In this document: one piece after another, positions 1 through 64,000 of the stretch
How positions within the stretch are numbered: the stretch's first letter is position 1
Layout of the letters: every line of letters starts with the position of its first letter
Source: Acidobacteriota bacterium
GTDB lineage: Bacteria; Acidobacteriota; Thermoanaerobaculia; Gp7-AA8
Reading direction: 5' to 3'
Length of the DNA: 64,000 nt
Assembly (NCBI GenBank): GCA_016184115.1
Contig: JACPDH010000080.1
Span: 6,116-70,115, forward strand
Notes under the pieces: model-generated
What the model was told of the DNA's origin: nothing
What the model saw: the letters and a program-made list of their open reading frames with translations, nothing else
Database searches by the model: none
Made by a program: the position numbers and the translations under genes

Positions 1-864
1 GCGAGAACGCGAACAAGCCCCGCGTCGGGCTCGCGAGCAGCTCGGCCGCGATTGCGGCAGCGCGCTCAGGATCGGGCATCGTTCGCAGCACGCCGATGCG
101 CTGATATCCCCCCATCGACAGGCCGAACGCCATCGTGTTGTAGAGAATCGTCGCCGCGATCGGCATCGCCGCCGCTCCAACGAACGCCCACGAGCGCACG
201 CGCCAGCGCACGACTGCGTAACAGACCAGCACCGCCGCGATCGCGATCGCCGGCGGTCGGTTCGCGATGAGGAGTCCCGTGCAGAGCCCCGCAAGAGCCG
301 CTGTCGCGAGCGACGTCCGCTCCCGCGTCAGGCAAAGGAGCGCCCCAACCAGGAACAGCTGCGACGCTCCGTGCTGCCACAGCGCCTGGCTCGAAGTCAT
401 CCAGGTATTCGTTCCGAACGCGAAGGCCGCGACGCGATGACCGAGGCGCTCAGCTTTTCCATCAACTCCGAAAGCTGGATTACGCGCTCGGTGTCCCAGC
501 CTCGAGCATCGATCCAGAACTTGACCGGAAGGTAGAGCGGCGTCACAAGAATCGGCGTGACCACCGGATAGAGCGACGCGAGTCTGCCTCCAAGCGCAGG
601 CTGGATCCAGTACACGCTCTCTGCCGGAAGCCCTCCTCGCGCCGCAGGCAGCAAGTCGTCCAGAAACAGGGTGCCGTGCTCGAGCAATGTGAACGGGATG
701 ACCCGCGTCGAGTACGTGTCGCTCGCGCCGATCAGTCGAAAGTTCGCGTTGAAGACCACGAACGCAAGCAGCGCGACGAGGATTGCCTTGCGAGAATCTC
801 CACGACGCGCCGCCGCAGGCATCGCATCGTCACGTTCGCTCGTCGAAACAGTCACTGGGCGCAT
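1..864 (-). CDS. Polytopic membrane protein, putative glycosyltransferase (GT39/GT83-like). The N-terminus is at 864. The reading frame appears to shift near 397-420 and then continues in another frame past position 1, so the gene is partial at the window edge.
   Basis: ORF 397..864 (-) encodes an N-terminal TM helix plus a loop. Directly downstream on the same strand, a different frame translates to further TM helices (…LFLVGALLCLTRERTSLATAALAGLCTGLLIANRPPAIAIAAVLVCYAVV…) and runs off the window. The ORF-track frame 66..380 is Arg/Gly-rich junk. Confidence 0.4.
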
Positions 865-1065
865 CCTCGCTGATTGACATTGGCACTACTTGAAGATCGG
901 CGACAAGAATACACGCTGACGCCTTCCCCATCCGCGTCGAGCCGGCGGTGGCACCGAGGCTCGCGCCTCGTTCCTCTGCGTCAAGCCCGTCCACACACAC
1001 CACCGCGCCGTCTGGTATCGTTCGTCGCGCACCATCAGGCAGGGCCGTCTCGGCCACGGAACGAT

Positions 1066-3006
1066 ATGGAACCAATGAGCGCTTCAGAGGATGGGGAGAC
1101 GTCCCAGTTCGAAGGCACCCGGCAAACGCCGGCTGTCCGCCTCGCTTGGGGTGCCTCCCTCCTGCTCGCGATCACGATCGCGGCGCTGCTCGCCTTCGCA
1201 CCAACTCTCTCGATGCCCTTCTTCGCCGATGACATCGACCTTCTCCACCGCACGGCCGACTACCGCGAGGGCGTGCTCTCGCTCAGAGCATACGTTTCCG
1301 CGACCCACAATGAACACCGCATCCCCGTAATGCGCCTGCTCGTGCTCGCATCGACGACACCGGGCGGCCTCGATTCGCGCACATTCCACGCTGCCGCGAT
1401 CGCGGTCCACGTCGGTTGCGGCGTGCTCGTCGCGCTGATGATCGCCCCGGCGTTCGGGCGTGCATATGCACTGTTTGGCGGCGCGCTCTTCGCCGTCTCG
1501 GGCGTCTTTTCGTCGATGGTCGTTTGGGCTCCCACGAGCGCGGTGTTCTCGCTTTCGCTATTCTTCGTCCTGCTCGCTCGTCACGCCGTCGCAGGAACGG
1601 AACGGCCGCGACTCGTGATGGCGTCGATTGCGCTCCTCGCCGCGTCGCTCTCGCTCAACGGCAGCGTGGTGGCGGTCATCCCATTCTGCATCGGCTATTG
1701 GATGAAGCTGGGCCCGACGCGCCTTCGTCGGGTCGCAGTTGCCGCCGGGTGGATCGCCGGCGCAGCACTCGTCTTCCGCTGGTCGAGCGCCGCATTCGTC
1801 GCCGCTCCCAGTGACACAGGCGTCGGCGAGCTATGGTACATGGCGCGAAACGGCCTGTTCCTGGTCCTCTCTGCCTCGATTCGATGGATACGATCGTGGA
1901 TGGCCGCCTCCGCTGGTGCAGCGCCTAACGTTGCCGAGCTTTTGACCGGCACCCTCCTCGCGGGGCTGGTGATGCGCGCGCTTCCGCGGCAGCTGCGACG
2001 AGAGGTTCTGATCCTCGTCGTATCGGCCGCGCTCCTCGCGCTCGCCATCGGATATGGCCGTCGCGAGCAGCCGATTTCGGTGATCTACTGGACAGACCGC
2101 TATTACTATGCGTTTGCCGCTCCCTTCGCCGTCGCAAGCGTGGCAATCGCGCGGCTCGCGATCGGACGCGCCTCCCGATGCTGGCTGGTCGCGGCCCTCA
2201 CGGCCCTCGTCGTGGCGGCAGGAGTGATCGTCACGCGCCACCAGCTCGGGCCACAGGTCGGGGCGGCCCACATCCTCGCTCACACACGCGCGATGATGCA
2301 TGCGCGTTCGCTCGCGGCGCTGGTACGCGACGAGGCGGCGCGCGCACCGATGCGCGTTCCCGACGGTTCCGTGCCGCTTCCGGGCGTCCACAAGGGGAAG
2401 ATGACGCTGGCCGCGATCGTCCGCGGCGTCTACCCCCGCGGTATCGAGGGGCTAGAGCTCGTTCGTGGCGGAGCGCCCACCGACGACGCGCGCGTCAACA
2501 TCATCCTCAAAACGTGGGCCCTCCGCGAAGGCTGGACATGCAGCCCGGTAGAGAGTGTTTCGGGCCGGCTGCGGGCGACGAGCGACTCCGACGTCGACTT
2601 CCGCAAGGGACCGTTCGACGCCCAGATCGGTCCCGGCTTCCACGGATGGAACTTCGGTACGCGCTCGCGCTGGCTCTCGAGACGCGGAAGCCTAACGCTC
2701 CCCTGGGCGGGACAACGATCGCTCGTCGTCGAAGCGAACGTTCCCAGCGCGGCGCTGCGAAAGGCCGGCATCCTCGGCCCGGCCGACCGCGTGAACGTGC
2801 GGGCGAACGGCACCACCCTCGGCGCACTCGATTTCAGTGGCGACGACTTCGTCTCCCAGTCGTTCCCACTCCCTTCAGCCCTTGGCGATTCGATCGAGAT
2901 CTCGCTCGAAAGCACCTTCAGCTGGCACGCCCGGCAGGTCTATCCGAACAACCTCGATCCCCGCGAGCTCAGCGTGAACGTCATCGCCATCCGACTCGTC
3001 GACTGA
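1066..3006 (+). CDS. Large polytopic membrane protein (about 11+ TM helices) with a C-terminal soluble domain; putative membrane glycosyltransferase or envelope protein.
   Basis: Long ORF. The Arg-rich N-terminal extension of ORF 874 is discarded and the start is placed at ATG 1066 (MEPMSASEDGE…). There are many hydrophobic helices and the FFADDIDLL loop motif. The gene is divergent from the neighbouring membrane-protein gene. Confidence 0.55.
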   Translation: MEPMSASEDGETSQFEGTRQTPAVRLAWGASLLLAITIAALLAFAPTLSMPFFADDIDLLHRTADYREGVLSLRAYVSATHNEHRIPVMRLLVLASTTPGGLDSRTFHAAAIAVHVGCGVLVALMIAPAFGRAYALFGGALFAVSGVFSSMVVWAPTSAVFSLSLFFVLLARHAVAGTERPRLVMASIALLAASLSLNGSVVAVIPFCIGYWMKLGPTRLRRVAVAAGWIAGAALVFRWSSAAFVAAPSDTGVGELWYMARNGLFLVLSASIRWIRSWMAASAGAAPNVAELLTGTLLAGLVMRALPRQLRREVLILVVSAALLALAIGYGRREQPISVIYWTDRYYYAFAAPFAVASVAIARLAIGRASRCWLVAALTALVVAAGVIVTRHQLGPQVGAAHILAHTRAMMHARSLAALVRDEAARAPMRVPDGSVPLPGVHKGKMTLAAIVRGVYPRGIEGLELVRGGAPTDDARVNIILKTWALREGWTCSPVESVSGRLRATSDSDVDFRKGPFDAQIGPGFHGWNFGTRSRWLSRRGSLTLPWAGQRSLVVEANVPSAALRKAGILGPADRVNVRANGTTLGALDFSGDDFVSQSFPLPSALGDSIEISLESTFSWHARQVYPNNLDPRELSVNVIAIRLVD

Positions 3007-3095
3007 CATTCCGAGGAGCTGATGCCGCAGGCGTCTGCCGATTCCCAAGATTCCGGCATCGCATCATCGCTGCGCGAGCTATCGCGGTTCCGCCG

Positions 3096-4517
3096 CTACG
3101 CCGAGGTACGCTCTGAGCCCGCGCCCTTTCGTGCTCGTCGGGGAGTGACACGCAACCCGCCGAACATGACTCCGACTCGCCGCGCGTCCTCTCGGTTCGG
3201 CGCGATCGACTGCGCGTCGATCGTTTTCGCGACTCTCCATTCGAGCGTGACGAAGTTCCCGACACGCTCGCCGACGACCCTCCTCGGAATCACCCCCCGA
3301 TAGCGACGCGGTCTTCCAGGAATCGCAACCGCGTGCCGCAGCGAGATCTTCGTACCGTTCGCGTAGAGCTCGACGCCACGATAGTGAGCGCGCGCGGCGG
3401 CGTAGATGAGCTCGAACTCGACCGTGTAGTCATGATCGGGCGCAAGCCTCAGGTCGAGCGTCGAAACCGTGCCTGGGCCCGTCCAGCGACCATGCCGCCC
3501 AGGCCCCACTGCCTCGGCTGAGTGCCAGCCACTTCCCTCCACGGGCCCTGCAACATCCCACACGAACGAGCCGCGTGGTTCCGGGCTCGACTCGATGCAG
3601 CGCTGCTGATAGTGCTTCTCCAGTAGCTCGACCATCACCTCAGGCGGAAGTGGCTGTTTCATGTGCGCATGAGATGCCGCTCCGAACCGCTCGAGCAGCA
3701 ACTCGCACATGCGATGGAACCGCTCTTCGAACAGTGCACTCGCGCGCTCGTACATCGCGACATCGACGGAGTTCGCTTCCAACACCGCGTCGACGAGTCG
3801 AGGGGCGAGATCGGCCCTCCGGTTGCCCGTTGCAGCGACGTTGAACGACTGGTAGTTCGTCGCAGGCTTCCATCCGAACACAAAGTCGAGCATGAACGCA
3901 GAATCCTGAAAACGCTCGCAGAGCCCGAACATCGCGAAGCTTTCGAGCCGTTCAGCCGCAACGGAAGCCCCCAGGTTGGGAAATAACGAGTCACCGCTTG
4001 CCCACGCTTCGGAATGTCCCATCTTCTGCTGGTGTGTTTTGAGCTGCGCGGCGGGGATCGACGCGACGAAACCCGCTGCCCAGTTCGCCTGAGCGTGGAC
4101 CGTCACCGGATCCGAAAGGAACTCGTCGAGACTCAACGCTCGCGAAACGACGTAGTCGTGCTGGAACGCGTTCGGTGTCCTCGCCACGTAGTGGTAGGTC
4201 GAGACGAGGCGATCGACGGGATGCCTCAGCATCGTGACGAACACCGCGTTTCGAACGGCCTCGCCGATGCTGTAGACGTAATGTCCATTGAACAATCGAT
4301 ACCGGGACAGCTCCTCGCTCGTCCCGAGGTGTGGCCACCACCACTCGTCGGGTCGCGGGTAGCTCTGTCGCACGTCGAAGTGCTTCGCCAAGAGCGCACG
4401 AAACGTCAGTCCGGCAGTCTTCGGAATGTGGACGAACACGAGTCGCTCGTCGGCGGTCAGTCGATGCTCGAGATCAGGCAATGGAGAATCGTCACACAGA
4501 TTCGATACCGAAATCAC
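3096..4517 (-). CDS. Sulfotransferase family protein (PAPS-dependent; the HIPKTAGLTF 5'-PSB-like motif is present).
   Basis: N-terminal motif FVHIPKTAGLTF is typical of the sulfotransferase family (NodH/HS-sulfotransferase-like PKTGGT motif). 473-aa ORF with good codon bias. Confidence 0.65.
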   Translation of the reverse strand: MISVSNLCDDSPLPDLEHRLTADERLVFVHIPKTAGLTFRALLAKHFDVRQSYPRPDEWWWPHLGTSEELSRYRLFNGHYVYSIGEAVRNAVFVTMLRHPVDRLVSTYHYVARTPNAFQHDYVVSRALSLDEFLSDPVTVHAQANWAAGFVASIPAAQLKTHQQKMGHSEAWASGDSLFPNLGASVAAERLESFAMFGLCERFQDSAFMLDFVFGWKPATNYQSFNVAATGNRRADLAPRLVDAVLEANSVDVAMYERASALFEERFHRMCELLLERFGAASHAHMKQPLPPEVMVELLEKHYQQRCIESSPEPRGSFVWDVAGPVEGSGWHSAEAVGPGRHGRWTGPGTVSTLDLRLAPDHDYTVEFELIYAAARAHYRGVELYANGTKISLRHAVAIPGRPRRYRGVIPRRVVGERVGNFVTLEWRVAKTIDAQSIAPNREDARRVGVMFGGLRVTPRRARKGAGSERTSA

Positions 4518-4581
4518 GACCCCTGAGCCTCACCATCTCCCCCGAGCCTCCCGTTTCTGGCATCATGGGGGGCTGACACCC

Positions 4582-6801
4582 ATGGCATTCAACTGCATCT
4601 CCTGCAAATCCGAGATCGACCCGGAATCGAAGGCCTGCCCACGCTGCGGCGACCAGATCACCGATTTCCTACGCACGTATCAACAGCAACTCCTCGACGG
4701 AAAGTACCAGTTGTTGGAGCGGCTGGGACGCGGCGGGATGGGCGAGGTCTACAAAGTACTGCACACACACCTCCACACGATCCGCGTCGTGAAGGTGATG
4801 CGTCCGCAGCTGACGGGCGATCAGTCGCTCCACGAGCGCTTCGTGCGCGAGGCGAAACTCGCGACGCGAATCCAGCACCAGAACGTAGCCACTCTCCACG
4901 ATTTTGCGTCGCTCCCCGACGGCTCCTACTACATGATCTGGGAGTTCATCGATGGGCTGAATCTCGCCGCATTGATCCGTCGCGACGGCCGTCTCGGCAT
5001 CCGAACCGTCATCGACATCGCGATTCAAACGCTGCACGGGCTCGACTCGATTCACTCGGCCGGCATCGTCCATCGCGATATCAGCCCCGAGAACATCATG
5101 GTCTCGAGCGACTCATCGGGACAGCTGCGGGTCAAGCTGATCGACCTAGGCATCGCGAAGAGCGACGCCGTCGATAACTCGCAGACTGCTACCGGCATGT
5201 TCGTGGGCAAATGGAAGTACGCCTCGCCGGAGCACCTCGGCATGATGGAGCCGGGCGAAGTCATCGACGGGCGCGCCGACCTCTACTCCTTCGGCATCGT
5301 GCTCTACGAAATGCTCGCGGGGCGGCCGCCGTTCGAGGCGACGACGCCCGGGCAGTATCTCGTCGTCCATTCGCGCGAGACGGCGAACCCGCTCGTCGAG
5401 CGGCCGATCACGTTTCCCGACGCGCCTGGGCTCGAGAACGTCCTTCGCAAAGCTCTCGAGAAGAAGCGCGAGCTTCGCTACGCCAACGCGCGCGAGCTCG
5501 CGCGCGCGCTCGGTGAGGTGCTCAGCAGGATGCAGGGAGTCGACGACGTCCCGACGGCGATCACGCCGCTGCCGAGTTATCAGGGGCCGACTGCCCCAGG
5601 CTCGGGCGGTCCTGCGTTGCCGACGATGATGCAGACGCCGACGCCTCCGCCAGGACGACCGGGTGCATTCGACCCGACGATGGCGGTACCACAACCGGGC
5701 GCACACGCGCCGACGATGGCGGTTCCGCAGCCGGGAGCGCACGCGCCAACGATGGCCGTCCCGCCGCCGCCTCCAGGGCCGGCGTACTACCAGACGACTC
5801 CTGGCGCCGCGCAACCACCCCACCAGACAGCGCCCGGCGCGCCGCAGACCGTTCTGACATCACCGGGCGTGCATCCGCCCAAGAAATCGAGCAGCGCCCT
5901 CTTCGCGGTGTTAGGCGCCGCGGGAGCGCTCGTCCTCCTCCTCGCGGGAGCAGGCGGCTGGTTCCTTTACAAACAACTGCAGAAGGAGCAGCCCGAGCAG
6001 GCTGCCTCCACGACCGCGACGACGGCAACCGGAACCGCGACCGCGCCGCCCAGCGGAACGATCCTCGACGTCGCGGTCACCCCGACGACGTCGATGACGA
6101 CAGCCGCGGTTCCGGCGACCGAGACGACGAGCACGCTCGTGGAGCTCGCGCCGACCACGACCACCGCGACGGTTCCGCTGATTCCGCCGACCGACATCAA
6201 CACGCGGCCGCCGAAGACGACGACCATGACTCCGGTGACGAGGCCGCCTGTCGACACGCAGCCGCCTACGACGATTGAACCGGAGCCGGAGCCCCCTCCG
6301 GCCGACGACGCGATCGCGACCGCCGGCCCGTTCGGACGCAGGTCGCGCAAGCTCGTCACGGACGAGACCTACTCGCGCGGCTTCAAGCGCGGCATCATCC
6401 GCAATTACGATGACATGTGGGCCGGAACCGACGTCGACTGGGCCTCGGTCGCGCGCGGCGTGAAACTCTCGCAGTACGCGATCAAGGTCGGCCCATTCCG
6501 GAACATGACGCGCTACAACAGTTCCGCGCTCAAGCGAACGCTCGAAGTGACGCTGCAGGATGAGTTCGACGGGATCGCCGGATCGAAGGGCACGCTCCTC
6601 ACACAGAACGCGATCATCTGGGCCTCCGACGCCGAGGACGGTCCCACCGGCCTCGGAATCGAAATGATCTTCCGCGATCCATCGGGCCGCGTCGTCGCAA
6701 AGCTCCGTAATTTCGTGAGGGATTACCCACCTGACGACGCCGCGGAAGAGATGCTCGAGCAGCTCACCGATTTCGTCGAGGATCACCCCGTGATCAAATG
6801 A
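4582..6801 (+). CDS. Hanks-type Ser/Thr protein kinase. It has an N-terminal zinc ribbon, a Pro-rich tandem-repeat linker, one TM helix, a Thr-rich region and a C-terminal extracytoplasmic domain of unknown function.
   Basis: CxxC…CxxC (CISCKSE…CPRCGD). Kinase subdomains are present (GxGGMGEVYK, VHRDISPENIM, DLGIAK, SPE, DLYSFG). A 12-aa repeat (AVPQPGAHAPTM) occurs three times. Hydrophobic segment ALFAVLGAAGALVLLLAGAGGWFLY. Confidence 0.85.
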   Translation: MAFNCISCKSEIDPESKACPRCGDQITDFLRTYQQQLLDGKYQLLERLGRGGMGEVYKVLHTHLHTIRVVKVMRPQLTGDQSLHERFVREAKLATRIQHQNVATLHDFASLPDGSYYMIWEFIDGLNLAALIRRDGRLGIRTVIDIAIQTLHGLDSIHSAGIVHRDISPENIMVSSDSSGQLRVKLIDLGIAKSDAVDNSQTATGMFVGKWKYASPEHLGMMEPGEVIDGRADLYSFGIVLYEMLAGRPPFEATTPGQYLVVHSRETANPLVERPITFPDAPGLENVLRKALEKKRELRYANARELARALGEVLSRMQGVDDVPTAITPLPSYQGPTAPGSGGPALPTMMQTPTPPPGRPGAFDPTMAVPQPGAHAPTMAVPQPGAHAPTMAVPPPPPGPAYYQTTPGAAQPPHQTAPGAPQTVLTSPGVHPPKKSSSALFAVLGAAGALVLLLAGAGGWFLYKQLQKEQPEQAASTTATTATGTATAPPSGTILDVAVTPTTSMTTAAVPATETTSTLVELAPTTTTATVPLIPPTDINTRPPKTTTMTPVTRPPVDTQPPTTIEPEPEPPPADDAIATAGPFGRRSRKLVTDETYSRGFKRGIIRNYDDMWAGTDVDWASVARGVKLSQYAIKVGPFRNMTRYNSSALKRTLEVTLQDEFDGIAGSKGTLLTQNAIIWASDAEDGPTGLGIEMIFRDPSGRVVAKLRNFVRDYPPDDAAEEMLEQLTDFVEDHPVIK
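5674..5775 (+). repeat. 36-bp tandem repeat, about 2.7 copies, in frame inside the kinase linker (encodes PTMAVPQPGAHA).
   Basis: The unit ccgacgatggcggtaccacaaccgggcgcacacgcg is repeated with few mismatches. Confidence 0.8.
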
Positions 6802-7397
6802 GTGAGCCCCGTTCGCCTCGAAGGATCGCCGTCTTTTGCGGTTCGGCGACGGGACACGATCAGCGTCACGTCGCCGCCGCACGCCTCCTCGGTGACACAC
6901 TCGCCGAGCGGGGGATCGGTCTCGTATACGGCGGCGGGAGCATTGGGTTGATGGGCGCGATCGCCGACTCGCTCCTCGCCCGCGGCGGCGAAGCGATCGG
7001 CGTGATCCCTCGCACGCTTTGGGAACGCGAAGTCGGCCATCGCGGCCTAACCGAGCTGCACATCGTCGAGACGATGCACGAGCGGAAGGCAATGATGGCT
7101 GGACTCGCCGATGCATTCGTCGCGCTCCCGGGAGGATTGGGAACGCTCGAAGAGCTGTTCGAGGCGTGGACCTGGTCGCAACTCGGCCTGCATCGCAAAC
7201 CGTGCGCGATCCTCGATGCGAGCGGCTACTACGACGACCTCGTTTCGTTTCTCGACAAGGCAGTCGCTGCTGGATTCGTCGACGCAACCTACCGCGCGAT
7301 GCTCATCGTCGAGCGCGAGCCCGCAACTCTTCTCGAGCGCCTCGCGTCGTACGCACCACCGAGCGTGTCGCGGTGGATCGACAAGGCGACCGTGTGA
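6798..7397 (+). CDS. LOG family protein (cytokinin riboside 5'-monophosphate phosphoribohydrolase-like, TIGR00730-type).
   Basis: Motifs IAVFCGS, GLVYGGGSIGLMG and ALPGGLGTLEEL. Confidence 0.85.
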   Translation: MSEPRSPRRIAVFCGSATGHDQRHVAAARLLGDTLAERGIGLVYGGGSIGLMGAIADSLLARGGEAIGVIPRTLWEREVGHRGLTELHIVETMHERKAMMAGLADAFVALPGGLGTLEELFEAWTWSQLGLHRKPCAILDASGYYDDLVSFLDKAVAAGFVDATYRAMLIVEREPATLLERLASYAPPSVSRWIDKATV

Positions 7398-7400
7398 CGG

Positions 7401-7575
7401 GTTGTTGGTTGTTAGTTGTTGGTTGTTAGTTGTTAGACGGGAGTGGGAGGCTGCGGGTGAGTGCCTGAACCTCAACCGTTCGCGAGTCGGCACCAACACT
7501 CCCGCGGCACATATGTCGCGCGCAACTACCCACGCCTGTCTAACAACTAACAACCGACAACCAGCAACCAACAAC
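7401..7575. repeat. Inverted arrays of heptamer tandem repeats. The left arm (GTTGTTG/GTTGTTA)x5 is at 7401-7438 and the right arm (CTAACAA/CCAACAA)x5 is at 7538-7575. The ~100-bp core carries its own nested hairpin (cgggagtg…cactcccg). The element fills the whole convergent intergenic region.
   Basis: Direct reading of the sequence: gttgttggttgttagttgttggttgttagttgttag … ctaacaactaacaaccgacaaccagcaaccaacaac. Confidence 0.85.
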
Positions 7576-7579
7576 TCCT

Positions 7580-7864
7580 CTACCCACCACTCAGTGCCGG
7601 GAGGATCACGATCTCGCTTCGTGCATGAACCGGCGTCGCGAGGCCTGCCGCAAATCGAATGCTCTCTCCGTCAACGAAGATGTTCACGTGAGGCCTGACT
7701 TCCCCTTTTTCGGTGAGGATGCGGTCGCGCACGCCAGGGCAGCTCCCCCAGAAAAGCGCAAGCGCGTCGGCAAGCGACTTCGCGTTGCCGTCGACGCGGA
7801 CTTCGCCCCGGCTTCCGGCAAGATCGCGCAGCGGCTCTGGAATCACGAAGAGCATTGGCCTCAC
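7580..7864 (-). CDS. MoaD/ThiS-family ubiquitin-like sulfur-carrier protein with a C-terminal Gly-Gly.
   Basis: 94 aa ending in …ILPALSGG. The start overlaps the stop of the upstream gene (ATGA overlap). Confidence 0.65.
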   Translation of the reverse strand: MRPMLFVIPEPLRDLAGSRGEVRVDGNAKSLADALALFWGSCPGVRDRILTEKGEVRPHVNIFVDGESIRFAAGLATPVHARSEIVILPALSGG

Positions 7865-9003
7865 TTCGCTTTCCGGCGCGGCTTCGACACGACAGCCGCT
7901 CTGACCGACACGATCGGCGGAAGGCCATCCGCCATCAGCTCCCAGCTCTTCCCTTCGTCGGAGGAGCCGAAGAGCTTTCCGCTGCGCGTGCCGAAGTAGA
8001 CTCCGACCGGATCGAGGGGGTCGACCGCGAGGGAATCGCGCAGGACCGTCTCAAGCGCTCCCTTCTGCGGCAACCCTCTCGTCATCGGCTTCCAACTCCC
8101 GGCTCCATCGCGCGTCCGATAGACGCGCAGCTTTCCTTCCGGCGTGCAGCGGAAACCGTCCGACTCGAGCGGAACGATCCACGCGGTGTCGGGATCTTCG
8201 GGATGAACTGCCATCGCGAAACCGAAGTCGCTCGGAACGCCATTTGCGACATCGCTCCAGCTTTCGCCCCAGTCGTCGCTACGGTAGAGCCCCCAGTGAT
8301 TCTGCAGGTACATCCGCTCCGGCGCCGTCGGCGACTGCACGACCTTGTGTACGCACTGGCCGAACTCAGGATATTTGTCAGGAAGGAACTCGGCGCGAAC
8401 GCCCTTGTTCGACGGACGCCACGTCGCTCCCCCATCATCGGTCACGTACATTCCGGCGGCGGAGATCGCAATCCGCATCTTTTTCTCGTCGCTCGGGTCG
8501 AGGAGGATCGTGTGGAGGCAGAGCCCACCGGCGCCCGGCATCCAGCGCGGTCGGTGTTCGTGGTTCCAGAGCCCTTCGACGAGCGACCATGTCGCCCCCG
8601 CGTCACGGGAAACGAAGAGCGCCGCGGGCTCGACGCCGCAGTAGATCGTGTCGGGCTCGGAGTCGCGTCCCGGCGTGATCTGCCAGATCTGCTTCAACTC
8701 TCCGCCGCTCGACTCCGGGAACTTCACCTTCGATGTCTCGGGATCGGACCAGGTCTCGCCGAAGTCATCGCTGAAGGACGTGCTCGCTCCCCATGCCCAA
8801 CTCATCGCGCCAGCCCAAAGCCGCTGCCTCCCGGCACGGCTGTCGAGTGTCATCGCGTAGACCGGACAACCGGCGAAGTACGGTCCGCCGATCTCCCACT
8901 TCTCCCGACTCCTTCCCGATCGAAAGATGAACGAACCCTTCATCGTCCCCACGAGCACGAGGACGTCGCCGTTACGCGGCGAGACGTGACGGACCTCCGG
9001 CAT
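7861..9003 (-). CDS. BNR/Asp-box repeat protein (sialidase or glycoside-hydrolase-like beta-propeller).
   Basis: Several Asp-box-like motifs (SxDxGxTW: SRDAGATW, TDDGGATW, SDDWGESW, TRDGAGSW). The start is placed at M56 (ATG 9003, MPEVRHV…). Confidence 0.65.
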   Translation of the reverse strand: MPEVRHVSPRNGDVLVLVGTMKGSFIFRSGRSREKWEIGGPYFAGCPVYAMTLDSRAGRQRLWAGAMSWAWGASTSFSDDFGETWSDPETSKVKFPESSGGELKQIWQITPGRDSEPDTIYCGVEPAALFVSRDAGATWSLVEGLWNHEHRPRWMPGAGGLCLHTILLDPSDEKKMRIAISAAGMYVTDDGGATWRPSNKGVRAEFLPDKYPEFGQCVHKVVQSPTAPERMYLQNHWGLYRSDDWGESWSDVANGVPSDFGFAMAVHPEDPDTAWIVPLESDGFRCTPEGKLRVYRTRDGAGSWKPMTRGLPQKGALETVLRDSLAVDPLDPVGVYFGTRSGKLFGSSDEGKSWELMADGLPPIVSVRAAVVSKPRRKAK

Positions 9004-9170
9004 CGATGTTGTCTCCTTTCTCCCGATTCTATTGAACGGCCAGCGAGAGATCGAGCAGAACGCGAGAAACGTGACCAATCGGCAACGCGTAGCTCTCGCT
9101 GTGGGGCATCCCACGATTGCTTCAGGATTCAATTGCGAATTGGGTAAAATCGTCGCGTTCACCGTCAACC

Positions 9171-11153
9171 ATGGTTCCAGAACCCGGCGTCCATCTCGGC
9201 ATCTACCGACTCACTCAACGTCTCGGCGCAGGCGGGATGGGTGAGGTGTGGAAAGCGGAGGACACGCGGCTTCACCGCAATGTCGCGATCAAGCTGCTTC
9301 CTGCGGCGATGACCGGCGACACGGAATCGCGGGCGCGCCTGCTCCGCGAGGCACGCACCGCCGGACAGCTCTACCACCCGAACATCGCGACGATTCACGC
9401 GATCGAGCTCGACGGCGAAGCTCCCTACATCGTGATGGAGTACGTCGAGGGCGAGTCGCTCACCCACGCGATCGGAGCGCGTCGCCTAACCGAGATGCAG
9501 ATTGCCGAGATGGGACGCGGAATCGCCGATGCGCTCGCGGAGGCACACGCAAAAGGGATCATCCACCGCGACATCAAGCCCGACAACGTCGTGTTGTCGG
9601 GAAGCCGCGTCAAAGTCCTCGATTTCGGGATCGCGAAGCGTTATGGCGATTCCGCCGAAACGCCTCCCGGCGAAATCGTCACCGAAGCAGGCGTCGTCCT
9701 GGGCACAGTCAGTTACATGTCGCCGGAGCAGGCGACCGGCAGGCCGCTCGACGGGCGCAGCGATATCTTCTCGCTCGGCGTGATGCTCTTCCAGGCGCTC
9801 GCCGGGCAACTTCCGTTTCGCGGGACCAGCAATCTCGAGACGCTCAAGCAGATCCTCCGGAGCGATCCGCCGGAGCTCGGAGCGATCGCTTCCACCGTCT
9901 CTCAGGAGATGGCCGCGATTGTTAGGCGCTGTTTGCGCAAGCCTCTCGAGGAGCGATACCAGAGCGCCGACGAGCTCGCGCGCGATCTCGGTCGCATCGC
10001 ACTGCGCGGCTTCGTGGAGACTCCGCCTCATCCACGTTCGATCGCTGTGCAGACTTCCGCGAATTCCGAAGCAATCACGATGGTGCAGCCAGTACCTGCC
10101 GCGCCGCGGTCTCCCGCTCCAGCGGCAGACCTCGCCCCGGCACAACCGCTTGCGCGGACCGTCGAAGCGCCGCGCCCGGCATCGGCCGGTCTGTCTCGTC
10201 CTGCGGTCTCCGTTCCCGCGTCCGCGCTGCCTTCGGCCGTAACGCCGCCACCCGCAGTGCCGGAAGCGATACCAGCGCCCCCCGTGGCCACCCCTTCTGC
10301 AGCACCGGCCGCCGGGTTCAGCTCGACCGCACCCGGCATCGAACCAGGGACGGTGCCAGCTCCGCCGCCTGCGGCTTCCTACACGCAGTGGATCGTGGCG
10401 GGCGCGTCGTTCATCGTCGTTCTCGCGATTGCCGGCGGCTTTCTCGTCGCGAAGCTGCTCGAGCCGAAGAGCGAGAACCAGCTTGCGCCCGCCGAGGCCA
10501 GCCTCGATACGGCAATGTCGCAGCAGACCGCGTCGAGCTCGCCTGCAGTCGCCGTGCCCGCAACGCAGCCTTCCCAGCAGGCTGCGCCTCCGGCCACCGC
10601 GAAGCCGCCCGCCGATTCGCCGGCGGCAGCCGCGCCGACTCGGCCTCAACTGCGCGCGAAACCCGATCTCAAGGTGGCCGCCGCATCGGCCACGACTCCT
10701 CCGAGCACCAGTTCGACAGCTGCTGCGAGGAATGCCTCTTATCGTGCGGCGATGGATTCGCTCGAGGGGGCGGGCTGGCGCCACCTCGACGACCAGGGGC
10801 GCATGACCGCGGGCGCCGAGGCCGCGGAGCCGCTCTTCGCTGAGGCGCTCGAAGCTGAGCCCGACAACGTCTCCGCGCAGCTCCATCTCGCGGTGATTCG
10901 ACTCTTCCGTCGCCGGTACGAGGTGGCGCAGAAGGCGATTCACCCTCTGCTCGCGAGCGAACGTCTCAGCTACTCGGAGCGTGCGATCGCGTCGTACAGC
11001 TTCTCGGCAAGCGCCGTAGCGCCCTCGGGCGCCGGGACCGCCGAGTTCGAGTCCGCTCTCGATCAGGCTCTGGCACACTACGGGAATGACCCACAGTTCG
11101 TAGCCTTCGCGCGCGATGCGCGATGGCTCGTCAAACGCGGCAAGCTGCGATAG
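9171..11153 (+). CDS. Hanks-type Ser/Thr protein kinase with a Pro/Ala-rich linker, one TM helix and a C-terminal TPR-like domain.
   Basis: GAGGMGEVWKA, HRDIKPDNV, DFGIAK and SPEQ motifs. TM segment IVAGASFIVVLAIAGGFLVA. The start is the ATG at 9171. Confidence 0.85.
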   Translation: MVPEPGVHLGIYRLTQRLGAGGMGEVWKAEDTRLHRNVAIKLLPAAMTGDTESRARLLREARTAGQLYHPNIATIHAIELDGEAPYIVMEYVEGESLTHAIGARRLTEMQIAEMGRGIADALAEAHAKGIIHRDIKPDNVVLSGSRVKVLDFGIAKRYGDSAETPPGEIVTEAGVVLGTVSYMSPEQATGRPLDGRSDIFSLGVMLFQALAGQLPFRGTSNLETLKQILRSDPPELGAIASTVSQEMAAIVRRCLRKPLEERYQSADELARDLGRIALRGFVETPPHPRSIAVQTSANSEAITMVQPVPAAPRSPAPAADLAPAQPLARTVEAPRPASAGLSRPAVSVPASALPSAVTPPPAVPEAIPAPPVATPSAAPAAGFSSTAPGIEPGTVPAPPPAASYTQWIVAGASFIVVLAIAGGFLVAKLLEPKSENQLAPAEASLDTAMSQQTASSSPAVAVPATQPSQQAAPPATAKPPADSPAAAAPTRPQLRAKPDLKVAAASATTPPSTSSTAAARNASYRAAMDSLEGAGWRHLDDQGRMTAGAEAAEPLFAEALEAEPDNVSAQLHLAVIRLFRRRYEVAQKAIHPLLASERLSYSERAIASYSFSASAVAPSGAGTAEFESALDQALAHYGNDPQFVAFARDARWLVKRGKLR

Positions 11154-11248
11154 CGCGGCTCGACGGGTCGCCCCTCGGGCCACTTCGCCTCACGCCGTCT
11201 TCGTGAGAGACTTCGCCATCAACTCACAATTCGAAATGGAGGTCCACC

Positions 11249-11809
11249 ATGGTCACCCTGGCATCTCTCTGGCTTCCAATCCTTCTTTCCGGCGTCGCGG
11301 TTTTCATCGTGAGCTCGATCATTCACATGGCTCTGCCGATCCACAAGAGCGATTACGCCAAGATGCCTGACGAGGACAAAGTCCTCGACGCAATGCGCGC
11401 GGCCGGCGTAGGGCAAGGCGCCTACATGTTCCCACACTGTGGGAGCCACAAGGAGCTCGATTCGCCGGAAACGAAGGCGAAGATGGCACAGGGGCCGATC
11501 GGCATCATGTTCGTGATGCCGAAAGGGGGCCCGGGCATGGGGAAGTGTCTGGCGCTCTGGTTCGTCTATTCGCTCTTCATTTCGTTCATGTCGGCCTACC
11601 TCGCGAGCGCCTTCCTCGAGTCGGGGACGCACTACCTCGCGGTCTTCCGCCACGTTGGAACGACTGCATTCATGGCGTATGGCATCGGGCAGATCTCCGA
11701 CTCGATCTGGAAAGCGCAGCCCTGGAGCTCGACGATCAAGAATGTTCTCGATGGCCTGCTCTATGGCCTCGTCACGGCCGGCGTTTTCGGCTGGCTCTGG
11801 CCGCGATAG
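11249..11809 (+). CDS. Small integral membrane protein of unknown function.
   Basis: 186 aa with about 4 predicted TM helices and good codon usage. Confidence 0.55.
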   Translation: MVTLASLWLPILLSGVAVFIVSSIIHMALPIHKSDYAKMPDEDKVLDAMRAAGVGQGAYMFPHCGSHKELDSPETKAKMAQGPIGIMFVMPKGGPGMGKCLALWFVYSLFISFMSAYLASAFLESGTHYLAVFRHVGTTAFMAYGIGQISDSIWKAQPWSSTIKNVLDGLLYGLVTAGVFGWLWPR

Positions 11810-11922
11810 CGTGCAAGGTTGGCTCGGCGCTCACGCGCCGAGCCAACCTTGGTCAGCGTCGAGCAACCACAGCCCGGCCGCCCGCTTGCGGATTGACCTT
11901 TGGCACTTGGTCTCCGCCCGCC

Positions 11923-13353
11923 TCACTTCACGTACATCTCGATCACGTTCTCGATCGCGCGGCTGCAGACGCGGCAGAAGCCGACGTCGTCGCGCGTGAA
12001 CATCATGCAGTCGGCTTGCGGGCGGTAGAGCCCCTTCGCTTCGTATCCCGCTCCCTCGAACGCGCCGACCTTGCCCGCGTGGGCAAACGAGCTCAGCAGC
12101 TTGCTGTCCCAGAGGAGCTCTTCGCGGAAGAGTGCGTCCATCTCGCTCTCGGGTGCGCCGGTCGCGCGCAGCTCGCGGCGCGTCTTCTGCACGGCGGCCG
12201 AGTGCTTCTCGTACTCCTCTTTCGGCCACGGCGTGGGGAGTGGCGTCCCGCTCGTCACGAGGTCCTTCCATTTGAGCTTCGCCGGGTCGCGCATCGCGGT
12301 AATGTTAGGCTCCCACGGCTCAGGGATGTCGCTCTTCCCCGTCTCATAGGCGACGTCCGACGTGTAGTACTCGTCGGCGAGTCCGGCAAAGTGGTGCCCG
12401 AACTCGTGGACGAAGACGTATTCGGTAAAGCCGGAGTCGACGCAGGTCGTCGCCTGGAAGTTGTAGATTCCTCCACCGCCATACTGCGCCTCGTTCACGA
12501 GGATCTCGACGAATTCGTACGGAGCCGCGGACGCGACGTCGCGCATCGCCTTATTGTCAAAGGTGAGGACGTAACGTTCAGAATCGAACGCGTTGTAGAC
12601 GGCAGACACGGGAGTCCGTCGCGGCTCACCGGTCCGCGGCTGATGCACACCCGTCATGCCCGACACGCTCTCGACGGCCCAGACATTGAAGTCGCCCTTG
12701 CGCGACTTGAATGGCTCGACGCGGAAGAGGGCATCGGTCAACCGCCGCGCGTCGGCGCGGAACTTCTCCATCTCCCCGGCGGTGTAGCCTTCTGCGATCA
12801 GCGCAAGGTCGACTTTCGACGATGAGGGGCCGTTCTCGAGAATCGCCGTGACGTTAGGCTTCAGCGGGAGCGCCGCGGAGTTCACGAATCGCGACGACGG
12901 ATCGATCGTCGTCGTCCATACCTCGCGAAAACTCGTCCGATCCTCGCCTCGCTTCCGGAGGACGACCTTGACCTTTCCTTTCGGCCAGGGGAAGCGGAGT
13001 GATTCGTGAAACGTGCGGTGCTCCTCCTTCGACTCGGGGGTGGTCACCCATTCGCCGAAGATCGACGAGAAGCCGCGCGAATAGACGAGCTCGCCGCTTG
13101 CCACGTCGGTGACCTCGAAGAAATACTCACCAGGCTTCGATGAATCGATGAGCTGTGTCGTCGAACCGGGCCACGCCCCATCGTTCACGATCTGGTCGAG
13201 CGCGACGATCTCCGTCCCCTTGCCTCCGGTGTGGAAGTAGTCGACCCGCATCGTCCGGCCGTCGAAGAGCCGCTCGAATCTCGCCGGGTCCGCGAATACT
13301 GATGAAGCAAATACGGCGACGGCGAACATCCACGCGAGCGAAAAGCGAACCAT
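11923..13353 (-). CDS. Secreted M64-family (IgA-peptidase-like) zinc metallopeptidase.
   Basis: N-terminal signal peptide. HExxH motif in VFVHEFGHHFAGLADEY. Confidence 0.75.
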   Translation of the reverse strand: MVRFSLAWMFAVAVFASSVFADPARFERLFDGRTMRVDYFHTGGKGTEIVALDQIVNDGAWPGSTTQLIDSSKPGEYFFEVTDVASGELVYSRGFSSIFGEWVTTPESKEEHRTFHESLRFPWPKGKVKVVLRKRGEDRTSFREVWTTTIDPSSRFVNSAALPLKPNVTAILENGPSSSKVDLALIAEGYTAGEMEKFRADARRLTDALFRVEPFKSRKGDFNVWAVESVSGMTGVHQPRTGEPRRTPVSAVYNAFDSERYVLTFDNKAMRDVASAAPYEFVEILVNEAQYGGGGIYNFQATTCVDSGFTEYVFVHEFGHHFAGLADEYYTSDVAYETGKSDIPEPWEPNITAMRDPAKLKWKDLVTSGTPLPTPWPKEEYEKHSAAVQKTRRELRATGAPESEMDALFREELLWDSKLLSSFAHAGKVGAFEGAGYEAKGLYRPQADCMMFTRDDVGFCRVCSRAIENVIEMYVK

Positions 13354-13432
13354 GTGAATCCTCCGTTACGTTGCTTTGGTTGACGGCCTCGGGCATCTTC
13401 CACCGCTCCGCGCGTTTTTACAATGGACGACG

Positions 13433-14467
13433 ATGTGCCGTAACACGATTCCCGCAGCGCTGCTCCTCGCCGTGCTCGCACCGCTCGCGCTTTCCCAGGA
13501 ACAGCGCGCGGATGAGACGATCACCGTGCAGCGCGTCATCATCGACGCGCACATCCTCAACGGCTCGGGCGAGCCGCTCGAGGATGTCAGGCCATCACAG
13601 CTCGAAGCGTTCATCGACGACCTGCCGGCGCGGGTCGAGGCGATCGAGTGGGTCGCGGATGACGAGGACGAGCCGGAGCCTCCGAAGCGCTCGTTTGGAG
13701 ACCCGGCGCCGAGGCTCTCGGCACTCGATCGCGCTCCACGAGGCCGGCGCATCGTTCTCTTCTTTCAGACTGACTTCCAGCGTGCCCGCATCCGCGGTCA
13801 CATTCGCATGGCTTCGCACGCGAAGGCCTTCATCCGTACGCTTCAGCCTGACGACCAGATCGCCGTGGTCTCGTTCGACTCGAAGCTCAAGCTCTGGCAG
13901 GACTTCACGAGCAATGTCGACGATCTCGACCGCGCGATCGACCGGACGAAGGAGATCGCCGAGGTGGAATGGCGCGATCTCGGCGTCTACCCTTCGCTCG
14001 CCGCCTCTCTCGACCCAGCAGACGCGGCCGACGCCGCGACCGTGGAGATGGGCCTTCGCCGCATCGGTGAAGCGCTTCAGGACATCGACGGGCGCAAGAC
14101 ACTCGTCATGTTCGGATACGGAATCGGCGTCTACGCGGGCAACGGCGTCGTCAGCTTTCCCGGCTACGCGGAAGCGCGACTCGCACTCGAGACTGCCCGG
14201 ACCTCGGTGTTTGCGCTCGACGTCAGCGACGCCGACTGGCACACCCTCGAGGGCGGGCTCGAGATGATCGCCGAAGATACAGGCGGTTTCTACGTGAAGA
14301 CACACGAGTTCGCGGGCAGGGCGGTGAAGAAACTCCACCGCGCGATCGCGGGCCATTACGAGATCGTGCTGATCAAGCCCGTTGAGCACCATGGCATTCA
14401 CGCGGTCCGCGTGAACGCCAAGATTCGTGGAGCGGAGGTCTTCACCAAGAAGACGTTCACCGACTGA
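13433..14467 (+). CDS. Secreted von Willebrand factor type A (VWA) domain protein, of the VWFA-related acidobacterial type.
   Basis: Signal peptide. VWA-like core (RIVLFFQTD…, DQIAVVSFDS…); this architecture is recalled from TIGR03436-type proteins. Confidence 0.65.
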   Translation: MCRNTIPAALLLAVLAPLALSQEQRADETITVQRVIIDAHILNGSGEPLEDVRPSQLEAFIDDLPARVEAIEWVADDEDEPEPPKRSFGDPAPRLSALDRAPRGRRIVLFFQTDFQRARIRGHIRMASHAKAFIRTLQPDDQIAVVSFDSKLKLWQDFTSNVDDLDRAIDRTKEIAEVEWRDLGVYPSLAASLDPADAADAATVEMGLRRIGEALQDIDGRKTLVMFGYGIGVYAGNGVVSFPGYAEARLALETARTSVFALDVSDADWHTLEGGLEMIAEDTGGFYVKTHEFAGRAVKKLHRAIAGHYEIVLIKPVEHHGIHAVRVNAKIRGAEVFTKKTFTD

Positions 14468-14536
14468 TTGGCCTTTGGCCTGCTTTTCACTACACTTCGC
14501 CCTCTACTTCTCTCTCTTCGTACCGGAGGTGCGACC

Positions 14537-15661
14537 ATGACCGTAACTCAGGATGCCCCCACGGGCACCGCGCTCAATCAGAATCCTCTCAAGCTGAAAC
14601 GGGTGCATCACGTGGAGTTCTGGGTCGGAAACGCGAAACAGGCCGCGTTCTACTACCGGAAGGCGTTCGGATTTTCACAGCTCGCCTACCGCGGTCTGGA
14701 GACGGGAGCGCGCGACGCGGCCTCATACGTTCTCGCTCAGGGAAAGGTCCGCTTCGTGCTGACGACACCACTGACTCCCGAGCATCCGGCCGGGGAGCAC
14801 ATCCGAAACCACGGCGACGGCGTACGCGACATCGCACTCGAAGTCGAGGACACCGATTTCGCGTTTCACGAGGCGGTCCGTCGCGGCGCCACGCCTGTCG
14901 TCGCGCCGCACGACGTGACCGACGCGAACGGCACGGTCCGTCACGCCGCGATTCAGACCTACGGCGATACGATCCACTCGTTCATCGCGGCAAAGGCCTA
15001 CGCGGGCGACTTCCTCCCCGGCTTCGCACCAGCGCCGGTCGCGGAACCTTCGACTGGAATCGTGATGGTCGACCACATGGTCGGCAACGTCGAGCTCGGC
15101 AAGATGAACGTCTGGGCGGAGTGGTACCAGAAAGTCATGGGGTTCTCGCGCTACATCACGTTCGACGACAAGGACATCTCGACGGAGTATTCGGCGCTGA
15201 TGTCGATCGTCATGTCCGACGACAACAAGGTCGTGAAGTTCCCGATCAATGAACCGGCTGAGGGAAAGAAGAAGAGCCAGATCCAGGAGTATCTCGAGGC
15301 GTACCGGGGAGCCGGCGTACAGCACGTCGCGCTGCTCTGTGGTGACGTGATCGAGACGGTGTCGAAGCTGCACGAGAACGGCGTCGAGTTTCTGCGCGTC
15401 CCCGACAGTTACTACGACGAGCTGCCGGCGCGCGTTGGCGAGATCTCCGAGCCATTGGAGACCTTGAAAAGGCTCGGCATCCTCGTCGACCGCGACGACG
15501 AAGGCTACCTGCTGCAGATCTTCACCAAGCCGGTCGAAGACAGGCCGACCGTCTTCTACGAGATCATCCAGCGCAAGGGCTGCCGCGGATTCGGAAAAGG
15601 AAATTTCAAGGCACTCTTCGTTTCGATCGAGCACGAACAGGAGAAGCGGGGAAACTTGTGA
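14537..15661 (+). CDS. hppD: 4-hydroxyphenylpyruvate dioxygenase.
   Basis: [17 protein letters not shown], two VOC/glyoxalase-type repeats, and the C-terminal [11 protein letters not shown]. Confidence 0.9.
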
Positions 15662-16944
15662 CCGATTACCAGTCCGGCTTCGCCAACGAATTCGCCACCG
15701 AGTCGATCCCCGGCGCGCTACCCATCGGACAGAATGCGCCCCAGGCGGCCCCGTTAGGCCTCTACGCCGAGCAGCTGAGTGGCACGGCGTTCACGATGCC
15801 GCGCACGGCGAATCGGCGGTCGTGGCTCTACCGCATACGCCCCGCGGTGAAACACGGTCCGTTCGAGCCGGTCCCGACCGGACTCGTCCGCGGTACACCA
15901 TTCGACGAGCTCCCGCCGTCGCCTAACCAGCTTCGATGGGACCCGGTCGCGATCCCGTCAGAGGCCACAGACTTCATCGATGGACTCGTCACGATCTGCG
16001 GTAATGGCGATATCAACACATTCGCCGGAATGGCGGCGCACGTCTACCGCGCGAATCGGTCGATGAACGGGCGCTTCTTCTACGACGCCGACGGGGAGCT
16101 CCTCTTCGTGCCCGAGATGGGCCGGCTTCGCCTCGCGACCGAGCTCGGTGTACTCGACGTCGCGCCGGGAGAGATCGCCGTCATTCCGCGCGGAGTCCGT
16201 TTCCGTGTCGAGCTTTTCGACGCGACTGCGCGTGGCTACCTCTGCGAGAACTTTGGCGCTCTCTTTCGTCCTCCCGATCTCGGTCCGATCGGCGCGAACG
16301 GCCTTGCGAGCTCTCGCGACTTTCTGACTCCTGTCGCCGCGTTCGAGGATCGTGACGGCGACTTCGAGCTCGTCGCGAAATATCAGGGAGCGCTCTTCAG
16401 CGCACCAATCGACCACTCACCGCTCGACGTCGTCGCGTGGCACGGCAACTACGCGCCTTACAAGTACGACCTCGGCCGCTTCAACACGATCAACAGCGTG
16501 TCGTTCGACCATCCCGATCCTTCGATCTTCACCGTCCTGACTTCGCCGACCGACACGCCAGGCACCGCGAATGTCGACTTCGTCATCTTTCCGCCGCGAT
16601 GGATGGTCGCCGAGCACACCTTTCGCCCGCCTTACTTCCACCGCAACGTGATGAGTGAGTACATGGGGCTCGTGCTCGGGAAGTACGACGCGAAGGAAGA
16701 AGGCTTCGTCCCCGGCGGCGCGAGTCTGCACAACTGCATGTCGGGACATGGTCCCGACGCCGAGACATTCGCGCAGGCAAGCACGGCGACGCTCGAGCCG
16801 CAGCGTTACCGCGACACGCTCGCGTTCATGTTCGAGACGCGCTTCGCGCTGAAACCGACGAAGTTCGCGATGGAAACGGAACACCGGCAGCGGGAGTACT
16901 TCCGTTGCTGGGACGGACTGAAGAAGAACTTCGATCCGCGTTGA
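15658..16944 (+). CDS. hmgA: Homogentisate 1,2-dioxygenase.
   Basis: The N-terminus [23 protein letters not shown](A)PQ is a hallmark of HmgA. The GTG start overlaps the hppD stop. Confidence 0.9.
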
Positions 16945-16985
16945 AGACCAGGCCACGGCTGAACCGAGAAGGCAGAAAGGGCGCG

Positions 16986-17864
16986 ATGTCTGAACCTCTC
17001 AGAACGCTGCTGGCGCGACTCATCGACTACGCCGGACTCTTCCCTCCGGCCGCTCTGCCGATGGGGACGACGGTGTCGAACTACGCGCGCTACCGTAGCT
17101 CGGGTGAACGATGGATGCTCGGGCGGCTGATCGTCCCCGTCGCTCGTTTCGGCGAGCTCGAGCCCGCGCTGGCGAGTGTAGCCACAACGCGTGCCGAGCC
17201 GTGGCAGATCAGCGCGCTCACGGGCGCCGACCTGATCGCGGATCTCGACGAGATCGCCGCATTCAACGCGCGCAATCGCGGGCGCGCGATCGTCGACGCG
17301 ATCGAAACGAAAGTTGCGACGAGCGAGGGGATCGCGGCGGCCTCGGCAATCATCCCGCCCGAGATCGAAACCTACTTCGAGCTTCCACTCGCTCTCGATC
17401 CCGACGCACTCGTCGCGGCGATTGCAGGATCGGGACGCCGGGCGAAAATGCGGACAGGCGGCGTCACCGAGGACGCCTTTCCGCCTGCGGCACACATCGC
17501 GCGATTCATCGCTCGTTGTGCGGCGCACGGCGTTGCATTCAAAGCCACCGCAGGGCTGCATCACCCGCTTCGCTGCGTCCGGCCGCTCACCTACGAGCCT
17601 CGCAGTGCGACCGGCATGATGCATGGTTTTCTCAATGTCTTCCTTTCCGCGGCGCTGATCATCGGCGGCAGCCCCGTGATGCTCGCCGAAGAGCTTCTAG
17701 AAGAGACCGATCCCGCGACACTGACATTCGGCGACGACGCGATTCGCTGGCGCGGCAACAGCATCGCGACCAACGCGCTCGCCGCGGCGCGGGCGCTCGC
17801 CATTTCGTTCGGATCGTGCTCGTTCGACGAGCCAGTACGCGAGCTCCATGAGATGGCGAGCTGA
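16986..17864 (+). CDS. Conserved hypothetical protein of unknown family. It occupies the slot where maleylacetoacetate isomerase usually sits.
   Basis: 292 aa with good codon bias and an RBS (gaaagg). It lies between hmgA and fahA. No GST-like motif was recognised. Confidence 0.55.
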   Translation: MSEPLRTLLARLIDYAGLFPPAALPMGTTVSNYARYRSSGERWMLGRLIVPVARFGELEPALASVATTRAEPWQISALTGADLIADLDEIAAFNARNRGRAIVDAIETKVATSEGIAAASAIIPPEIETYFELPLALDPDALVAAIAGSGRRAKMRTGGVTEDAFPPAAHIARFIARCAAHGVAFKATAGLHHPLRCVRPLTYEPRSATGMMHGFLNVFLSAALIIGGSPVMLAEELLEETDPATLTFGDDAIRWRGNSIATNALAAARALAISFGSCSFDEPVRELHEMAS

Positions 17865-17982
17865 ACGCTGATATCAGACCGTATTACCGAGTCGGAGCGG
17901 GTGTCGCGGCTGCGTCGAGCCAGAAGCGTCACGCTCCTCTATAGTTCACCTTTCAGCCGATCACGATCTCACGAGCGAATCT

Positions 17983-19290
17983 ATGACGACGCATCTCGAC
18001 CACACGCATGACCCATCGCTTCGCAGTTTCGTCGACAGTGCCAACGACCCGTCGACCGACTTCCCCATCCAAAACCTGCCGCTCGGCGTCTTCGTACGCG
18101 GCACGGGGCGCCATGTCGGCATTGCGATCGGAAGATCGGTGCTCGACGTCACGAGCGCGGCAAGGGAGCTCTTCGCCGGCGATACCGCGACGGCAGCCGA
18201 GGCATGCGCAACCGGTTCGCTCAACGCGCTGATGGCTCTCGGTCGTCCAGCAGCGCGTGCGCTTCGCAGACGCGCAAGCGAGCTCCTTCGGCACGGAAGC
18301 GGCGAGCGTGCGGCGGTCGAGCGCCACCTGATTCCGATGCGCGATGTGCAAATGCTTCTGCCCGCCACGATTGGCGACTACACGGACTTCTACGCGTCGG
18401 TACACCACGCGACGAATGTCGGGAGCATGTTCCGTCCCGACAATCCACTGCTGCCTAACTATAAGTGGGTTCCGATCGGCTATCACGGCCGCGCATCATC
18501 GATCGTCGCGAGCGGAACTCCCGTCGTGCGGCCGAAAGGCCAGACGAAGGACGACGCAAGCGCCTCGCCGGCCTTCGGCCCCTCGAAGCGGCTCGACTAC
18601 GAGCTCGAGGTCGGATGCTTCGTGGCGGGACGGAATGCGCTCGGCGAAACGCTGCCGATCGCCGATGCCGACGACCGCATCTTCGGACTATGCCTTCTGA
18701 ACGACTGGTCCGCGCGTGATATCCAGGCGTGGGAGTACCAGCCACTCGGGCCGTTTCTCGCGAAGAACTTTGCGACGTCGATCTCGCCGTGGGTTGTCAC
18801 GCTCGATGCGCTGGCGCCGTTCCGCGCGCCGCTCGCGCCACGCGCCGAGGGCGATCCGCGCCCCCTTCCGTACCTTGACGGTGAGACTGACCGTAGCGCC
18901 GGCGGTTTCGCCGTCACGCTCGAAGTCGCAATTTCCTCGCGAAGAATGCGCGAGTCCGATATGCCCGCAACGGTCTTGAGCCGCAGCTCGCTGCTCGACG
19001 TCTACTGGAGCTTCGCGCAGATGCTCGCGCATCACGCGAGCGGAGGCTGCAACCTGGAGCCGGGAGATCTCGTCGGCAGCGGTACCGTCTCCGGCGAAGC
19101 GAAGGACGCGCGCGGATGTCTCCTCGAGTTGACATGGAGAGGCAGCGACCCGATCTCGCTGCTTTCGGGTGAGCAGCGCAAGTTCCTCGAAGACGGAGAC
19201 GAAGTCGTCCTGCGTGGTTGGTGCGAACGCGAGGGTTACGCTCGCATCGGATTCGGCGAGTGCGTCGGGGAAATCGTGCCGGCGCGGTAA
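17983..19290 (+). CDS. fahA: Fumarylacetoacetase (fumarylacetoacetate hydrolase).
   Basis: The N-terminal FAH-N region (FPIQNLPLGVF) and the C-terminal FAH fold motifs are present. ~435 aa, typical of FahA. Confidence 0.85.
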   Translation: MTTHLDHTHDPSLRSFVDSANDPSTDFPIQNLPLGVFVRGTGRHVGIAIGRSVLDVTSAARELFAGDTATAAEACATGSLNALMALGRPAARALRRRASELLRHGSGERAAVERHLIPMRDVQMLLPATIGDYTDFYASVHHATNVGSMFRPDNPLLPNYKWVPIGYHGRASSIVASGTPVVRPKGQTKDDASASPAFGPSKRLDYELEVGCFVAGRNALGETLPIADADDRIFGLCLLNDWSARDIQAWEYQPLGPFLAKNFATSISPWVVTLDALAPFRAPLAPRAEGDPRPLPYLDGETDRSAGGFAVTLEVAISSRRMRESDMPATVLSRSSLLDVYWSFAQMLAHHASGGCNLEPGDLVGSGTVSGEAKDARGCLLELTWRGSDPISLLSGEQRKFLEDGDEVVLRGWCEREGYARIGFGECVGEIVPAR

Positions 19291-19314
19291 CGACAGGGAG
19301 GGAGGAGGGTAGAC

Positions 19315-19433
19315 GGCAGAAAGCAGACGCCAGAAGGCACAAGTCAGAAGGCGAATCGGAGAACGCTAATTCACGCTCCGAAATCTGATATCTGCCATTC
19401 TCCGTTTCTGCCTTCTGGTTTCCGCCTTCTGCC
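19315..19433. terminator. Inverted heptamer arrays, (NNCAGAA)x7 then a spacer then (TTCTGNN)x5, forming a long hairpin between the convergent fahA and cupin genes. Probably a bidirectional terminator.
   Basis: ggcagaaagcagacgccagaaggcacaagtcagaaggcgaatcggagaacg … cattctccgtttctgccttctggtttccgccttctgcc. Confidence 0.6.
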
Positions 19434-19792
19434 TAAATCCGTTCCGGCTCCGCGACTGTCCGATCGCCACCTGCGTTGCCGGTGTTGAGCGTCGAAGCTG
19501 GCTCGAAGAGAAGCACAGAGACCTCAGCCTCCGCGACAGGCCGATGCTCCACTCCGCGCGGAACGACGATGAACTCACCCTCGGCGATCGGCACTTGTCG
19601 GTCGCGGAACTCCATCACGAATCGACCTGCGAGGACGAGGAACATCTCGTCTTCGCGCTCATGCTGATGCCAGACGAACTCGCCCTGAAACTTCACGAGC
19701 TTCACATGTTGGCCGTTGAGCTCGGCGACGATCTTCGGATCCCAGTGCGTCGAGAATATCGCCAGCTTCTGCGCGAGGTTGATCTTCTCCAT
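19433..19792 (-). CDS. Cupin-domain protein.
   Basis: Cupin 2 motif region (HQHEREDEMFLVLAGRF…VVPRGVEH). The start is at ATG 19792 (MEKINL). Confidence 0.65.
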   Translation of the reverse strand: MEKINLAQKLAIFSTHWDPKIVAELNGQHVKLVKFQGEFVWHQHEREDEMFLVLAGRFVMEFRDRQVPIAEGEFIVVPRGVEHRPVAEAEVSVLLFEPASTLNTGNAGGDRTVAEPERI

Positions 19793-19797
19793 ATGCT

Positions 19798-20415
19798 TCA
19801 CTTCACAGTCGGCACGGATGGGGCTGACAGACGCGTCGTCGGAGTCGGGTACTCGCGACGATCGACCAGTTCCGCGAGCGGAACCTCCCATACGTCGATC
19901 TTCTGATCGCCCACGAACGCTGGGATGTCGAGCTTCTTCCTCTCCACTCCTCGGCCGGCAACACGCACCATCGCCTCTTCAGGCTTGAAGAGGACGACCT
20001 GCGTGCCTTTGATCAAGAGCCCCGGGAGAAGGACGTCGCCGTTTCCCGGGATCTGCCGGAGCTTGAGCTGCGCGTCGGGGAGTCCGGGAGGCTGAAAATT
20101 GATGATGGAGTCCCCCGGCGGAACGTCGAGCATGATGAAGGCGCCTGTCTCCGCGACCCCTCCCGAGACGTACTGGACGCCCTCGACCGAGATCGCCGTG
20201 TCGCGAAAAATCGCGTATTTGCGCTGAATCTGCAGGTATGGGTCGGTCACCATGAAATTGTCGGTCGGTGGCAGCTCGACGTCGGCGATCCACCCGCGGA
20301 CGCTCACCGGTGAGCTTCTCGAGGGGCCTTCGTTCTTCGGAGCTGAGCAGGCTGCCAGGCCGAGGGAAACCACGAGTATGAGAACGAAAGCTGTGCGTCG
20401 GGTGGTCATCGTCAT
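19798..20415 (-). CDS. Lipoprotein of unknown function.
   Basis: Signal peptide plus lipobox (LGLAAC). Same strand as the downstream cupin gene, separated by 6 bp. Confidence 0.5.
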   Translation of the reverse strand: MTMTTRRTAFVLILVVSLGLAACSAPKNEGPSRSSPVSVRGWIADVELPPTDNFMVTDPYLQIQRKYAIFRDTAISVEGVQYVSGGVAETGAFIMLDVPPGDSIINFQPPGLPDAQLKLRQIPGNGDVLLPGLLIKGTQVVLFKPEEAMVRVAGRGVERKKLDIPAFVGDQKIDVWEVPLAELVDRREYPTPTTRLSAPSVPTVK

Positions 20416-20507
20416 CGGCCTCCGTGCCCGGTGCCGCAAACCACGCGGCGGGGGCACCAGCCCCTATAATAGACGGGCACTCCCGAGAGGCGACCAACAA
20501 CTACGCC

Positions 20508-21542
20508 ATGAGCGAAACTGACACTCCGCGATTCAAAGTACGTCTTCCATCGTTCCGCGATTTCCCCGCGAGGCTCGGGCGCATCGGCTGCGCCTTCCTC
20601 GCGGTCCTCGTTCCGTTGATCTTCGTCCGGAGCTGCTTCATTTCGTACGTCCCCCCCTCGGAGATCGGCCTGCGCCAGATCGCCTTCGGCGCCGGCAAGG
20701 GGCTCCAGAAGAACGTGATCGAGTCGGGATACCGCCGGCAGATCCGAGGCTACGAGACGATCCGCACGTTCCCGCGCGACGTCCAGATCCTCGAGTTCAC
20801 GAACAGCGAGTCGGAGCGCTCGCCCGATCACCGGACGATGCCCGCCGTCAACGTTCCGACGGTCGACGGCTACCCGGTACTCGTCGACGTCACCGTTCTC
20901 TATCGAATCAAAGATCCTTACCTCGTCGTGTCGAAGTTCGGTTTCGGGAACACGTACGAGGACAGCGTCGTGATCCGCTTCACCGACGCCACGGTCAAGC
21001 AGTTCATGGGGGCTCTCAAGGCCGAGGAGTTCTACCACCCGTCGCGGCTCGCGAAGGCCGTGCAGATGCGAGCCCGTCTCGCCGCGATCTTCAAGGAGAA
21101 CGGGCTCGAGCTGATGGACGTCCTCGTCCGCCAGTACGACTACCCCGACACGTTCCAGGCGCTGACCGAGCAGAAGAAGATTCAGGATCAGTCCGTCCTG
21201 ACCAACCAGGCGCTCGCCAAACAGGCCGAGGTCGACACGCGGCTCAAGCAGGTCGCCGCAGAGGGGCGGAACCTGGTCAACGTAAAGGGAGCCGAGTTCG
21301 AAGCGATGATGACGGAGGTTGGGGCGAACCGCGACCTCTACGAGCGGCAGAAACGCGCGGAAGCCGACCTTCTCGTCAAGAGTGCGGAAGCCTCCGGAAC
21401 CGAGGCGATCAACCGCGCAATGGAAGGCGCTGGCTCCGACAAACTGCTTCGTCTGCGCAAAGGCCTCGCACTCCTGAATGCGATCAAGGGCCCGATTTAC
21501 ATCACCGAAGACCCGACCGACGTCGGGAAGCTGATGAAGTGA
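20508..21542 (+). CDS. SPFH/band-7 (prohibitin/stomatin-like) domain membrane protein.
   Basis: N-terminal TM helix, SPFH-like core, and a C-terminal coiled-coil-like region. Confidence 0.7.
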   Translation: MSETDTPRFKVRLPSFRDFPARLGRIGCAFLAVLVPLIFVRSCFISYVPPSEIGLRQIAFGAGKGLQKNVIESGYRRQIRGYETIRTFPRDVQILEFTNSESERSPDHRTMPAVNVPTVDGYPVLVDVTVLYRIKDPYLVVSKFGFGNTYEDSVVIRFTDATVKQFMGALKAEEFYHPSRLAKAVQMRARLAAIFKENGLELMDVLVRQYDYPDTFQALTEQKKIQDQSVLTNQALAKQAEVDTRLKQVAAEGRNLVNVKGAEFEAMMTEVGANRDLYERQKRAEADLLVKSAEASGTEAINRAMEGAGSDKLLRLRKGLALLNAIKGPIYITEDPTDVGKLMK

Positions 21543-21556
21543 GGAAGAGGCGAACG

Positions 21557-22576
21557 ATGAAACGACTGCTGCCGCTCGCCGCTCTGCTGCTCGCCATACC
21601 GACGATGACTTCGTGCACGCCGCACACCACGGAGGCGACCGAGGTGGGCGTTCGCTTCAACAAGATCACGAAAAACATGGAGCTCGCGCAGCCTGGCGCG
21701 ACTTACTTCTTTGTGCCGATCCTCAACGAATGGCGCACCTTCGACGTGTCGACACAGAACCTGACGATGGTCGCACAGATCGGTGACGGCGACCGGCAGG
21801 TCAAAGACGACCTGAGATTCAAGACGCGCGACGGCAACGACATCGAGACCGACGTCACCGTTCGCTGGAGGATCGACCCGACGAAAGCCGATCACCTCTG
21901 GCGCCTCGTCGGCCCCAACACCGACAAGATCCGCGACCGACTCGTCCGCCCGCTGGCGCGGACTTACGTTCGCGACGTCCTGAACCGGCTCGACTCGGAG
22001 GAGTTCTACAACCCCGATCTCCGGTTCGGCGCCGCGAACGACGCGACGAAGCTGCTCGCGACTCACCTCGCTCCCTCGGGGGTCGTCGTCGAGCAGGTGA
22101 TCCTGGGCAACTTCGCGTTCAAACCCGAGTACCAGAAGCTCATCAACCAGCGCAAGGAAGCGGAGAAGAACGCAGAAAAACTCGAGGCCGAGATTCTCGC
22201 GACGAGCGAAGCGAACAAGGCCGCGCTGCAGCAGAAGGTCGCCGAGATGACCGAGAAGCTGACGACGGCGCAGGGCGACTTCGAGCGCGCGAAGAAGACT
22301 GCCGACGCGTACCTGGTCCGCCGCCAGCAGGAGGCCACCGCGACCGTCGCTGAAAAGAAGGCAGTCGCCGAAGGAATCCGGCGCGAGCGCGCGGCGCTCA
22401 ACAGCAGCGCAGGTGACGCCTACGTCACTCTGCAATTGATCGATGCGCTCCAGAAGAAGGAGATCCGCCAGATCCCGCAGCTTCCAGGTAGCGGCAACGT
22501 GATCATCGACGGAAACAAGCTGCTGGAACAACTCGGCGTGATCCGTTACAAGGACGCGGCGAAGGGCGACAACTGA
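21557..22576 (+). CDS. SPFH/band-7 domain lipoprotein (paralogue partner of the previous gene).
   Basis: Signal peptide plus lipobox (TMTSC). SPFH core and a long coiled-coil. Translationally adjacent to the first SPFH gene. Confidence 0.7.
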   Translation: MKRLLPLAALLLAIPTMTSCTPHTTEATEVGVRFNKITKNMELAQPGATYFFVPILNEWRTFDVSTQNLTMVAQIGDGDRQVKDDLRFKTRDGNDIETDVTVRWRIDPTKADHLWRLVGPNTDKIRDRLVRPLARTYVRDVLNRLDSEEFYNPDLRFGAANDATKLLATHLAPSGVVVEQVILGNFAFKPEYQKLINQRKEAEKNAEKLEAEILATSEANKAALQQKVAEMTEKLTTAQGDFERAKKTADAYLVRRQQEATATVAEKKAVAEGIRRERAALNSSAGDAYVTLQLIDALQKKEIRQIPQLPGSGNVIIDGNKLLEQLGVIRYKDAAKGDN

Positions 22577-22658
22577 CCTCGCGGCAAATTGCCGCACGAA
22601 CGAAACGAAGCAACCCGACGAGCGCGCGCCGGCCATCAACCGGGCGCCAGGTATCGCA

Positions 22659-23288
22659 ATGTACGATCCGAGCGGTTCCTCATTCGACTACGCAAACGTG
22701 ATCTTTTCCGTGCTGCAGGACTGCGAGCACCGCCGGCGCAGCTTCACCGACGACAACGTCCGTGAAGGGCTGCTCGAGTGCGCGAGAGAGAAGCTCGCGC
22801 GGGTGAAAGCGAGCTACCTCGAAGGGATGGGCTCGAAGAGCTACTGGCGCGACCTCGAGAAGGAAGTGCTCGAAACCGTGATGCCGCAGTACGCCGCGGC
22901 TGCCGCCGAACAGAACCGGCGAGAGAGGAATGGATACGGTGTCTTTCGCGGCGGCGACCTCGCCGCTCGCGTTGCCTTCGCCCTGCTCGGACTGGTCGCC
23001 GGCGCAGCGATCATCGCAATCCCGTTCATTCCGATTTTCGAAAAAGCGTTTGCGTTCGTGCTCGCCCTGGGTGGGTGGTTCTACCCCGACATGGTGCGGA
23101 TGACGTGGGAGTACAAACACTACAAACTCCTCAATCGCCTCGTGACCTCAGGCGAGCAATACCAAAGAAATCGCGCGACGTACGTCTCGACAGCCGATGT
23201 GGAAGGGGAGGACGAGCCGGATACCGACAGCCCGGCGCGTGCGGCCGCCAGACGCGCCATCGCCGCTGAGAGCACGCAGAAGCATTGA
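22659..23288 (+). CDS. Hypothetical membrane protein (two C-terminal TM helices).
   Basis: 209-aa ORF on the same strand, immediately after the SPFH pair. Confidence 0.5.
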   Translation: MYDPSGSSFDYANVIFSVLQDCEHRRRSFTDDNVREGLLECAREKLARVKASYLEGMGSKSYWRDLEKEVLETVMPQYAAAAAEQNRRERNGYGVFRGGDLAARVAFALLGLVAGAAIIAIPFIPIFEKAFAFVLALGGWFYPDMVRMTWEYKHYKLLNRLVTSGEQYQRNRATYVSTADVEGEDEPDTDSPARAAARRAIAAESTQKH

Positions 23289-23351
23289 TTCGCCCGCACC
23301 GGGATGAGAGTGACGGCCCGTGAGGTTAGCTGGAGGGATGGAGGTCGACGA

Positions 23352-24917
23352 ATGAGACGTCTTCTGGTGGGTGTAGCCGTCGCCGCGTTTGCGCTTGCCG
23401 GACTGCTGTTCGCGCAGACGCCAGCGCCCGCACTGCTGAAGTCTCCACAAGGAGAAGCTTCGATCTCGACCCTTGAGCTGAACGCGCAGCTTTACGTCGC
23501 CGCAGACGACTTCGTGAAAGCGATGGGTGGGACGATCGAGCCCGACGGCGCGGGCTTCAAGGTCACACTCCTCGGCAGACTCGGGGCGTTCGCTCCCGAC
23601 AACCAGTACGGTGTAGTCCGCGACGAGCTGATTGCCATGCCGGCACTTCCGACGGTGATCGAAGGACGCGCGTTCGTCCCGTGGCAGTTCTTTCGCGGTT
23701 TTCTGGGCAACGCTGGAGACTTCGACCTGCAGTGGAACGCCCAGGAGCGCATCTTCACCGTGTCGCCCCGCGTGCGCGAGAGCCTTACCGTCGGCATGTC
23801 GGTCATCGACCTCGACGACATCACGAAGGTCGTGGTTCAACTCTCGGGGCGCACCGAGTTCACGATCAACCGGAAGCAGCAAAGCTACATCATCAAGTTC
23901 GGAAACCCGATCGGCGCCCCGTTCACCGAGCAGAGCTATCAGAATGCGCACCTCGCCAAGGCGCTCTTCCGGCCTAACGAGCTCGAGCTCCAGCTCGCTG
24001 GTCCCGACGTTCAGGGAAGTGCCTACCGGCTCGACGATCCATTCCGCGTCGTGCTCGATCTTCGCCGAGGGGCGCCCGCCGTGGCTCCCGGAGCCGCGGG
24101 CTTCATCAAGCTGCCGCAACAGCGCCTTCCCGGTATCCGGACGATCGTCATCGACCCCGGGCACGGCGGCACCGACACCGGCGCGATCGGCCCAAGCGGG
24201 CTCGAAGAAAAGGCGATCACGCTCGCACTCGCGAAGAAGCTCTCGGCGCGCCTCTCGCGGCAGACCAGGGCGAGAATCGTCCTCACGCGCGACACCGACG
24301 ACCTCATTCCGTTGACGCAACGCACCGCGATCGCCAATGAGTTTCAGGCCGACCTCTTCATCTCGATCCACCTCAACTCCTCGCTTCGAAAAGGAGCGCA
24401 GGGCACCGAGTCGTATTTCCTTTCGCTGGAAGCGTCAGACGAGCTCGCCAAGCAAGTCGCCGAGAGGGAAAACGAGGAAGCGGGGGCGCCTGCCGCACCG
24501 GCATTGGCTGGAGACCTGAACTTCATTCTCTGGGATCTGGCACAACAGGAATACCTGAAGGAATCGAGCGACCTGGCCGAAACGATCCAGGACGAGCTCA
24601 GTAAGGCGACGAACACCGAGAACCGCGGCGTGAAACAGGCTCCGTTCCGCGTACTCATCGGAGCCACGATGCCGGCCGCGCTCGTCGAGGTCGGCTTCAT
24701 CTCGAATCCCGATGAGGAAGCGAAGCTCAAGAGCGATGAGCATCAGAACCGGCTCGTCGACGCGATCGTGACGGCGGTGGACCGATTCAAAACTCAGTAC
24801 GAAGCGAAACTCGGCGTGACAACGACGCCCGCACCTTCGGCCGTGCCTTCTCAGCCGCCGACGCCCGCACCGCCGACCGCGCCCCCACCAGCCGCAAGCG
24901 ACAAGGCGGGTCGATGA
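23352..24917 (+). CDS. N-acetylmuramoyl-L-alanine amidase (Amidase_3 / AmiC-like) with an N-terminal AMIN-like domain.
   Basis: VIDPGHGGTDTGA…, LFISIHLNS… and GFISNPDEE motifs. Signal peptide present. Confidence 0.85.
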   Translation: MRRLLVGVAVAAFALAGLLFAQTPAPALLKSPQGEASISTLELNAQLYVAADDFVKAMGGTIEPDGAGFKVTLLGRLGAFAPDNQYGVVRDELIAMPALPTVIEGRAFVPWQFFRGFLGNAGDFDLQWNAQERIFTVSPRVRESLTVGMSVIDLDDITKVVVQLSGRTEFTINRKQQSYIIKFGNPIGAPFTEQSYQNAHLAKALFRPNELELQLAGPDVQGSAYRLDDPFRVVLDLRRGAPAVAPGAAGFIKLPQQRLPGIRTIVIDPGHGGTDTGAIGPSGLEEKAITLALAKKLSARLSRQTRARIVLTRDTDDLIPLTQRTAIANEFQADLFISIHLNSSLRKGAQGTESYFLSLEASDELAKQVAERENEEAGAPAAPALAGDLNFILWDLAQQEYLKESSDLAETIQDELSKATNTENRGVKQAPFRVLIGATMPAALVEVGFISNPDEEAKLKSDEHQNRLVDAIVTAVDRFKTQYEAKLGVTTTPAPSAVPSQPPTPAPPTAPPPAASDKAGR

Positions 24918-25477
24918 CACTTCGCGCTCTTGCGCTCGGAGCGGTGGTCGTGTCTCTGCTCGCAGCGTGCAGCCGCAAGGGCCCTGTGCAGGCGACGAGC
25001 AGCCCGGCGCCGCCTCCGCCTACGGCAATGACGACGAAACCGGTTCAGCTCTTCTACGAGGACGAGTCCCTGCTCCTCGCGCCGCGCATTGAGCGCGTCG
25101 CACTTCCGGAAAGCGACGGCGCCGCGATCCGGCCGTTGCTCGCTGCGCTTCTCGCTCCCGCGCCGCCGGCGACCGAGCCGCGTCCGATACCGGAGGGCGT
25201 CGAGATCCGCGCCACGTTCCTCCTTCCAGACGGTACGGCGATCGTCGATCTCGGAGGGCCTCTCCTCACGGCGGGATGGAAGACGGGATCGCAGGCGGAG
25301 TTGATGCTCGCGTACTCGATCGTCCAGACGCTGACATCGAATCTCCCGTCGGTCCGGCAAGTCCAATTGCTGATCAACGGTCAGCCGGCCGAAACGCTCG
25401 CCGGCCACGTCTCGATCGAGCGTCCGCTGCAGCCGAATCCCAGGATTGTTCGTCCGCAAGCTGCTCGTAATCAATAG
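24914..25477 (+). CDS. GerMN-domain lipoprotein.
   Basis: Lipobox LLAAC. GerMN-like region. A 4-bp overlap with the amidase gene suggests an operon. Confidence 0.65.
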   Translation: MTLRALALGAVVVSLLAACSRKGPVQATSSPAPPPPTAMTTKPVQLFYEDESLLLAPRIERVALPESDGAAIRPLLAALLAPAPPATEPRPIPEGVEIRATFLLPDGTAIVDLGGPLLTAGWKTGSQAELMLAYSIVQTLTSNLPSVRQVQLLINGQPAETLAGHVSIERPLQPNPRIVRPQAARNQ

Positions 25478-25531
25478 CTTGACCTGCGAGAGTCAACGCT
25501 GGAATCGGCCCAGCGGCGTTACGTGATTTTT

Positions 25532-25561
25532 TTCACAAATCCGAGCCAATTCGGCTATACT
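25532..25561 (+). promoter_or_regulatory. Near-consensus sigma-70 promoter: -35 TTCACA, an 18-nt spacer, and -10 TATACT.
   Basis: ttcacaaatccgagccaattcggctatact. Confidence 0.55.
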
Positions 25562-25567
25562 CCGCGC

Positions 25568-25753
25568 GGCCTAAGAACTACTGGATGGGCAGGCGAAACG
25601 CATCCTGGTTTCCACCTGCCTCCCGAAAGGGAACGTCAGCACACCTAAGTCAGCCGCAGCACCGAGCAGCACCCCACTGAATCCGCAGTTGCATCGTTTC
25701 CAAACCCCATCCAGTTGAGGTTAGCGAGACCCCGGCAGACCGCCGGGGTTTCG
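25568..25753 (+). ncRNA. Candidate structured small RNA of about 185 nt, possibly 6S-like. Its 5' and 3' ends form a long closing stem (ctaa…actggatggg with cccatccagt…ttag), and it ends in a GC hairpin plus TTTCG.
   Basis: Promoter directly upstream. Terminator-like hairpin ccccggcagaccgccgggg+tttcg at 25730-25753. No ORF with coding character. Complementary segments 25581-25589 and 25706-25714. Confidence 0.35.
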
Positions 25754-25787
25754 TGCGTCTGGTGGAAACGAGTGGCAGGCACGCTCC

Positions 25788-25944
25788 GCTAGCCCCAATG
25801 GCCTGAAGTCAAGAAGAAGAGGCTGAAGTTAGAACGATGAACGATGAAGTTTGAACCCATAAAAGGGCCCCGGGCGGCTTTTCAAGGTTCAACGTTCGCC
25901 GTTCTACGTTCTAACTTCGAGACTTTCGTCCCTGGGTTCAGGCC
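25788..25944 (+). mobile_element. Palindromic MITE-like repeat element, copy 1. It has ~60-bp imperfect inverted arms and an internal (GAANNNT) heptamer periodicity.
   Basis: Matches the reverse complement of 30456..30632 at high identity: ggcctgaag…gaagttagaacgatgaacgatgaagtttgaaccc … gttcaggcc. Confidence 0.7.
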
Positions 25945-26024
25945 GTTTCTGCCAGCACGCATCGTTAGGCTGCACGATCAGCTCGCTCTTCGTCGGATCG
26001 ATCCTTGCGCTTCTCGATTCCCGA

Positions 26025-26477
26025 TCATTTCCCGCAGTCGCACTGTGGGCAGCCGTTGTCGAGCACGATCTTCCAGGAGCCGTCGGCCTCGCGTCGCCAG
26101 ACCGAATTGAATGTTCCGACGCGCTCCCCGGTGTCGACGTCCGTCACCGGCCCGCTGCTCATCGCGATCGTGCCCGACTCGAGCACCTCGACCTTCTCCG
26201 GCCCCCACGCGAAGGGAGCCTTGGGCCCCTCGAAGTAGCGCTTCCAACTCTCGGCCACTGCGCCTTGGCCGCGCGTGACGCCCTTCGCACTGAAGAAGAT
26301 CGCCTCGTCGGCGAGGAATGAGGTGAACTTCGCGTGGTCGCGATCGGCCATCGTCTTCGCGAAGGCAACCTCGCTCTTCCAGACCTGCGCCTTCAGCTCC
26401 GCGTTTGATTCGCCGCGTGCCGAGAGCATCGTCAACGTGAGCAGGGCCGCAATCGTCGTGAGTTTTCCGAGCTTCAT
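26025..26477 (-). CDS. Secreted SnoaL/NTF2-like (DUF4440-type) domain protein.
   Basis: Signal peptide. About 130-aa NTF2-like fold pattern. Confidence 0.5.
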   Translation of the reverse strand: MKLGKLTTIAALLTLTMLSARGESNAELKAQVWKSEVAFAKTMADRDHAKFTSFLADEAIFFSAKGVTRGQGAVAESWKRYFEGPKAPFAWGPEKVEVLESGTIAMSSGPVTDVDTGERVGTFNSVWRREADGSWKIVLDNGCPQCDCGK

Positions 26478-26576
26478 CGTCGTCTCCTCGAGTGAAGTGC
26501 GCAGGAGCCACTCTACGGCCCGCGCGCCGGGAGCGCGGTCACGAGTACGATAAAGGAATCGACGGATCGGTTACGG

Positions 26577-27026
26577 TTAGCCGAGCTTCTTTGCGACATC
26601 GACGACCGCGTCGACGTTTGCGAGGGTGACGATGGAACTGACGAGGTATGACTTGACGGCACTCTCGTGCTCGGCGACTTCGGCGTCACTGATTCCGAGC
26701 ACCTTCGCGTACCGGTTGACGAGCTCGCGCTCCTTCCCGTCGAAGCTGTTATCGGCCCACGCCATGAGGATGCAGGTCTTGATGAAAACGTTGCGCAGCG
26801 CGCTCGTGGTAAGCGCCGCGGCGATCTCCTCGGGAGTTGCGTCGGCCGCCCGCTCGAGCTCGGCGAGACTGCGCGTGCCGCCCGCGGCGTCCGCGTAGAA
26901 GCTCATCAGCAGCGCCTTCTCCTTCTCGTGAACACCACCTTCCGCTCTTGCCACCGCGAATAATCCGCGAGCGATCGCCTCTGCCTGCTCGTCGCTGATC
27001 TCGATTTCGGGGAAAAAGGTGTCCAT
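26577..27026 (-). CDS. TerB-like (tellurite-resistance TerB / DjlA N-terminal domain) protein.
   Basis: Repeated helix pattern with conserved acidic residues (…AWADNSFDGKERELV…). The start is at ATG 27026. Confidence 0.5.
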   Translation of the reverse strand: MDTFFPEIEISDEQAEAIARGLFAVARAEGGVHEKEKALLMSFYADAAGGTRSLAELERAADATPEEIAAALTTSALRNVFIKTCILMAWADNSFDGKERELVNRYAKVLGISDAEVAEHESAVKSYLVSSIVTLANVDAVVDVAKKLG

Positions 27027-27207
27027 CGCTGAGCGCCTCCGTTGCTGATCTGGGGAAGGCGGATTGTACCACCTCGCCTGCGGGACACCCCATCGCGGAA
27101 TCCAATACAATTCCGGCCGCACCCGGCTTTGCAGATGCCAACCGGACTCAACGACGCCGAGCAAAGATGGCGAGCGCCAGAATCAGATACGAGAAGGGAG
27201 ACGATCG

Positions 27208-27948
27208 ATGACGGATGGGCCAGCACGCGTAGCGATCGTCACCGGCGGCGCGCGCGGCATCGGTCGCGCGATCGTGCTGCGTCTCGTACGCGATGGATGG
27301 TCCGTTGCGTTCACCTTTCGCAGCTCCGCCGACGCGGCAACGAGCCTTGCCGCGGAAGCCGATGCGGAGCGCCTCCTCGCGCTCGAGGGCGACGTGTCCG
27401 ACGCGGAACGTTGCGCAGCGATCGTCGACGAGGTCATCGCGCGCTTCGGCCGCGTCGACGCGCTCATCAACAACGCAGGAATCCGCCGCGACACACTCGT
27501 CTACAACATGTCGGACGACGACTGGTCCGACGTTCTCCGCACAAACCTCGATGGCGCGTTCCACATGACGCGAGCCGTACTCTCCCCGATGATGCGGCAG
27601 CGCTCGGGGAGCATCGTCAACGTTTCGTCGCTCTCGGGACTTCATGCCGTCGTCGGACAGGCAAACTATGCCGCGTCGAAGGCGGGCCTCATCGCGCTGA
27701 CGCGCACGCTCGCCCGCGAATGCGGCAGGAGCGGCATCCGCGTCAATTGCGTCGCGCCCGGACTCGTCGCAACGGACATGACGGCGGGAATGGACCCCGC
27801 AGCGAAGAGCGAGATGCTCAAGTCGATCCCGATGCGACGCATGGTCACAGCTGACGAGGTCGCGGCCGCCATCGCCTTCTTCCTCGGAAACGATTCGAGC
27901 GGAATCACCGGACAGACGCTCTGCGTTGACGGCGGCACGACCGCTTAA
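27208..27948 (+). CDS. SDR-family oxidoreductase (FabG-like 3-oxoacyl-ACP reductase).
   Basis: TGGARGIGRAI, NNAG and the YAASKAG catalytic motif. RBS gagaagggag. Confidence 0.85.
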   Translation: MTDGPARVAIVTGGARGIGRAIVLRLVRDGWSVAFTFRSSADAATSLAAEADAERLLALEGDVSDAERCAAIVDEVIARFGRVDALINNAGIRRDTLVYNMSDDDWSDVLRTNLDGAFHMTRAVLSPMMRQRSGSIVNVSSLSGLHAVVGQANYAASKAGLIALTRTLARECGRSGIRVNCVAPGLVATDMTAGMDPAAKSEMLKSIPMRRMVTADEVAAAIAFFLGNDSSGITGQTLCVDGGTTA

Positions 27949-27965
27949 CGCGTTGCGCGATCTCA

Positions 27966-28901
27966 ATGCCCTACTTCTCCGTCGTCATCCCAACCCACAA
28001 CCGAATCGCGATGCTCGAGCGCGTGCTCGATGCCCTGGGCCAGCAGCTCGAAGCGCCGAAGTTCGAGGTCGTTGTCATCGACGACGGATCGAATGACGAC
28101 ACCGCCGCAAGAGTGAGCGCTCACCTCGATTCGAAACGCTGGAGCTACCCGCTTCGCTTCGAGTCGCAACAAAACTCCGGTCCTGGTCTCGCCCGGAACC
28201 GCGGCGTCGCGATCGCCCAGGGAAGCTACATCGTCTTCATCGGCGACGATACGGTTCCTGAGCCTCGGTTCCTCGCCGAGCACGCGCGCGTCCACCGCGA
28301 GTGCGGTGACGATCCATTGGCCGCCTGCCTCGGCTACACCGGCTGGCCGCACGATGGCCAGGTAACACCGTTCATGGAGTACATCAACGACTATGGGCTT
28401 CAGTTCGGCTACAAGCTGATCGAGCACGACACGATCGTCCCGTTCAATTTCCTCTACACGTCGAACATCTCAATCGATCGCGAGCTCCTCGCTTCGAACC
28501 CGTTCGACACCTCGTTTCCTGCAGCCGCCTGGGAAGACATCGAGCTCGCGTTCCGGCTCGACGCAAAAGGGCTAAAGATCCACTATGACGCGAAGGCGAT
28601 CACGCGGCACCATCACCCGATGACGATCGATTCGTTCTCGCGCCGCCAATACACCGTCGGGCGCTCCGGTGCAATCTTCTTCGAGAAGCACCCCGGCCTT
28701 GGCCATTGGCTCGGCGTCGTGGAGTTGGGCGAGAAAGGAATCGCGGGCGATGGCGAGCTCAGGCGCCTCCGCTTCTTCGCGCGCCTCGGCGAACGCTTCC
28801 GCCTCTTCGCACGCCCAGCCATCTTCGAACGCCTCATGCGCCAGCATTACCTGCGCGGCCTGAGAGACGGCTTGGCGGAGAGGCAGGTCAAACCCCTATG
28901 A
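27966..28901 (+). CDS. Family 2 glycosyltransferase.
   Basis: FSVVIPTHNR…, DDGSNDDT and the DxD-region characteristic of GT2. Confidence 0.8.
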   Translation: MPYFSVVIPTHNRIAMLERVLDALGQQLEAPKFEVVVIDDGSNDDTAARVSAHLDSKRWSYPLRFESQQNSGPGLARNRGVAIAQGSYIVFIGDDTVPEPRFLAEHARVHRECGDDPLAACLGYTGWPHDGQVTPFMEYINDYGLQFGYKLIEHDTIVPFNFLYTSNISIDRELLASNPFDTSFPAAAWEDIELAFRLDAKGLKIHYDAKAITRHHHPMTIDSFSRRQYTVGRSGAIFFEKHPGLGHWLGVVELGEKGIAGDGELRRLRFFARLGERFRLFARPAIFERLMRQHYLRGLRDGLAERQVKPL

Positions 28902-28937
28902 CCTTTGACCTGCTCTTCACGCGCAAACCTCGCTAGA

Positions 28938-29618
28938 ATGCCGCTCACTATGAAGGGCTTCTTTCTCACGGTCGAAGGCATCGAAGGAAGCGGCAAGACG
29001 ACGCAGATCCAGCGACTTGCGAAGCTGCTTCGCGCGCATGGTCAGAACTGCGTGGTCACGAAGGAACCTGGAGGGACGCCGATCGGCGACAGAGTCCGGG
29101 CGATCCTTCTCGATCCGCAGGCCGAGGGGATGGATCCAGCGGTTGAGCTCTTCCTGCTTGCCGCATCGCGACGGCAGCACGTCATCGATGTGATCCAGCC
29201 TGCGCTCGAGGCCGGAGCCACGGTGTTATGCGATCGCTTCGCCGACGCGAGTGTCGCCTACCAGGGTTTCGGCCGGGCAATCGAGCTCCAGCGCATTCGC
29301 GACCTGAACGAATGGGCGACGTCGGGGATCTATCCTGATCTCACGGTGATCTTCGATCTTTCCGAAGCGGAAGGGCTCGAACGGGCTCGCCGACGGAATG
29401 CAAAGGAGAATCTGTACGCTGAGAGCCGGCTCGAAGGAGAGGATCTGGCATTCCATCGGCGCGTTCGCGAGGGATATCTCGCAATCGCGAAAGAGGACGA
29501 CCGCCGCTTTGCGGTCGTCGACGCAGCTGCCGGCATCGACGAGGTTTTCGAGCGTTTCAAGGCGCTCCTCTCGGCGCGTGCGCCGAAGCTGAAGCTCACG
29601 GCGGCCGAGGGGTCATGA
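28938..29618 (+). CDS. tmk: Thymidylate kinase.
   Basis: P-loop EGIEGSGKTTQ and the DRF motif (LCDRFADAS). Confidence 0.85.
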   Translation: MPLTMKGFFLTVEGIEGSGKTTQIQRLAKLLRAHGQNCVVTKEPGGTPIGDRVRAILLDPQAEGMDPAVELFLLAASRRQHVIDVIQPALEAGATVLCDRFADASVAYQGFGRAIELQRIRDLNEWATSGIYPDLTVIFDLSEAEGLERARRRNAKENLYAESRLEGEDLAFHRRVREGYLAIAKEDDRRFAVVDAAAGIDEVFERFKALLSARAPKLKLTAAEGS

Positions 29619-30436
29619 CGGCAACGCCATCGCACCGTCTCGTCGACTCGGCGCGGCGACGCACGCTCCATCACGCGCTCATTCTTCAGGGACCGTCACC
29701 AAAGACGCTTCGTGCAACCGCAATCTCGATCGCCAAGGCGCTGAACTGCCGGAATGCTTCCGACGGCGACGGCTGCCCTTCGTGCCAGAAGATCGACCGC
29801 CAGATCCATCCCGACGTTCGCGCGCTCGAACCGGCCAAAGACCGGAAGGCAATCTCGATCGAGCAGGTGCGCGAGCTCGTCGCGGAGGCGGGGATGAGGC
29901 CTTACGAGGGAGGGACGAAGGTCTACATCATCGACCCGGCAGACTCTCTGAGCGGCGCCGCCGCAAACTCTCTGCTCAAGACGCTCGAAGAACCAGCGCC
30001 CGACACCGCGTTCGTACTGCTCACGCGCTCGGCCGACCTTCTGTTGCCGACGATCAAGTCTCGCTGTCAGATCGTCTTCCTTCGTCCCGAGCACGACGAC
30101 GTCGAAGAGGCCGATCCGGAGCTCGCACCCGCGCTCGCCGAGCGGCTCGCGAGCTTTGCGGAATCGCGCGACATGGGCGCGCTTCTCGGCATCGCTCCGC
30201 TCCTTTGCGCAGGCGACGCGAAGCATGGCCTCGCTCTCCTTGCCGCAACCCTGCGCGACATCGCGGCGGGTGTGGCGACGGGCCGCGCGGCGGGGGTCGC
30301 ATCCGCGATCCCCCCTTCTCGATTGCTCGATGCGGCTCAGCGCGCCGTGGAAGGCATCGATGCGCTGAATGTGAACGCAGACGCCCGACTCCTCGTCGAG
30401 GACGCACTCATGCTCCTCGCCGGCGCGAAACAGTAG
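29615..30436 (+). CDS. holB: DNA polymerase III delta' subunit.
   Basis: Zinc module CRNASDGDGCPSCQ and the SRC motif (TIKSRCQ). The conserved tmk-holB gene order is present. Confidence 0.75.
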   Translation: MTATPSHRLVDSARRRTLHHALILQGPSPKTLRATAISIAKALNCRNASDGDGCPSCQKIDRQIHPDVRALEPAKDRKAISIEQVRELVAEAGMRPYEGGTKVYIIDPADSLSGAAANSLLKTLEEPAPDTAFVLLTRSADLLLPTIKSRCQIVFLRPEHDDVEEADPELAPALAERLASFAESRDMGALLGIAPLLCAGDAKHGLALLAATLRDIAAGVATGRAAGVASAIPPSRLLDAAQRAVEGIDALNVNADARLLVEDALMLLAGAKQ

Positions 30437-30455
30437 CAGCGATCCTGCGCTTCGC

Positions 30456-30632
30456 GGGCTAGTCCTAATGGCCTGAACTTAGGGACGAAAGTCCTCGAAG
30501 TTCGAACGTGGAGCTTTCAATGCTGAACCCTGAAACCCCCGCTCGAGGCCCCTTTTCTGGGTTCAAACTTCATCGTTCATCGTTCTAACTTCGGCCTCTT
30601 CCTCTTAAGTTCAGGCCATTTAGGCTAGTCCC
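30456..30632 (-). mobile_element. Palindromic MITE-like repeat element, copy 2 (complete). It has ~23-bp terminal inverted repeats GGGCTAGTCCTAATGGCCTGAAC / GTTCAGGCCATTTAGGCTAGTCCC. Its right end supplies the TAG stop codon of msrA.
   Basis: High-identity reverse-complement match to 25788..25944. Located between the convergent holB and msrA genes. Confidence 0.7.
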
Positions 30633-31122
30633 GTACGAAGTGGCAGTTGTAGCCCCACGGGTTCTTCCGCAGGTAGTCCTGGTGGTACTCCTCGGCGTCG
30701 TACCAGGCGGTCGCCGGTACAATCGCCGTAACCAGAGGGCGCGGCCACTTCCCCGACGCGTCGACCTCGGCCTTGACTCGGTCGGCGGTCGCCCTCTGCT
30801 CCTCCGAGTGAACGAAGATCGCAGAGCGGTACTGCGTGCCGACGTCGTTCATTTGCCTGTTCAGCTGCGTCGGGTCGTGCATTCGGAAGAAGAAGCGGAG
30901 GATCTCCTCGTAGGAGATGACCGCGGGATCGAAGGTGATCTTCACGGCTTCTGCGTGCCCGCTATTGCCCTTCTTGACGTAGTCATACGTCGGGTCGTCG
31001 AGCGTGCCGCCGGTGTAGCCGACGACGGTTTCGACGACGCCTGGCAACTGGCGAATCAACTCCTCGACACCCCAGAAGCAGCCCCCGGCCAACGTCGCGG
31101 TCTCTCGATTCGGTTCGGTCAT
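30625..31122 (-). CDS. msrA: Peptide methionine sulfoxide reductase A.
   Basis: Active-site motif GGCFWGVEE. ~165 aa. Confidence 0.85.
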   Translation of the reverse strand: MTEPNRETATLAGGCFWGVEELIRQLPGVVETVVGYTGGTLDDPTYDYVKKGNSGHAEAVKITFDPAVISYEEILRFFFRMHDPTQLNRQMNDVGTQYRSAIFVHSEEQRATADRVKAEVDASGKWPRPLVTAIVPATAWYDAEEYHQDYLRKNPWGYNCHFVRD

Positions 31123-31303
31123 GTCGATTCTCCTTGAGGCCTTGGGGCTACGCCCGATCTTCGAAACCGGAGGGCGGCGCCGGTTCGTTCCCGACGCCCG
31201 CTCCCATGCTCCCATCCCAGGTTGAAACGACCGCGAAGGGTAAACGATTGGCGCACCCTCCCGGATTGGTACAATGCGCGGCCGGCTTCGAGCCGCACCG
31301 GCC

Positions 31304-32626
31304 ATGGACTTCTGGTACCTGATTCTTTCGTTCCTTTTCGTTGCGGCGAACGGCTACTTCGTCGCCGCAGAATTCGCGATCGTCAAAGTCCGCGCGACGC
31401 AGCTTGCCGAGCTGGAGGCGAAGGGATCGAAGGCGGCCACGATCGGCCGGCTCCTCACGCGCGAGCTCGACGCATACCTCTCGGCGACTCAGCTCGGCAT
31501 CACGCTCTCCTCGCTCGCCCTGGGCTGGATCGGCGAGCCGGCATTCGCCCACATCATCGAGCCGGTGTTCGAAAACTACGGTGCGCTCGCTCCCGCGCTC
31601 GCACACTCGATCTCGGCAAGTGTTGCCTTCGTCATCATCTCGATTCTCCACATCGTCTTCGGCGAGCTCGTCCCGAAATCGCTCGCGATCCAGAAGCCGA
31701 TCGTCACCACACTCTGGGTCGCCCATCTCCTCCGCTTCTTTTACATCGTGATGTACCCGGCGATCTGGCTCCTCAACGGCACGGCCCGGTTCATTCTCAA
31801 GTCGATCGGCATCGCGCCCGCCTCGGATCACGAGCTCGCGCACTCCGCCGAAGAACTGAGGCTGATCCTGGCCGACTCGGAGAGGGCGGGTGTCCTTTCG
31901 CAACCAAAGAAGGAGATCATCGAAGGGGTTTTCCAGTTCTCCAAGCGAACCGCGCGCCAGATCATGGTTCCGCGCACCGACGTTTTCGTGCTCTCGACGA
32001 CGAATACGATCGAGCAGAACCTTGAAGTGATCCGAAACTCGCGCCACACCCGCTACCCTCTTTGCGAGGGCAATCTCGACCGCACAGTTGGCCTCATCCA
32101 TGTCAAGGACCTCTTTCTTGCGCAGCTCCGAGGACCTGGGCGCAGCCTTGGGGAGCTCCGTCGCGACATCCTATTCGTACCGGAGAACACGACGGTCGAG
32201 CACCTCCTCGAACAGTTCCTCGAGCAACGAACGCACATGGCTGTGATTCTCGACGAATATGGCGGCGCTTCCGGCATCGTCTCGATGGAGAACATCACCG
32301 AAGAGCTCTTCGGGCAGATCCAGGATGAGTTCGATCGCGAACGGCTCGAAGTCGAGCCCCTCGGAGATGGGCGATACCGCGTTCGAGGCGACTACTTGAT
32401 CGAGGACCTTGCCGGACGGCTCCGTATTGACGTCGGGAAGCCGGCGGAGGAGACGATTGGAGGCTATGTCGCCGCAAATCTCGGGCGTGAGGTGCAGCCG
32501 GGCGATCGCTGCTCGCTAGGGCCCCTCGAGATCGAGGTGATCGAAGGCGAACGTTATCGTGTCCGTTGGGTGCTCGTCGTCGCGCCGCAATTGCCTCCGG
32601 AAGACGAAGGCACCAGCGCGGAGTGA
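31304..32626 (+). CDS. CNNM/HlyC-CorC-family transporter (DUF21 + CBS pair + CorC_HlyC).
   Basis: N-terminal DUF21 TM region (LSAT QLGITL), CBS domains, and the C-terminal CorC motif region. Confidence 0.8.
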   Translation: MDFWYLILSFLFVAANGYFVAAEFAIVKVRATQLAELEAKGSKAATIGRLLTRELDAYLSATQLGITLSSLALGWIGEPAFAHIIEPVFENYGALAPALAHSISASVAFVIISILHIVFGELVPKSLAIQKPIVTTLWVAHLLRFFYIVMYPAIWLLNGTARFILKSIGIAPASDHELAHSAEELRLILADSERAGVLSQPKKEIIEGVFQFSKRTARQIMVPRTDVFVLSTTNTIEQNLEVIRNSRHTRYPLCEGNLDRTVGLIHVKDLFLAQLRGPGRSLGELRRDILFVPENTTVEHLLEQFLEQRTHMAVILDEYGGASGIVSMENITEELFGQIQDEFDRERLEVEPLGDGRYRVRGDYLIEDLAGRLRIDVGKPAEETIGGYVAANLGREVQPGDRCSLGPLEIEVIEGERYRVRWVLVVAPQLPPEDEGTSAE

Positions 32627-32684
32627 AGCAGCCGGCTCGATCGAGCCGGTGATAGACTCGCGGGATACTCGGAGTCGAGCCGCA

Positions 32685-33212
32685 ATGTCGATCCAGGGAA
32701 GCCTGAAGACGATGCCCGTGCCGGAACTGCTGATGTGGATCAGCAGCTGCCAGAAAACGGGCACACTCGAGGTAGCGTCAGGCGATCACCTCGAACAGAT
32801 CGCATTCGATGTCGGGTTTCTGATCTATTCAGCCTCGACCGAGCTCGAGAAGACCTTCGGCCACATCCTCATCGCCCGCGGCATGCTGAGCGAAGCCCAG
32901 CATACGCAAGCGCGCCGGATTCGTGAGGACCAGCGGATCGCGCTCGCGAAAGTGCTCAAGGATCTCCACATCCTCCCAGAGGACGAGATCGTTCGGATGC
33001 TGCGAAAAAAGGCGGAGGCTGAGATCTTCGAGCTTTTCAAGAGCGTCAAGGGCGAGTTCCGCTTCCTCGACGACGAGCTCCCCGACCTCGATCTGCTGCC
33101 ACTTCGCGTCGACGTCGCCAGAGCGCTGCTTCGAATCACGCAGCAAATGGACGAGAGCGGCAACTACGACTACGACCAATCGGGTATCCGATTCGATATA
33201 CCGCCCGGTTAG
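32685..33212 (+). CDS. DUF4388-domain protein (PatA-like N-terminal receiver-like domain).
   Basis: MSIQGSLKTMPVPELLMWISSCQKTGTLEV is a typical start for DUF4388. Confidence 0.55.
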   Translation: MSIQGSLKTMPVPELLMWISSCQKTGTLEVASGDHLEQIAFDVGFLIYSASTELEKTFGHILIARGMLSEAQHTQARRIREDQRIALAKVLKDLHILPEDEIVRMLRKKAEAEIFELFKSVKGEFRFLDDELPDLDLLPLRVDVARALLRITQQMDESGNYDYDQSGIRFDIPPG

Positions 33213-33222
33213 GCGAGTGCGG

Positions 33223-33278
33223 AGTCCTAAGTCCTGAGTCCTGAGTCCTCAGTCCTCAGTCCTGAGGACTGAGGACTT
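33223..33278. terminator. Heptamer-repeat hairpin: (AGTCCTN)x6 followed directly by (NAGGACT)x2. Perfect 13+ bp stem between convergent genes.
   Basis: agtcctaagtcctgagtcctgagtcctcagtcctcagtcctgaggactgaggact. Confidence 0.65.
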
Positions 33279-33287
33279 CCTCGAAGC

Positions 33288-36044
33288 CTAACGGACCGGC
33301 CTGTGCCTGACGAGCGTCGATCCCGTCGAGCTCCAGACCTCGAGTGAGTAGTCGGAAAGCAAATAGGTTTTGCCTCCCGTGATCGCAGACGACCTTACAG
33401 CGGCGGCCGCGCTCCCCGCGAGCGGCTCCGCGATCCAGCTTGCGGCGCCGTTGATCCGAAACAGCTGCGGCGAAAACGTTCGACCGGTGATCAACGCGCA
33501 ATTGCCCGACACGTGGATCTGCTGATCGACGTAACCGACGCGGCCCGAGGGATCGCTAACGTAAGGATCGAGTAGCGTGCCCGCTCCGTCGAGCTGCGTA
33601 TCGGTATAGACGTAGACTCTCTGGCCGATCGCATAGACGGCGTTGCGCGCCGCGTCGTGTGCGATCGCGACGGGGTTTCCCGTTGACGCGCGCCCGACGA
33701 GCGCCGCCGGATGGAATGGGTCGGACACGTCGTAGACGCGGATCTCCGCCGGAACGCTGAGCGCCGCCCACGCGCGCGCGCCTCCGGCGGCCGCGGCGGC
33801 GACTCCCCCCGGAAGCGTCGCGCTCTTCGCGAGTGTCGTTCGCGGATCGAGCACGAGCGTACGCAGCTCGCATTCGCCACTCAAGCAATTCGTCTCGACG
33901 GTGACCCAGAGCGCGCCCGCTACGGTGCGCATCCCGATCATCCGCTGATCACTGCTTTCGTCGACCTGGTAAATCGAAGTCTGAACGCCCGCCGCCGAAT
34001 AGCCAGTTACCGTCCCGTTGATCGCGAGTACAAAGAGCGACGTTCCGACCGCCGCGATATCGACGATGCTCCCGCTCAGTGCGAGCTCGCGCCCCAGGCC
34101 CGGCATTCCTGAACTGTCGAGAGGAAGTGTAGTCACCGCACGTCCGTCGAAAAGATGGAGAACCCTGTCGCCGGCGAACAGATCACGGTAATAGCGGTTC
34201 GACGTTCCTGCAGCCAGCTCCAGAGGCGTGCCCGACGTCGACGCGTACTGGATCGTCGACAGTCCCTCCTCCGTCGCCACCACGGCAGAACCTGATCCGC
34301 TCGTCGAGTGAACCGTCGTGGACGTGGAGTCGAGCTCGATCTCCCGCTCGAGCGTCTTCGTCGAGGCATCCCAGTACTGGATCGTCGCCGTCGCGAGGAC
34401 GAAGAGGTTGTTGCCCGACATCTGTACGTCGCGCGCGATGATCGAATTCGTCCCCGGATAGATGCTGACCGCACCTCCCTGACCGAAGTTCACGACCGAG
34501 ATCCCTTTGAACGTGACACCGGCGACGAGCCCGGTTCCCGAGACGCCCAGACCGCTCGTCGTGGCGCCCTCGATCGTCGCGATCGCCGGCGCTGACGTCA
34601 GGACGCCACCGCTGAAGAACCTCACGGTCGTCGTGCCGCTCTCATTGAGGTCCGCAAACGCGATGTCGGAGCCTCCGCGCTCGACGAACGAAGGCTTCGC
34701 ACCGCCGAGGTCGACCTTCGTTGCACTCCCCTGGAGCGCCGAAAAATCGAGTGTCCACGCGGTCTGGTCCGCGAGCACGGCGATGCCTCCATTGCCATTG
34801 AGTGCCGCGGAGACGATCGTCGTACTGAGCGTGACCGACGACACTTCGACGGGAGGACTCTGCGACACGTCCCAGACTCTCGCACGCGTTCCCGACGTCG
34901 TCAGGACTCGCGAGCCGTTGCCGTCACGGACGATCGATGCGCTACCGACATCCCAGTTTGTCTGAGGCGTCAGCTCCCCCGCCGGTCCGACGCCGTACTT
35001 GAACAATCCGCCTGCAGGCTTCGCCGAAACGACCGAAGATCCGAGAGACACGGCCGAGCTCATCTGGCCTAACGCGTGGCCGCGCAGCACGAACGGCGCG
35101 GTGAATCCTCGCGCATCGAAACTCGCAAGTCCCGCGTCACCCGCCGCTCCATGGAGCCTTCCATTCAGAGCGAGGAGCTCGAGATAGCGATTCACCGTGC
35201 CGCCGAGCGGCGTCGACTTCCCGGCGAAGAGCTTCGCGGTGCCGGACTGCGACACCTCGTACGCACGCAGAATCCTGTCGTCGCCGACCAGGTAGACGAC
35301 CGAGCCCGTTCCCGCTACCGCCGCGTTTGCTCCAGCAGCGAGCGTCGCCACACGCGTCATCAAGGCGCCGCTTCCAATGAAAACCTCCGTCCGCTGTCCG
35401 TCCGACACGTAGAGCCGCCCCGACGCTTCGCTCACCCAGAGCGAAGGGGTCAGCGAATTGAACGTGCCGAGCTTCTGCGGCGCCGAAGGCAACTGCACGT
35501 TGTAGGCCTCGACTGTCGAATCGCCGTCGGTCGCGTAGAGTGTCGCGCCGAGCAGGGCGAGCGAACGTGCCCCGATGTTCGTCGTCGAGAGCGTCCGGAC
35601 GAGCGCGGGATTGTCGGCGACCGCCACGTCGATCTGCGCGACGCCTCCGCTCGTCGCCGCAAAGACATACGGGCCGAGTACCAGCAGATCGCTGACCGTA
35701 CCGCCGAGCGACGTCGACCCGATCGTCACGATCGACCCTCCGCTCTTCGACATTACGAGGAACTTCGCACCGCTCCCGACGTACACCTTCCCGCCGGCCG
35801 CCGCGACCGCGGAGGTCGTTCCACCGAGAGGGATCGTGGTGATCGGATACGGGGGATCGAACGACGCGTCGTATAGCTCGAGTCCCCACGACGTCGCGAC
35901 CCAGAGGTCGTTTCCGTCTACGGCTGCGTCGAGTGCCGTCGCGCGATACGCTCCGTCGAACACGGGGGTCCAGACGCACTGCGAAAGCGCCGGAAGGGAA
36001 ACGAGGAACGACAGCAAGGCGATGAGCGGGGTTCTTGCGTTCAC
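33288..36044 (-). CDS. Large secreted repeat protein with LVIVD-like beta-propeller repeats.
   Basis: Signal peptide after the GTG start at 36044 (MNARTPLIALLSFLVSLPALSQC). Recurrent ~40-aa repeats rich in G/S/T/V, as in LVIVD repeat proteins. Confidence 0.55.
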   Translation of the reverse strand: MNARTPLIALLSFLVSLPALSQCVWTPVFDGAYRATALDAAVDGNDLWVATSWGLELYDASFDPPYPITTIPLGGTTSAVAAAGGKVYVGSGAKFLVMSKSGGSIVTIGSTSLGGTVSDLLVLGPYVFAATSGGVAQIDVAVADNPALVRTLSTTNIGARSLALLGATLYATDGDSTVEAYNVQLPSAPQKLGTFNSLTPSLWVSEASGRLYVSDGQRTEVFIGSGALMTRVATLAAGANAAVAGTGSVVYLVGDDRILRAYEVSQSGTAKLFAGKSTPLGGTVNRYLELLALNGRLHGAAGDAGLASFDARGFTAPFVLRGHALGQMSSAVSLGSSVVSAKPAGGLFKYGVGPAGELTPQTNWDVGSASIVRDGNGSRVLTTSGTRARVWDVSQSPPVEVSSVTLSTTIVSAALNGNGGIAVLADQTAWTLDFSALQGSATKVDLGGAKPSFVERGGSDIAFADLNESGTTTVRFFSGGVLTSAPAIATIEGATTSGLGVSGTGLVAGVTFKGISVVNFGQGGAVSIYPGTNSIIARDVQMSGNNLFVLATATIQYWDASTKTLEREIELDSTSTTVHSTSGSGSAVVATEEGLSTIQYASTSGTPLELAAGTSNRYYRDLFAGDRVLHLFDGRAVTTLPLDSSGMPGLGRELALSGSIVDIAAVGTSLFVLAINGTVTGYSAAGVQTSIYQVDESSDQRMIGMRTVAGALWVTVETNCLSGECELRTLVLDPRTTLAKSATLPGGVAAAAAGGARAWAALSVPAEIRVYDVSDPFHPAALVGRASTGNPVAIAHDAARNAVYAIGQRVYVYTDTQLDGAGTLLDPYVSDPSGRVGYVDQQIHVSGNCALITGRTFSPQLFRINGAASWIAEPLAGSAAAAVRSSAITGGKTYLLSDYSLEVWSSTGSTLVRHRPVR

Positions 36045-36258
36045 GTGTGAATTGTAGCGGAGCACTCTCTGGCCCGCAGTTCTCACAGCCCTTCTGTTGC
36101 GACAACCGATAGCGGCCTGTCTCGCGACGAAGGGCTGTGAGAGATGCGGGCTAGGCCACGCAACGTGACGGCAACGTGACGCTTCCACACCCTATAATTC
36201 GCCGCGCTAGCGCCAGCTTTTGCGCCCGCATCCGATGAGAAGCCGACACGAACTTCGC

Positions 36259-37590
36259 ATGGCGCTCACCGCATTCGCGATTGCAGCGTCGCTCCTCGCC
36301 GCGCGCTGTTCCGGAGGAAATGGAATCATGAACGATCCGAATAAGGCGGAAGTCCTGGCGACTGGCCCGACAGCACTCGACGCGGCTGCGAGCGAATACG
36401 TGCGCATCGTCCTCGCTCTTGGCGAGCACGATTCTGATTACGTCGACGCTTACTACGGCCCCGCGGAGCTGCGGAATGCGATTCGCGCCGACGCAAGACC
36501 GGTCGAGGCGATTCGCGGCGACGCCGAAGCGTTGCATGCAAAAACCTTGGCACTTCCGGAACCGGAGAGCGAGATCGAGCGCCTGCGTCGCGACTACATC
36601 AAGACGCAATCCGCTGCCGTCATCGCACGTGCTGCGATGCTCTCAGGCGTTCAGCTCACGTTCGACGAGGAGTCGAAGGCGCTCTACGACGCAGTCGCTC
36701 CCGCTCACGGCGTCGAGCACTTCGACGAGCTCCTTCGCGAGCTCGACGCCGAGTTGCCGGGCGATGGCGCGGTGAGCACACGTCTCGACGCGTTTCGCGC
36801 AAAGTTCGTCATCCCGACCGAGAAGCTCGACGTTGTCTTTCAGAAGGCGATCGAAGGCTGCCGCGAGCGGACGCTTCGCCACGTCGCGCTTCCCGCCGAC
36901 GAGAGCTTCACCGTCGAGTACGTGACTGACAAGTCGTGGAGCGGCTACAACTGGTACCAGGGAAACTATCGAAGCGTGATTCAGGTCAATACCGACCTGC
37001 CGATCTACATCGACCGCGCACTCGACCTCGCCTGTCACGAAGGCTACCCGGGACATCACGTCTACAACGCTCTGCTCGAACAGCATCTCGTCCGCGAACG
37101 CGGCTGGATTGAATTCACCGTCTATCCCCTCTTCAGCCCGCAGTCGCTGATCGCGGAAGGAAGCGCGAACTACGGCATCGAGGTCGCGTTCCCGAAGGAC
37201 GAGAAGATCGCGTGGGAGCGGGAGCATCTCTTTCCTCTCGCTGGCCTCGATCCTTCGCAGGCGGAGAAGTACTACCGCGTCTTCGACCTCACCGCGAAGC
37301 TCGCCTACGCGGGCAACGAGGCTGCGCGCGGGCTCCTCGACGGCACCCTCACCGAAGATTCGGCAGCACTCTGGCTCGAGAAATATGCGCTCATGGCTCC
37401 CGAACGAGCGAAGCAGCGCATCCGATTCATCCGCCAGTACCGCGCCTACGTCATCAACTACAACCTCGGCAAGGACCTCGTTGAAGCGTACGTCGAGCGG
37501 CTCGCCAACGGTGACCCCGAGGCGCGATGGACGATCTTCACCGAGCTTCTTTCTTCGCCACGACTGCCGTCCGGACTCGTGTCGAGATAG
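36259..37590 (+). CDS. Lipoprotein, DUF885-like putative zinc metallopeptidase.
   Basis: Lipobox LLAARCSG. The HEGYPGHHV motif is like the HExxPGHH of the DUF885 family. Confidence 0.5.
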   Translation: MALTAFAIAASLLAARCSGGNGIMNDPNKAEVLATGPTALDAAASEYVRIVLALGEHDSDYVDAYYGPAELRNAIRADARPVEAIRGDAEALHAKTLALPEPESEIERLRRDYIKTQSAAVIARAAMLSGVQLTFDEESKALYDAVAPAHGVEHFDELLRELDAELPGDGAVSTRLDAFRAKFVIPTEKLDVVFQKAIEGCRERTLRHVALPADESFTVEYVTDKSWSGYNWYQGNYRSVIQVNTDLPIYIDRALDLACHEGYPGHHVYNALLEQHLVRERGWIEFTVYPLFSPQSLIAEGSANYGIEVAFPKDEKIAWEREHLFPLAGLDPSQAEKYYRVFDLTAKLAYAGNEAARGLLDGTLTEDSAALWLEKYALMAPERAKQRIRFIRQYRAYVINYNLGKDLVEAYVERLANGDPEARWTIFTELLSSPRLPSGLVSR

Positions 37591-37830
37591 GCGGCCTGCG
37601 AGCTTCGTCGCGACGTCGCAACAAAAAAACATACGGAACGTCCGGTTTGATACACGTCGTCGTCGCACCCTTCATCGTGACCGTTCGCACACCCCTTCCG
37701 CCAGCTTGAGCCTATCCTGCAAGCGTGGGCCTAACGGTCCACAGGCGCCCGGAACGCCTTCGAAGTTGCGATCTGGCCGCCTCAGACGTCGAAAATGGTA
37801 TCGATCGGCCCCGGTATCGACGCTTCAACT

Positions 37831-37874
37831 CCTCGCTGTCACATTTCGACCGATATTGGAATGTGACAGCGAGG
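37831..37874 (+). promoter_or_regulatory. Perfect 15-bp inverted repeat with a 14-nt loop (CCTCGCTGTCACATT-N14-AATGTGACAGCGAGG), upstream of a PilZ gene.
   Basis: Direct reading. Sits in a 390-bp intergenic region. Confidence 0.5.
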
Positions 37875-37976
37875 CCCAACGAAAGATGGTTTCCGGGCGG
37901 AACCCCGCCCGTCATTCTGGAAACGTCGCCGTGCTGCAAACTCACTCGCGGTACGCACCGGTGACGTCACAGGAGC

Positions 37977-38693
37977 TTGAGCATGGCGCAGGGCGCGACC
38001 TTCATTGAAGTCCCGGAAGTCACCGAAACTCGCGGACGTCCCCGCTACAACCTGCTGACCACGATCGAAGCTCAGTTCGCCGGTCAGGCGGCCCTGGTCA
38101 GGAACCTGAGCGCGAACGGAGTCGGCCTTCGCCACGCGGCGCAGGTTCGCGTCGGCTCGACCGTCAGCGTGAAGATCGAAGCACCGGAGAATGAGTCGGC
38201 GCTCTCGTTCCGCTGCCGTGTCGTCTGGAGCCGTCTTTCACGCTTCGCGGACGAACGTGGCAAACCGTTCTACGACTCCGGCCTAACAATCGTCGACGAC
38301 TCGCCGGCAGCAGCCGGATTGATGGGCCGCCTGATCCGCGCGTACGGCGTCCGAGACGCGGAATCGCTCGAAGCGAAACGCCGCGTGCTCGAAGAGCGTG
38401 CGCTCGCGCGAGCAGGCGCTCAACCCGGCCCGCGCGCGCAAGCGCTGCCCCGCATCACCCCCGACCAGGTTCTCCTCATTCGCGAGGCGCAGGAGTTTCT
38501 CGCGAACGACCCGGAGAAGACGGCGCGGTGGCACGAGCGGGCAAAGCAGTCGCTCGTCGCCCTCGGGCTCGTGTCTCCCGATGCGAAGTCGTCGCCTCAC
38601 CGGCGCGACGCGCTCGTGATCTGGGAGTACCTCGGCAGGACGCTCGACCTCGACGTCGTTTCGCTCATCGCCGGATTACGAAGCGAGGGCTGA
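37977..38693 (+). CDS. PilZ-domain protein (c-di-GMP receptor).
   Basis: RGRPRYN (RxxxR) and NLSANGVG (D/NxSxxG) motifs. Confidence 0.65.
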   Translation: MSMAQGATFIEVPEVTETRGRPRYNLLTTIEAQFAGQAALVRNLSANGVGLRHAAQVRVGSTVSVKIEAPENESALSFRCRVVWSRLSRFADERGKPFYDSGLTIVDDSPAAAGLMGRLIRAYGVRDAESLEAKRRVLEERALARAGAQPGPRAQALPRITPDQVLLIREAQEFLANDPEKTARWHERAKQSLVALGLVSPDAKSSPHRRDALVIWEYLGRTLDLDVVSLIAGLRSEG

Positions 38694-38709
38694 CTCTCAC
38701 GATCGACCC

Positions 38710-39837
38710 TCACTCGATCAGCGAGAGCACGTCTTCGGCAACGGCACGCGCGGCGTCGGGTCGTCCGAGCGCCTTCGAACACGCCCTCATCGCCGCGAGT
38801 CTGCTTCGATCGGCGAGAAGCTGATCGACCTTCCACCCGATTGCGGGAAGGTTGTTCGCGCGGATCGCTGCCCCCGCCTCCAGGAGGTGATCGGCGTTCC
38901 TCTCCTCCTGGCCCGGAATCGGATTTACGATCACGATCGCGAGCCCCTTCGCGAGTGCTTCGGAGGTCGTGAGGCCCCCTGGTTTACCGACGAGCAGATC
39001 GGCGGCGCTCATGAACGTGTCCATCTCGCGCGTAAAGCCGACGAGGTCGATGCGGACATTTCGCGCCGACCTCGCTGCCATCGACCCCCGCAACCGTTCG
39101 AGCAGTTCTTCGTTGCGGCCGCAGATCACAACGACCTGTGCCGGATGCTCGATCGCGGCGAGCGCGCCGACGAGATGCTCGACCGGGCCGACGCCGAAGC
39201 CTCCCGCGGAGACGAGCAGCGTCGTCCGGTCGGGATCGAGCCCGAGCCGCAGGCGTGCCTCCCTCACGTCTGACTCGACCGCGAACTTCGGGTCGACGGG
39301 GATGCCGCTGACGCGGATCGATTGAGGGTCGATCCCGAGCGCCGCGAGGTGCGCACGCGTCTCGTCGAGTGCGACGTACCAGCGGTCGACGCTCGAAGCG
39401 AGCCACATCGCATGCACATCGAAGTCGGTCACGACGACCGCGTGCTTCGCGCACACGCGATCCTTCGACTTCATCCACGAGACGATGCTGCCGGGCAGGA
39501 AGTGCGTGCATATGATCGCGTGCGGCTCGAGCTCCTCCATCAACCGGACGAGACGTCGCGTGTTGAGCCGTTCGAAAGCTTGCCGTAGCTTGTCGTTCTT
39601 CCACGGCTCGTCGAGCCGGTCGTAGAGCCAGCCGAGTACGTCGGGCGCGCGATTCACCATCTCGATGTACGCGTTGGCGTAGAGCCGGCGGAACGCGGCA
39701 TTCGTCGACTCGAGCGCGTCGTGGTGGGTCACCATCGCCTCCGGATCGACCACGCGGAATGCGCGCTCGAGCGCGTCGGCGGCACGCGTGTGCCCAGCTC
39801 CCGCGGAGGCCGAAAAGACGAGGATTCGTCTGGTCAT
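38710..39837 (-). CDS. GT28-family glycosyltransferase (monogalactosyldiacylglycerol synthase / UgtP-like diacylglycerol glycosyltransferase).
   Basis: RILVFSASAGAGHTRAA N-terminus, and a C-terminal GT-B motif region (GKPGGLTTSEALAKGLAIV). Confidence 0.75.
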   Translation of the reverse strand: MTRRILVFSASAGAGHTRAADALERAFRVVDPEAMVTHHDALESTNAAFRRLYANAYIEMVNRAPDVLGWLYDRLDEPWKNDKLRQAFERLNTRRLVRLMEELEPHAIICTHFLPGSIVSWMKSKDRVCAKHAVVVTDFDVHAMWLASSVDRWYVALDETRAHLAALGIDPQSIRVSGIPVDPKFAVESDVREARLRLGLDPDRTTLLVSAGGFGVGPVEHLVGALAAIEHPAQVVVICGRNEELLERLRGSMAARSARNVRIDLVGFTREMDTFMSAADLLVGKPGGLTTSEALAKGLAIVIVNPIPGQEERNADHLLEAGAAIRANNLPAIGWKVDQLLADRSRLAAMRACSKALGRPDAARAVAEDVLSLIE

Positions 39838-49880: not shown

Positions 49881-51020
49881 ATGGCTCCTGATGCAACCTC
49901 GCGCGGCGAGCGGCTCTTGCGCTGGACTGCGCTCTTTACCTGGGCCGTAGTTACCTACCCGTTTGCGCGCAACGCTGCGATGTTGCCAGGGGCGCTCGCT
50001 CGTCCTGCGACGCTCCTTTCGCTTCTCTGCCTCGCGGGCTTTCTCTCGCTCTTTCTCGCCGGATATGCAAAGTTCCGCAAGCCGATCCAGCTCGCGATGC
50101 TGGTCGGCGAGTCGCTGCTCGGGCTCGCGCTCGTCACATTGGAACCTTCATCGTTCGCGCCGATCCTCGCCGTCATCGTCGCGGCGCAGGCGGCGAGCTG
50201 TCTCTCGCTTCCGCTCGCCTTCGCCTGGAGCGTCACACACGCGCTCGCGCTCTGGGCAATCTTCGCGCGAAGCGGCGAGTTCGGCTCACCGTTCGCCGTC
50301 GCGCTCGCGTACTTCGCGTTCCAGGCGTTCGCTCTGATCACGGCGCACACGGCCGAAAGCGAAGCGGATGCGCGACGCGAGCTCGAGCGCGTCCATGCCG
50401 AGCTCGAATCGGCGACCACGCTCCTCGCGCTCAACAGTCGCATCGCGGAGCGCACGCGCATCTCGCGCGATCTACACGATGTTCTCGGTCACCATCTCGC
50501 CGCGCTCAGCATCAACCTCGAAGTCGCGAGCCACCTCAGCGAAGGCAAGGCCCGCGAACAGGTCGAAGCGAGCCAGGCGATCGCCAAACGACTCCTCGCT
50601 GACGTTCGCTCGACCGTGAGCCGCAATCGTGTCGACGAGTCGATCGATCTTCACGGCGCCATTCATGCGATGGCCGCCGCGTTTCCGCGACCGCGCATCG
50701 AGGTCTCCGTCGAGGAAGGCCTGGGAGCAGTCGACCCCCTCACCGCGGAGGTCGTATTGCGCTGCTGCCAGGAGGCGATCACCAACTCTGCAAGGCACTC
50801 TGGAGCGCAGTCGATGTCGATCGTGATCCGCAACATCGCCGGCGCGATCGAGATCGCAGCGCGCGACGACGGCTCCGTCGCACCCGACGCCGAGCTCGAG
50901 CTTCGCTCGATTCGCGAGCGCGTCGCCGCTCGCGACGGTCGCGTCGTCGTCTCCACCGCAGGTCGCGAAGGCCTCTCGCTGACGATTACGATTCCGATCG
51001 CAACGGAGACAGGCGCATGA
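49881..51020 (+). CDS. Membrane sensor histidine kinase, HisKA_3 type (partner of a NarL-family regulator).
   Basis: Six TM helices. H-box RISRDLHDVLGHHLAAL. HATPase region present. Confidence 0.75.
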   Translation: MAPDATSRGERLLRWTALFTWAVVTYPFARNAAMLPGALARPATLLSLLCLAGFLSLFLAGYAKFRKPIQLAMLVGESLLGLALVTLEPSSFAPILAVIVAAQAASCLSLPLAFAWSVTHALALWAIFARSGEFGSPFAVALAYFAFQAFALITAHTAESEADARRELERVHAELESATTLLALNSRIAERTRISRDLHDVLGHHLAALSINLEVASHLSEGKAREQVEASQAIAKRLLADVRSTVSRNRVDESIDLHGAIHAMAAAFPRPRIEVSVEEGLGAVDPLTAEVVLRCCQEAITNSARHSGAQSMSIVIRNIAGAIEIAARDDGSVAPDAELELRSIRERVAARDGRVVVSTAGREGLSLTITIPIATETGA

Positions 51021-51658
51021 TCCGCGTCTGCCTCGTGGAAGACCAGCAGCTTGTGCGGCACGGCATCCGCACTCTGCTCAGCCTCGCGCCCGACATCGAG
51101 GTCGTGGGAGAAGCCGCTGATGGCGAGGAGGGGCTCGCCGTCATCGCCTCGACGAAGCCCGACGTCGTCCTTCTCGACCTTCGAATGCCGAAGCTGAACG
51201 GACTCGAGCTGCTGCGTCGCCTCCGCGAGCGTGACGCGCTCCCTCCGACTCTCGTGCTCACGACATTCGACGACGACGAGATGGTCTTCGCCGCGATCCG
51301 CTCCGGGGCGCGTGGATTTCTCCTGAAGGACGTCTCGCTCGACCGGCTGACTGACGCGATTCGGGGACTCGCCGAGGGAGGGAGCTGCATCCAGCCTGCG
51401 ATCACCGAGCGGATCATGCGCGCGATGGAATCGCGACAGCCCGAGTTCGAGAGTGGACTCGTCGTAGAGCAGTTGAGCGAACGAGAGATCGAAGTGCTTC
51501 GCCTCGTCGCTGCGGGCTACAGCAATCGCGAGATTGCGGACCTTCTCTCGATCTCCGAAGGAACCGTGAAGAATCACACGTCGAGCATCTTCGCGAAGCT
51601 CGGCGTACGCGATCGCGTTCGCGCGGTGCTCAAGGCGATCGACCTCGGATTGATCTGA
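51017..51658 (+). CDS. NarL/LuxR-family response regulator.
   Basis: Receiver domain plus a C-terminal HTH (LSEREIEVLRLVAAGYSNREIADLLSISEGTVKNH). Confidence 0.85.
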   Translation: MIRVCLVEDQQLVRHGIRTLLSLAPDIEVVGEAADGEEGLAVIASTKPDVVLLDLRMPKLNGLELLRRLRERDALPPTLVLTTFDDDEMVFAAIRSGARGFLLKDVSLDRLTDAIRGLAEGGSCIQPAITERIMRAMESRQPEFESGLVVEQLSEREIEVLRLVAAGYSNREIADLLSISEGTVKNHTSSIFAKLGVRDRVRAVLKAIDLGLI

Positions 51659-51672
51659 CAGGCGCCGACGCC

Positions 51673-52245
51673 CTACGCCTTCAGTGCGAGAAGCTTCTCC
51701 CTCGACGACTCGAAGACGTCCTTGTGAAGGCTCTTCCCGTGTGCGTCCATCGTGACGATCACCATGAAATCCTCGACCCAGAGATGCCAGATCGCTTCGG
51801 GGCTTCCGAGATCCATCCAGTCGACGCCGTCGACCCGCTTGATCCACTGCGCGCAGACCTGGGCCGCGCCGCCGATTGCATGCATGTAGACGGCGCCATA
51901 CTTCGCGCAGCCCTCGAGCGTTTTCGGCCCCATGCCGCCCTTGCCGATCACGCCGCGAATGCCGTAGTCACGCATCACTTCCCACTGATAAGGCTCTTCA
52001 CGTGAGCTCGTCGTCGGACCCGCCGCATTGCAGACCCACCGGTCGCCATCCTTAACCATGACCGGACCGCAGTGATAGATGATTTGCCCCGCGAGGTCGA
52101 CGGGCGGCTTCGTGCCGGAATGAATCCTGTGGTGCATCGCGTCGCGTCCCGTGTAAAGACGTCCCGTGATCGAGACCGTATCGCCCACGTTCAGGCTGCG
52201 AACGGTCGCTTCGTCGAGCGGAGTGGTGAGTTTGTAGTTGGCCAT
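51673..52245 (-). CDS. Fe-S hydro-lyase beta subunit (class I fumarate hydratase / L(+)-tartrate dehydratase beta chain).
   Basis: MANYKLTTPL…VGDTVSITGRLYTGRDAMHHR is characteristic of FumA C-terminal or TtdB. Confidence 0.8.
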   Translation of the reverse strand: MANYKLTTPLDEATVRSLNVGDTVSITGRLYTGRDAMHHRIHSGTKPPVDLAGQIIYHCGPVMVKDGDRWVCNAAGPTTSSREEPYQWEVMRDYGIRGVIGKGGMGPKTLEGCAKYGAVYMHAIGGAAQVCAQWIKRVDGVDWMDLGSPEAIWHLWVEDFMVIVTMDAHGKSLHKDVFESSREKLLALKA

Positions 52246-52258
52246 GATTGCTCGCTCG

Positions 52259-52280
52259 CTTGTTGGTTGTTGGTTGTTAG
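52259..52280. repeat. Solo heptamer array (GTTGTTG/GTTGTTA)x3 between the fumarase alpha and beta subunit genes. It has the same unit as the 7401-7575 element.
   Basis: cttgttggttgttggttgttag. Confidence 0.7.
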
Positions 52281-52285
52281 AGCCG

Positions 52286-53203
52286 TCAATACAGCCACGC
52301 GGCCGCACGACCGCTCGCCGCGTCGATCTCGACGCCGCGACGGCGATAGGCCCAGCACATGTATGCGATGCTGACGAAGAAGCTCGCGGGAAGCCGGTTT
52401 GCCTTGCCGATCTTGCAGGCGAGCAGCGTCGTCTTTCCTCCAAAGCCCATCGGGCCGATCCCCGACTGGTTCGCCTTGGCAACGACTCGGTTCTCGAGCT
52501 CGGCGAGCACCGGATCCTCGCTCGGCTCGTCGAGTAGGCGGAGCAACTGCTCTTTCGCCACCGCGTAACCACTGCCGCGATCGCCGCCGATACAGACACC
52601 GAGGATGCCTGGGCCGCAGCCCTGCCCCTGCGCCTGGAGGACGCAGTCGAGAATCGCATTCTCGACGCCGGCAAGGTCGCGTCCGCCGAGCTGCGGATGC
52701 GGCAGGCTGTACTGCGCGTTCATGTTCTCGCAGCCCCCTCCCTTGAGCATCACCTTGATCTCGACGTGCGGCTTGCGCCACTGATGGAAGTGGAAGACGG
52801 GCGAGCCCGGCCCGGTGTTGTCTCCGGAGTTCTTCCCCGTTAGGCTGTCGACGCTGTTCTGGCGGAGATATCCCTTGCGCGTCGCCTCACGCACCGCCTC
52901 GGTTGCTGCCTCTTCCAGCGTGAGCTGGTCGTAGCCGACCGGCGTGTGGATGTAGAAGAGGATCGTTCCGGTGTCCTGGCAGAGCGGTGCCGACTTCTCC
53001 TTCGCGAGGCCGATGTTGCAGCCGATGATGTTCAACGCGACCTCGGCGTTCGACCCCTTCTCCTCGCTCGCCTCCGCGGCCGTGACCGCGCGCACGACGT
53101 CGTCCGGAAGGATCGCGCTCGTCCGCCGGATCAGCTCCAGAATCGTCTCGTAAAGGGCGGGGTCGATCGCCGTCTGCTCCGCCTGTTGTGCCGTTGCGCT
53201 CAT
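52286..53203 (-). CDS. Fe-S hydro-lyase alpha subunit (class I fumarate hydratase N-terminal / TtdA-like).
   Basis: CQDTGT…, …GGGC…, …CIGGD… are cysteine-containing motifs of the class I fumarase catalytic domain. Confidence 0.8.
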   Translation of the reverse strand: MSATAQQAEQTAIDPALYETILELIRRTSAILPDDVVRAVTAAEASEEKGSNAEVALNIIGCNIGLAKEKSAPLCQDTGTILFYIHTPVGYDQLTLEEAATEAVREATRKGYLRQNSVDSLTGKNSGDNTGPGSPVFHFHQWRKPHVEIKVMLKGGGCENMNAQYSLPHPQLGGRDLAGVENAILDCVLQAQGQGCGPGILGVCIGGDRGSGYAVAKEQLLRLLDEPSEDPVLAELENRVVAKANQSGIGPMGFGGKTTLLACKIGKANRLPASFFVSIAYMCWAYRRRGVEIDAASGRAAAWLY

Positions 53204-53246
53204 AGCTTGTCTCCCGGTCGTTTACGGCGTGACACCCGCCTGGGGC

Positions 53247-53915
53247 TCACGCGAAATGTTCTCTCGCGCTGCGCAGCATTTCGCGCAGGTGCGCGACGTA
53301 CTTCTCCATCATCGGATCGAGACATGCGTCCGCCGCCACCCCTTCGTCGCGAAACCCGAAACCGCGGGGTCGCACTGCCTCGGAGAGCGCCACGTAGTAT
53401 TTCTCGATGCTCTCATCGGGCATGACAACTTCCCATCCCGTTCCGCCTAATCGGTCACCCGTGAAAAACGCGCGCGCGTTCTTCGGTGGCGCGCCGTAGC
53501 CCCGCCCCGCCGATCGGACCATGAGCTGTGTGATGACACCACCAGGCCTCGCGTCCTTGAGAACGAGCTGCCGGACTCGCTCGAAGTCCTTCATCGCCGG
53601 GTCGTCTCGCAGACCGGCCCAGTTCTGCTCGTACCAGTCGTCGAATCCCGGATGGCGGCGTCGAAGTGCCGAGATCGCGAGCAGGCATGCTCGTCCGAAG
53701 ACGAGGACATTGCGAAGGCCGGCGAGGCGCTTCTCCTTCGCGTCCGAGCTGAACCACTCGAGTCCCTGCTCCACAAGCTGGAGCATGTCCTCGCCCGACT
53801 CGACGAGCTCGGCACTGGTTTTCTCGTGCACCGCTGCGTTTCTCCAACGCCGGACTATAGCACCGGCCAGCCAGCCCTTACCGGTGACACGCAGCACGCT
53901 CCTCATGTCGTACAC
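53247..53915 (-). CDS. Hypothetical protein.
   Basis: 222-aa ORF with coherent codon usage and no recognised motif. Confidence 0.45.
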   Translation of the reverse strand: MYDMRSVLRVTGKGWLAGAIVRRWRNAAVHEKTSAELVESGEDMLQLVEQGLEWFSSDAKEKRLAGLRNVLVFGRACLLAISALRRRHPGFDDWYEQNWAGLRDDPAMKDFERVRQLVLKDARPGGVITQLMVRSAGRGYGAPPKNARAFFTGDRLGGTGWEVVMPDESIEKYYVALSEAVRPRGFGFRDEGVAADACLDPMMEKYVAHLREMLRSAREHFA

Positions 53916-53926
53916 GGGGAACGTTC

Positions 53927-54640
53927 ATGCCGTCGCCCTATCGGACTCAGGTTGCCCTTGCCTCTCCGAAATCCGATAATTCAGTCGCGATGCCATCCCT
54001 TGCCGACCGGCGCAGGTTTGAGCACCTGACGCTTCCGAAGCCGCTCCCTGCGAGATTCGGCTCGGAGAAGGTCTTCATCCTCGACCTCTCCATCAATGGC
54101 GCTCGGGTCGCGCATCAGCACCCCCAACTGGCGACCTCGTCAGAGTTTCTTCGTTTCGAGTGGCAGGGCGCCGAGCTCGCGTTCGAGTCCGAGGTCCTGC
54201 GGACATCGGCAGATTCGACGAAAATCGGAAGCACGACCGTCTGGGAGTCGGGGCTCTTTTTCCTCGAAGCTGTCGGGGGCTCCGACAGGACGATCCGCGA
54301 GCTCCTCGCCGACCAGATCCTCCGCGTGCTCGATGAGCGGAAAGCGAATGCTCGCGGCATCCCGCCGATCGCCGCGACGTACGTCAAGACGGGTGGCAGG
54401 GAAGGCGGATATGTCATCTGGAGGCTCGCCGGAGGGCAGTGGCGCTCGACGGCGAGCGAGAAGGCAGACCAGCCAGCCGACGGCTTCACCGTTTCGGCGC
54501 GCGAGTCGAGCGACCAGGTGCAGATGTTGCGCGAAACTTACGAGAACTCCGACTTCGAGGGACGCAAGATGATCCGCAAGATGGCGGAGCTCGCAACCTC
54601 GACTCCGGAAGGAGTCGCAACGAGGAAGTTCCAACCTTAA
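53927..54640 (+). CDS. PilZ-domain protein (the start may be the ATG at 53990).
   Basis: DRRRFEH (RxxxR) and DLSINGARV (DxSxxG) motifs. Confidence 0.6.
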   Translation: MPSPYRTQVALASPKSDNSVAMPSLADRRRFEHLTLPKPLPARFGSEKVFILDLSINGARVAHQHPQLATSSEFLRFEWQGAELAFESEVLRTSADSTKIGSTTVWESGLFFLEAVGGSDRTIRELLADQILRVLDERKANARGIPPIAATYVKTGGREGGYVIWRLAGGQWRSTASEKADQPADGFTVSARESSDQVQMLRETYENSDFEGRKMIRKMAELATSTPEGVATRKFQP

Positions 54641-54760
54641 AGACAAGAGAAAGGCGAAAAGAGAGCGCGGACCCTCTTGCAGTTCTCCCTTCCCCTTTTC
54701 CGTTCTCGCTTTTCCCTTCTCCGTTCCCTTTGCTCCTTCCTCCCTGGTCCCCCCTCCCAC
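54639..54760. repeat. Purine-rich arm (AAAGACAAGAGAAAGGCGAAAAGAGAGCG), a short spacer, then pyrimidine-rich heptamer-like array (CCNTTYT)x8. Imperfect inverted configuration.
   Basis: ctcccttccccttttccgttctcgcttttcccttctccgttccctttgctccttcctccc. Confidence 0.5.
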
Positions 54761-54780
54761 CTCGCGCTGCTCGCGGTATC

Positions 54781-56031
54781 ATGACGCTACCGATGAGTCG
54801 ACCGGGATCTTCAGCGGATCGCGCGGATGCCATCGCTGGCGCGGCGAGCGGCTTCAAGTCGTTCGAGACCGCTCTCGAGCAGGCCGCCGACGGGATCGCC
54901 CTGTTCGCGCCCGACGCGTCGGGAATCCTCACGGTCAGCTTCGCGAACGCCGCGCTCTGCCGCCTCTTCTCGCGCGCTCCATCCGAGATCGTCGGCATCG
55001 CGGTCGACGAGCTTGGCATTCGCGAAGACGGCGCGAAGAACGACGCGGTCCGCGAACGGCTTCTCGCAGGACAGCGAATCGCCGGCTCGGGCTCCCTTCT
55101 GCGGGCCGATGGTGTCCGCAAAAGCGTCGACGTGAGCATCGTTCCGGTGCGTGGCGACGGCGGCGACGTCTCTCAATGGATCGCGATCTTCCATGACCTT
55201 CGGGAAGTCGACGCTTCGTCGAAAGATGCGGTCGCGGCCGAGCTGGCCGCGCGCGCGGAAGAGTTGCGCGAGGCGATGATCTGGGACCATCTCGTCAACT
55301 ACTACCAGCCGATCGTCGACCTGAAGACGGGGATCGTCACACACGCCGAAGTTCTCGTTCGCTGGAATCATCCGACGCGCGGATTGCTCGGCCCCGACAA
55401 GTTCCTTCCTCTCGCGGAAGCCACGGGACTGATTCGCGACGTCACGATGTGGTGTTTCGAAGATTCGTTCCGGCAGCACCGTGAGTGGCAGAAGGCAGGT
55501 TTGAACGTCGGCCTCGCGATGAACCTCTCCCCGTCGAACCTTCACGACACCGCGATTGCCGAAACGATCACCGAGTTGCTCGAGACATCAGGAGTCGATC
55601 CAGGAATGCTCCGCGTGGAGATCACGGAGAACGCGATTCTCGACGACCCGACGCACGTGCTCGCGCTTCTCTCCCTCTTGCAGACCTTCGGCGTGTCGCT
55701 CTCGCTCGACGACTTCGGCACCGGTTACTCGTCGCTCACGAACCTGCGCGAGGTGCCGTTTCAGGAGATCAAGATCGACAAGTCATTCGTCCTTAACATG
55801 ATGGAGGAGGAGGGCGACCGCGCCGTGGTGCGTGCCGTGATCGACCTCGCCCACAGCCTCGGCAGGCACGTCGTCGCCGAAGGGATCGAGGACGAGCAAA
55901 CGCTCAATCAGCTGCGCAGCTGGGGCTGTGACTACGCCCAGGGCTACTTCATCAGCCGCCCGATCCCACCGGCACAGTTCGAGGTGTGGGCGAGAAACAA
56001 CCTGGCGGGAAAAGCAGGTCAAAGGTCATAG
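54781..56031 (+). CDS. PAS-EAL domain protein (putative c-di-GMP phosphodiesterase).
   Basis: EAL signature motifs (…EVLVRW…, …EITEN…, …DDFGTGYSSL…, …KIDKSFV…, …EGIE…Q…). Confidence 0.8.
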   Translation: MTLPMSRPGSSADRADAIAGAASGFKSFETALEQAADGIALFAPDASGILTVSFANAALCRLFSRAPSEIVGIAVDELGIREDGAKNDAVRERLLAGQRIAGSGSLLRADGVRKSVDVSIVPVRGDGGDVSQWIAIFHDLREVDASSKDAVAAELAARAEELREAMIWDHLVNYYQPIVDLKTGIVTHAEVLVRWNHPTRGLLGPDKFLPLAEATGLIRDVTMWCFEDSFRQHREWQKAGLNVGLAMNLSPSNLHDTAIAETITELLETSGVDPGMLRVEITENAILDDPTHVLALLSLLQTFGVSLSLDDFGTGYSSLTNLREVPFQEIKIDKSFVLNMMEEEGDRAVVRAVIDLAHSLGRHVVAEGIEDEQTLNQLRSWGCDYAQGYFISRPIPPAQFEVWARNNLAGKAGQRS

Positions 56032-56190
56032 GTCAGAGGTCAAGGCAGGCAGGAGTCCGGCGTGAAGGCGTTCGGTCTGCCGGTAAGGCATTGCTCTCGT
56101 CGATCACCGTCGTTCGACCACACCCCGGAGTCGGGCAGCCTTCCACTCCCGCTGCCTGCTATGACCTGTGACCTTTGGCCTGTGGCCTGC
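56015..56190. repeat. Inverted heptamer arrays. (AGGTCAN)x4 is at 56015-56053 and overlaps the stop of the EAL gene. (NTGACCT)x4 is at 56154-56190. They are separated by a ~100-bp spacer.
   Basis: caggtcaaaggtcataggtcagaggtcaaggcaggcagg … ctgcctgctatgacctgtgacctttggcctgtggcctgc. Confidence 0.75.
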
Positions 56191-56246
56191 ATTCAGAAAC
56201 TTCCCCACTCCGTTCACGTAGAGTGTCCCAACTCAGGAGGAATCTC

Positions 56247-57137
56247 ATGTCGCTTCAGCTCCAGATTTCGGGCCTCTCGAAGACCTACGCGAACGGCGTA
56301 CAGGCGCTCAAGGACGTCTCGTTGACGATCCCAACAGGCATGTTCGGCTTACTCGGGCCGAACGGCGCGGGCAAATCGACGCTGATGCGGACGATCGCAA
56401 CCTTGCAGGAGCCCGATTCCGGCTCGATCACTCTCGGCAACATCGACGTCGTCCGCCAGAAAGACGACGTCCGCCGCATTCTTGGCTACCTCCCCCAGGA
56501 GTTCGGTGTCTACCCGAAGATGTCGGCCGAGGCGATGCTCAATCACTTCGCAGTGCTCAAAGGGATTCACGATGCGAAGGCGCGAAAGGAAGTCGTCGAG
56601 GCGCTCCTTCATCAAACGAACCTCTGGGAAGTGCGAAAGCTCAACCTCGGCGGCTATTCGGGTGGAATGCGTCAGCGCTTCGGTATTGCGCAGGCGCTGA
56701 TCGGTGACCCGAAACTCATCATCGTCGACGAGCCGACCGCAGGGCTCGATCCGGGCGAACGGAACCGCTTCCACAACCTCCTTGCTGAGATCGGCGAGAA
56801 CATCATCGTCATCCTGTCGACTCACATCGTCGAGGACGTGTCTGACCTCTGCAGCCAGATGGCGATCATCTCGCACGGCCGCGTACTGCTGACGGGCGAT
56901 CCGGCGAACACGATCGACGAGATGAAGGGGCGCATCTGGAAGAAGACGATCGCAAAGCCGGAGCTCACCTCGTGCCAGGAGCGCTACGCCGTCATCTCCA
57001 CGCGGCTCGTCGCAGGACGCACGGTAGTACACGTGTTGAGCGAGAGCGATCCGGGTGACGGATTCGAACAGGTCGACCCGGATCTCGAAGACGTCTACTT
57101 CTCGACGTTGAGCCGCGCAGGCGAGATCGCGGCCTGA
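56247..57137 (+). CDS. ABC transporter ATP-binding protein.
   Basis: Walker A GPNGAGKST. Signature LSGGMRQR. Walker B IIVDEPTAGLD. RBS aggagg. Confidence 0.85.
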   Translation: MSLQLQISGLSKTYANGVQALKDVSLTIPTGMFGLLGPNGAGKSTLMRTIATLQEPDSGSITLGNIDVVRQKDDVRRILGYLPQEFGVYPKMSAEAMLNHFAVLKGIHDAKARKEVVEALLHQTNLWEVRKLNLGGYSGGMRQRFGIAQALIGDPKLIIVDEPTAGLDPGERNRFHNLLAEIGENIIVILSTHIVEDVSDLCSQMAIISHGRVLLTGDPANTIDEMKGRIWKKTIAKPELTSCQERYAVISTRLVAGRTVVHVLSESDPGDGFEQVDPDLEDVYFSTLSRAGEIAA

Positions 57138-57160
57138 CGGCCGAGGGACGGGAGCTCACG

Positions 57161-60100
57161 ATGTTCTTCGAAATCACCCGCTTCGAGCTGAGATTCCAGC
57201 TCCGGCAGCCGATCGTCTGGATCTCGATGGCGATCTTCTGCATTCTCACGTTCTTCGCCGTCACGACCGACAACGTGACGATCGGTGGATCGATTGGCGC
57301 GGTGAACCGGAATGCCCCGTATGTGATCGTCCAGATCCTCTCGATCATGTCGATCATCGGCGTGTTTGTGACGACCGCCTTCGTCGCGAACGTCGTGAAC
57401 CGCGACTTCGAGCTCAACACGCACTCGCTCTTCTTCTCGACGCCGATTCTCCGGCGCGACTACCTCGGGGGGCGCTTCCTCGGCGCACTTCTCGTCGCAT
57501 TTCTGATCTTCGTTCCAGTCGCCGGATCGATCTGGCTTGGCAGCCTCATGCCCTGGCTCGAGCAGGAGCGCATTGGCCCGTTCATGGCGGCGCCCTACCT
57601 TTACTCGCTCCTGTTCATGGTCCTGCCGAACCTGTTCTTCATGTCGGCGATCTTTTTCTCGCTCGCGGCGCTGACGCGAAGCATGATGTACACCTACGTC
57701 GGCGTCGTCGCCTTCTTCGTCCTCTACGGCGTGTCGCAGTCGATGATGGCCGATCTCGACAACCAGACGATCGCCGCGCTCGCCGACCCGTTCGGGCTGG
57801 CCGCATTCGAGCTAACGACGAAGTACTGGACCGTGTTCGAGCGCAATGCGCTCGTCCCCGCGATCGGAGGACCGATTCTCGTCAATCGCATCGTCTGGAC
57901 GATCATCGGTGCGCTCGTCGTCGTGTCCACCATTCGCTCGTTCAAATTCACGGCGACGCTGGAAGGAAGGAAATCCAGGAAACGCAGAGCGAATGCAGGC
58001 TCGAACGAAATGGTCACACACGTCGGGACCGACGGCCTCCAGCACCTCGCAGCTCCGCGCTCGTTCGACGCCGCCGCGCAGTTCCGTCAGTACCTTCGTC
58101 AGGCTTCGATCGAGCTCTCGTCGACGCTCACGAGCGCCCCCTTCATCGTCCTCGTGCTGATCGGAATCCTAAACATCATCGGGAACAGCCTCGCGCTCAA
58201 TCAGCTTTTCGACACACCCATCTGGCCGGTCACCTCGGCGATGATTCAGGTGATCAGCGGATCGTTCTTCCTCTACGTCTTCATCATCCTCGTCTTCTTC
58301 GGCGGCGAGCTCGTCTGGAAGGAGCGACAGCTCAAACTCAATGAAGTCTACGATGCTCTGCCTGTCCCTAACTGGGTGATCTGGGCATCGAAAATTACCG
58401 CGCTCGCGGCGGCGATCGTTACCCTCCAGCTCGTCGCGGCGCTCACCTCGATCGGCTTCCAGATCGCGAACGGCTATTCGAACGTCGAGATTCGGACGTT
58501 TGCACTAGGCCTAACTCTAGACCAGGGCGTGATCTTCTTTCTCCTCGCGGCGACCCTCTCGTTCTTCGTCCCCTCCGCCGCATGGGGCTCGAGCACGTGC
58601 TCTACCGCTACGCGCAGGTGCCGCCGAACCCCTGGTCCGACATGAACGGCTACGGCCATTTCATGCAAGGCATGATCTCGGTCTACGCCTATTGGATCGC
58701 GGTCGCGGCGATCCTCCTGGTCGTCGTCCATCTCTTCTGGGTGAGAGGGACGGAGTCGGCGTTCGCGACACGCGCGACGCTCGCACTTCGCCGCCTCACG
58801 CGCGGCTCGATCGCCGCGCTCACCCTGGCACTCGCCGTCGCGGCCTCACTCGGCGGCTGGATCTTCTACAACACAAACGTCGTCAACAAGTACATCACCA
58901 CGAACGACTTCGAGCAGTCGCAGGCGGAGTTCGAGACGAAGTACAAGAAGTTCGAGGGGCTCGCGCAGCCGCGCATCGTCGACGTCAAGGCCGACGTCGA
59001 TCTCTTCCCCGCGGAACGCGACGCGAACATCCGCGGCAGCTACCTCCTGAAGAACAAGACCGCGGCGCCGATCGGCGAGCTCCACCTCTGGCTCAGCCCG
59101 CTCGTGAAGGGGCGAACGATCGTCGTCCCCGGAGCGAAGGTGCGCGAGAGCGACGCGAAGTTCGGCTACACGATCTACACCCTCGCGAAACCGATGCAGC
59201 CGGGCGAGACCATGACCCTGACGTTCGAACTCGAAATTCGCAACGACGGCTTCACCAACAACCGCGGCGTCACCAACTTCGTCGAGAACGGCACCTTCTT
59301 CAACAACTACGAGTGGTTCCCCTACGTCGGCTACCAACCGGGGAACGAACTCGTCGACACGAACAAGCGGCGCAAGTACGGCCTCGAACCGATCCAGCGC
59401 ATGCCGAAGCTCGGCGATCCCAAATGGCTCGGCACCAACTACCTCGGCACGCAATCCGACTGGCTGAACTTCGAGACGACCGTCTCGACGAGCGCCGATC
59501 AGATCGCCATCGCGCCCGGCTATCTCCAGCGCGAATGGACGAAGGATGGGCGCCGCTACTACCACTACAAGATGGACGCGCCGATCCTCGGTTTCTGGTC
59601 GTACCTCTCCGCGCGATACACGGTGAAGCGCGACCGCTGGAACGACGTCGCGATCGAGGTCTACTACCACGAGCCGCACGCCTTCAACGTCGATCGGATG
59701 ATCGAATCGGTCAAGAGATCGCTCGACTACTACACGACGAACTTCGGCCCCTACCAGCACAAGCAGGTCCGCATCATCGAATTTCCGGGCTACGAGCGCT
59801 TTGCTCAGGCGTTCCCTAACACGATTCCCTTCTCCGAGTCGATCGGATTCGTCGCGCGAATCGAAAAACCCGAGGACATCGACTACGTCTTCTACGTGAC
59901 GGCGCACGAAGTCGCGCACCAGTGGTGGGCACACCAGGTCATCGGCGCCAACATGCAAGGGGCGACGGTCCTCTCGGAGACCCTCTCCCAATACTCCGCT
60001 CTCATGGTCATGGAAAAGGAGTACGGCAAGCAGACGATGAAGCGCTTCCTGAAGTACGAGCTCGAGAGCTACCTTCGCGGACGAGGGAGCGAGCTCGTCG

Positions 60101-60693
60101 GCGAAACACCGCTCGAGCGCGTCGAGAATCAGGGCTACATCCACTACCGGAAGGGCTCGCTCGTCATGTACGCGCTGCGCGACTACATGGGCGAAGAAGC
60201 GCTGAACCGCGCGCTCGCCAGGTTCGTCGCCGACCACAAGTTCGCCGAGCCGCCATACCCTACTTCTCTCGACCTGCTCAGCTACATTCGCGCCGAAGCG
60301 TCGCCCGAGCTGCAGCCCGTAATCACTGACCTGTTCGAGTCGATCACGATCTACGAGAACAAGGCGACCGCCGCCTCGGCATCGAAGCGCGCCGACGGGA
60401 AATGGGTGGTATCGCTCGAGATCGCGGCGGGCAAGTACCACGCAACCGCCGCAGGAAAGGAAGAGCCGGTGAAGATCGGCGACCTCATCGACATCGGCAT
60501 CCTCGGCGACGACCCGAAAGACAAGACCCGCGGCGCTCCCATCCTCTATCTCGAGAAGAAGCGAATCGATCGACCCAAAATGAAGTTCGAAATCGTCGTC
60601 GATCGCGAGCCGTCGAAAGCCGGCATCGACCCGCTCAACAAGCTCATCGACCGAAACCCCGAAGACAATCTGAAGGCAGTGGAACGAAAGTAG
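57161..60693 (+). CDS. ABC-2 type permease fused to an M1-family (aminopeptidase N-like) zinc metallopeptidase. The reading frame is interrupted by a 1-nt frameshift near 58570-58590; the two ORFs in the track are 57161..58645 and 58582..60693.
   Basis: The first ORF has 8+ TM helices and ends in Arg-rich junk after …LSFFVPS. The second ORF starts with more TM helices and continues into an M1 domain with HEVAHQWW…E (HExxH-18-E). The two overlap by 64 nt in different frames. Confidence 0.6.
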
Positions 60694-61083
60694 AAACGCG
60701 AAACGCGGAACGGGAAACACGGAACGCCGAACGGGGAACGCGAAACGCGGAACGGGAAACGCGAAATGTGGAACGGAAAACGCGAAATGTGGAACGCGGG
60801 ATGCGAATGTCGAAACGCGTTACGCGACGAGAAACACAGAACGTTCAAGGCAACCCCAGCCGCACCTCAAACGCGGAGCTCATGAGAGCTAGCTCCTACC
60901 CGGTTCCGCGCCTCATGTAACGGTTTCGCATTTCGCGTTTCGCATTTCGCGTTTCGCATTTCGCGTTCCGCATTCCGCATTTCGCGTTCCGCATTTCGCA
61001 TTTCGCGTTTCGCATTCCGCATTTCGCATTTCGCGTTCCGCATTTCGCGTTCCGCATTTCGTGTTTCGCACTCCGCATTTCGA
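60694..61083. repeat. Large inverted pair of heptamer tandem arrays. (GAAACGC/GGAACGG/GAAATGT…) about x24 is at 60694-60860. (GCATTTC/GCGTTTC/GCGTTCC) about x25 is at 60905-61083. Together they span the whole convergent intergenic region.
   Basis: Direct reading. The ORF-track entries 60402..60920 and 60896..61129 are only translations of the repeats (TRNAERE… and MRNAKCG…). Confidence 0.85.
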
Positions 61084-61470
61084 TTACTTCTTCGGCGTGA
61101 TCTCCTTCTCCTCTCTCCACAACTTCCAACGATCGCGGAAGGTGTAAGGCGTGTACGCGGCCGGTGTGGAGAGAAGTGAGAAGGCGTCGATGGTCGGCAT
61201 CGGAGTCGCGTCGCTGTTGGCTGTTCCTGCGGCTGCAGCGAGAACGAACCCCACGGTGCCGAATCCAGGCACGTGGAGCAGGTAGGGCTCAGGAGCTTTG
61301 ATCTGCGACTCCTCGACGACGACCTCGTAGAGGATGTACATCATCGCCGGTTTCGAATAGTCGGGCTTGTCCTTGTCCTGAGCCTCAGCGGTTTTTGCCG
61401 GCTCGGCGGAGTGCATGGACAGTGCGAACAACGCGGACGCAAACGCGAACGCAGCAATCTTGATCCTCAT
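61084..61470 (-). CDS. Small secreted hypothetical protein.
   Basis: Signal peptide MRIKIAAFAFASALFALS. 128 aa. Confidence 0.45.
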   Translation of the reverse strand: MRIKIAAFAFASALFALSMHSAEPAKTAEAQDKDKPDYSKPAMMYILYEVVVEESQIKAPEPYLLHVPGFGTVGFVLAAAAGTANSDATPMPTIDAFSLLSTPAAYTPYTFRDRWKLWREEKEITPKK

Positions 61471-61600
61471 GTCTACCCTCCTTGGCGTCGGGCGGCGCGC
61501 AAACTGCCCGGTACGCCCCCTCCCATTCTCAAATATAGGACGAACGCGACACGCCGGATGTTGCAATCTTCATTCGGGCTGCCGGTAGAATCGGCGTCGG

Positions 61601-62422
61601 ATGCCAAGAATCGCGTTTCTCGAGCTCCTCGACCGCTATGACGCGGAGATTCTGGAACGACAGCGGCAGGCGGAGCTCGATCCGGTTCCGGAAGCGTTTC
61701 ACCAGCTTCGCGTTCATGTGAAGCGGGCTCGTGCGCTCCTCGAGCTCGTCGACAACGTCGCGCCGAAGTTTCGGCGAACGCGATCGATGCGAGTCTTTCG
61801 TGAGCCGTTCCGAGCCGCCGGTACGATTCGCGACCTCCATGTGCAGCTCGAGATCGCTACCAGCACGGCGTCGCTCTCGTCCGACATCTCGACCTACCTC
61901 GGTATGCTCGAGGCGCGCGAGCATAACGCCGTCACCGCCTGGCTGGCGTCGGGGCCGCGAGTCTCACCTGACCAACTCGCCGCGGTCCGCCGCGAAGTCG
62001 AAGACGCGCTCGCGCGTCGCGGCTGGGTCGAGCTTGCCTCTCGCAGCTGGATGCACTTCATCGCGCGGCTTCGCGACACCCTCGCGTTCGACGTTCACGC
62101 TGCCGACCTTCATGATCTGCGCAAGCGCGTCAAGGACTGCTCGAATCTGACCTGGATCCTCGCAGAAGTCGCGCCGGAGCTGATCATCGCGAAACCGCTG
62201 ACCAGGGCACTCGACAAGCTCCAGAAACAGCTCGGAGACTGGCACGACCTCGACGTCGCCGTTGCCACGTCGGACGAGCTCCCGACGGAAGAACCAGGAT
62301 GCAGCTCCCCCGCAGGCTGGACTGAATTTCGCGCATCGATCGCCGCGAAGCGCGAACAGCTTCGCGAAAAAGTGCTGCGCAATTGGCGGGCGCTCGCGAA
62401 CGTCACGCCGCCGGGAGTCTAG
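61601..62422 (+). CDS. CHAD-domain protein.
   Basis: Repeated His/Arg-containing helices (FHQLRVHVKRAR, LHDLRKRVKD, LGDWHDLDV) typical of CHAD. Confidence 0.65.
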   Translation: MPRIAFLELLDRYDAEILERQRQAELDPVPEAFHQLRVHVKRARALLELVDNVAPKFRRTRSMRVFREPFRAAGTIRDLHVQLEIATSTASLSSDISTYLGMLEAREHNAVTAWLASGPRVSPDQLAAVRREVEDALARRGWVELASRSWMHFIARLRDTLAFDVHAADLHDLRKRVKDCSNLTWILAEVAPELIIAKPLTRALDKLQKQLGDWHDLDVAVATSDELPTEEPGCSSPAGWTEFRASIAAKREQLREKVLRNWRALANVTPPGV

Positions 62423-62503
62423 CCCAGGTTATTCATGAGACCTCTGCTGCGGAGCGCGATAGCCGCATGAGTATTCGCCGGGCTAGTGTAGTGTTTGGGC
62501 CTG

Positions 62504-62520
62504 GGCCTCCCGGCCCGGGA
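62504..62520. terminator. Short GC hairpin (ctcccgg-ccc-ccgggag) between the convergent CHAD and FadL-like genes.
   Basis: gggcctcccggcccgggagcc. Confidence 0.35.
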
Positions 62521-62542
62521 GCCGGTGTCCGCTTCTCGTCGA

Positions 62543-63898
62543 TCAGAACTTCATGACGACCGAGATCGAAGCGACGTCGGAGAGTGACGACGTGTCGTAC
62601 GCCGCGTCGACCTGCCAGCGCGGCCACGAAAGCCCGACGCCGAGCGTGTAGTGACTTACGTCGTCCGTCTCCGGAAAGAGGATCTCGGCTGACATCGCGT
62701 CGTGTCCGACGAGAGGGCCGCGATAGGCGATCGCGTGCGCCGGATCGGTCCACCAACCAGCTCGAATCGCAAAGGGGACCCGTGTCTGGATGTAGTACTC
62801 CACTCCCGCGTGAATCTCCGTCGCGTCGTCGGCCTCGTAGCCACTCACACCCTCCACCTTGGTGAGTTGATCGCCGTCGTACACGACTTCGATGACCGAT
62901 AGAAAATCATTCGTCGCGACCGAATAGTCGATCCTCGCAACATCGACCCCGAGGAGGAGGTTAGGCGTCGGATGCCATGCAACACCCACGCTCGCAGCGT
63001 CGGGTATCTCGAACCTCGTCGTTCCGATCAGGTCGAGCTGCGCCGGCGAGTTTGCCGAGATATTTCTCGAGAAGACAGGGGCGGGGAACTCAGGCCCCTT
63101 CTTGTAGACCGCGCCGAGGCTCCACGCGGAGCTCGGCTGCCACTTCACCCCGGCAACCCACGTGATGTCGTCATCGGTCTCGTCGCCGTAGAGCCGTGCA
63201 CCGTTCTGTTGGGTGATGAGAAACGTCGGCTGCCCAGGGAGATCGGTGTCGATGCGATGGCTCGACGCCACCTCACTGAAACTGCTGTAACGGATCGCCA
63301 TGCCGACGGAAACATTCCCGAAATCGTGCGCCGCGGCGAGCCCGAAGCTTTCGAGGCTGATGTCGACACTCGACGCGTACGGATAGATCTGACCCTCCAC
63401 GCAGTCGCCCCTCGTCTGGCAGGCCGCGAACGTCAACGGCGCTCCGTCGGGCCCCACGAAGTATGTGGGCGTGGGGTAGCGTCCGATCGTGTCGATCGTG
63501 TTCTGCAGGTCGAGCGACGAGTGATAGAACAGCGCGAATGACGAACGTTCGAGCGGGTAGACGACGCTGACGAACGAGACGTCGACGTCCGTCGCCGCAA
63601 AATCGGTCCTCGGCAGATCGGGGTAATAGCCACCCGTCGCGAAGAGCTGCGACATCGTCGTCTTTCGCAGTTCCAGTGAGACCTCAGGCTCTCGCAACAC
63701 GGTTAGGCCGGCGGGGTTCGATTCGGCGGCTGAAGCATCGTCCGCGATCGCGACGAACGCGCCGCCCATCCCGAGAGCGCGGGCGCCCGGATTCGCAAAG
63801 TCGAATTGGAGCCCAGAAAGCGCCTCGATATCGGTGTTCTGCGCGACGAGCGGAACCGCAAACGCCAGCGCGATCGCGGCCACGGAGACGTTCCTCAT
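62543..63898 (-). CDS. FadL/TodX/OmpP1-family outer-membrane transport protein.
   Basis: Signal peptide. The GMGGAF motif near the N-terminus. Beta-barrel pattern with a C-terminal Phe (…VVMKF). Confidence 0.65.
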   Translation of the reverse strand: MRNVSVAAIALAFAVPLVAQNTDIEALSGLQFDFANPGARALGMGGAFVAIADDASAAESNPAGLTVLREPEVSLELRKTTMSQLFATGGYYPDLPRTDFAATDVDVSFVSVVYPLERSSFALFYHSSLDLQNTIDTIGRYPTPTYFVGPDGAPLTFAACQTRGDCVEGQIYPYASSVDISLESFGLAAAHDFGNVSVGMAIRYSSFSEVASSHRIDTDLPGQPTFLITQQNGARLYGDETDDDITWVAGVKWQPSSAWSLGAVYKKGPEFPAPVFSRNISANSPAQLDLIGTTRFEIPDAASVGVAWHPTPNLLLGVDVARIDYSVATNDFLSVIEVVYDGDQLTKVEGVSGYEADDATEIHAGVEYYIQTRVPFAIRAGWWTDPAHAIAYRGPLVGHDAMSAEILFPETDDVSHYTLGVGLSWPRWQVDAAYDTSSLSDVASISVVMKF

Positions 63899-64000
63899 GG
63901 CGGACCTCCAGGGTGCATCGTCCACATCGGTGCCATGCGGCGCAGTGACCTCCGCACGGCCCGGCCTGTCCGTTCGTCACCCGTTGGCGTAACGCGACGC

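What the first reader, a model, noticed from the sequence alone, without database searches (positions are those of the whole stretch)
7398..7579. GTTGTTR heptamer palindrome filling the LOG / MoaD convergent intergenic region, with a third copy of the same unit 45 kb away
(GTTGTTG/GTTGTTA)x5 starts 4 nt after the LOG-gene stop. The reverse-complement array ends 5 nt before the MoaD stop. A nested hairpin (cgggagtg…cactcccg) sits in the core. The same heptamer recurs as a solo array at 52259-52280, between the fumarase alpha and beta subunit genes, that is inside a probable operon. Reuse of the same unit at two unrelated loci argues for propagation (copying or templated insertion) and not only local slippage.
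Basis: seen in the sequence. Interest (0 to 1): 0.6.

Follow-up and report, generated by a model that had tools for sequence, protein, structure and literature searches.

The report
Heptamer-repeat hairpin between convergent genes
The spacer between two convergent genes is one long hairpin whose arms are tandem 7-base repeats. It belongs to a little-understood but already reported class of bacterial repeats; it is old and conserved in related genomes, and its function is still unknown.

Summary
(GTTGTTR)5 at 7401-7435 and its inverted copy at 7541-7575 fill the LOG / ThiS-MoaD spacer. The whole 182 nt folds into one hairpin (about -110 kcal/mol, z about -11 to -13). It is not a one-off. The window holds at least seven more 7-nt-period elements, all at gene 3' ends, and three unit families recur at unrelated loci. 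Relatives (70-85% protein identity) keep the same gene order. Four lineages keep a GTTGTTR palindrome in this spacer, with different copy numbers: 4/4, 3/4 plus a duplication, 6/2, and a left half only. Three others carry a different heptamer palindrome there. The fumarase alpha/beta array is also orthologous in a relative, and it lies on the sense strand 13 nt upstream of the beta start codon. So the two GTTGTTR loci are old, local slippage clearly acts, and unit reuse is real but not recent. Inverted heptamer arrays just downstream of genes are already described in Xanthomonas (Rehm 2015). My best reading is a shared 3'-end RNA hairpin remodelled by slippage, with the unit sequence under constraint. 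Function is inferred, not shown. The G-rich arm always comes first, and this polarity is unexplained.

The parts
7395..7397 (+). Stop codon (TGA) of the LOG / TIGR00730-family gene (6798-7397)
7401..7435 (.). 5' arm: (GTTGTTR)5 heptamer array
7436..7460 (.). Inner left part of the palindrome (AGACGGGAGTGGGAGG...). It pairs with 7516-7540. The junction GTTGTTAGAC is invariant in relatives.
7461..7515 (.). Central non-palindromic core with local hairpins. It diverges quickly between relatives and shows no covariation support.
7516..7540 (.). Inner right part of the palindrome (...CAACTACCCACGCCTGTCT)
7541..7575 (.). 3' arm: inverted array TAACAAC TAACAAC CGACAAC CAGCAAC CAACAAC
7580..7582 (-). 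Stop codon (CTA on the plus strand) of the ThiS/MoaD-like gene (7580-7864; C-terminal Gly-Gly)
52259..52280 (-). Solo array. The sense strand reads TAACAAC CAACAAC CAACAAG, in the 40-nt spacer between fumarase alpha (stop codon at 52286-52288) and fumarase beta (ATG 52245-52243).
19298..19434 (.). Same class: GGCAGAA-type / TTCTGCC inverted arrays between FAA hydrolase (+) and a cupin gene (-)
25790..25953 (+). Copy A of a dispersed ~165-nt palindrome with internal GAANNNN heptamer periodicity
30459..30628 (-). Copy B of the same palindrome (82% identical to A). Its end overlaps the stop codon of the minus-strand gene 30625-31305.
33215..33277 (.). Same class: (AGTCCTN)6 followed directly by (AGGACTG)2 between convergent genes. 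The same unit fills the LOG/ThiS spacer in relative L207.
56011..56193 (.). Same class: (AGGTCAN)4 / (TGRCCTN)4 around a ~100-nt core between two plus-strand genes. The left arm overlaps the upstream stop codon (TAG, 56029-56031).
28884..28912 (.). Short form of the AGGTCA family: a hairpin straddling the stop codon at 28899-28901. 28895-28912 is an exact 18-nt match to the reverse complement of 56013-56030.
60685..61082 (.). Same class, largest example: about 19 GAAACGC/GGAACGN units and about 23 RTTTCGC units. It runs stop codon to stop codon between the M1 peptidase gene (+) and a minus-strand ORF.

Best explanation
The 182-nt spacer is a conserved foldback element. It is one locus in a lineage-wide population of palindromes whose arms are tandem 7-nt repeats.

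**Shown.**
- It runs from stop codon to stop codon of two convergent genes and folds into one very stable hairpin on either strand.
- The same GTTGTTR/YAACAAC palindrome sits in the orthologous spacer of relatives on three separate branches (71-80% amino-acid identity between branches).
- Unit number changes between them (5/5, 4/4, 3/4 plus a 122-nt duplication, 6/2). This is the signature of replication slippage.
- The unit and the array/core junction stay unchanged while the core diverges.
- Sibling elements with other units sit at other gene 3' ends, and none sits between divergent genes.

**Inferred.**
- Transcripts from either gene fold the G/U-rich array back on the A/C-rich array straight after the stop codon. 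This gives a shared 3'-end hairpin that blocks read-through into the facing gene and/or protects both mRNAs from 3' exonucleases, as REP/BIME hairpins do in E. coli.
- The unit sequence is held either by selection (something reads the sequence itself) or by re-copying from other family members.
- The solo array in the fumarase operon is the A/C-rich arm alone on the sense strand. It forms no hairpin, so the two genes are probably co-transcribed. It more likely acts as an unstructured leader or binding site for fumarase beta translation.

**Confidence by part.** About 0.85 that it belongs to this repeat class and evolves as described. About 0.4 that its role is a 3'-end RNA hairpin.
For: **Anatomy and stability.** For this element z is -13/-11. 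Sibling elements give -5 to -11. Five ordinary spacers give about 0.

**Position.** Arrays lie in 6 of 11 convergent spacers, about 4 tandem spacers and 0 of 3 divergent spacers. Several abut or overlap stop codons.

**Conservation.**
- Orthologous spacers L205, L206, L208 and L210/211 keep GTTGTTR arrays and the AGAC...GTCT junction.
- The tree puts them on three branches, interleaved with spacers that carry AGTCCTG or AGGCGAR palindromes. A heptamer hairpin therefore persists at this site even when the unit is replaced.

**Transcribed strand.** In the one element flanked by two plus-strand genes (56 kb), the plus-strand RNA is 12 kcal/mol more stable than the minus strand, owing to G.U pairs. 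In the LOG/ThiS element, two of the three arm differences are G.U pairs on the plus strand.

**Solo array.**
- It has no inverted partner, and its folding energy is only -0.09 to -0.16 kcal/mol per nt.
- The orthologous spacer in a relative (FumB 92% identical) reads TGA GTTGTTG AAC TAACAAC TAACAAC ... ATG.
- FumB starts at the same MAN(Y/F)KLTTPLDEAT as its homologues.

**Precedent.** Xanthomonas GGGAATC heptamers lie on average 28 nt after the upstream ORF. About 70 of 186 form inverted pairs, they are rare between divergent genes, and they vary in length between species (PMC4692102).
Against: - No transcript data exist, so termination or stabilisation is untested.
- There is no U-tract or A-tract next to the stem. 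The consensus terminator scan finds nothing that matches the element.
- A 35-65 bp near-perfect RNA duplex would be an RNase III substrate, which could destabilise the mRNAs instead of protecting them.
- The arms are often unequal in other examples (6/2 in L208; 3/8, 10/4 and 3/6 in metagenome contigs). Pairing is therefore not tightly selected.
- Substitutions in the inner stem are G.U-compatible on the plus strand in some relatives and on the minus strand in others. RNAalifold gives a positive (unfavourable) covariation term (+2.8) and weak consensus energy.
- A plain hairpin role does not explain why the period is 7, why the unit sequence is conserved, or why the G-rich arm always comes first.
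Confidence: 0.45

Rival explanations
1. **Mobile or copied foldback element (MITE/REPIN-like, or templated repair).** Palindromes with heptamer-array arms are copied between 3' intergenic sites by a trans-acting enzyme or by break repair that uses another copy as template. Slippage then changes arm length.
For: - Two 82%-identical ~165-nt copies lie at 25.8 kb and 30.5 kb in opposite orientation.
- An exact 18-nt match links 28.9 kb and 56.0 kb, including the termini GCAGGTCA...TGACCTGC.
- The AGTCCTG, AGGYCAN and AGGCGAR families occur at non-orthologous loci in relatives.
- The unit has been replaced at the orthologous LOG/ThiS spacer on three branches.
- The unit is conserved far better than the core, which re-copying would explain.
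Against: - No target-site duplication is visible at 7398/7579 or around copies A and B.
- The core and flanks of the two GTTGTTR loci are unrelated.
- Both loci are orthologously retained, so any movement is old.
- No transposase or RAYT candidate was identified. Many different units would each need a reader, unless recognition is by structure.
Confidence: 0.2
2. **Non-functional by-product.** Heptanucleotide slippage (the long simple-sequence-repeat class of Mrazek 2007) seeds on existing 3' hairpins and persists because these spacers tolerate it.
For: - Copy number differs between orthologues and between arms.
- Heptamer arrays of any unit are far above chance in public contigs: 37-117 viral contigs for each of four units.
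- The polymerase-slippage idea is reported in PMC4679880.
- No covariation was found.
Against: - The unit GTTGTTR and the junction are identical on three branches that differ by 20-30% in protein sequence, while the core is barely alignable. Concerted evolution within one array does not stop its consensus from drifting.
- Polarity is strict: G-first 18:1 for this unit, and G>C in the 5' arm in every pair found in loci not selected for GTTGTTR.
- A heptamer palindrome persists at this site through unit replacement.
Confidence: 0.2
3. **Array of binding sites for a sequence-specific reader.** One option is a DNA-binding protein that polymerises on 7-bp heptads, as the ribbon-helix-helix omega protein of plasmid pSM19035 does. 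The other is an RNA-binding protein: the YAACAAC arm is a run of A-R-N triplets of the kind Hfq binds, and it resembles the TAACTGA leader repeats. Both comparisons are from my own knowledge.
For: - The unit sequence is conserved beyond what pairing needs.
- One position of each unit is free and six are fixed in several families.
- A/C-rich arrays tend to lie just upstream of start codons (40 of 158, against 26 of 158 for the G-orientation).
- The fumarase beta start has only a weak Shine-Dalgarno match.
- MacGregor 2015 proposes S1, Csp or CsrA-type readers for TAACTGA repeats.
Against: - At least seven different units in 64 kb would need many readers.
- Operator-like arrays are expected between divergent genes, where none is found.
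- The orientation statistics are noisy and based on ORF calls only.
- No candidate protein was identified.
Confidence: 0.15

Closest known systems
Inverted GGGAATC heptamer repeats of Xanthomonas and GGGGA(C/T)T repeats of Nostoc (Rehm et al. 2015, PMC4692102)
   Same: Tandem 7-nt units. They are intergenic and lie close behind the upstream ORF. Many occur as two arrays on opposite strands facing each other, able to form a stem-loop. They are rare between divergent genes. Length differs between related species. The G-rich array comes first. Function is unknown.
   Different: One unit dominates a Xanthomonas genome and can form G-quadruplexes. Here at least seven units coexist in 64 kb, GTTGTTR has no G-tracts, the arms enclose a ~100-nt core, and the unit can be replaced at an orthologous site.
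TAACTGA direct repeats of marine Beggiatoaceae, Cyanobacteria and Bacteroidetes (MacGregor 2015, PMC4679880)
   Same: For the solo array: sense-strand heptamer repeats a few nt upstream of a start codon that lacks a strong Shine-Dalgarno sequence. The distribution is patchy across phyla.
   Different: The unit is different. TAACTGA sets are almost all direct (169 direct, 1 indirect) and lie at 5' ends, whereas the LOG/ThiS element is an inverted pair at 3' ends.
Heptanucleotide long simple sequence repeats (Mrazek 2007, as summarised in PMC4679880) and cyanobacterial STRR heptamers
   Same: Period 7 is the commonest long-unit repeat in many bacteria. The repeats are intergenic and variable in length. 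Polymerase slippage has been proposed as the cause.
   Different: Those surveys describe arrays, not conserved palindromes with cores, unit families or arm polarity.
REP / BIME / REPIN elements (Bertels and Rainey 2011, PMC3116915; Di Nocera 2013, PMC3733652)
   Same: Extragenic, often between convergent genes or at 3' ends. They fold into hairpins and form dispersed families. Proposed roles are termination, mRNA stabilisation and gyrase binding.
   Different: A REP unit is itself a 20-40-nt palindrome with a GTAG/CGTC tag and is moved by a RAYT transposase. Here the arms are non-palindromic tandem heptamers, there is no tag, and no RAYT was seen.
Foldback transposons of eukaryotes (from my own knowledge)
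   Same: Long inverted arms built from tandem short repeats of variable number around a middle segment.
   Different: They occur in eukaryotes, are much longer, and are known to transpose. This is an analogy only.
Bidirectional intrinsic terminators between convergent genes (from my own knowledge)
   Same: A single symmetric hairpin shared by two convergent genes.
   Different: Canonical ones have a short GC-rich stem flanked by an A-tract and a U-tract. This stem is 35-65 bp and has neither tract.

Membership tests
Intergenic heptanucleotide repeats in inverted pairs (Xanthomonas type, PMC4692102) | Tandem 7-nt unit, at least 2-4 copies, far above chance | tested here: met
   5 + 5 units; 10 pattern hits against 0.19 expected
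Intergenic heptanucleotide repeats in inverted pairs (Xanthomonas type, PMC4692102) | Two arrays on opposite strands facing each other, able to form a stem-loop | tested here: met
   arms match at 32 of 35 positions; z about -11
Intergenic heptanucleotide repeats in inverted pairs (Xanthomonas type, PMC4692102) | Close behind the upstream ORF and depleted between divergent genes | tested here: met
   3-4 nt from both stop codons; arrays in 0 of 3 divergent spacers in the window (small sample)
Intergenic heptanucleotide repeats in inverted pairs (Xanthomonas type, PMC4692102) | Same locus in related genomes, with length variation | tested here: met
   5/5, 4/4, 3/4+4 and 6/2 units in orthologous spacers
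Intergenic heptanucleotide repeats in inverted pairs (Xanthomonas type, PMC4692102) | G-quadruplex potential (four or more runs of GGG) | tested here: not met
   GTTGTTR has no G run longer than 2
REP / REPIN | Repeat unit is itself a 20-40-nt imperfect palindrome with a GTAG or CGTC end tag | tested here: not met
   the arms are direct heptamer arrays, not self-complementary, and there is no tag at 7398-7401 or 7575-7579
REP / REPIN | Associated RAYT (Y1 transposase) gene in the genome | not tested
   Only 64 kb is available. The source genome is not in the searchable collections, and the window's ORFs were not screened for transposases.
MITE | Terminal inverted repeats plus a target-site duplication | tested here: not met
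   inverted arms are present, but no direct duplication flanks 7398/7579 or copies A and B
MITE | Several near-identical full-length copies in one genome | tested here: inconclusive
   only the array recurs for GTTGTTR. A different family has two full copies at 82% identity. The whole genome is not available.
Canonical intrinsic / bidirectional terminator | Short GC-rich stem, 3-8-nt loop, U-tract after the stem (A-tract before it for the opposite strand) | tested here: not met
   no U- or A-tract. The scan reports only a weak 7-pair stem at 7385-7406 and nothing for the element as a whole.
Described RNA family (Rfam 15) | Match at or above a family's gathering score | tested here: not met
   no hit in the window. 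Only sub-threshold matches to a plant miRNA-precursor model (25 bits against a cut-off of 90), i.e. 'a long hairpin'.
Sense-strand heptamer leader repeats (TAACTGA type, PMC4679880); applies to the solo array | Direct heptamer repeats on the coding strand within a few nt upstream of a start codon, without a canonical ribosome-binding site | tested here: met
   the array ends 13 nt before the confirmed fumarase beta ATG, and only GAG-type Shine-Dalgarno matches lie between them. The unit differs (YAACAAC, not TAACTGA).

The most novel reading that the evidence does not exclude
These bacteria, and possibly many other phyla, may carry an unrecognised system that creates, copies and maintains foldback elements with heptamer-array arms at gene 3' ends.

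Three observations point that way:
- A small repertoire of unit families is shared between unrelated loci and between genomes.
- A unit can be swapped at a fixed site.
- The G-rich strand of each arm always runs 5'->3' toward the centre.

That polarity is what repeat addition to the two 3' ends of a break, followed by joining or fold-back priming, would give. It may instead reflect a sequence-specific reader that needs this orientation. Either would mean a dedicated enzyme or binding factor behind the long-noted excess of 7-nt repeats in bacteria.
Probability: 0.2. Interest if true: 0.75.

Novelty: new variant of a known kind. Interest (0 to 1): 0.5.

Why it matters
Heptanucleotide repeats are the commonest long-unit simple repeats in many bacteria, and after some 35 years they still have no accepted function or origin.

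This locus adds three observations that make the question testable:
- The unit sequence is conserved over deep divergence while copy number and core change.
- Different unit families replace each other at one orthologous 3' spacer.
- There is a strict arm polarity.

If the elements define mRNA 3' ends in high-GC bacteria that lack canonical terminators, they matter for annotating operons and for expression engineering in Acidobacteriota.

There is also a practical point. Assemblies break at these arrays: contig L001 ends inside the array, and L202/L204 carry N gaps in the same spacer.

Tried and rejected
- **Rfam.** Gathering scan of the whole window and E-value scan of 7300-7700 found nothing real.
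- **Structured RNA in the core.** RNAalifold on five orthologous cores gave a weak consensus (-12.3 kcal/mol) with a positive (unfavourable) covariation term. Only the outer palindrome is kept.
- **Canonical terminator.** Not met.
- **G-quadruplex.** Rejected, because the unit has no G-tracts.
- **Small ORF inside the element.** Only spurious frames were found, running on antisense to the flanking genes.
- **Array inside the fumarase beta coding sequence.** Homologues are listed as 190-191 aa against my 181. The N-termini coincide, so the difference is at my mis-set 3' end.
- **Source genome.** The LOG query against one genome per species gave a best hit of 65% identity, so the source genome is not in that collection and no genome-wide copy count was possible. 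The exact-protein look-up returned only a 1,144-nt contig of the same strain, which ends in the array. The look-up for the ThiS-like protein found nothing.
- **Homology of metagenome hits.** BLAST of the 120 GTTGTTR contigs against the window found no homology beyond the arrays.
- **Orientation of arrays relative to starts and stops.** In 158 arrays from metagenome contigs there were only modest trends (40 vs 26 and 25 vs 13), and the ORF calling is crude.
- **Literature.** Mrazek 2007 is not held in the library. Its content is cited second-hand from PMC4679880 and PMC4692102.
- **Element at 54.6 kb.** It has 21-nt periodicity but no significant hairpin (z about -1 and +0.5), so I do not count it as a member.

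Full report
**1. Observation**

The sequence is as described. After the LOG stop codon (TGA, 7395-7397) come CGG and then GTTGTTG GTTGTTA GTTGTTG GTTGTTA GTTGTTA (7401-7435). The inverted array TAACAAC TAACAAC CGACAAC CAGCAAC CAACAAC occupies 7541-7575. TCCT and the stop codon of the minus-strand ThiS/MoaD-like gene (CTA, 7580-7582) follow.

Pfam confirms the gene names: LOG 4e-43, ThiS 2e-07, Fumerase 6e-72, Fumerase_C 2.5e-55.

A two-unit pattern with up to two mismatches hits 10 times in the window, against 0.19 in shuffles. The palindrome is longer than the arrays: 65-nt arms at 82% complementarity. The whole spacer folds as one hairpin:
- plus strand: -111 kcal/mol, z = -11.2
- minus strand: -105 kcal/mol, z = -9.95 (my re-run gave z = -13.3 and -10.6).

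The nested 8-bp hairpin exists, but the best fold does not use it and relatives do not keep it.

The third copy (52259-52280) lies in the 40-nt spacer between the fumarase alpha and beta genes. On their sense strand it reads TAACAAC CAACAAC CAACAAG and ends 13 nt before the beta ATG. The beta N-terminus matches its homologues, so that start codon is right.

**2. It is one of a class**

Tandem Repeats Finder shows that periods 7, 14 and 21 account for 10 of the 17 arrays scoring at least 40 in the window. Reading them shows further elements, each with its own unit:

| Position | Unit / description |
|---|---|
| 19298-19434 | GGCAGAA type |
| 25790-25953 and 30459-30628 | Two copies of one palindrome with GAANNNN periodicity |
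| 33215-33277 | AGTCCTN followed by AGGACTG |
| 56011-56193 | AGGTCAN / TGRCCTN |
| 60685-61082 | About 19 and about 23 units of GAAACGC type |
| 28884-28912 | Short AGGTCA hairpin across a stop codon |

Their folding z-scores are mostly -5 to -11 on at least one strand (the weakest single-strand values are -2.3 to -2.7). Five ordinary spacers give about 0.

They sit in 6 of 11 convergent spacers, about 4 tandem spacers and none of 3 divergent ones. Several abut or overlap stop codons.

The element at 54.6 kb has 21-nt periodicity but no hairpin, so I leave it out.

**3. Organism and relatives**

The source genome is not among the species representatives. The best LOG match there is 65% identical, in a Thermoanaerobaculia MAG. 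The protein database holds the identical protein from an NCBI 'Acidobacteria bacterium' MAG on a 94-kb contig, plus relatives at 78-87% identity.

I fetched contigs for several relatives. Gene order (kinase, LOG, then ThiS and a BNR protein on the other strand) is kept. The LOG/ThiS spacer reads as follows:

| Locus | Content of the LOG/ThiS spacer |
|---|---|
| L205 | 4 + 4 GTTGTTR units with a clearly homologous core |
| L206 | 3 G-units; the right half (core plus C-array) is duplicated in tandem |
| L208 | 6 + 2 units |
| L210 / L211 | Left half only, then a deletion that removes ThiS, BNR and the kinase |
| L207 | (GAGTCCT)3(GAGGACT)3, the unit of the window's 33.2-kb element |
| L209, L202-204 | An AGGCGAN type |

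A neighbour-joining tree of LOG plus the kinase C-terminus puts the GTTGTTR spacers on three separate branches, with 71-80% identity between branches. The other two types are interleaved among them. The simplest reading is that GTTGTTR is ancestral here and was replaced three times.

In the alignment, the arrays and the junction (GTTGTTAGAC ... GTCTAACAAC) are invariant, while the core is 65% identical or worse. Concerted evolution within an array does not stop its consensus from drifting. So either the unit is under selection or it is renewed from other copies. That step is inference.

**4. The fumarase array**

In a relative with 92% identical FumB, the same spacer reads TGA GTTGTTG AAC TAACAAC TAACAAC ...ATG. 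It is identical in six samples. So this array is orthologous and old.

It has no inverted partner in the window and essentially no folding energy. Co-transcription of alpha and beta is therefore likely. This is inferred, not measured.

**5. Is the unit special?**

None is related to the window outside the arrays.

In viral contigs the target unit occurs in 117 contigs. Composition-matched shuffled units occur in 43, 37 and 62. All four counts are far above chance, and the target is only 2-3 times commoner than the controls. Unit identity alone is therefore weak evidence for copying.

Within the window, however, three pairs among about 10 loci share a family. One pair shares an exact 18-mer, and one pair shares 82% identity over about 165 nt. 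About 0.02 shared pairs would be expected from about 2,340 unit classes (my arithmetic). The families also recur at non-orthologous loci in relatives. Families are real. How they spread is unknown.

**6. Polarity**

For GTTGTTR pairs in metagenome and viral contigs, the G-array comes first in 18 cases and the C-array first in 1.

Among inverted heptamer pairs in loci that were not selected for this unit, the 5' arm has more G than C every time. This covers the window elements and L002, L024, L026, L050, L205 and L206. The AGTCCTG family, which that scan did not pick up, is skew-neutral by unit composition.

A palindrome reads the same on both strands, so this is not a replication-strand or transcription-strand effect. 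I have no tested explanation. The Xanthomonas pairs are described with the same orientation.

**7. Literature**

- Rehm et al. 2015 report 186 GGGAATC arrays in Xanthomonas campestris. About 70 are in facing inverted pairs. They lie on average 28 nt after the upstream ORF, are rare between divergent genes, vary in length between species, and have no known function.
- MacGregor 2015 reports TAACTGA repeats just upstream of start codons that lack ribosome-binding sites, and summarises Mrazek 2007: heptanucleotides are the commonest long repeats, possibly through polymerase slippage.
- I found no description of such elements in Acidobacteriota.

**8. Mechanism**

I commit to a shared 3'-end RNA hairpin for the two convergent genes, remodelled by slippage, with the unit under constraint.

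- *Shown:* structure potential, position, conservation, copy-number change, and unit turnover.
- *Inferred:* termination or mRNA protection.
- *Against it:* there is no U-tract, arms are unequal elsewhere, there is no covariation, and period, unit conservation and polarity remain unexplained.

The rivals are copying as a foldback element, neutral slippage, and arrays of binding sites. They are not mutually exclusive, and none is excluded.

**9. Verdict**

The element is a new variant of a known but unexplained kind of repeat. It is of moderate interest, mainly for the conserved unit, the unit turnover at one site and the polarity rule.

Noticed in passing
window 25790-25953 and 30459-30628: Two copies (82% identical, opposite orientation) of a ~165-nt palindrome with ends CTAG..AATGGCCTGAA. 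The arms show GAANNNN / TTCNNNN 7-nt periodicity. The left half is much better conserved than the right. Copy B overlaps the stop codon of gene 30625-31305.
   Followed up: partly
window 28884-28912 vs 56011-56193: A 29-nt hairpin straddles the stop codon of gene 27966-28901, just upstream of a thymidylate-kinase-like ORF. It shares an exact 18-mer and the termini GCAGGTCA...TGACCTGC with the 183-nt AGGTCAN element. They look like a short and a long form of one family.
   Followed up: partly
L210:2151-2316 and L211:1625-1790: In this relative the GTTGTTR element is cut in its core. ThiS, the BNR gene and the second kinase (about 3.7 kb in the window) are missing, so LOG is followed directly by the 186-aa ORF. 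The palindrome core is a deletion breakpoint.
   Followed up: no
L206:5679-5966: A tandem duplication of about 122 nt (right half of the core plus the C-array) gives one G-array and two C-arrays.
   Followed up: no
L206:9614-9827; L205:10814-11132; L202:15035-15061 and 17801-17827; L212:444-523: AGGCGAR / TCGCCTY and TGGCCTN arrays recur at several non-orthologous spacers in relatives. In L206 two families sit side by side as a compound element.
   Followed up: partly
window, L002, L024, L026, L050, L205, L206; metagenome and viral GTTGTTR loci: In inverted heptamer pairs the G-rich arm is always the 5' arm: 18:1 for GTTGTTR, and every unselected pair found. This is unexplained.
   Followed up: partly
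L001:1116-1144; L202 and L204:10601-10803; L212 and L213 downstream of fumB: Short-read contigs end inside these arrays or carry runs of N in these spacers. Heptamer palindromes break assemblies, so they are probably under-counted in MAGs.
   Followed up: no
L081 (Hymenobacter):4957-5040, 18135-18171, 19298-19331; L050 (Vicinamibacteria):13135-13299: Inverted heptamer pairs with the same build occur in distant phyla: AGTTGTC/ACAACT in Hymenobacter, and AGTGCCA/CACTTGG with a 102-nt core in Vicinamibacteria. Hymenobacter uses several CAAC-based units.
   Followed up: no
window 11810-11922: This convergent spacer has an ordinary GC-rich hairpin and no 7-nt periodicity (GCAAGGTTGGCTCGGCGC...GCGCCGAGCCAACCTTGG; z about -5). 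Plain hairpins coexist with the heptamer type.
   Followed up: no
window 5658-5756: A 36-nt tandem repeat inside the Ser/Thr kinase gene encodes a repeated proline-rich peptide (PTMAVPQPGAHA). A 42-nt repeat sits at the same place in relatives L202-204.
   Followed up: no
L002:9684-9772: In the Thermoanaerobaculia MAG with 65% identical LOG, a G-rich heptamer palindrome (CGGGAGT / ACTCCCG) lies just upstream of LOG. Unlike GTTGTTR, this unit could form G-quadruplexes.
   Followed up: no

Follow-up and report, generated by a model that had tools for sequence, protein, structure and literature searches.

A 292-residue protein of unnamed family (X), encoded between hmgA and fahA in a tyrosine-degradation gene cluster, was found to be a genuine, conserved and enzyme-like protein, and is probably a non-GST maleylacetoacetate isomerase that acts independently of glutathione. 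This activity is suggested by a hole in the pathway and by gene context, and X is currently the strongest candidate for the glutathione-independent enzyme long missing from the isomerase step of tyrosine breakdown. The homogentisate route of tyrosine and phenylalanine breakdown is textbook knowledge, with its isomerase step known only as a glutathione-dependent GST, and biochemical work on Gram-positive bacteria has revealed glutathione-independent homogentisate pathways since the 1970s. Glutathione-free bacteria run the pathway without an identifiable isomerase gene, as stated explicitly for the glutathione-lacking Bacillus anthracis (PMC4457819). If X is the isomerase, a function would be provided for a family that is so far uncharacterised, numbers 5,788 or more clusters at 50% identity and has no Pfam or NCBIfam model, pathway reconstructions would be mended in Acidobacteriota, Gemmatimonadota, Bacteroidota, Chloroflexota, Planctomycetota, Firmicutes and Actinobacteria, and a catalytic solution new to cis-trans isomerisation would be open to study.

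Homogentisate gene cluster of the window

The 64-kb stretch of DNA analysed (the window) carries a homogentisate (tyrosine) catabolic cluster in which hppD, hmgA and fahA all exceed the NCBIfam equivalog cut-offs. The genes of this cluster are:

14537..15661, + strand: hppD, 4-hydroxyphenylpyruvate dioxygenase (TIGR01263, 460 bits, cut-off 277; Pfam Glyoxalase and HPPD_N)
15658..16944, + strand: hmgA, homogentisate 1,2-dioxygenase (TIGR01015, 689 bits, cut-off 511; HgmA_N and HgmA_C)
16986..17864, + strand: X, 292-aa protein of unnamed family, candidate glutathione-independent maleylacetoacetate isomerase
17983..19290, + strand: fahA, two-domain fumarylacetoacetase (TIGR01266, 546 bits, cut-off 375; FAA_hydrolase_N and FAA_hydrolase)

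The four genes are co-directional with spacings of -4, 41 and 118 nt (hppD/hmgA, hmgA/X and X/fahA, respectively), and the GTG start of hmgA overlaps the hppD stop by 4 bp. The tight, single-strand arrangement with a 4-bp overlap given in a preliminary description of this DNA was thus confirmed by the ORF table, NCBIfam and Pfam. A TTG at 14468, upstream of 14537, is also possible as the hppD start. For X, the ATG at 16986 has a purine-rich GAAAGG just 5' and agrees with the N-termini of homologues; a longer start at TTG 16905 is unsupported. Terminator-like sites were not detected between the cluster genes; the sole plus-strand site (16810-16824) lies within hmgA, and the count of such sites was below shuffle expectation. 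The "maiA position" that X occupies is one of pathway order, as canonical clusters do not always have maiA between hmgA and fahA.

When X was compared to Pfam and NCBIfam, no match was detected at E≤0.1, and relaxing the threshold to E≤10 for X and 44 homologues returned only scattered single-member chance matches. Searches of PDB sequences with X as a single sequence (phmmer) and as a profile were likewise without a match, in agreement with the earlier view of the ORF as having no recognisable family. All informative source names in the family are "hypothetical" or "uncharacterized" (PGAP label "hypothetical"). No account of the family emerged from targeted literature searches, a search on the guessed Streptomyces coelicolor hmgA neighbourhood found nothing, and the GapMind catabolism paper leaves the isomerase step unmentioned. 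An apparent 545-aa fusion of X (P0134) has a hydrophobic, membrane-protein-like N-terminus; it is probably a gene-call artefact and was not taken as an informative fusion.

The enzyme expected at this step, GST-zeta MaiA (also HmgC or GSTZ1; TIGR01262), catalyses the same reaction that is proposed for X at the same pathway position. A GSTZ1 probe validated on PDB 1fw1, which detected bacterial MaiA at 1e-38 to 1e-49, was used in tblastn and revealed no GST-zeta in the 64-kb window. The window thus holds equivalog-grade hppD, hmgA and fahA yet lacks a GST-zeta for the step between the latter two. X itself has no GST_N/GST_C or TIGR01262 match and is a predicted TIM barrel, by contrast to the thioredoxin-like GST fold of MaiA, with which it shares no sequence similarity. 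MaiA also requires glutathione as nucleophile, unlike what is proposed for X.

Association of X with fahA and distribution of GST-zeta

Synteny was examined in 80 GTDB species genomes (Acidobacteriota, Gemmatimonadota, Chloroflexota, Bacteroidota, Ignavibacteria, Planctomycetota and Latescibacteria), of which 75 loci hold fahA. By this approach, X was found directly upstream of fahA on the same strand in 68 of the 75 loci; over the 68, the median of the extrapolated gap is 0 nt, and spacings are often near-zero or overlapping. In five of the other seven loci, only toxin-antitoxin or nucleotidyltransferase insertions come between X and fahA, and the intervening genes were rejected as pathway genes on this basis. 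The pairing persists without nearby hmgA or hppD (50/75 loci) and down to about 30% identity, and X lies immediately 5' of fahA in at least 10 bacterial phyla. Among the loci listed in which hmgA, X and fahA adjoin, the order is hmgA-X-fahA, matching the pathway. The concern that the ORF might not be conserved with the cluster is clearly false, as the tie between X and fahA extends over many phyla.

The gene for MaiA, like that for X, is often found beside fahA, and the two were compared for co-occurrence at this site. In a fahA-anchored metagenome sample of 109 fahA loci, 27 carried X, nine carried an adjacent GST-zeta maiA and none carried both; taken alone, this exclusivity was not significant (p = 0.11). 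When metagenome and species loci were pooled, GST-zeta was adjacent in 0/102 X loci compared to 9/82 X-less fahA loci (Fisher p = 5e-4, by a test that ignores phylogenetic non-independence). Searching the flanks of about 6-10 kb in X-bearing loci also detected no GST-zeta. That X and GST-zeta never occur together beside fahA is the pattern expected of alternatives for one job and not of an add-on. Of fahA loci with both flanks available, 27 of 46 have neither X nor GST alongside; thus, adjacency of an isomerase gene is not obligatory and X could act otherwise beside fahA. In one X-less locus (L094), the ORF that follows fahA was discarded as an Arg-rich wrong-frame artefact.

Predicted fold and proposed mechanism of X

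X was confidently predicted to form a (beta/alpha)8 (TIM) barrel, with strands assigned by DSSP on the model. Conserved polar residues map to the barrel strands of this predicted model; D14, E132, R156, K186, T188, H192 and C278 are invariant, and E107 and K154 are near-invariant. The conserved segments are:

17025..17048, + strand: motif D14-YAGLFPP (residues 14-21), predicted strand beta1 by DSSP on the model
17445..17453, + strand: K154-M-R156, predicted strand beta6
17538..17573, + strand: FKATAGLHHPLR (residues 185-196), with K186 and T188 on predicted beta7 and H192, H193 and R196 in the next loop
17808..17825, + strand: FGSCSF (residues 275-280), C-terminal end of predicted beta8, holding Cys278

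D14, A16, P20 and P21 do not vary in either of two sets of diverse homologues (108 and 70 sequences). Of the 108 sequences, 107 have K154 and all have R156, both being kept in Gram-positive homologues, and K186, T188 and H192 are invariant across all alignments. Cys278 is found in 108/108 sequences, including those of Firmicutes, Actinobacteria and the cyanobacterium, and is the sole invariant cysteine (C178 occurs in only 95/108). The barrel together with its invariant polar strand residues makes X look like an enzyme. Of the two alternatives raised in the preliminary description, an enzyme is therefore favoured, and a passive accessory protein, which X does not resemble, is not.

With Foldseek, the model matched only generic TIM barrels in the PDB, and these weakly. 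The predicted barrel is most similar to structures of DERA (DeoC, PF01791), a class I aldolase, at an identity of only 10-14%, and PF01791 was not matched by X or its homologues in Pfam. By hhalign, X and DERA aligned with non-significant E values of 0.22 and 0.12 in registers that differed between runs, the DERA set (members at least 80% identical) being too close for a good profile. Thus, similarity of fold is claimed, and homology or residue equivalence with DERA is not. By DSSP on the model, K154 (beta6), K186 (beta7) and E107 (beta4) of X, all invariant or nearly so, would share the strand placement of DERA K167, K201 and D102. X differs from DERA in gene context, in having no evidence of aldolase chemistry and in an insertion of about 55 residues predicted between beta7 and beta8.

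We propose that HmgA would open homogentisate to the cis compound maleylacetoacetate, which X, as third enzyme of the homogentisate pathway here, would convert without glutathione to the trans compound fumarylacetoacetate. FahA, usually encoded directly downstream of X, would then cleave fumarylacetoacetate to fumarate and acetoacetate. Within X, K154, aided by K186 and E107, may condense with the C4 keto group to an iminium, and the invariant Cys278 or water may add to C2; the C2-C3 bond would rotate and the adduct collapse, with R156, R196 and R269 holding the two carboxylates. This mechanism of iminium formation and C2 addition is speculative, and our confidence in it is about half that in the function. 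A built-in nucleophile would explain how one family serves mycothiol, bacillithiol and glutathione lineages. Only tentatively can X be put forward as founding a new enzyme class: a maleylacetoacetate cis-trans isomerase, free of any cofactor and with the DERA-like barrel of class I aldolases, that would use a lysine iminium at the C4 ketone with Michael addition by C278, stand behind the glutathione-independent homogentisate pathways of Gram-positive bacteria and occupy roughly a quarter to a third of sampled environmental fahA loci.

The closest mechanistic analogue to the role proposed for Cys278 is maleate cis-trans isomerase of the Asp/Glu racemase superfamily, a cofactor-free enzyme whose own cysteine attacks the double bond. 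It acts on another substrate in an unrelated fold and uses two catalytic cysteines, whereas X is a predicted TIM barrel with C278 as its one invariant cysteine.

Gram-positive operons and alternative roles

Homologues of X were identified in tyrosine operons or loci of glutathione-lacking Priestia, Paenibacillus, Streptomyces, Rhodococcus and Tsukamurella, and in a cyanobacterium. In the Actinobacteria and Firmicutes of these operons, mycothiol or bacillithiol replaces glutathione (PMC6178380). The loci are:

Priestia megaterium: AsnC / hppD-X-fahA-aminotransferase-hmgA-permease
Paenibacillus spongiae: hppD-X-fahA-hmgA-Phe hydroxylase
Tsukamurella tyrosinosolvens: hppD-hmgA-X-fahA
Streptomyces NBC_01213: hmgA-X-fahA-CoA transferase A/B
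Rhodococcus: HmgA-like cupin-X-fahA, not a complete operon
Second Streptomyces, on a plasmid: X-fahA, hmgA not detected in the locus, not a complete operon
Kovacikia (cyanobacterium): X homologue

In the Priestia, Paenibacillus, Tsukamurella and Streptomyces NBC_01213 operons, which are complete apart from this step, X is the sole unassigned gene and the isomerase the sole missing step. The cyanobacterium makes glutathione; X is thus not restricted to glutathione-free lineages. Taken together, these results support the earlier reading of X as a non-GST, glutathione-independent isomerase analogue, to which the pathway hole and gene context both point.

X could share this pathway role and still need a low-molecular-weight thiol (bacillithiol, mycothiol, cysteine or glutathione), with Cys278 and the lysines only binding or activating it, which we consider unlikely. 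To our knowledge, every maleylacetoacetate or maleylpyruvate isomerase characterised to date works with a thiol cofactor, be it glutathione, mycothiol or L-cysteine. Among them, NagL (glutathione), MDMPI (mycothiol, DinB fold) and BagL (L-cysteine) of the gentisate pathway carry out a comparable cis-trans isomerisation on a maleyl-keto acid and provide precedent for non-orthologous replacement in glutathione-lacking bacteria. In addition, synthesis of bacillithiol or mycothiol has been reported or predicted for many X-bearing lineages (PMC6336425, PMC6178380). Against this, the same invariant residues are retained in X of Actinobacteria, Firmicutes, Acidobacteria and the cyanobacterium, across chemically different thiols, and one family spanning such lineages is more easily explained by a built-in nucleophile. 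The gentisate enzymes also differ from X in substrate (maleylpyruvate), fold and need for a free thiol, and X matches none of their Pfam models. By Pfam and the model, X has no thioredoxin-like or DinB-like thiol-binding domain; MDMPI_N and DinB were undetected in X and 44 homologues at Pfam E≤10, and the model is a TIM barrel rather than a four-helix bundle. Counting against the role proposed for X, a gene with MDMPI_N ("maleylpyruvate isomerase N-terminal domain") lies 4 kb from X on the Streptomyces plasmid.

The chance is similarly small that X acts on another compound near FahA, such as acetoacetate (e.g., by Schiff-base decarboxylation), maleate released by direct hydrolysis of maleylacetoacetate, or succinylacetoacetate, fumarylacetone or maleylacetone in a detoxifying role. 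A barrel like that of class I aldolases, with a pair of buried lysines, would fit Schiff-base chemistry on beta-keto acids generally, many fahA loci have neither X nor GST, and some Bacillus species reportedly hydrolyse maleylacetoacetate directly (as cited in PMC4457819). The isomerase assignment accounts better for a gene order that follows the pathway wherever all three genes adjoin in the listed loci, and for the separation of X from GST-zeta beside fahA. Moreover, one Streptomyces operon already has an acetoacetate CoA transferase, and FahA of the window is a full-scoring fumarylacetoacetase equivalog.

HmgX of Aspergillus fumigatus, which is encoded in the tyrosine-degradation cluster and which HppD needs for its activity (PMC3203155), resembles X in being an unannotated protein of about 250-300 aa within such a cluster. 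It differs in being ascomycete-specific, in adjoining hppD and serving the HppD step and in coexisting with maiA, while X is bacterial and placed with fahA, hppD and hmgA being missing from 50 of the 75 loci. A scaffold, chaperone or channelling subunit that serves FahA or the pathway without catalysing a step itself, modelled on HmgX (256 aa, no known domains; PMC3203155), would suit the near-zero or overlapping X-fahA spacing, which suggests co-translation, but is very improbable for X, which tracks fahA and not hppD (two thirds of X loci lack hppD and hmgA), whose loci do not retain maiA as the HmgX-bearing fungal clusters do (PMC3203155), and in which about 10 charged or nucleophilic barrel-strand residues are invariant over at least 10 phyla, as is typical of an active site.

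Homogentisate gene cluster of the window

The preliminary description had placed hppD, hmgA, a 292-aa ORF (here termed X) and fahA in a cluster on one strand, and this arrangement was confirmed by the ORF table and by matches to NCBIfam and Pfam. The hppD product matched TIGR01263 at 460 bits, above the NCBIfam equivalog cut-off by a wide margin, and the products of hmgA (TIGR01015, 689 bits) and fahA (TIGR01266, 546 bits) scored far over theirs; Pfam concurred for all three.

Genes of the cluster and its surroundings (window positions)
11923-13353, minus strand: M64 (IgA-peptidase-like) metallopeptidase
13376-14467, plus strand: protein with a weak VWA match
14537-15661, plus strand: hppD
15658-16944, plus strand: hmgA (GTG start, 4-bp overlap with hppD)
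16986-17864, plus strand: X, 292 aa, between hmgA and fahA
17983-19290, plus strand: fahA
19433-19891, minus strand: small cupin-domain gene (Cupin_2, E 1e-12), convergent with the fahA 3' end
20424-22576, plus strand: two tandem Band_7/SPFH genes

The ATG start codon of X at 16986 lies just downstream of a purine-rich GAAAGG and agrees with the N-termini of its homologues. No terminator-like site was detected between the four cluster genes, the sole plus-strand site falling within hmgA. The usual isomerase of this pathway is the GST-zeta maleylacetoacetate isomerase MaiA (TIGR01262). By use of a GST-zeta probe (GSTZ1) that was checked against PDB 1fw1 and picks up bacterial MaiA at 1e-38 to 1e-49, no GST-zeta was found in the 64-kb window. 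The neighboring M64 peptidase, VWA-like and Band_7/SPFH genes have no evident tie to tyrosine catabolism. The cupin gene convergent with fahA was also present in two near-identical contigs (L213 and L214).

Linkage of X to fahA and relation to GST-zeta

In an initial set of five unrelated long contigs, X was directly 5' of fahA in all five, with hppD-hmgA in three and without these genes in two. This linkage was extended to the best 80 of at least 589 confirmed species matches, with one genome scanned per GTDB species (Acidobacteriota, Gemmatimonadota, Herpetosiphonaceae, Bacteroidota, Ignavibacteria, Planctomycetota and Latescibacteria). Among these best 80 loci, fahA was present in 75, and X was directly upstream of it on the same strand in 68 of the 75, with a median extrapolated gap of 0 nt (30 nt or less in 53 of the 68). 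Thus, the neighborhood conservation that had been proposed as a check on X holds across multiple phyla. Three of the five loci that lacked fahA were cut by a contig end, and five of the seven non-adjacent loci had only inserted toxin-antitoxin or nucleotidyltransferase cassettes in between. Since hmgA was in the same locus for only 25 of the 75 fahA-containing loci, the conserved unit is X-fahA.

The spacer insertions were located in five unrelated MAGs (L049, 6906-7711; L056, 6849-7508; L071, 1960-2890; L060, 6911-7606; L064, 6919-8192), where toxin-antitoxin pairs (PIN-like, Phd/ParE-like) and a 230-aa nucleotidyltransferase-like gene were placed exactly between X and fahA; the spacer looks like a recurrent insertion site. 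At another locus (L061, 6876-10418), an RCC1-like repeat protein and a Ser/Thr kinase separate X from an apparently fragmentary fahA, possibly a decaying cluster. A variant order of X, HppD-like gene (32% identical), hmgA and fahA was found in L110 (41-4568), where X is non-adjacent to fahA yet within the same operon.

To obtain a sample independent of X, occurrences of the fahA motif NDWSARDIQ were sought in metagenome contigs. By this approach, 109 loci with a strong fahA were collected, of which 27 carried X (directly upstream of fahA in 24), nine carried GST-zeta (within 40 nt of fahA in eight and about 1 kb off in one), and none carried both. X was present in 19 of the 62 loci whose upstream flank spanned 900 nt or more; the 46 loci with both flanks divided into 11 with X, eight with GST and 27 with neither. 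When pooled with the species loci, an adjacent GST-zeta was detected in 0 of 102 X-linked versus 9 of 82 X-free fahA loci (Fisher p = 5e-4, the lineages not being independent); within the metagenome sample alone, the exclusion had p = 0.11. Several of the 27 loci with neither gene (in L093-L212) were hmgA-fahA pairs, e.g., L094, L103 and L149. For fahA loci with no adjacent X or GST-zeta, the isomerase is either encoded elsewhere or of a third type.

Family, conserved residues and predicted fold of X

As the preliminary description had it, X belongs to no recognized family: it had no match in Pfam or NCBIfam and no PDB sequence relative by single sequence or profile. A Pfam scan at E of 10 or less of X and 44 homologues likewise returned nothing for X, and for the homologues only sporadic, single-member chance matches. 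X is a genuine protein of a very large family that has no name. Word-indexed search recovered at least 7,994 homologues, including an identical protein in an Acidobacteria MAG, and 'hypothetical protein' was the sole name of these relatives. When 1.84 billion representatives were searched exhaustively with a profile, at least 5,788 clusters (50% identity) reached E of 1e-3 or less, and 2,798 of these E of 1e-30 or less. With the Priestia homologue as seed, family members were found in numerous cultured Firmicutes (Priestia, Paenibacillus, Brevibacillus, Peribacillus, Aneurinibacillus tyrosinisolvens and alkaliphilic bacilli), labeled 'hypothetical' or 'uncharacterized' bar one UniRef cluster name, 'Glutamate--cysteine ligase' on homologue P0432, which is probably a stray label.

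Across 108 representatives of no more than 50% identity, D14, E107, E132, R156, K186, T188, H192, H193 and C278 were invariant and K154 was present in 107. This core, minus H193, was retained in Actinobacteria, Firmicutes and one cyanobacterium at 26-39% identity. An AlphaFold2 model of X (45-sequence alignment; pLDDT 95.6, pTM 0.92) was an eight-stranded beta/alpha barrel with an additional hairpin, helices and small sheet between beta7 and beta8. DSSP placed D14 on beta1, E107 on beta4, E132 on beta5, K154 and R156 on beta6, and K186 and T188 on beta7, with H192 directly past beta7 and C278 directly past beta8; in the model, the conserved residues thus occupy the usual catalytic face of a TIM barrel.

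Class I aldolases (transaldolase, DERA, KDO8PS) were the top Foldseek matches, weakly (best E 4.7e-4, TM about 0.4). DERA places K167, K201 and D102 on beta6, beta7 and beta4, the same strands as K154, K186 and E107 in the predicted model of X. With a DeoC sequence that agreed with PDB 1jcl, sequence and profile comparisons of X to DERA were non-significant (E 0.22 and 0.12) and differed in register between runs; the similarity is therefore claimed at the fold level only, and the strand match is a lead, not a result.

Candidate role of X and alternatives

Homologues of X in cultured strains were identified by tblastn against plasmids, every one labeled 'hypothetical protein' by PGAP. Accessions of such proteins include WP_235565656.1 (P. 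megaterium), WP_068742395.1 (T. tyrosinosolvens) and WP_331721661.1 (Streptomyces).

Loci of X homologues in cultured bacteria
Priestia megaterium: hppD-X-fahA-aminotransferase-hmgA-amino-acid permease (same cluster also chromosomal, beside an AsnC regulator)
Paenibacillus spongiae: hppD-X-fahA-hmgA-phenylalanine hydroxylase
Tsukamurella tyrosinosolvens: Lrp / hppD-hmgA-X-fahA
Rhodococcus rhodochrous pNit: HmgA-like cupin-X-fahA
Streptomyces NBC_01213: hmgA-X-fahA-CoA transferase A-B
Streptomyces NBC_01420: X-fahA
Kovacikia minuta (cyanobacterium): hppD and hmgA-like gene, divergent from X-fahA

Each step from aromatic amino acid to fumarate and acetoacetate (or acetoacetyl-CoA) apart from the isomerase is assigned a gene in the operons of Priestia, Paenibacillus, Tsukamurella and Streptomyces NBC_01213, and X is the sole gene there with no assigned function; in Rhodococcus and Streptomyces NBC_01420, the locus shows the X-fahA core only. 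Biochemistry of the 1970s-80s reportedly described glutathione-independent homogentisate and gentisate pathways in Gram-positives, Bacillus megaterium included. Actinomycetes and Firmicutes have mycothiol or bacillithiol in place of glutathione (PMC6178380), and genes for bacillithiol synthesis have likewise been reported from Bacteroidetes and Acidobacteria (PMC6336425). In such organisms, a GST-zeta enzyme would be without its cofactor. For Bacillus anthracis, the genome is stated to have no identifiable gene for a maleylacetoacetate isomerase (PMC4457819).

The most economical reading, which we favor with some reserve, is that X is the isomerase of the homogentisate pathway and a non-orthologous replacement of MaiA. 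As one possible mechanism, a lysine may form an iminium at the C4 ketone in the style of class I aldolases and so prime C2 for attack by the invariant Cys278 or water; addition at C2 would be followed by rotation and then elimination, with the carboxylates bound by R156, R196 and R269. Such a built-in nucleophile would account for one family in mycothiol, bacillithiol or glutathione hosts; that X instead catalyzes the same isomerization with a free thiol cofactor seems unlikely. It is similarly doubtful that X acts on another compound near FahA (acetoacetate, maleate or reactive by-products). Four observations argue against it: the genes run in the order hmgA-X-fahA, one operon already includes an acetoacetate CoA transferase, X and maiA exclude each other beside fahA, and the conservation of X resembles that of an active site. 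The same four observations speak against X as a non-catalytic FahA partner, modeled on the accessory protein HmgX of fungi (PMC3203155), which we regard as very improbable.

The homogentisate pathway and its isomerization reaction are already known; neither the X family nor its fold in this role nor its probable mechanism is described in Pfam, NCBIfam, PDB or the searchable literature. On balance, X appears to be a non-homologous enzyme for a known step and, if so, a long-standing pathway gap would be closed by a very large, widespread family.

Two further observations were made on these loci. Gram-positive and some MAG clusters carry a divergent, shorter HmgA of 25-28% identity to that of the window (L216, 5814-7007; L217, 5806-7008; L215, 4779-5933; also L074, L092, L143, L182 and L193), annotated as 'homogentisate 1,2-dioxygenase domain-containing' or 'cupin'. 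A Streptomyces plasmid (L219) encodes a 'maleylpyruvate isomerase N-terminal domain-containing protein' of the mycothiol-dependent MDMPI/DinB type (MDMPI_N; 863-1519, minus strand) 4 kb upstream of X-fahA, with unrelated genes in between.

What the first reader, a model, noticed from the sequence alone, without database searches (positions are those of the whole stretch)
25528..25800. Candidate ~185-nt structured sRNA (6S-like?) with a strong promoter and terminator, independent of the flanking genes
Between the GerMN gene and the MITE there is a near-consensus sigma-70 promoter (TTCACA, 18 nt, TATACT). A region with no coding signal follows. Its 5' segment (ctaagaactactggatggg) base-pairs with a 3' segment (cccatccagttgaggttag) to form a long closing stem. 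It ends in a GC-rich hairpin (ccccggc-agac-gccgggg) followed by TTTCG. A second complementary pair (ggtttccacc / ggtggaaacg) lies just outside, so the mature 3' end is uncertain. The size and the closing-stem-plus-internal-loop layout are compatible with 6S RNA, but no conserved 6S bubble motif could be verified by eye.
Basis: seen in the sequence. Interest (0 to 1): 0.55.

Follow-up and report, generated by a model that had tools for sequence, protein, structure and literature searches.

The report
New conserved small RNA, not 6S
The region encodes a real, uncatalogued small non-coding RNA of about 190 nt, with its own promoter and terminator, that sits just after a cell-wall amidase operon throughout one class of Acidobacteria (Thermoanaerobaculia); it does not look like 6S RNA, and it is most likely an ordinary regulatory RNA with unknown targets.

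Summary
The promoter (TTCACA-18-TATACT), the 5'/3' closing stem and the GC hairpin are all present. The + strand folds better than shuffles (z = -3.5), the - strand does not (z = -1.0).

I found 39 distinct homologues, all in Thermoanaerobaculia/Acidobacteriota MAGs and metagenomes. Each lies directly downstream of an Amidase_3-GerMN gene pair on the same strand, even where GerMN is only 43-48% identical.

A covariance model built from the distant clade finds exactly one copy per locus, including window 25558-25757.

- **Structure supported:** the terminator (8 of 10 pairs compensatory) and a newly found extension of the closing stem, P1b (5 pairs compensatory).
- **Structure inferred only:** P1 and the P2 hairpin stem (P2a) never change in sequence.
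- **Interior:** 65-95 nt enclosed by the closing stem, G-poor and C-rich, and largely unstructured.
- **Not coding:** no reading frame is conserved.

No Rfam family matches, 6S included, even at E <= 10. There is no 6S-type terminal stem.

Best reading: a new lineage-specific sRNA, controlled by a transcription factor (a conserved CRP-like palindrome) and probably acting in trans through its open loop. The function is inferred, not shown.

The parts
25523..25537 (+). Conserved palindrome GTGA-N6-TCAC(A), a CRP/FNR-type half-site pattern. It overlaps the -35-like hexamer TTCACA (25532-25537) and is a probable transcription-factor operator.
   Evidence: The TTTCACAA box and its upstream partner are present in all 40 distinct upstream regions, while the N2-N6 spacer varies. 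There are only 2 GTGA-N6-TCAC sites in the 64 kb. Function is inferred.
25556..25561 (+). -10 hexamer TATACT. The predicted transcription start is about 25567-25569.
   Evidence: Promoter scan, (10 of 12 matches). A -10 hexamer (TATACT, TAGAAT, GATAAT or TATAAT) is conserved at this place in all homologues. The start site is not mapped.
25580..25589 (+). P1, 5' strand: ACUGGAUGGG.
   Evidence: Perfect 10-bp complement of 25706-25715. Invariant in 38 of 38 sequences apart from one A-to-G change that gives G.U (L009), which fits pairing on the + strand only.
25588..25620 (+). P2 hairpin: GGCAGG (25588-25593) pairs with CCUGCC (25615-25620). It encloses GAAACG...GUUUC. This may be an alternative conformer to P1b, or form a pseudoknot with it.
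   Evidence: Present in the MFE and the centroid. Sequence-invariant, with one compensatory C-G to U-A change in L005/L039. In clade B it overlaps the outer part of P1b.
25595..25600 (+). P1b, 5' strand (S5): GAAACG. It pairs with CGUUUC at 25695-25700 and extends the closing stem.
   Evidence: In clade B the equivalent 13-bp helix is 88.6% paired against 19-48% for slid controls. It has 5 pairs with changes on both sides, and 0 of 500 shuffles reach the covariation score. In clade A it is 6-8 bp (GAAACG/CGUUUC, or UGGAAACU/GGUUUCCG), read from the alignment.
25621..25632 (+). P3 hairpin: UCCC-GAAA-GGGA, with a GNRA tetraloop.
   Evidence: The loop is GAAA, GCAA or GAGA in relatives. The fourth pair is U-A or C-G in L005/L007/L039, and L009 has CUC/GAG. 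Found in clade A only.
25633..25694 (+). C/A-rich, G-poor region carrying three CAGCAC repeats. It is the candidate effector (seed or binding) region.
   Evidence: Composition: C 36%, G 20%, A 30% in clade A. The clade B equivalent is C 35%, G 14%, U 31% and has no consensus structure. Well conserved within each clade and different between clades.
25695..25700 (+). P1b, 3' strand (S3): CGUUUC.
   Evidence: Invariant in clade A1. The competing proximal GUUUC (25608-25612) is mutated in L001/L004.
25706..25715 (+). P1, 3' strand: CCCAUCCAGU.
25725..25753 (+). Terminator hairpin (12-bp stem, loop AGACC) followed by a weak U-tract. The RNA 3' end lies at about 25753-25760.
   Evidence: 8 of 10 modelled pairs show compensatory changes across 38 sequences. 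Clade B copies carry runs of 5-8 U. The covariance-model match ends at 25757.

Best explanation
Window positions about 25568 to 25757 (+) encode a non-coding small RNA of about 190 nt. It belongs to a previously uncatalogued family confined, as far as sampled, to Thermoanaerobaculia (Acidobacteriota).

**Shown**
- It has its own conserved promoter, with a -10 hexamer and a conserved palindrome of the CRP/FNR half-site type.
- It ends at a GC-rich intrinsic-terminator hairpin.
- It always occupies the position just 3' of the amidase-GerMN gene pair, on the same strand.
- The mature RNA is a long closing stem: an invariant 10-12 bp P1 plus P1b, which is 6-13 bp and supported by covariation.
- That stem holds open a G-poor, C-rich and largely unstructured loop of 65-95 nt. 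A sequence-invariant hairpin stem, P2a, is an alternative or pseudoknotted element.

**Inferred**
- The open loop is the working part. It carries pyrimidine-rich, anti-Shine-Dalgarno-like motifs: GCCUCC in the window's clade, and CCUCUU and CUUCCUU in the other. It probably pairs in trans with purine-rich sites on mRNAs to control translation or stability.
- Transcription is set by a transcription factor bound at the palindrome.

I rate 'real conserved sRNA gene' at about 0.85 and 'acts by trans base-pairing' at about 0.4.
For: - **Promoter and fold:** the only promoter-like site in the region. The fold is strand-specific and significant.
- **Block conservation:** promoter plus RNA plus terminator are conserved as a block, while the flanks are not.
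- **Homologues:** 39 distinct copies from protein-anchored loci and from two collection scans.
- **One copy per locus:** a model built from clade B alone recovers every clade A copy, including the window. It finds nothing in the chance-match loci or in the Vicinamibacterales loci.
- **Synteny:** strict linkage to amidase-GerMN, although the genes further downstream are rearranged.
- **Covariation:** in the terminator and in P1b.
- **Strand:** the G.U variant in P1 fits the + strand only.
- **Non-coding:** the conserved block is read in all three frames in different members.
- **Interior:** unstructured and G-depleted, with near-invariant motifs within each clade.
- **Not catalogued:** no Rfam family matches.
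Against: - There are no expression data. The start site and 3' end are predicted, not mapped.
- No target was found. Complementarity to the translation-initiation regions of the neighbouring hyp209, amidase and GerMN genes is no better than for shuffled sequence. Genome-wide prediction was not possible.
- The loop sequence differs between the two clades, while P1 and P2a are invariant. That is the reverse of the usual sRNA pattern, where the seed is the most conserved part, and it hints at protein recognition of the helix.
- P1 and part of P2a were fixed by my search patterns in about 30 of the 39 sequences. Their invariance is therefore unbiased only in the 9 protein-anchored loci.
- The window's U-tract is weak.
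Confidence: 0.55

Rival explanations
1. A protein-binding or decoy RNA. The sequence-invariant P1/P2 helix would be a specific protein-recognition platform. The G-poor, C-rich open loop would titrate an RNA-binding factor, for example Rho (the loop resembles a rut site), ribosomal protein S1 or the 30S subunit, or another regulator. Messenger RNAs would not be the target.
For: - P1 and P2a are invariant in sequence, while the terminator stem covaries freely in the same sequences. That points to a constraint beyond base pairing.
- The loop is 65-95 nt, C about 35%, G 14-20%, and largely unstructured. From general knowledge, that is the composition of Rho-binding sites.
- The loop contains short repeats: CAGCAC three times in the window, and YUUGAAY twice in clade B.
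- The loop sequence differs between clades, but the composition is kept.
Against: - No protein partner is indicated by the genomic context. The neighbours are a periplasmic amidase and a lipoprotein.
- There are no GGA-type CsrA motif arrays.
- Invariance of P1 and P2a is partly an artefact of pattern-based retrieval.
- G-poor loops are also typical of base-pairing seeds.
Confidence: 0.2
2. A cis-acting 3'-UTR and terminator module of the amidase-GerMN operon, affecting mRNA stability, termination or processing, with no function in trans. The apparent promoter would be secondary.
For: - The RNA always lies directly 3' of GerMN on the same strand, at every evolutionary distance sampled.
- In the window, no terminator-like site separates the GerMN stop (25477) from the RNA. 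Operon transcripts would therefore probably end at the RNA's terminator.
Against: - The -10 hexamer, the TTTCACAA box and the palindrome are conserved in all 40 upstream regions. That is unnecessary for a plain 3' UTR.
- In L009 a hairpin followed by a T-run (CAGACCGG-CCAT-CCGGTCTG-TTTT) lies between GerMN and the RNA promoter (sequence), so the RNA is a separate unit there.
- A G-poor open loop of 65-95 nt held by a 24-bp stem is far more than a terminator needs.
Confidence: 0.1
3. A divergent 6S-type RNA that binds the housekeeping RNA polymerase holoenzyme by mimicking an open promoter.
For: - The size is right, about 150 nt from P1 to P1, or 190 nt with the terminator.
- The closing stem is long and interrupted, about 24 bp in clade B.
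- A large unpaired region lies inside it.
- 6S RNAs are known to escape sequence-based models in some phyla (general knowledge).
Against: - No match to any 6S model in the window or in relatives, even at E <= 10, and none at gathering score in 185 kb of related sequence.
- There is no conserved terminal stem opposite the closing stem. The interior has zero consensus structure in clade B and only a small GNRA hairpin in clade A.
- The 'bubble' is effectively one long strand, not two.
- The helix sequence is invariant, unlike in 6S.
- The mature RNA carries an intrinsic terminator, and the promoter looks regulated rather than constitutive.
Confidence: 0.07
4. A gene for a small protein, or a leaderless mRNA. 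Open reading frames of 25-50 codons start in the 5' leader in many members.
For: Many clade B copies have an ATG or GTG 13-15 nt upstream of P1 that opens a frame of 25-48 codons.
Against: - The start lies in frame 0, 1 or 2 relative to P1 in different members.
- Indels of 1-2 nt are common.
- The most conserved nucleotide block is read as LFLESYR, SSLNLTD or CTLP* in different members.
- Clade A and subclade B2 lack the start altogether.
Confidence: 0.02

Closest known systems
6S RNA (SsrS; Rfam RF00013 and related 6S models)
   Same: A stand-alone RNA of about 150-190 nt. The 5' and 3' ends pair in a long interrupted closing stem that encloses a large unpaired region.
   Different: - No covariance-model match.
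- No terminal stem and no two-stranded central bubble.
- The helix sequence is invariant, not merely its structure.
- It ends in an intrinsic terminator.
- Its promoter appears to be regulated by a transcription factor.
- It has a fixed position after amidase-GerMN.
CRP-controlled Hfq-type sRNAs of enterobacteria (CyaR, Spot 42)
   Same: A small trans-acting-type gene with its own promoter carrying a TGTGA-N6-TCACA-like palindrome, a Rho-independent terminator and an accessible pyrimidine-rich region. The comparison with those sRNAs rests on general knowledge.
   Different: - No sequence or structural homology.
- About twice as long.
- The seed candidate is a loop of 65-95 nt closed by a 24-bp stem, not a short linear seed.
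- The palindrome centre lies at about -38.5 or -28.5, not -41.5 (relative to a predicted start site).
- The transcription factor is unknown.
C-rich-motif sRNAs that target Shine-Dalgarno sequences (RsaE/RoxS of Firmicutes)
   Same: G-poor, C-rich unpaired motifs (GCCUCC, CCUCUU, CUUCCUU, ACCCCC) of the kind that pair with purine-rich ribosome-binding sites. The comparison is from general knowledge; the motifs are seen.
   Different: An unrelated lineage and fold. No targets identified. The motifs differ between the two clades of this family.
3'-UTR-located sRNAs with their own promoter (type I, e.g. DapZ, MicL)
   Same: It sits directly downstream of a protein-coding operon on the same strand and probably shares that operon's terminator.
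   Different: The promoter lies in the intergenic spacer 45-200 nt after the stop codon, not inside the upstream gene. At least one member (L009) has a separate terminator-like hairpin after GerMN.

Membership tests
6S RNA | Match to the Rfam 6S covariance models (RF00013 and lineage-specific 6S families) | tested here: not met
   There is no match at gathering score in the window or in 13 related loci. No 6S match appears even at E <= 10 on 25400-26050 or on the clade B copy in L029.
6S RNA | Rod-like architecture: closing stem, large two-stranded central bubble, long terminal stem-loop | tested here: not met
   A closing stem is present: P1 plus P1b. The enclosed 65-95 nt have no consensus helix in clade B (alifold gives 0.0 and single-sequence MFE is -2 to -11 kcal/mol). 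In clade A they hold only a small GNRA hairpin.
6S RNA | Length of about 150-200 nt, stand-alone gene | tested here: met
   The covariance-model match is 25558-25757. The predicted transcript is about 190 nt.
6S RNA | Binds the sigma-70/sigma-A holoenzyme and templates pRNA synthesis | not testable with these tools
   This needs biochemistry.
Trans-acting base-pairing sRNA (Hfq-type architecture) | Own promoter and Rho-independent terminator delimiting a short non-coding transcript | tested here: met
   Promoter. The terminator stem covaries. U-tails are strong in clade B and weak in the window. No frame is conserved. Transcription itself was not observed.
Trans-acting base-pairing sRNA (Hfq-type architecture) | Conserved, accessible single-stranded seed | tested here: inconclusive
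   There is an unstructured, G-poor loop with near-invariant motifs within each clade. However, the motifs differ between clades, and the most conserved sequence lies in the helices.
Trans-acting base-pairing sRNA (Hfq-type architecture) | Conserved complementarity to mRNA targets | tested here: inconclusive
   Only the neighbouring genes could be tested. Nothing exceeded shuffled controls. Whole genomes were not available.
Trans-acting base-pairing sRNA (Hfq-type architecture) | Binding to an RNA chaperone (Hfq or ProQ) | not testable with these tools
CRP/FNR-type regulated promoter | Palindrome of the TGTGA-N6-TCACA type | tested here: met
   The window has GTGATTTTTTTCAC at 25523-25536. Clade A has GTGA(A/T)3-N2-TTTCAC and clade B has TTG(A/G)GAAA-N2-TTTCACAA, in all 40 upstream regions.
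CRP/FNR-type regulated promoter | Site centred at -41.5 (class II) or -61.5 and similar (class I) from the transcription start | tested here: inconclusive
   The centre lies about 38.5 nt (long form, including the window) or 28.5 nt (short form) upstream of a start site that is only predicted from the -10 hexamer.
CRP/FNR-type regulated promoter | A cognate Crp/Fnr-family regulator and a regulon sharing the site | not tested
   Only one other GTGA-N6-TCAC occurs in the 64 kb, and it lies inside an ORF.
3'-UTR-derived sRNA, type I | Located in the 3' UTR of, and sharing a terminator with, the upstream gene | tested here: inconclusive
   The RNA is always 3' of GerMN on the same strand. The window has no intervening terminator-like site. 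L009 has a hairpin with a T-run between them.

The most novel reading that the evidence does not exclude
The RNA is not a conventional antisense regulator. It would be a lineage-specific ribonucleoprotein decoy tied to cell-envelope growth. In this reading the sequence-invariant P1/P2 helix is a dedicated protein-docking site. The C-rich, G-poor open loop of 65-95 nt traps a global factor: Rho, the 30S subunit or S1, or RNA polymerase as a structurally unorthodox functional analogue of 6S. The mutually exclusive P2a and outer-P1b pairings would then act as a conformational switch.
Probability: 0.12. Interest if true: 0.7.

Novelty: new member of a known kind. Interest (0 to 1): 0.4.

Why it matters
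Acidobacteria are among the most abundant soil and sediment bacteria, yet they have almost no described regulatory RNAs. A 2022 survey lists 4 annotated sRNAs for the whole phylum (PMC9029176). I found nothing on Thermoanaerobaculia non-coding RNAs.

This family has a clear promoter, a clear terminator, an operator-like palindrome and a structure backed by covariation. That makes it a ready-made handle for studying post-transcriptional control in an uncultured class.

Three features make it more than a routine sRNA candidate:
- its fixed linkage to a peptidoglycan amidase operon;
- the unusual pattern of an invariant helix with a loop that differs between clades;
- the two competing pairings, P2a and outer P1b.

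It remains, on present evidence, one more bacterial sRNA family rather than a new principle.

Tried and rejected
1. **Rfam.** I ran gathering and permissive scans on the window and on relatives. Only spurious hits appeared: plant miRNA models on the neighbouring hairpin element, and a terminator-only match to PsrR1.
2. **6S architecture.** Rejected on structure.
Real pairs average -6.0 kcal/mol against -6.6 for shuffled trailers.
4. **Pairing of the 5' leader with the segment upstream of the P1 3' strand.** Mean z = -0.76, not convincing.
5. **A CUC/GAG long-range pair and a CUCA/UGAG hairpin in clade B.** Both conflict with inner P1b and are broken in L061, which keeps P1b.
6. **Helices inside the loop of clade B, such as GUACAAG/UUUGUAC.** Present in some members, not conserved.
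7. **Small ORF.** Rejected by the frame analysis.
8. **Local targets.**
   - RNAduplex scans of 3 kb upstream gave only long, uninformative duplexes at inconsistent positions.
   - The longest complementary runs to the hyp209, amidase and GerMN initiation regions are not significant (p about 0.08-1.0). The ACCUGCCU/AGGCGGGU match at the GerMN ribosome-binding site occurs in three close relatives only.
9. **Survey of Shine-Dalgarno usage in the window.** Too noisy in this high-GC sequence to use.
10. **Extra copies.** None in the window.
11. **Presence outside Thermoanaerobaculia.** In Vicinamibacterales, amidase-GerMN is followed directly by RNase PH and Ham1, with no intergenic space.

Eleven pattern matches in other phyla were chance hits: they lie in coding sequence, lack a promoter and terminator, and get no covariance-model hit.
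Full report
**What is in the window**

The interval lies between two convergent genes. One is a GerMN-domain lipoprotein gene (24914-25477, +), which overlaps the stop of an Amidase_3 gene (23304-24917, +). The other is a DUF4440/SnoaL gene (26025-26477, -).

- TTCACA (25532-25537), an 18-nt spacer, then TATACT (25556-25561). This is the only sigma-70-like site in 25300-26200, where shuffles give 0.2.
- ACUGGAUGGG (25580-25589), perfectly complementary to CCCAUCCAGU (25706-25715).
- A GC hairpin, CCCCGGC-AGACC-GCCGGGG (25730-25748), extendable to 12 bp.

The strict terminator scan finds nothing because the window's U-run is weak (UUUCGUG). The + strand folds at -72.2 kcal/mol, z = -3.5, with 0 of 200 shuffles as good. 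The - strand gives z = -1.0.

**Organism and relatives**

The GerMN protein is 100% identical to one from an Acidobacteria MAG. Its closest named relatives come from Thermoanaerobaculia MAGs.

Contigs encoding GerMN homologues of 48-79% identity have the same gene order. Alignment of the intergenic DNA shows one conserved block, running from about 45 nt upstream of the -10 hexamer to the end of the hairpin. The flanks do not align.

| Region, window vs L001/L003/L004 | Identity |
|---|---|
| Promoter plus RNA | 75-83% |
| GerMN coding DNA | 73-77% |
| Flanking spacers | about 50% or less |

The hairpin element at 25825-25918 is absent from L001.

**Family size and distribution**

I ran two pattern scans built from the invariant segments.
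- The genome scan returned 24 loci. Sixteen are real, all from Thermoanaerobaculia or Acidobacteriota MAGs.
- The metagenome scan returned 24 loci, of which 20 are real.
- The rest are chance matches inside coding sequence.

Together with the protein-anchored loci this gives 39 distinct RNA sequences. They fall into two clades.
- **Clade A** contains the window, L001, L003, L004, L020 and L056, plus the more distant L005, L039, L007 and L009.
- **Clade B** has 29 sequences and includes a subclade, B2.

A covariance model built from clade B alone recovers every clade A copy. The window hit is 25558-25757 at 25.9 bits, E about 3e-5. The model finds exactly one sense copy per locus. It finds none in the 11 chance loci and none in the Vicinamibacterales loci.

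In Vicinamibacterales, amidase-GerMN runs straight into RNase PH and Ham1 with no spacer. L061 carries a clade B copy that the patterns had missed, with CCUGCCAG in place of CCUGCCUC.

**Synteny**

In every real locus whose fetched sequence reaches far enough upstream, the RNA follows amidase-GerMN on the same strand. This holds even where GerMN is only 43-48% identical. The genes beyond it differ between loci: DUF4440/TerB, an inverted SDR/GT2 pair, or an inserted PhyH and methyltransferase. The RNA is therefore linked to the operon upstream of it, not to the gene downstream.

**Structure**

- **Terminator.** Eight of its 10 modelled pairs show compensatory changes.
- **P1.** It never varies, apart from one A-to-G change that gives G.U in L009. 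That change is tolerated only on the + strand.
Not supported across the family.
- **P1b, a new finding.** Folding of clade B representatives revealed a second helix that continues P1. The segment just 3' of the P1 5' strand (GGCG.GAGAGCCGCUU) pairs with the segment just 5' of the P1 3' strand (GAGCG.UUCGCGCC).
  - On the clade B alignment, 88.6% of cells are paired, against 19-48% when the partner is slid.
  - Five pairs change on both sides, and 0 of 500 shuffles reach the covariation score.
  - Examples: CGAGAAU/AUUCUCG in L018; A-U to U-A in B2; C-G to U-A in L041/L044, with a C.A intermediate in L053.
  - With P1b, the closing stem is about 24 bp in clade B.
  - In clade A, P1b is GAAACG/CGUUUC (window 25595-25600 with 25695-25700), or UGGAAACU/GGUUUCCG in L005/L039.
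- **P2a hairpin stem** (GGCAGG/CCUGCC, window 25588-25593 with 25615-25620). It is sequence-invariant, with one compensatory C-G to U-A change in L005/L039. It shares its GGC with outer P1b in clade B, so the two are either alternative conformers or a pseudoknot. L053's G-to-A change is compensated in P1b but not in P2a.
- **P3.** Clade A also has a small GNRA-capped hairpin (25621-25632) with compensatory variants.

A caveat applies to P1 and part of P2a. My search patterns fixed their sequence in about 30 of the sequences. Their invariance is unbiased only in the 9 protein-anchored loci.

**The interior**

The closing stem (P1 plus P1b) encloses 65-95 nt. In clade B this stretch has no consensus structure: the alifold energy is 0.0 and single-sequence MFE is only -2 to -11 kcal/mol.

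| | C | G | A | U |
|---|---|---|---|---|
| Clade A interior | 36% | 20% | 30% | 13% |
| Clade B interior | 35% | 14% | 20% | 31% |
| Window overall | 33% | 30% | 19% | 18% |

These figures come and cover the stretch between the P2a 3' strand and P1b.

Within each clade the interior is well conserved. Clade B has a near-invariant CCUCUUGAACUCUUCCUUGAAUCUUACCGA. The window has GCCUCCC and three CAGCAC repeats. The two clades differ here.

No reading frame is conserved. Possible starts fall in all three frames, 1-2 nt indels are frequent, and the conserved block is translated three different ways.

**Promoter**

All 40 distinct upstream regions keep a -10 hexamer and a TTTCACAA box. With its upstream partner, the box forms a palindrome of the CRP/FNR half-site type. 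In the window this is GTGA-N6-TCAC at 25523-25536.

The distance from the box to the -10 hexamer is 18-19 nt in some members, including the window. In the others it is 8-10 nt, often with an extended -10 (TGn). The two classes differ by one helical turn. Relative to a predicted start site, the palindrome centre lies at about -38.5 or -28.5. I cannot say whether the factor activates or represses.

**Comparison with known families**

No Rfam family reaches gathering score in the window or in 121 kb of related loci. At E <= 10 there is no 6S hit. Only spurious matches appear.

Against the defining features of 6S:
- size and a closing stem are met;
- the covariance-model match and the bubble-plus-terminal-stem architecture are not met;
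- RNA polymerase binding is untestable here.

The layout is that of a bacterial sRNA gene: promoter, operator, open pyrimidine-rich region and intrinsic terminator. Functionally it is most like sRNAs controlled by a transcription factor, such as CyaR or Spot 42, and like C-rich-motif sRNAs that target Shine-Dalgarno sequences, such as RsaE/RoxS. Those comparisons rest on general knowledge, and there is no homology to any of them. Its position after an operon recalls 3'-UTR sRNAs with their own promoter.

I found no literature on Thermoanaerobaculia non-coding RNAs. A 2022 survey counts 4 annotated sRNAs for Acidobacteria (PMC9029176).

**Mechanism**

- **Shown:** a conserved, single-copy, non-coding, strand-specific structured element with promoter-like and terminator-like boundaries and a fixed genomic position.
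- **Inferred:**
  - It is transcribed as an RNA of about 190 nt under control of a factor that binds the palindrome.
  - The closing stem holds the G-poor loop open.
  - The loop acts in trans, most simply by pairing with purine-rich ribosome-binding regions.

Searches for targets among the neighbouring genes were negative. The invariant helix combined with a clade-specific loop is atypical for seed-driven sRNAs. That keeps a protein-decoy reading alive at about 0.2. The cis/3'-UTR rival stands at about 0.1 and the 6S rival at about 0.07.

**Verdict**

This is a new family of a known kind. It has moderate interest for RNA biology in an understudied phylum, and it is immediately testable with metatranscriptomes and whole-MAG target prediction.

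Noticed in passing
window 25825-25918 and 30568-30592: An imperfect inverted repeat with 41-nt arms, 78% complementary and 12 nt apart, lies just after the RNA. It is built of GAACGATGAA-type units. An identical 25-nt arm segment recurs at 30568-30592 (-). The element is absent from the syntenic locus L001, and L003/L004 carry different GAATGAAGAATG-rich insertions at the same place. It looks like a dispersed REP- or MITE-like hairpin element. It also caused the spurious plant-miRNA Rfam hits.
   Followed up: partly
window 25523-25561; upstream regions of L001-L061: The distance between the conserved TTTCACAA box (part of the palindrome) and the -10 hexamer is either 18-19 nt or 8-10 nt in different family members, a difference of one helical turn. 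Short-form promoters often have an extended -10 (TGn).
   Followed up: partly
clade B loci, e.g. L029, L040, L014 (upstream of and just after the RNA): Clade B promoters carry direct repeats TGTCACA-N4-AGTTACA with an 11-bp period, resembling a Pho box or OmpR-type site. The repeats sit immediately upstream of a TTGAGA hexamer. Several clade B copies also have the palindrome GTAACCGGTTAC right after the terminator U-run.
   Followed up: no
L058-L060 (Vicinamibacterales): The Amidase_3-GerMN pair is conserved beyond Thermoanaerobaculia. There it is followed directly by RNase PH and a Ham1-like NTP pyrophosphatase, with overlapping or abutting genes and no room for the RNA.
   Followed up: yes
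window 22659-23288 (+): A 209-aa predicted membrane protein with no Pfam match lies directly upstream of the amidase gene. It is 61-91% identical across the clade A loci, but tblastn found no match in L009 or in any clade B locus.
   Followed up: no
Its 3' half lies beyond the terminator in unconserved DNA. Its 5' half overlaps the proximal GUUUC, which is itself mutated in L001/L004.
   Followed up: yes
window about 24896-24903 (GerMN ribosome-binding region) versus 25614-25621: The RNA's ACCUGCCU can pair, with G.U pairs, with AGGCGGGU 10 nt upstream of the GerMN start in the window, L001 and L004. The match is not significant against shuffles (p about 0.45-0.7) and is absent from more distant loci.
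   Followed up: yes

What the first reader, a model, noticed from the sequence alone, without database searches (positions are those of the whole stretch)
25788..30632. Two inverted copies of a ~160-175 bp palindromic MITE-like element; the complete copy has 23-bp TIRs and donates the msrA stop codon
25788-25944 and the reverse complement of 30456-30632 align over their whole length (ggcctgaa…gaagttagaacgatgaacgatgaagtttgaaccc…gttcaggcc). Only the central ~25 bp diverge. Copy 2 has clean terminal inverted repeats (GGGCTAGTCCTAATGGCCTGAAC). Copy 1 lacks the outer few bases on one side. Neither encodes a transposase. Both lie in convergent intergenic regions. The last codons of msrA (…FVRD-TAG) lie inside the element TIR.
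Basis: seen in the sequence. Interest (0 to 1): 0.6.

Follow-up and report, generated by a model that had tools for sequence, protein, structure and literature searches.

The report
Small mobile hairpin repeat, Thermoanaerobaculia genome
Two copies of a roughly 155-bp non-coding hairpin repeat sit between convergent genes of an uncultured acidobacterium; it looks like an ordinary miniature transposon, and the msrA stop codon lies in its duplicated target site rather than being a gift from the element.

Summary
Two imperfect palindromes, cores 25796-25949 and 30466-30622, are inverted relative to each other. They are 83% identical over 162 nt (BLAST E=3e-41). No further copy lies in the 64-kb window. 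A third copy, about 74% identical, lies in another Thermoanaerobaculia MAG (L001).

The element encodes nothing, matches no Rfam family, and has no hit in plasmid or phage collections.

Copy 1 is absent from the same gerM-sRNA-DUF4440 junction in a relative, so it is an insertion.

All three copies are flanked by 9-bp direct repeats (9/9, 7/9, 6/9 matches). The msrA stop codon lies inside the perfect 9-bp repeat of copy 2. The 120 best MsrA homologues nearly all end ...RD or ...RE at the same position. The protein is therefore unaltered, and the stop codon was most likely duplicated target, not donated.

Copy 1 is not truncated.

New here: each arm holds five degenerate tandem heptamers (GAACGAT-like). 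The window and its relatives carry many other intergenic hairpins built from inverted heptamer arrays.

Verdict: a new MITE-like family of an ordinary kind. Genome-wide copy number and the partner transposase could not be determined. Interest is modest.

The parts
25796..25949 (+). Copy 1, element core, A arm first (CAATGGCCTGAAG ... GGTTCAGGCCGTTTC)
25787..25795 (.). Copy 1, left flanking direct repeat CGCTAGCCC (putative degenerate target-site duplication)
   Evidence: 6/9 matches, or 7/9 one register over. An alternative 22-nt repeat (25773-25794 against 25949-25969, 16/22) was seen by eye.
25950..25958 (.). Copy 1, right flanking direct repeat TGCCAGCAC
25825..25859 (+). Copy 1, A-arm heptamer array GAAGTTA GAACGAT GAACGAT GAAGTTT GAACCCA. 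This 35-mer is identical in copy 2.
25885..25919 (+). Copy 1, B-arm heptamer array (CGTTCNN units), complementary to the A arm
   Evidence: (I2)
30466..30622 (-). Copy 2, element core. The A arm is first on the minus strand, which is the msrA sense.
30457..30465 (.). Copy 2, left flanking direct repeat GGCTAGTCC (putative 9-bp target-site duplication)
   Evidence: 9/9 matches, and the bases on both sides mismatch. P about 5e-5 after allowing for offsets.
30623..30631 (.). Copy 2, right flanking direct repeat GGCTAGTCC. It contains the msrA stop codon (CTA at 30625-30627 on the plus strand).
30558..30592 (-). Copy 2, A-arm heptamer array, identical 35-mer to copy 1
30625..31122 (-). msrA (165 aa, PMSR domain). 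Its C-terminus ...CHFVRD is the same as in its closest homologues.
29615..30436 (+). holB (DNA polymerase III delta'), convergent with msrA. Its stop lies 20 nt before the left direct repeat.
26025..26477 (-). DUF4440/SnoaL-like gene, convergent neighbour of copy 1

Best explanation
The two repeats are copies of a non-autonomous transposable element (MITE-like). The core is about 155 bp and the host is an uncultured Thermoanaerobaculia (Acidobacteriota) genome.

Anatomy of each copy:
- 16-17-bp terminal inverted repeats (NAA(A)TGGCCTGAACTTA)
- a roughly 20-nt subterminal segment
- five degenerate tandem heptamers per arm (GAACGAT-like, with CGTTCNN opposite)
- a G+C-rich loop of about 28 nt

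Inferred mechanism: a transposase encoded elsewhere binds the ends and inserts the element after a 9-bp staggered cut, which leaves a 9-bp target duplication.

At the holB/msrA junction the 9-bp target (GGACTAGCC in the msrA sense) already held the last msrA codon plus part of the preceding one, and the TAG stop. After duplication msrA kept its own end.

Once inserted, the element is a 60-70-bp imperfect hairpin read by both convergent transcription units. It probably acts, incidentally, as a two-way barrier to readthrough or to 3' exonucleases.

Shown: repeat identity, palindromy, lack of coding capacity, the flanking direct repeats, absence at an orthologous site, and presence in a second genome.

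Inferred: the transposase, the staggered cut, and any effect on transcripts.
For: - Similarity between the copies: 83% over 162 nt, E=3e-41.
- A third copy in another Thermoanaerobaculia MAG, about 74% identical over about 155 nt, also intergenic and ending about 28 nt (its flanking repeat 18 nt) from a gene's stop codon.
- Flanking 9-bp direct repeats abut the inverted repeat in all three copies: 9/9, 7/9 and 6/9. Against random flanks with all offsets allowed, P is about 5e-5, 0.05 and 0.05.
- Relatives L038 and L039 (GerM 83% identical) keep the gerM - conserved RNA - DUF4440 order but have a 341-nt spacer instead of 547 nt, and no element.
- All six reading frames are closed, and a six-frame peptide query found no protein.
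- No Rfam family matches at the gathering threshold. At permissive E-values only chance-level sub-threshold hits appear, e.g. plant miRNA precursor models at 24.6 bits against a gathering score of 190.
- No strand preference in RNA folding energy.
- The two arms are distinct sequences conserved across copies: A arms 92/83/81% identical, B arms 78/65/61%. This is expected if they derive from the two different ends of a parent insertion sequence.
- The 120 best MsrA homologues nearly all end ...RD or ...RE at the same position, the closest ones exactly ...CHFVRD. TAG is used by about 23% of genes in the window.
Against: - Only two copies were seen in 64 kb and one elsewhere, so genome-wide copy number is unknown.
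- No insertion sequence with matching ends and no transposase was found.
- Pattern scans of 596 Gb of genomes and of JGI metagenomes gave no other true hit.
- The flanking 9-mers are near-palindromic (CTAG or CATG core). They therefore also score as extensions of the inverted repeat (7/9 in copy 2), and three of the four window termini share CTAGYC. That fits either a target preference or a longer TIR.
- The direct repeats of copy 1 and of L001 are only marginally significant on their own.
- Five relatives end msrA with TGA, not TAG.
- The heptamer substructure is unusual for a MITE and links the element to a local class of heptamer hairpins whose mode of spread is unknown.
Confidence: 0.6

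Rival explanations
1. It is one member of a lineage-specific class of intergenic hairpins built from inverted arrays of tandem heptamers, comparable to cyanobacterial STRR or Xanthomonas GGGAATC pairs. These would arise, spread and be homogenised by slippage, recombination or an unknown dedicated activity, not by a classical DDE transposase. They would be kept because they serve as two-way 3'-end hairpins between convergent genes.
For: - The arms show strong 7-nt periodicity: lag-7 self-match 0.58 and lag-14 0.50, against 0.31 or less at other lags.
- The window holds heptamer-array hairpins at 7396-7580, 19311-19434, 33215-33277, 56011-56193 and 60685-61082. Together with the two copies they occupy 6 of about 12 convergent junctions.
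- Relative L040 has four more in 11.7 kb. Eighteen unrelated 8-kb loci have no inverted pair.
- Orthologous sites in relatives carry arrays whose heptamer differs by one base (CTGAGTC against CTGAGTA downstream of the PatA_N/DUF4388 gene). This suggests concerted evolution in place.
- L040 has a different heptamer hairpin exactly where copy 1 sits.
- Inverted heptamer pairs are known in Xanthomonas (PMC4692102).
Against: - Unlike the other hairpins, this element has about 35 nt of non-heptamer outer arms with a sharp TIR and flanking 9-bp direct repeats.
- The two window copies, and the copy in a different genome, share the full 150-nt sequence and not only its architecture.
- No conserved machinery has been identified.
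Confidence: 0.22
2. One reading: a MITE whose terminal inverted repeat extends through GGG(A)CTAG(Y)CC. It inserted without a 9-bp duplication at or in the old msrA stop codon, so the element's own CTAG now supplies the stop.
For: - Three of the four window termini share CTAGYC at the same distance from TGGCC, and the fourth reads CTGGCA.
- The outer 9-mers of copy 2 match 7/9 as an inverted repeat.
- All five relatives whose msrA 3' end was read use TGA, whereas the window uses TAG.
Against: - The outer 9-mers of copy 2 match better as a direct repeat (9/9, with mismatching neighbours) than as an inverted repeat.
- L001 lacks CTAG at its ends yet has 7/9 (8/10) flanking direct repeats.
- It requires an insertion exactly at the codon boundary that reproduces the ancestral protein end.
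- TAG is a common stop codon here, about 23% of genes.
Confidence: 0.1
3. It is a structured non-coding RNA gene or a cis-regulatory RNA present in two copies.
For: The fold is very stable. The consensus fold of the three copies keeps 60 pairs, 8 of them with changes on both sides.
Against: - No Rfam match.
- No promoter-like or terminator-like site at either copy.
- Both strands fold equally well.
- Most of the double changes fall in the putative target duplication.
- The element is absent from close relatives at the same locus.
Confidence: 0.04

Closest known systems
Bacterial MITEs with long hairpin potential (Correia/NEMIS of Neisseria, ERIC/IRU of enterobacteria, RUP of Streptococcus)
   Same: 100-200 bp, non-coding, with terminal inverted repeats. 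The whole element folds into a hairpin. They are intergenic, often at gene 3' ends, co-transcribed with neighbours, and present or absent between relatives.
   Different: No sequence similarity. The flanking duplication appears to be 9 bp rather than TA. The arms contain tandem heptamers. Copy number and partner transposase are unknown. (The features of the named families are from my own knowledge.)
Inverted heptamer-repeat pairs: Xanthomonas GGGAATC arrays (Rehm et al. 2015, PMC4692102) and cyanobacterial STRR heptanucleotide repeats
   Same: Intergenic tandem heptamers, frequently as two arrays in convergent orientation able to form stem-loops, and lineage-specific.
   Different: Xanthomonas disperses a single G-rich heptamer. 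Here each locus or family has its own heptamer. In the element under study the heptamers are degenerate and are enclosed by non-repetitive TIR-bearing outer arms.
REP/BIME/REPIN elements mobilised by RAYT (Y1/HUH) transposases
   Same: Extragenic palindromes at convergent gene ends that can act as mRNA 3' stabilisers.
   Different: REP units are 20-40 nt with a GTAG or CGTC head (PMC3733652), and RAYT-type transposition makes no target duplication. Here the palindrome is about 155 nt, has no such head, and carries 9-bp flanking direct repeats.
IS10/Tn10 and other DDE insertion sequences with 9-bp duplications and symmetric target preference (NGCTNAGCN for Tn10)
   Same: A 9-bp duplication. The duplicated sites share a near-palindromic core (GNCWWGNC: GACTAGCC, CGCTAGCC, GTCATGGC).
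   Different: No transposase or full-length IS was found. The TIR sequence does not resemble those of IS10, IS50, IS1 or IS903 as I recall them. This is an analogy for mechanism only.

Membership tests
MITE (non-autonomous DNA transposon) | Small size (under about 500 bp) and no coding capacity | tested here: met
   Core of 154-157 bp. Stops in all six frames, and no frame is conserved. The six-frame peptide query found nothing.
MITE (non-autonomous DNA transposon) | Terminal inverted repeats | tested here: met
   Copy 2: TAATGGCCTGAACTTA against TAAATGGCCTGAACTTA. The TGGCCTGAA core is conserved in five of the six termini of the three copies; the sixth (L001 B end) reads TGGCCTTGA.
MITE (non-autonomous DNA transposon) | Target-site duplication flanking each copy | tested here: inconclusive
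   9-bp direct repeats with 9/9, 7/9 and 6/9 matches. The first is convincing and the other two are marginal. The near-palindromic sequence confounds direct against inverted reading.
MITE (non-autonomous DNA transposon) | Multiple dispersed copies in one genome | tested here: inconclusive
   Two copies in 64 kb. The rest of the genome could not be reached. Logan contigs of the same strain end inside the element, but they also end elsewhere.
MITE (non-autonomous DNA transposon) | Presence/absence at orthologous sites | tested here: met
   Copy 1 is absent from the gerM-RNA-DUF4440 junction of L038 and L039. The flanks are too diverged for a base-exact empty site.
MITE (non-autonomous DNA transposon) | Cognate autonomous IS or transposase with the same ends | not testable with these tools
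   None in the window. No hit in plasmids or phages.
REP/REPIN | 20-40-nt palindromic unit with a GTAG or CGTC head; RAYT gene; no target duplication | tested here: not met
   The palindrome is about 155 nt, no GTAG or CGTC head is present at the ends, and flanking 9-bp repeats are present. The RAYT gene could not be tested.
Heptanucleotide tandem-repeat arrays (STRR-like, Xanthomonas-like) | Head-to-tail heptamers, often as inverted pairs | tested here: met
   TRF reports GAACGAT x2.4 and TTCAACG x4.4. Lag-7 self-match is 0.53-0.68 in all six arms. The arrays are degenerate and form only the inner half of each arm.
Intrinsic (Rho-independent) terminator | Short G+C-rich stem followed by a T run | tested here: not met
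   The scan lists no terminator-like site at either copy. No T run follows either arm.
Any Rfam RNA family | Covariance-model score at or above the gathering threshold | tested here: not met
   No hit at the gathering threshold in the window. Only chance-level hits at E up to 10.

The most novel reading that the evidence does not exclude
The element is the best-preserved family of a lineage-specific system of structure-defined mobile hairpins made of inverted tandem-heptamer arrays. Different families use different heptamers (GAACGAT, GGTTGTT, AGGTCAA, GAAACGC, CTGAGTC, AGAAGGC, GAATTGA). They would colonise about half of the convergent gene junctions in these Thermoanaerobaculia, evolve by concerted evolution in place, and move between loci by a mechanism that recognises architecture rather than sequence.
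Probability: 0.12. Interest if true: 0.65.

Novelty: new member of a known kind. Interest (0 to 1): 0.3.

Why it matters
For this finding alone, little. MITE-like hairpin repeats at convergent gene ends are common, and this one leaves MsrA unchanged.

It has practical value. These hairpins break short-read assemblies of this lineage: Logan contigs end inside them. They are therefore under-represented in MAGs. They mark at least one synteny breakpoint, at holB/msrA.

The wider pattern would deserve a proper genome-wide study if complete genomes of the lineage become available. About half of the convergent junctions are occupied by heptamer-array hairpins. The same heptamers appear at non-orthologous sites in different genomes, and one-base-different heptamers appear at orthologous sites.

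Tried and rejected
1. Pattern scan of 185,579 species genomes (GGCCTGAA-N15-21-GAAGTTNGAACG) gave 19 hits, about the chance expectation. Only L001 was real.
2. A slightly stricter pattern against JGI metagenomes gave 2 chance hits.
3. Two scans of viral contigs gave only chance hits or none.
4. A six-frame translation of the three copies was used as a protein query, to catch spurious ORFs over other copies. Nothing scored at E up to 10.
5. BLASTN of copy 2 against plasmid and phage collections gave no match.
6. I tried to extend into the rest of the 94-kb source contig by looking up proteins at the window edges. One look-up returned only short Logan contigs and the other was not on record.
7. 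I tried to infer extra copies from where Logan contigs end (30576, 30591, 25904). The only 31-mers shared by the two copies do not predict these ends. However, contigs of the same runs also end at non-repeated places, so the inference was dropped.
8. Inversion of the 4.6-kb segment between the two inverted copies was rejected. Relatives have the same gene order and orientation at the left end, and copy 2 has an intact 9/9 duplication.
9. integron attC site: the termini do not fit RYYYAAC/GTTRRRY (by eye). LexA or other GAAC-box operator: the spacing is 7 nt, unlike known boxes (own knowledge).
10. The spermidine-synthase-like gene that follows msrA in relatives is not in the window.


Full report
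**Observation**

The two repeats exist as described. The repeat finder reports inverted arms 25789-25870 and 30547-30628 (82 nt, 90% complementary), plus internal inverted repeats within each copy. BLASTN gives 83% identity over 162 nt (E=3e-41) between copy 1 and the reverse complement of copy 2.

Each copy folds into one long imperfect hairpin: -76 and -84.8 kcal/mol, z = -5.5 and -8.7 against dinucleotide shuffles. Diagnostic patterns occur only at these sites, with zero expected by chance. An nhmmer profile finds no further copy in the 64-kb window.

**Context and organism**

The window is ordinary chromosome, about 63% G+C. It has no tRNA gene, no Rfam hit at gathering thresholds and no transposase.

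- Copy 1 lies between a gerM-like gene (plus a conserved RNA-like gene, see 'Other observations') on the plus strand and a DUF4440 gene on the minus strand.
- Copy 2 lies between holB (+) and msrA (-).

MsrA and GerM homologues place the organism in Thermoanaerobaculia, Acidobacteriota. The source is a GenBank MAG contig of 94,296 nt, with proteins MBI2214484.1 and MBI2214534.1. The same strain occurs in Logan assemblies of SRR12113418/21/22, whose contigs end inside the elements.

**Anatomy**

Aligned in the same orientation, each copy has two distinct arms.

- The A arm is AATGGCCTGAA-STYAAGAGGAAGAGGCY-GAAGTTAGAACGATGAACGATGAAGTTTGAACCC.
- The B arm is only 65-75% complementary to it.
- A G+C-rich loop of about 28 nt separates them.

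A arms are 92% identical between the window copies and 81-83% identical to the third copy. B arms are 78% and 61-65%. Such asymmetry would be expected if the arms descend from the two different ends of a parent element.

The inner half of each arm is a degenerate array of five heptamers (GAAGTTA GAACGAT GAACGAT GAAGTTT GAACCCA). Lag-7 self-match is 0.53-0.68 in all six arms, against 0.31 or less at other lags except 14.

RNA folding energies are the same for both strands. No promoter-like or terminator-like site lies at either copy.

**Other copies**

One of them, L001, is a genuine third copy at 4602-4753, about 74% identical. It comes from a Thermoanaerobaculia MAG (JBAZBK010000025.1). It is again intergenic and ends about 28 nt from the stop of a minus-strand gene; its flanking repeat ends 18 nt from that stop.

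The JGI metagenome scan, viral scans, plasmid and phage BLAST, and a six-frame peptide trick found nothing more. Short-read assemblies break at these hairpins, so absence from MAG collections is weak evidence about copy number.

**Evidence that it is an insertion**

Relatives L038 and L039 (GerM 83% identical) and L040 (77%) keep the order gerM - conserved RNA - DUF4440(-) - TerB(-). L038 and L039 have a 341-nt spacer and no element; the window has 547 nt. L040 has a different 130-nt heptamer hairpin at the same place.

**Ends and the stop codon**

Immediately outside the inverted repeat, all three copies carry 9-bp direct repeats.

| Copy | Left repeat | Right repeat | Matches | P with all offsets allowed |
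|---|---|---|---|---|
| Copy 2 | GGCTAGTCC, 30457-30465 | GGCTAGTCC, 30623-30631 | 9/9, neighbours on both sides mismatch | about 5e-5 |
| L001 | GTCCTGACC, 4593-4601 | GCCATGACC, 4754-4762 | 7/9 (8/10) | about 0.05 |
| Copy 1 | CGCTAGCCC, 25787-25795 | TGCCAGCAC, 25950-25958 | 6/9, or 7/9 one register over | about 0.05 |

The msrA stop codon (30625-30627) lies inside the right repeat of copy 2.

The 120 best MsrA homologues nearly all end ...RD or ...RE at the same position. The closest ones, most of them also 165 aa long, end exactly ...CHFVRD. The insertion therefore did not change the protein.

The simplest reading is a 9-bp target duplication. The target GG-GAC-TAG-CC already contained the stop. 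Removing the element and one repeat leaves CTTCGTACGGGACTAGCCCGCGAAG, a small palindrome between the two convergent stops. This follows and is an inference.

Two points go the other way. The 9-mers are near-palindromic, so they also read 7/9 as inverted repeats. Five relatives end msrA with TGA. However, TAG ends about 23% of genes in the window, and L001 has flanking direct repeats without any CTAG. I put duplication against donation at roughly 6 to 1.

Copy 1 is full length; its B-side terminus is diverged, not missing.

**The wider class**

The heptamer structure led to an unexpected observation. The window contains further intergenic hairpins made of an array of tandem heptamers, a spacer, and the complementary array.

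| Position | Heptamer arrays |
|---|---|
| 7396-7580 | GGTTGTT / AACAACC |
| 19311-19434 | AGAAGGC / TCTGCCT |
| 33215-33277 | GAGTCCT / GAGGACT |
| 56011-56193 | AGGTCAA / TGACCTN |
| 60685-61082 | about 20 x GAAACGC / about 22 x GTTTCGC |
| 54640-54739 | weaker case |
| 52256-52281 | single array |

Together with the two copies they occupy 6 of about 12 convergent gene junctions, often abutting both stop codons. The other junctions have ordinary G+C-rich hairpins.

L040 has four such hairpins in 11.7 kb. Eighteen unrelated control loci, about 140 kb, have none in inverted pairs.

The same heptamer occurs at non-orthologous sites in different genomes:
- GGTTGTT in window 7400 and in L040 489, with weakly similar spacers.
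- AGGTCAA in window 56015 and in L027 235-258.

Orthologous sites carry one-base-different heptamers: CTGAGTC in the window against CTGAGTA in L027, downstream of the PatA_N/DUF4388 gene. Nearly all have the purine-rich or G-rich array first.

Inverted heptamer pairs are known in Xanthomonas, and heptamer arrays in cyanobacteria (PMC4692102, PMC4679880). The kind is therefore not new, but its density and the diversity of heptamers here are notable.

**Mechanism and rivals**

Best-supported (0.6): a non-autonomous transposon moved in trans by an unseen transposase that makes 9-bp staggered cuts. After insertion it is a long hairpin in the 3' regions of two convergent units.

Rivals:
- A member of the heptamer-hairpin class that spreads by another route and is kept as a two-way 3' hairpin (0.22).
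- An RNA gene (0.04).

**Known families**

It meets the descriptive MITE criteria: size, no coding capacity, TIRs, insertion polymorphism, and a probable TSD. Copy number and a partner IS are untested. It fails the tests for REP/REPIN, intrinsic terminator and Rfam membership. It shares the heptamer-array feature with STRR-like repeats.

**Verdict**

A real repeat and a new family of an ordinary kind. The stop-codon claim is probably wrong and has no functional consequence. Interest 0.3.

**Other observations**

The heptamer-hairpin landscape and a conserved unannotated RNA-like gene next to copy 1 are the more interesting by-products. They are itemised in the noticed-in-passing list.

Noticed in passing
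window 25532-25765 (+): An unannotated, highly conserved RNA-like gene of about 190 nt. It has its own promoter-like site (TTCACA-18-TATACT, 25532-25561), a long-range closing stem (25571-25600 with 25695-25724) and a terminator hairpin (25729-25755). It is almost invariant in relatives whose flanking GerM is only 77-83% identical. There is no Rfam match even at E up to 10. The rod-like shape recalls 6S RNA, but that was not shown.
   Followed up: partly
window 7396-7580, 19311-19434, 33215-33277, 54640-54739, 56011-56193, 60685-61082 (and a single array at 52256-52281): Intergenic hairpins built from an array of tandem heptamers, a spacer, and the complementary array, each with a different heptamer. 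With the two copies of the finding they fill 6 of about 12 convergent gene junctions, often touching both stop codons. The largest has about 20 and about 22 units.
   Followed up: partly
L040 489-661, 2859-3027, 4381-4458, 10885-10987; L027 184-258: Relatives carry the same kind of heptamer hairpins. Some sit at sites that are empty in the window (HPPD/HgmA junction). Some use the same heptamer at a non-orthologous site (GGTTGTT, AGGTCAA). Some sit at the orthologous site with a one-base-different heptamer (CTGAGTA against CTGAGTC), which suggests both dispersal and concerted evolution.
   Followed up: partly
L031 4324-4537: In another relative (MsrA 84% identical) the region just downstream of msrA holds 1.9 tandem copies of an unrelated 114-nt repeat containing GTCGCCCTGAGCGAAGCGAAGGGC. 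The contig ends in it.
   Followed up: no
window 30436-30625 against L026-L030 and L035: Copy 2 sits at a synteny breakpoint. In these relatives msrA is followed on the same strand by a spermidine-synthase-like membrane protein gene that is absent from the window. Only the window has holB convergent with msrA.
   Followed up: partly
window 30450-30465 plus 30623-30640: With the element and one 9-bp repeat removed, the junction reads CTTCGTACGGGACTAGCCCGCGAAG, a 25-nt imperfect palindrome centred on CTAG. The element may have inserted into the centre of a small hairpin.
   Followed up: no
window 25773-25794 and 25949-25969: Copy 1 is also bracketed by a longer degenerate direct repeat (TGGCAGGCACGCTCCGCTAGCC against TGCCAGCACGCATCGTTAGGC, 16/22 with one gap). 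This competes with the 9-bp reading for this copy.
   Followed up: no
L020-L023 and L041 mapped to window 25904, 30576, 30591, 33252, 61032: Short-read (Logan) contigs of the same strain repeatedly end inside the element and inside the heptamer hairpins. Such repeats will therefore be systematically missing or truncated in short-read MAGs of this lineage.
   Followed up: partly
window 62415-62490: Another convergent junction holds a hairpin whose arms contain CTAGCCC and GGGCTAG. The first overlaps the TAG stop of the CHAD-domain gene. This resembles the CTAG-containing flanks of the element. CTAG occurs only 17 times in the window, 8 of them intergenic or at gene ends.
   Followed up: no

What the first reader, a model, noticed from the sequence alone, without database searches (positions are those of the whole stretch)
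56247..60693. ABC ATPase followed by an ABC-2 permease fused to an M1 aminopeptidase, split by a frameshift
A single transcription unit encodes an ABC ATP-binding protein and then a roughly 1170-aa protein. That protein has about 10 N-terminal TM helices (ABC-2 permease-like) joined to a complete M1 zinc peptidase (HEVAHQWW…E). The fusion places an aminopeptidase N-type catalytic domain on a transporter, which is an unusual coupling of export or import with peptide trimming. The frame breaks once near 58570-58590. The 57161 frame turns into Arg-rich nonsense after …SFFVPS, while the 58582 frame continues with TM helices. This is a sequencing or assembly error, a recent pseudogenisation, or a programmed frameshift.
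Basis: partly seen in the sequence, partly recalled or inferred. Interest (0 to 1): 0.6.

Follow-up and report, generated by a model that had tools for sequence, protein, structure and literature searches.

The report
Broken ABC permease–M1 peptidase fusion gene
This is a damaged copy of a common, already annotated but unstudied bacterial two-gene ABC transporter whose membrane subunit carries a zinc peptidase on its outer face; the "frameshift" is a 67-base deletion that removes a membrane helix, not a programmed recoding event.

Summary
An ABC ATPase gene (56247-57137) is followed 23 nt later by a double ABC-2 permease ORF (57161-58645). An overlapping ORF in another frame (58582-60693) carries two more TM helices and a Peptidase_M1 domain.

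The fusion is real but not rare. There are more than 1,600 homologues, 1,737 clusters at 50% identity, and at least 595 species genomes across seven or more phyla. All are single ORFs of about 1,190-1,230 aa with the ATPase gene directly upstream. NCBI already names them "ABC transporter permease/M1 family aminopeptidase". I found no paper on them.

The frame break is not a slip. Compared with two syntenic relatives (about 85% nt identity), the window lacks 67 nt at 58570/58571. Those bases encode the end of TM10 and all of TM11. Next to the deletion lies an unusually divergent 110-nt stretch. There is no slippery heptamer, and no relative is split. dN/dS in both halves matches that of the intact relatives, so the lesion is either very recent or an assembly fault. 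Only reads can decide.

Inferred biology of the intact family: a 13-TM, NosY/PmtD-like type V exporter with a periplasmic M1 metallopeptidase that has no domain IV. The catalytic residues are kept, but the GXMEN glutamate is replaced.

The parts
56247..57137 (+). ABC transporter ATP-binding subunit (296 aa), first gene of the pair
   Evidence: Pfam ABC_tran scores 104.9 bits. Walker A is at 56355-56378, signature YSGGMRQR at 56655-56678, Walker B at 56715-56735 and the H-loop at 56817-56825. The best NCBIfam matches are DrrA and GldA, both below their cut-offs. An AGGAGG Shine-Dalgarno lies upstream. dN/dS against relatives is 0.06.
57161..58570 (+). Homologous part of the fused permease: first 6-TM ABC-2 half, K/R-rich cytoplasmic linker, then TM7-TM10 of the second half
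   Evidence: tblastn places P0001 residues 1-467 on 57161-58567 at 84% identity. Pfam gives PF12679 and PF12730. Hydropathy and K+R counts give the TM layout. An AF2 model of this piece has pLDDT 75.5. Its best Foldseek matches are NosY (TMt 0.64-0.74), PmtCD and Rv1217c.
58457..58570 (+). Anomalously divergent stretch directly upstream of the deletion (TM9-TM10 loop and TM10)
   Evidence: Nucleotide identity to L001/L003 is 43-58% here, against 85% gene-wide; L001 vs L003 are 78-90% identical here. Amino-acid identity is about 50%, against 84-92% in the flanks. dN is 0.43 against 0.08 elsewhere. Three of the five CTA codons of the three genes lie here, as do two CTAG sites 12 nt apart, in a window with 17 CTAG where 214 are expected. 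The stretch still scores like an ordinary family member against a family sub-profile: 36.8 bits, family median 38.5.
58570..58571 (+). Deletion junction: 67 nt present in both close relatives are absent here; the reading frame changes
   Evidence: MAFFT alignment of the window with L001 and L003. The missing bases encode about FQVLGSNKYLGFLLMTIFFISLIA(L), which is the end of TM10, the cytoplasmic turn and TM11. The missing sequence is not found elsewhere in the window.
58571..58645 (+). Out-of-frame tail of the first ORF (PSAAWGSSTCSTATRRCRRTPGPT, then stop)
   Evidence: Three-frame translation. No homology to family members after residue 467/470.
58573..60693 (+). Downstream part of the ancestral gene in the other frame (listed ORF 58582-60693): periplasmic loop, TM12, cytoplasmic R-rich loop, TM13 and the M1 module
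   Evidence: tblastn places P0001 residues 489-1197 on 58564-60690 at 86% identity. The product is identical to public protein P0009, 'hypothetical protein HYU52_12870 [Acidobacteria bacterium]'. There is no Shine-Dalgarno before the ATG at 58582; the sequence there is cccctccgccgcATG.
58630..58659 (+). Conserved periplasmic loop motif P(W/Y)SDMNGYGH between TM11 and TM12
   Evidence: S513, N516 and G519 are invariant, and Y512, D514, M515, G517 and H520 nearly invariant, in alignment A1. An exact '.YSDMNG.G.' match was found in 154 of 196 members. Coordinates.
58675..58869 (+). TM12 (58675-58743), R-rich cytoplasmic loop (58744-58809) and TM13 (58810-58869), which carries the chain to the outside
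   Evidence: Hydropathy. The loop holds 5-8 K+R residues in all 30 aligned members. Summed inside loops average 32.4 K+R and outside loops 7.9. Coordinates.
58870..60690 (+). Extracytoplasmic M1-type zinc metallopeptidase module: N-terminal beta domain, thermolysin-like catalytic domain and a terminal beta-sandwich, with no helical domain IV
59800..59823 (+). FAQAFPNT: the position of the GXMEN exopeptidase motif, here without the glutamate
   Evidence: HMMER alignment to ERAP2 puts QAFPN opposite GAMEN. P906 and N907 are invariant in A1. The listed variants among 196 members are (A/S)F(P/A)(N/G), none with Glu.
59905..59919 (+). HEVAH zinc-binding and catalytic motif. The third zinc ligand Glu is at 59977-59979 (LSETL) and the catalytic Tyr at 60145-60147 (IHYRKG)
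   Evidence: Aligned with HELAH, NEG and YNKG of ERAP2. H936, E937, H940, E960 and Y1016 are invariant in A1. They are kept across 196 members. Coordinates.

Best explanation
The locus is a disrupted copy of a widespread, self-contained two-gene ABC system.

Inferred biology of intact relatives:
- Gene 1 is the ATPase. It presumably acts as a dimer.
- Gene 2 is one polypeptide of about 1,200 aa. It supplies both six-helix ABC-2 (type V, NosY/PmtD-like) permease halves and a 13th helix.
- That 13th helix carries an M1-type zinc metallopeptidase to the outer (periplasmic) face of the inner membrane.
- The peptidase keeps its zinc ligands, general base and transition-state tyrosine. It has lost the GXMEN glutamate that holds a substrate's free N-terminus, and it has no capping domain IV.
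- My inference is that it acts as a tethered, open-cleft peptidase. The transporter below it either feeds it substrates extracted from the membrane or cytoplasm (export-coupled cleavage) or gates it mechanically.

State of the window copy:
- The gene is broken by loss of 67 nt at 58570/58571. This removes TM11 and shifts the frame.
- Read as written, it gives a truncated 10-helix permease. It also leaves a downstream ORF with no ribosome-binding site.
- I take the lesion to be a real and very recent deletion in the sampled population. It sits at the edge of the least-constrained stretch of the gene.

Shown: the identity of the parts, the orthology, the size and position of the deletion, the absence of recoding signals, and conservation of the catalytic residues.
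Inferred: the topology, the ATP-peptidase coupling, and that the lesion is real.
For: Architecture and family:
- Pfam hits.
- More than 1,600 homologues of about 1,185-1,230 aa, several named 'ABC transporter permease/M1 family aminopeptidase'.
- 1,737 clusters at 50% identity with E <= 1e-30.
- At least 595 species genomes.
- 81 of 83 loci are single-frame. The ATPase lies immediately upstream in 71 of 76 assessable loci and within 326 nt in the rest.
- No conserved third gene.

Lesion:
- A 67-nt gap against two syntenic relatives.
- No slippery heptamer.
- dN/dS is 0.13-0.16 in both halves, the same as between the intact relatives at 0.15-0.17.
- The same stretch is also the least constrained between the two intact relatives (dN/dS 0.46). 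Synonymous divergence of the patch (0.93-1.07 over 37 codons) is not clearly above the flanks (0.52-0.68).

Topology:
- 13 hydrophobic segments.
- K+R counts are 32.4 inside against 7.9 outside, in all 30 sequences.

Folds:

Catalytic motifs.
Against: - No reads are available, so a local assembly fault cannot be separated from a real deletion.
- The stretch next to the deletion has odd codon usage (three CTA codons and two CTAG sites in a CTAG-depleted genome). A plain deletion does not explain this.
- No independent assembly of the same population was found.
- The functional model has no experimental support. No paper on the family was found. The topology rests on hydropathy and the positive-inside rule only. 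The models gave no inter-domain contact information.
Confidence: 0.5

Rival explanations
1. The gene identity is the same, but the break is a local assembly or scaffolding fault in this short-read MAG. The organism's gene would then be intact. The 110-nt odd stretch plus the 67-nt loss would be a badly reconstructed region, for example reads of a co-occurring homologue or a gap fill.
For: - Both halves show purifying selection indistinguishable from the intact relatives.
- The adjacent stretch is compositionally foreign: three CTA codons, two CTAG sites, and 55% GC against 61-63%.
- That stretch scores like a distant family member rather than a close one.
- The N-terminal ORF's peptide words are absent from the protein collection, so the record's annotators did not call it as a protein.
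Against: - A de Bruijn assembler needs shared k-mers to hop between sequences that are only about 50% identical, and none are evident at the left edge.
- No donor sequence was found among 83 loci, JGI contigs or 5.8 billion proteins.
- The stretch keeps the frame and most family-conserved residues.
Confidence: 0.42
2. The split is functional. The cell makes a 10-helix permease and a separate two-helix, membrane-anchored M1 peptidase from the ATG at 58582, and the two assemble non-covalently.
For: - An in-frame ATG lies exactly at the conserved RR(I/L)GLEH position.
- Both ORFs are otherwise intact.
Against: - There is no Shine-Dalgarno before 58582.
- TM11 is missing from both products, so the second ABC-2 half is incomplete.
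- None of 83 loci is split there.
- Shorter database entries start at scattered positions, as contig-end fragments do.
Confidence: 0.05
3. Programmed -1 ribosomal frameshifting joins the two ORFs into one protein.
For: The two ORFs overlap by 64 nt in frames that a -1 shift would connect.
Against: - There is no X XXY YYZ heptamer between 58500 and 58645.
- A shifted product would still lack 21-25 conserved residues, including TM11.
- All relatives encode the protein in one frame.
Confidence: 0.01

Closest known systems
Database family annotated by NCBI as 'ABC transporter permease/M1 family aminopeptidase' (e.g. P0002; also 'M1 family aminopeptidase', P0001)
   Same: 83-84% amino-acid identity over the whole length, the same domain order, the same upstream ATPase gene, and the same neighbours in the two closest relatives: PAS-EAL, small ORF and CHAD in both, FadL/TodX-like porin in L001/L002 only.
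   Different: The window copy lacks 67 nt and is split into two ORFs. It also has a uniquely divergent stretch of about 38 aa before the break.
NosFY / NosDFY (nitrous oxide reductase maturation ABC complex; PDB 7o0y, 7o0z, 7znq)
   Different: NosY is a separate six-helix subunit that forms a homodimer. Its partner NosD is a separate protein and not a peptidase. Here the two halves and the periplasmic enzyme are one chain, and no nosD/nosL-like gene is nearby.
PmtCD (phenol-soluble modulin peptide exporter) and Rv1217c-Rv1218c (mycobacterial efflux pump with a fused double permease)
   Different: Neither carries a peptidase or any large extracytoplasmic enzyme domain.
Peptidase family M1 (aminopeptidase N, ERAP1/2, IRAP, LTA4H; two-domain M1 of Deinococcus radiodurans, 6a8z)
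   Different: The GXMEN motif reads (A/S)F(P/A)N, with no glutamate, in all members examined. There is a one-residue insertion between HEXXH and the Glu, giving X19 instead of X18. The module is tethered to a transporter through a TM helix. Sequence similarity to solved M1 enzymes is low (E about 1e-7, 11-17% identity).
Peptidase-containing ABC transporters (PCATs, C39 peptidase domain) - comparison from my own knowledge
   Same: A peptidase is covalently joined to an ABC exporter, so cleavage and transport of one substrate can be coupled.
   Different: PCATs have a cytoplasmic N-terminal cysteine peptidase on a type IV exporter with a fused NBD. Here the peptidase is a C-terminal, extracytoplasmic zinc enzyme on a type V permease with a separate NBD. 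No C39 domain was detected.

Membership tests
ABC transporter ATP-binding subunit (PF00005) | Walker A, Q-loop, ABC signature, Walker B, H-loop | tested here: met
   PF00005 scores 104.9 bits against a cut-off of 25. GPNGAGKS, LPQE, YSGGMRQR, LIIVDEP and STH are all present.
ABC-2 / type V permease | Profile match above the curated threshold | tested here: met
   PF12679 scores 36.4 bits (cut-off 27.2) for the first half. PF12730 scores 24.8 bits (cut-off 27), just below threshold, for the second half.
ABC-2 / type V permease | Six TM helices per half with the N-terminus inside; fold like solved ABC-2 permeases | tested here: met
'ABC transporter permease/M1 family aminopeptidase' fusion family | One uninterrupted ORF of about 1,200 aa containing both modules | tested here: not met
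   The window has two ORFs in different frames, with 67 nt missing. It is orthologous to the family by 84-86% identity and by synteny. It is therefore a disrupted member.
'ABC transporter permease/M1 family aminopeptidase' fusion family | ABC ATPase gene immediately upstream on the same strand | tested here: met
   The gap in the window is 23 nt. The same arrangement holds in 71 of 76 assessable loci.
Peptidase family M1 | HEXXH plus a downstream Glu as zinc ligands, and a catalytic Tyr | tested here: met
   HEVAH, LSETL and IHYRKG align to ERAP2. They are invariant in A1 and kept in 196 members. The spacing is X19, not X18.
Peptidase family M1 | GXMEN exopeptidase motif (the Glu binds the substrate's alpha-amino group) | tested here: not met
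   QAFPN aligns with GAMEN. The family-wide form is (A/S)F(P/A)N. The fold and catalytic site are M1, so aminopeptidase specificity should not be assumed.
Peptidase family M1 | M1 fold (N-terminal beta domain plus thermolysin-like domain) | tested here: met
Peptidase family M1 | Peptidase activity | not testable with these tools
Programmed -1 ribosomal frameshift | Slippery heptamer X XXY YYZ at the frame junction | tested here: not met
   None is present between 58500 and 58645 in the upstream frame.
Programmed -1 ribosomal frameshift | The shift is conserved in relatives and the shifted product is colinear with the family | tested here: not met
   Relatives are single-frame. The shifted product would lack 21-25 conserved residues.
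NosDFY-type maturation system | nosD/nosL/nosZ-type partner genes next to the ABC genes | tested here: not met
   No gene family recurs in more than 6 of about 80 neighbourhoods. The window's neighbours are PAS-EAL, CHAD and a FadL-like porin.
Peptidase-containing ABC transporter (PCAT) | N-terminal C39 cysteine peptidase domain on a type IV exporter | tested here: not met
   There is no C39 hit in Pfam. The peptidase is a C-terminal M1, and the permease has the ABC-2 fold.
Type VII mechanotransducing ABC (MacB/FtsX/LolC) | Four-helix FtsX-type permease with the periplasmic domain between TM1 and TM2 | tested here: not met
   There are 13 helices and the extracytoplasmic module is C-terminal. 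No FtsX/MacB chain appears among the listed structural matches.

The most novel reading that the evidence does not exclude
The intact family could be an undescribed kind of ABC machine. In this reading, a NosY/PmtD-like type V exporter is covalently coupled to an uncapped periplasmic M1 metallopeptidase that has lost its N-terminus anchor. Cytoplasmic ATP hydrolysis would then drive or gate proteolysis outside the cytoplasm, for example by extracting a membrane-embedded or exported peptide and cleaving it on exit. The window copy would be a freshly inactivated example.
Probability: 0.35. Interest if true: 0.65.

Novelty: new member of a known kind. Interest (0 to 1): 0.3.

Why it matters
For this window it matters little. 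The finding reduces to a damaged, or mis-assembled, copy of a gene that public annotation already names. It should be flagged as a pseudogene or assembly problem, not as recoding.

The family behind it is more interesting. It is a two-gene module present in hundreds of species. These include culturable Stenotrophomonas maltophilia, Lysobacter, Xanthomonas, Massilia and Adhaeribacter. I found no published study of it. Its design places a catalytically intact but atypical M1 peptidase on the periplasmic side of an ABC-2 exporter. That suggests ATP-coupled extracytoplasmic proteolysis, which could be tested directly in those organisms.

Tried and rejected
- Programmed frameshift: rejected. There is no slippery site, 67 nt are missing, and relatives are single-frame.
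- Single-base sequencing error: rejected for the same reason.
- Missing 67 nt displaced elsewhere in the window, or a paralogue in the window acting as a gene-conversion donor: blastn and tblastn found neither.
- Donor for the divergent stretch: blastn against 83 loci gave only chance matches. An exact 24-mer scan of JGI metagenome contigs gave 0 hits. A scan with a flanking 32-mer, meant to find closer strains, also gave 0 hits, even though that 32-mer is present in L001. A protein search with the 41-aa stretch found no candidate.
- Look-up of the contig encoding P0009: not on record.
- Natural split variants: shorter database proteins start at scattered positions and look like fragments.
- Conserved accessory genes (precursor peptide, outer-membrane partner, regulator): none found.
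- Promoter and terminator scan: nothing above shuffled expectation.
- Literature: five searches found nothing relevant.
- NCBIfam: no family model matches the permease part, and only a sub-threshold PepN match covers the M1 part.
- Other CTAG clusters or GC dips in the window: none found that would point to systematic local errors.


Full report
**1. What is in the sequence**

On the + strand, three ORFs make up the finding:
- **ATPase.** An ATG at 56247 follows an AGGAGG Shine-Dalgarno and opens a 296-aa ORF ending at 57137.
  - It is a standard ABC ATPase: PF00005 scores 104.9 bits, and Walker A, Q-loop, signature YSGGMRQR, Walker B and H-loop are all present.
  - Its nearest NCBIfam models are DrrA and GldA, both below their cut-offs.
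- **First permease ORF.** Twenty-three bases later, after a GGGAG Shine-Dalgarno, ORF 57161-58645 (494 aa) matches ABC2_membrane_2 in its first half and ABC2_membrane_4 in its second.
- **Second ORF.** ORF 58582-60693 (703 aa) lies in a different frame, overlaps the first by 64 nt, and contains Peptidase_M1.

**2. The fusion is genuine, ancient and common**

I joined the two ORFs into one query.
- It found more than 1,600 proteins at E <= 1e-10. The 120 best are nearly all 1,185-1,230 aa and cover 99-100% of the query.
- Several are named by NCBI "ABC transporter permease/M1 family aminopeptidase" or "M1 family aminopeptidase".
- One hit, P0009, is the window's own 703-aa ORF. It was deposited as a hypothetical protein of an Acidobacteria MAG on a 94-kb contig.

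An exhaustive HMMER search with the 703-aa ORF found 1,737 clusters at 50% identity with E <= 1e-30. Almost all place the query at about residues 490-1200 of a protein of about 1,200 aa.

They include:
- Acidobacteriota, Myxococcota, Gemmatimonadota, Bacteroidota and Bdellovibrionota;
- Alpha-, Beta- and Gammaproteobacteria;
- cultured Stenotrophomonas maltophilia, Lysobacter, Xanthomonas, Luteimonas, Massilia, Janthinobacterium and Adhaeribacter.

In 81 of 83 fetched loci a single HSP of at least 1,100 aa lies in one frame; the other two run off contig ends. The ATPase gene ends less than 200 nt upstream in 71 of 76 assessable loci and within 326 nt in the rest. No other gene family recurs in more than 6 of these neighbourhoods. 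The system is therefore a self-contained two-gene module.

Five full-text searches found no paper on it.

**3. What the frame break is**

The two closest relatives, P0001 and P0002, are 84% and 83% identical at the protein level.
- Both sit in a similar neighbourhood: ATPase, fusion gene, small ORF on the minus strand, and CHAD.
- PAS-EAL is seen upstream in L001 only, because L003 holds too little upstream sequence.
- A FadL/TodX-like porin follows in L001/L002.

tblastn places P0001 residues 1-467 on 57161-58567 and residues 489-1197 on 58564-60690. Nucleotide alignment shows one 67-nt gap in the window at 58570/58571.

The missing bases encode about FQVLGSNKYLGFLLMTIFFISLIAL in the relatives. 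That is the end of TM10, the short cytoplasmic turn and the whole of TM11.

The evidence against recoding or a functional split is as follows:
- The sequence at the junction has no X XXY YYZ heptamer.
- The ATG at 58582 has no Shine-Dalgarno; the sequence there is cccctccgccgcATG.
- The missing segment is nowhere else in the window, and the window has no paralogue.
- Shorter family entries in the databases begin at scattered positions, as contig-end fragments do, so there is no natural split at this point.

Programmed frameshifting and a one-base error are therefore excluded.

**4. An oddity next to the deletion**

The 110 nt just upstream (58457-58570) are far more divergent than the rest of the gene:

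| Measure | Stretch 58457-58570 | Rest of the gene / comparison |
|---|---|---|
| nt identity, window vs relatives | 43-58% | 85% gene-wide |
| nt identity, L001 vs L003, same stretch | 78-90% | – |
| aa identity | about 50% | 84-92% in equal-length flanks |
| dN | 0.43 | 0.08 |

The stretch also has unusual composition. It holds three of the five CTA codons of all three genes. It also holds two CTAG sites 12 nt apart, in a window with 17 CTAG where base composition predicts 214.

It is nevertheless not junk. Against a family sub-profile it scores 36.8 bits, against a family median of 38.5, whereas the neighbouring control segment scores in the top 2%. It keeps Q434, G438, E443 and G450 but changes the otherwise invariant Y446 to F.

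Two things temper the anomaly:
- Synonymous divergence is 0.93-1.07, against 0.52-0.68 in the flanks. Over only 37 codons that is not clearly higher.
- The same stretch is the least constrained between the two intact relatives (dN/dS 0.46 against about 0.15).

No donor sequence was found anywhere. I cannot fully explain this stretch.

**5. Real lesion or artefact**

Outside the odd stretch, dN/dS against the relatives is:
- 0.06 for the ATPase;
- 0.13 for the permease part;
- 0.13-0.16 for the M1 part.

The two intact relatives give 0.10-0.17 between themselves. There are no other stops or frame changes. The break is therefore either very recent or not real.

No independent assembly of this population was found. 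I put a real recent deletion at about 0.5 and a local assembly fault at about 0.4. Only the reads can decide.

**6. How the intact protein is probably built and works (inference)**

*Topology.*
- Hydropathy on P0001 gives 13 TM segments: six, then a 69-residue K/R-rich linker, six more, a loop with 6 K/R, and a 13th helix.
- Across 30 aligned members, loops assigned to the inside carry 32.4 K+R on average and those outside carry 7.9. Inside exceeds outside in every sequence.
- This puts the N-terminus in the cytoplasm and the C-terminal 600 residues outside, in the periplasm.

*Membrane domain.*
- AF2 models have pLDDT 78.5 / pTM 0.73 for the full length and pLDDT 75.5 for the membrane part.
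- This is the type V/ABC-2 exporter fold.

*Peptidase module.*
- It ends in a beta-sandwich, with no helical domain IV.
- HEXXH, the third-ligand Glu and the catalytic Tyr are invariant. A working metallopeptidase is therefore likely.
- GXMEN reads (A/S)F(P/A)N with no glutamate in all the variants seen. Classical aminopeptidase specificity should not be assumed.

*Conserved loop.* A strongly conserved periplasmic loop, P(Y/W)SDMNG(Y/F/W)GH, lies between TM11 and TM12. It is a candidate contact between the permease and the peptidase.

*Working model.* By analogy with NosDFY (a periplasmic partner on a NosY dimer) and PmtCD (peptide export), I propose that two ATPase copies drive the permease. 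This analogy draws on my own knowledge as well as the fold matches. The permease would either pass a peptide-like substrate to the tethered open-cleft peptidase or gate it mechanically. None of this has been tested.

**7. Verdict**

The window holds a disrupted member of a known, annotated and very widespread family, not a recoding event. The specific finding is ordinary: a pseudogene or an assembly flaw. The family itself is uncharacterised and moderately interesting. Interest 0.3; novelty: new member of a known kind.

Noticed in passing
window 60693-60827 and 60923-61082: Two arrays of a 7-nt unit lie in inverted orientation about 100 nt apart. GAAACGC repeats start at the stop codon of the M1 ORF, and the complementary (G/A)TTTCGC repeats follow (TRF periods 14 and 21; 5-11 copies). 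They fill the gap before the minus-strand ORF 61084-61566. The corresponding intergenic regions of the two close relatives lack them: 0 GAAACGC, and 2 and 0 GCGTTTC.
   Followed up: partly
window, whole 64 kb: The tetranucleotide CTAG is strongly avoided: 17 occurrences where base composition predicts about 214. Two of the 17 lie 12 nt apart at 58505 and 58517, inside the divergent stretch next to the deletion.
   Followed up: partly
window 58630-58659 (P0001 residues 511-520): A nearly invariant motif P(Y/W)SDMNG(Y/F/W)GH sits in the predicted periplasmic loop between TM11 and TM12 of the whole family, across phyla. Its role is unknown. It may be a contact with the peptidase module.
   Followed up: partly
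window 54781-56031, 61601-62422, 62543-63925: The neighbours are a PAS-EAL protein (EAL 254 bits), a CHAD-domain protein and a FadL/TodX-type outer-membrane channel. The close relatives share this order: CHAD in both, PAS-EAL and the porin in L001/L002. It is not kept across the wider family.
   Followed up: yes
window 53927-54640: A 237-aa ORF upstream of the EAL gene has no Pfam hit. By eye it contains RRRFEH...DLSINGARV, which resembles the RxxxR / DxSxxG signature of PilZ c-di-GMP receptors. This is unverified. A similarly placed 216-aa ORF with no Pfam hit exists in L001.
   Followed up: no
L025, L023, L036 (genome-contig loci): Intact orthologues of the fusion gene exist in culturable, genetically tractable bacteria: Stenotrophomonas maltophilia FR015, Lysobacter brunescens and Xanthomonas chitinilytica. 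The family's function could be tested there directly.
   Followed up: no
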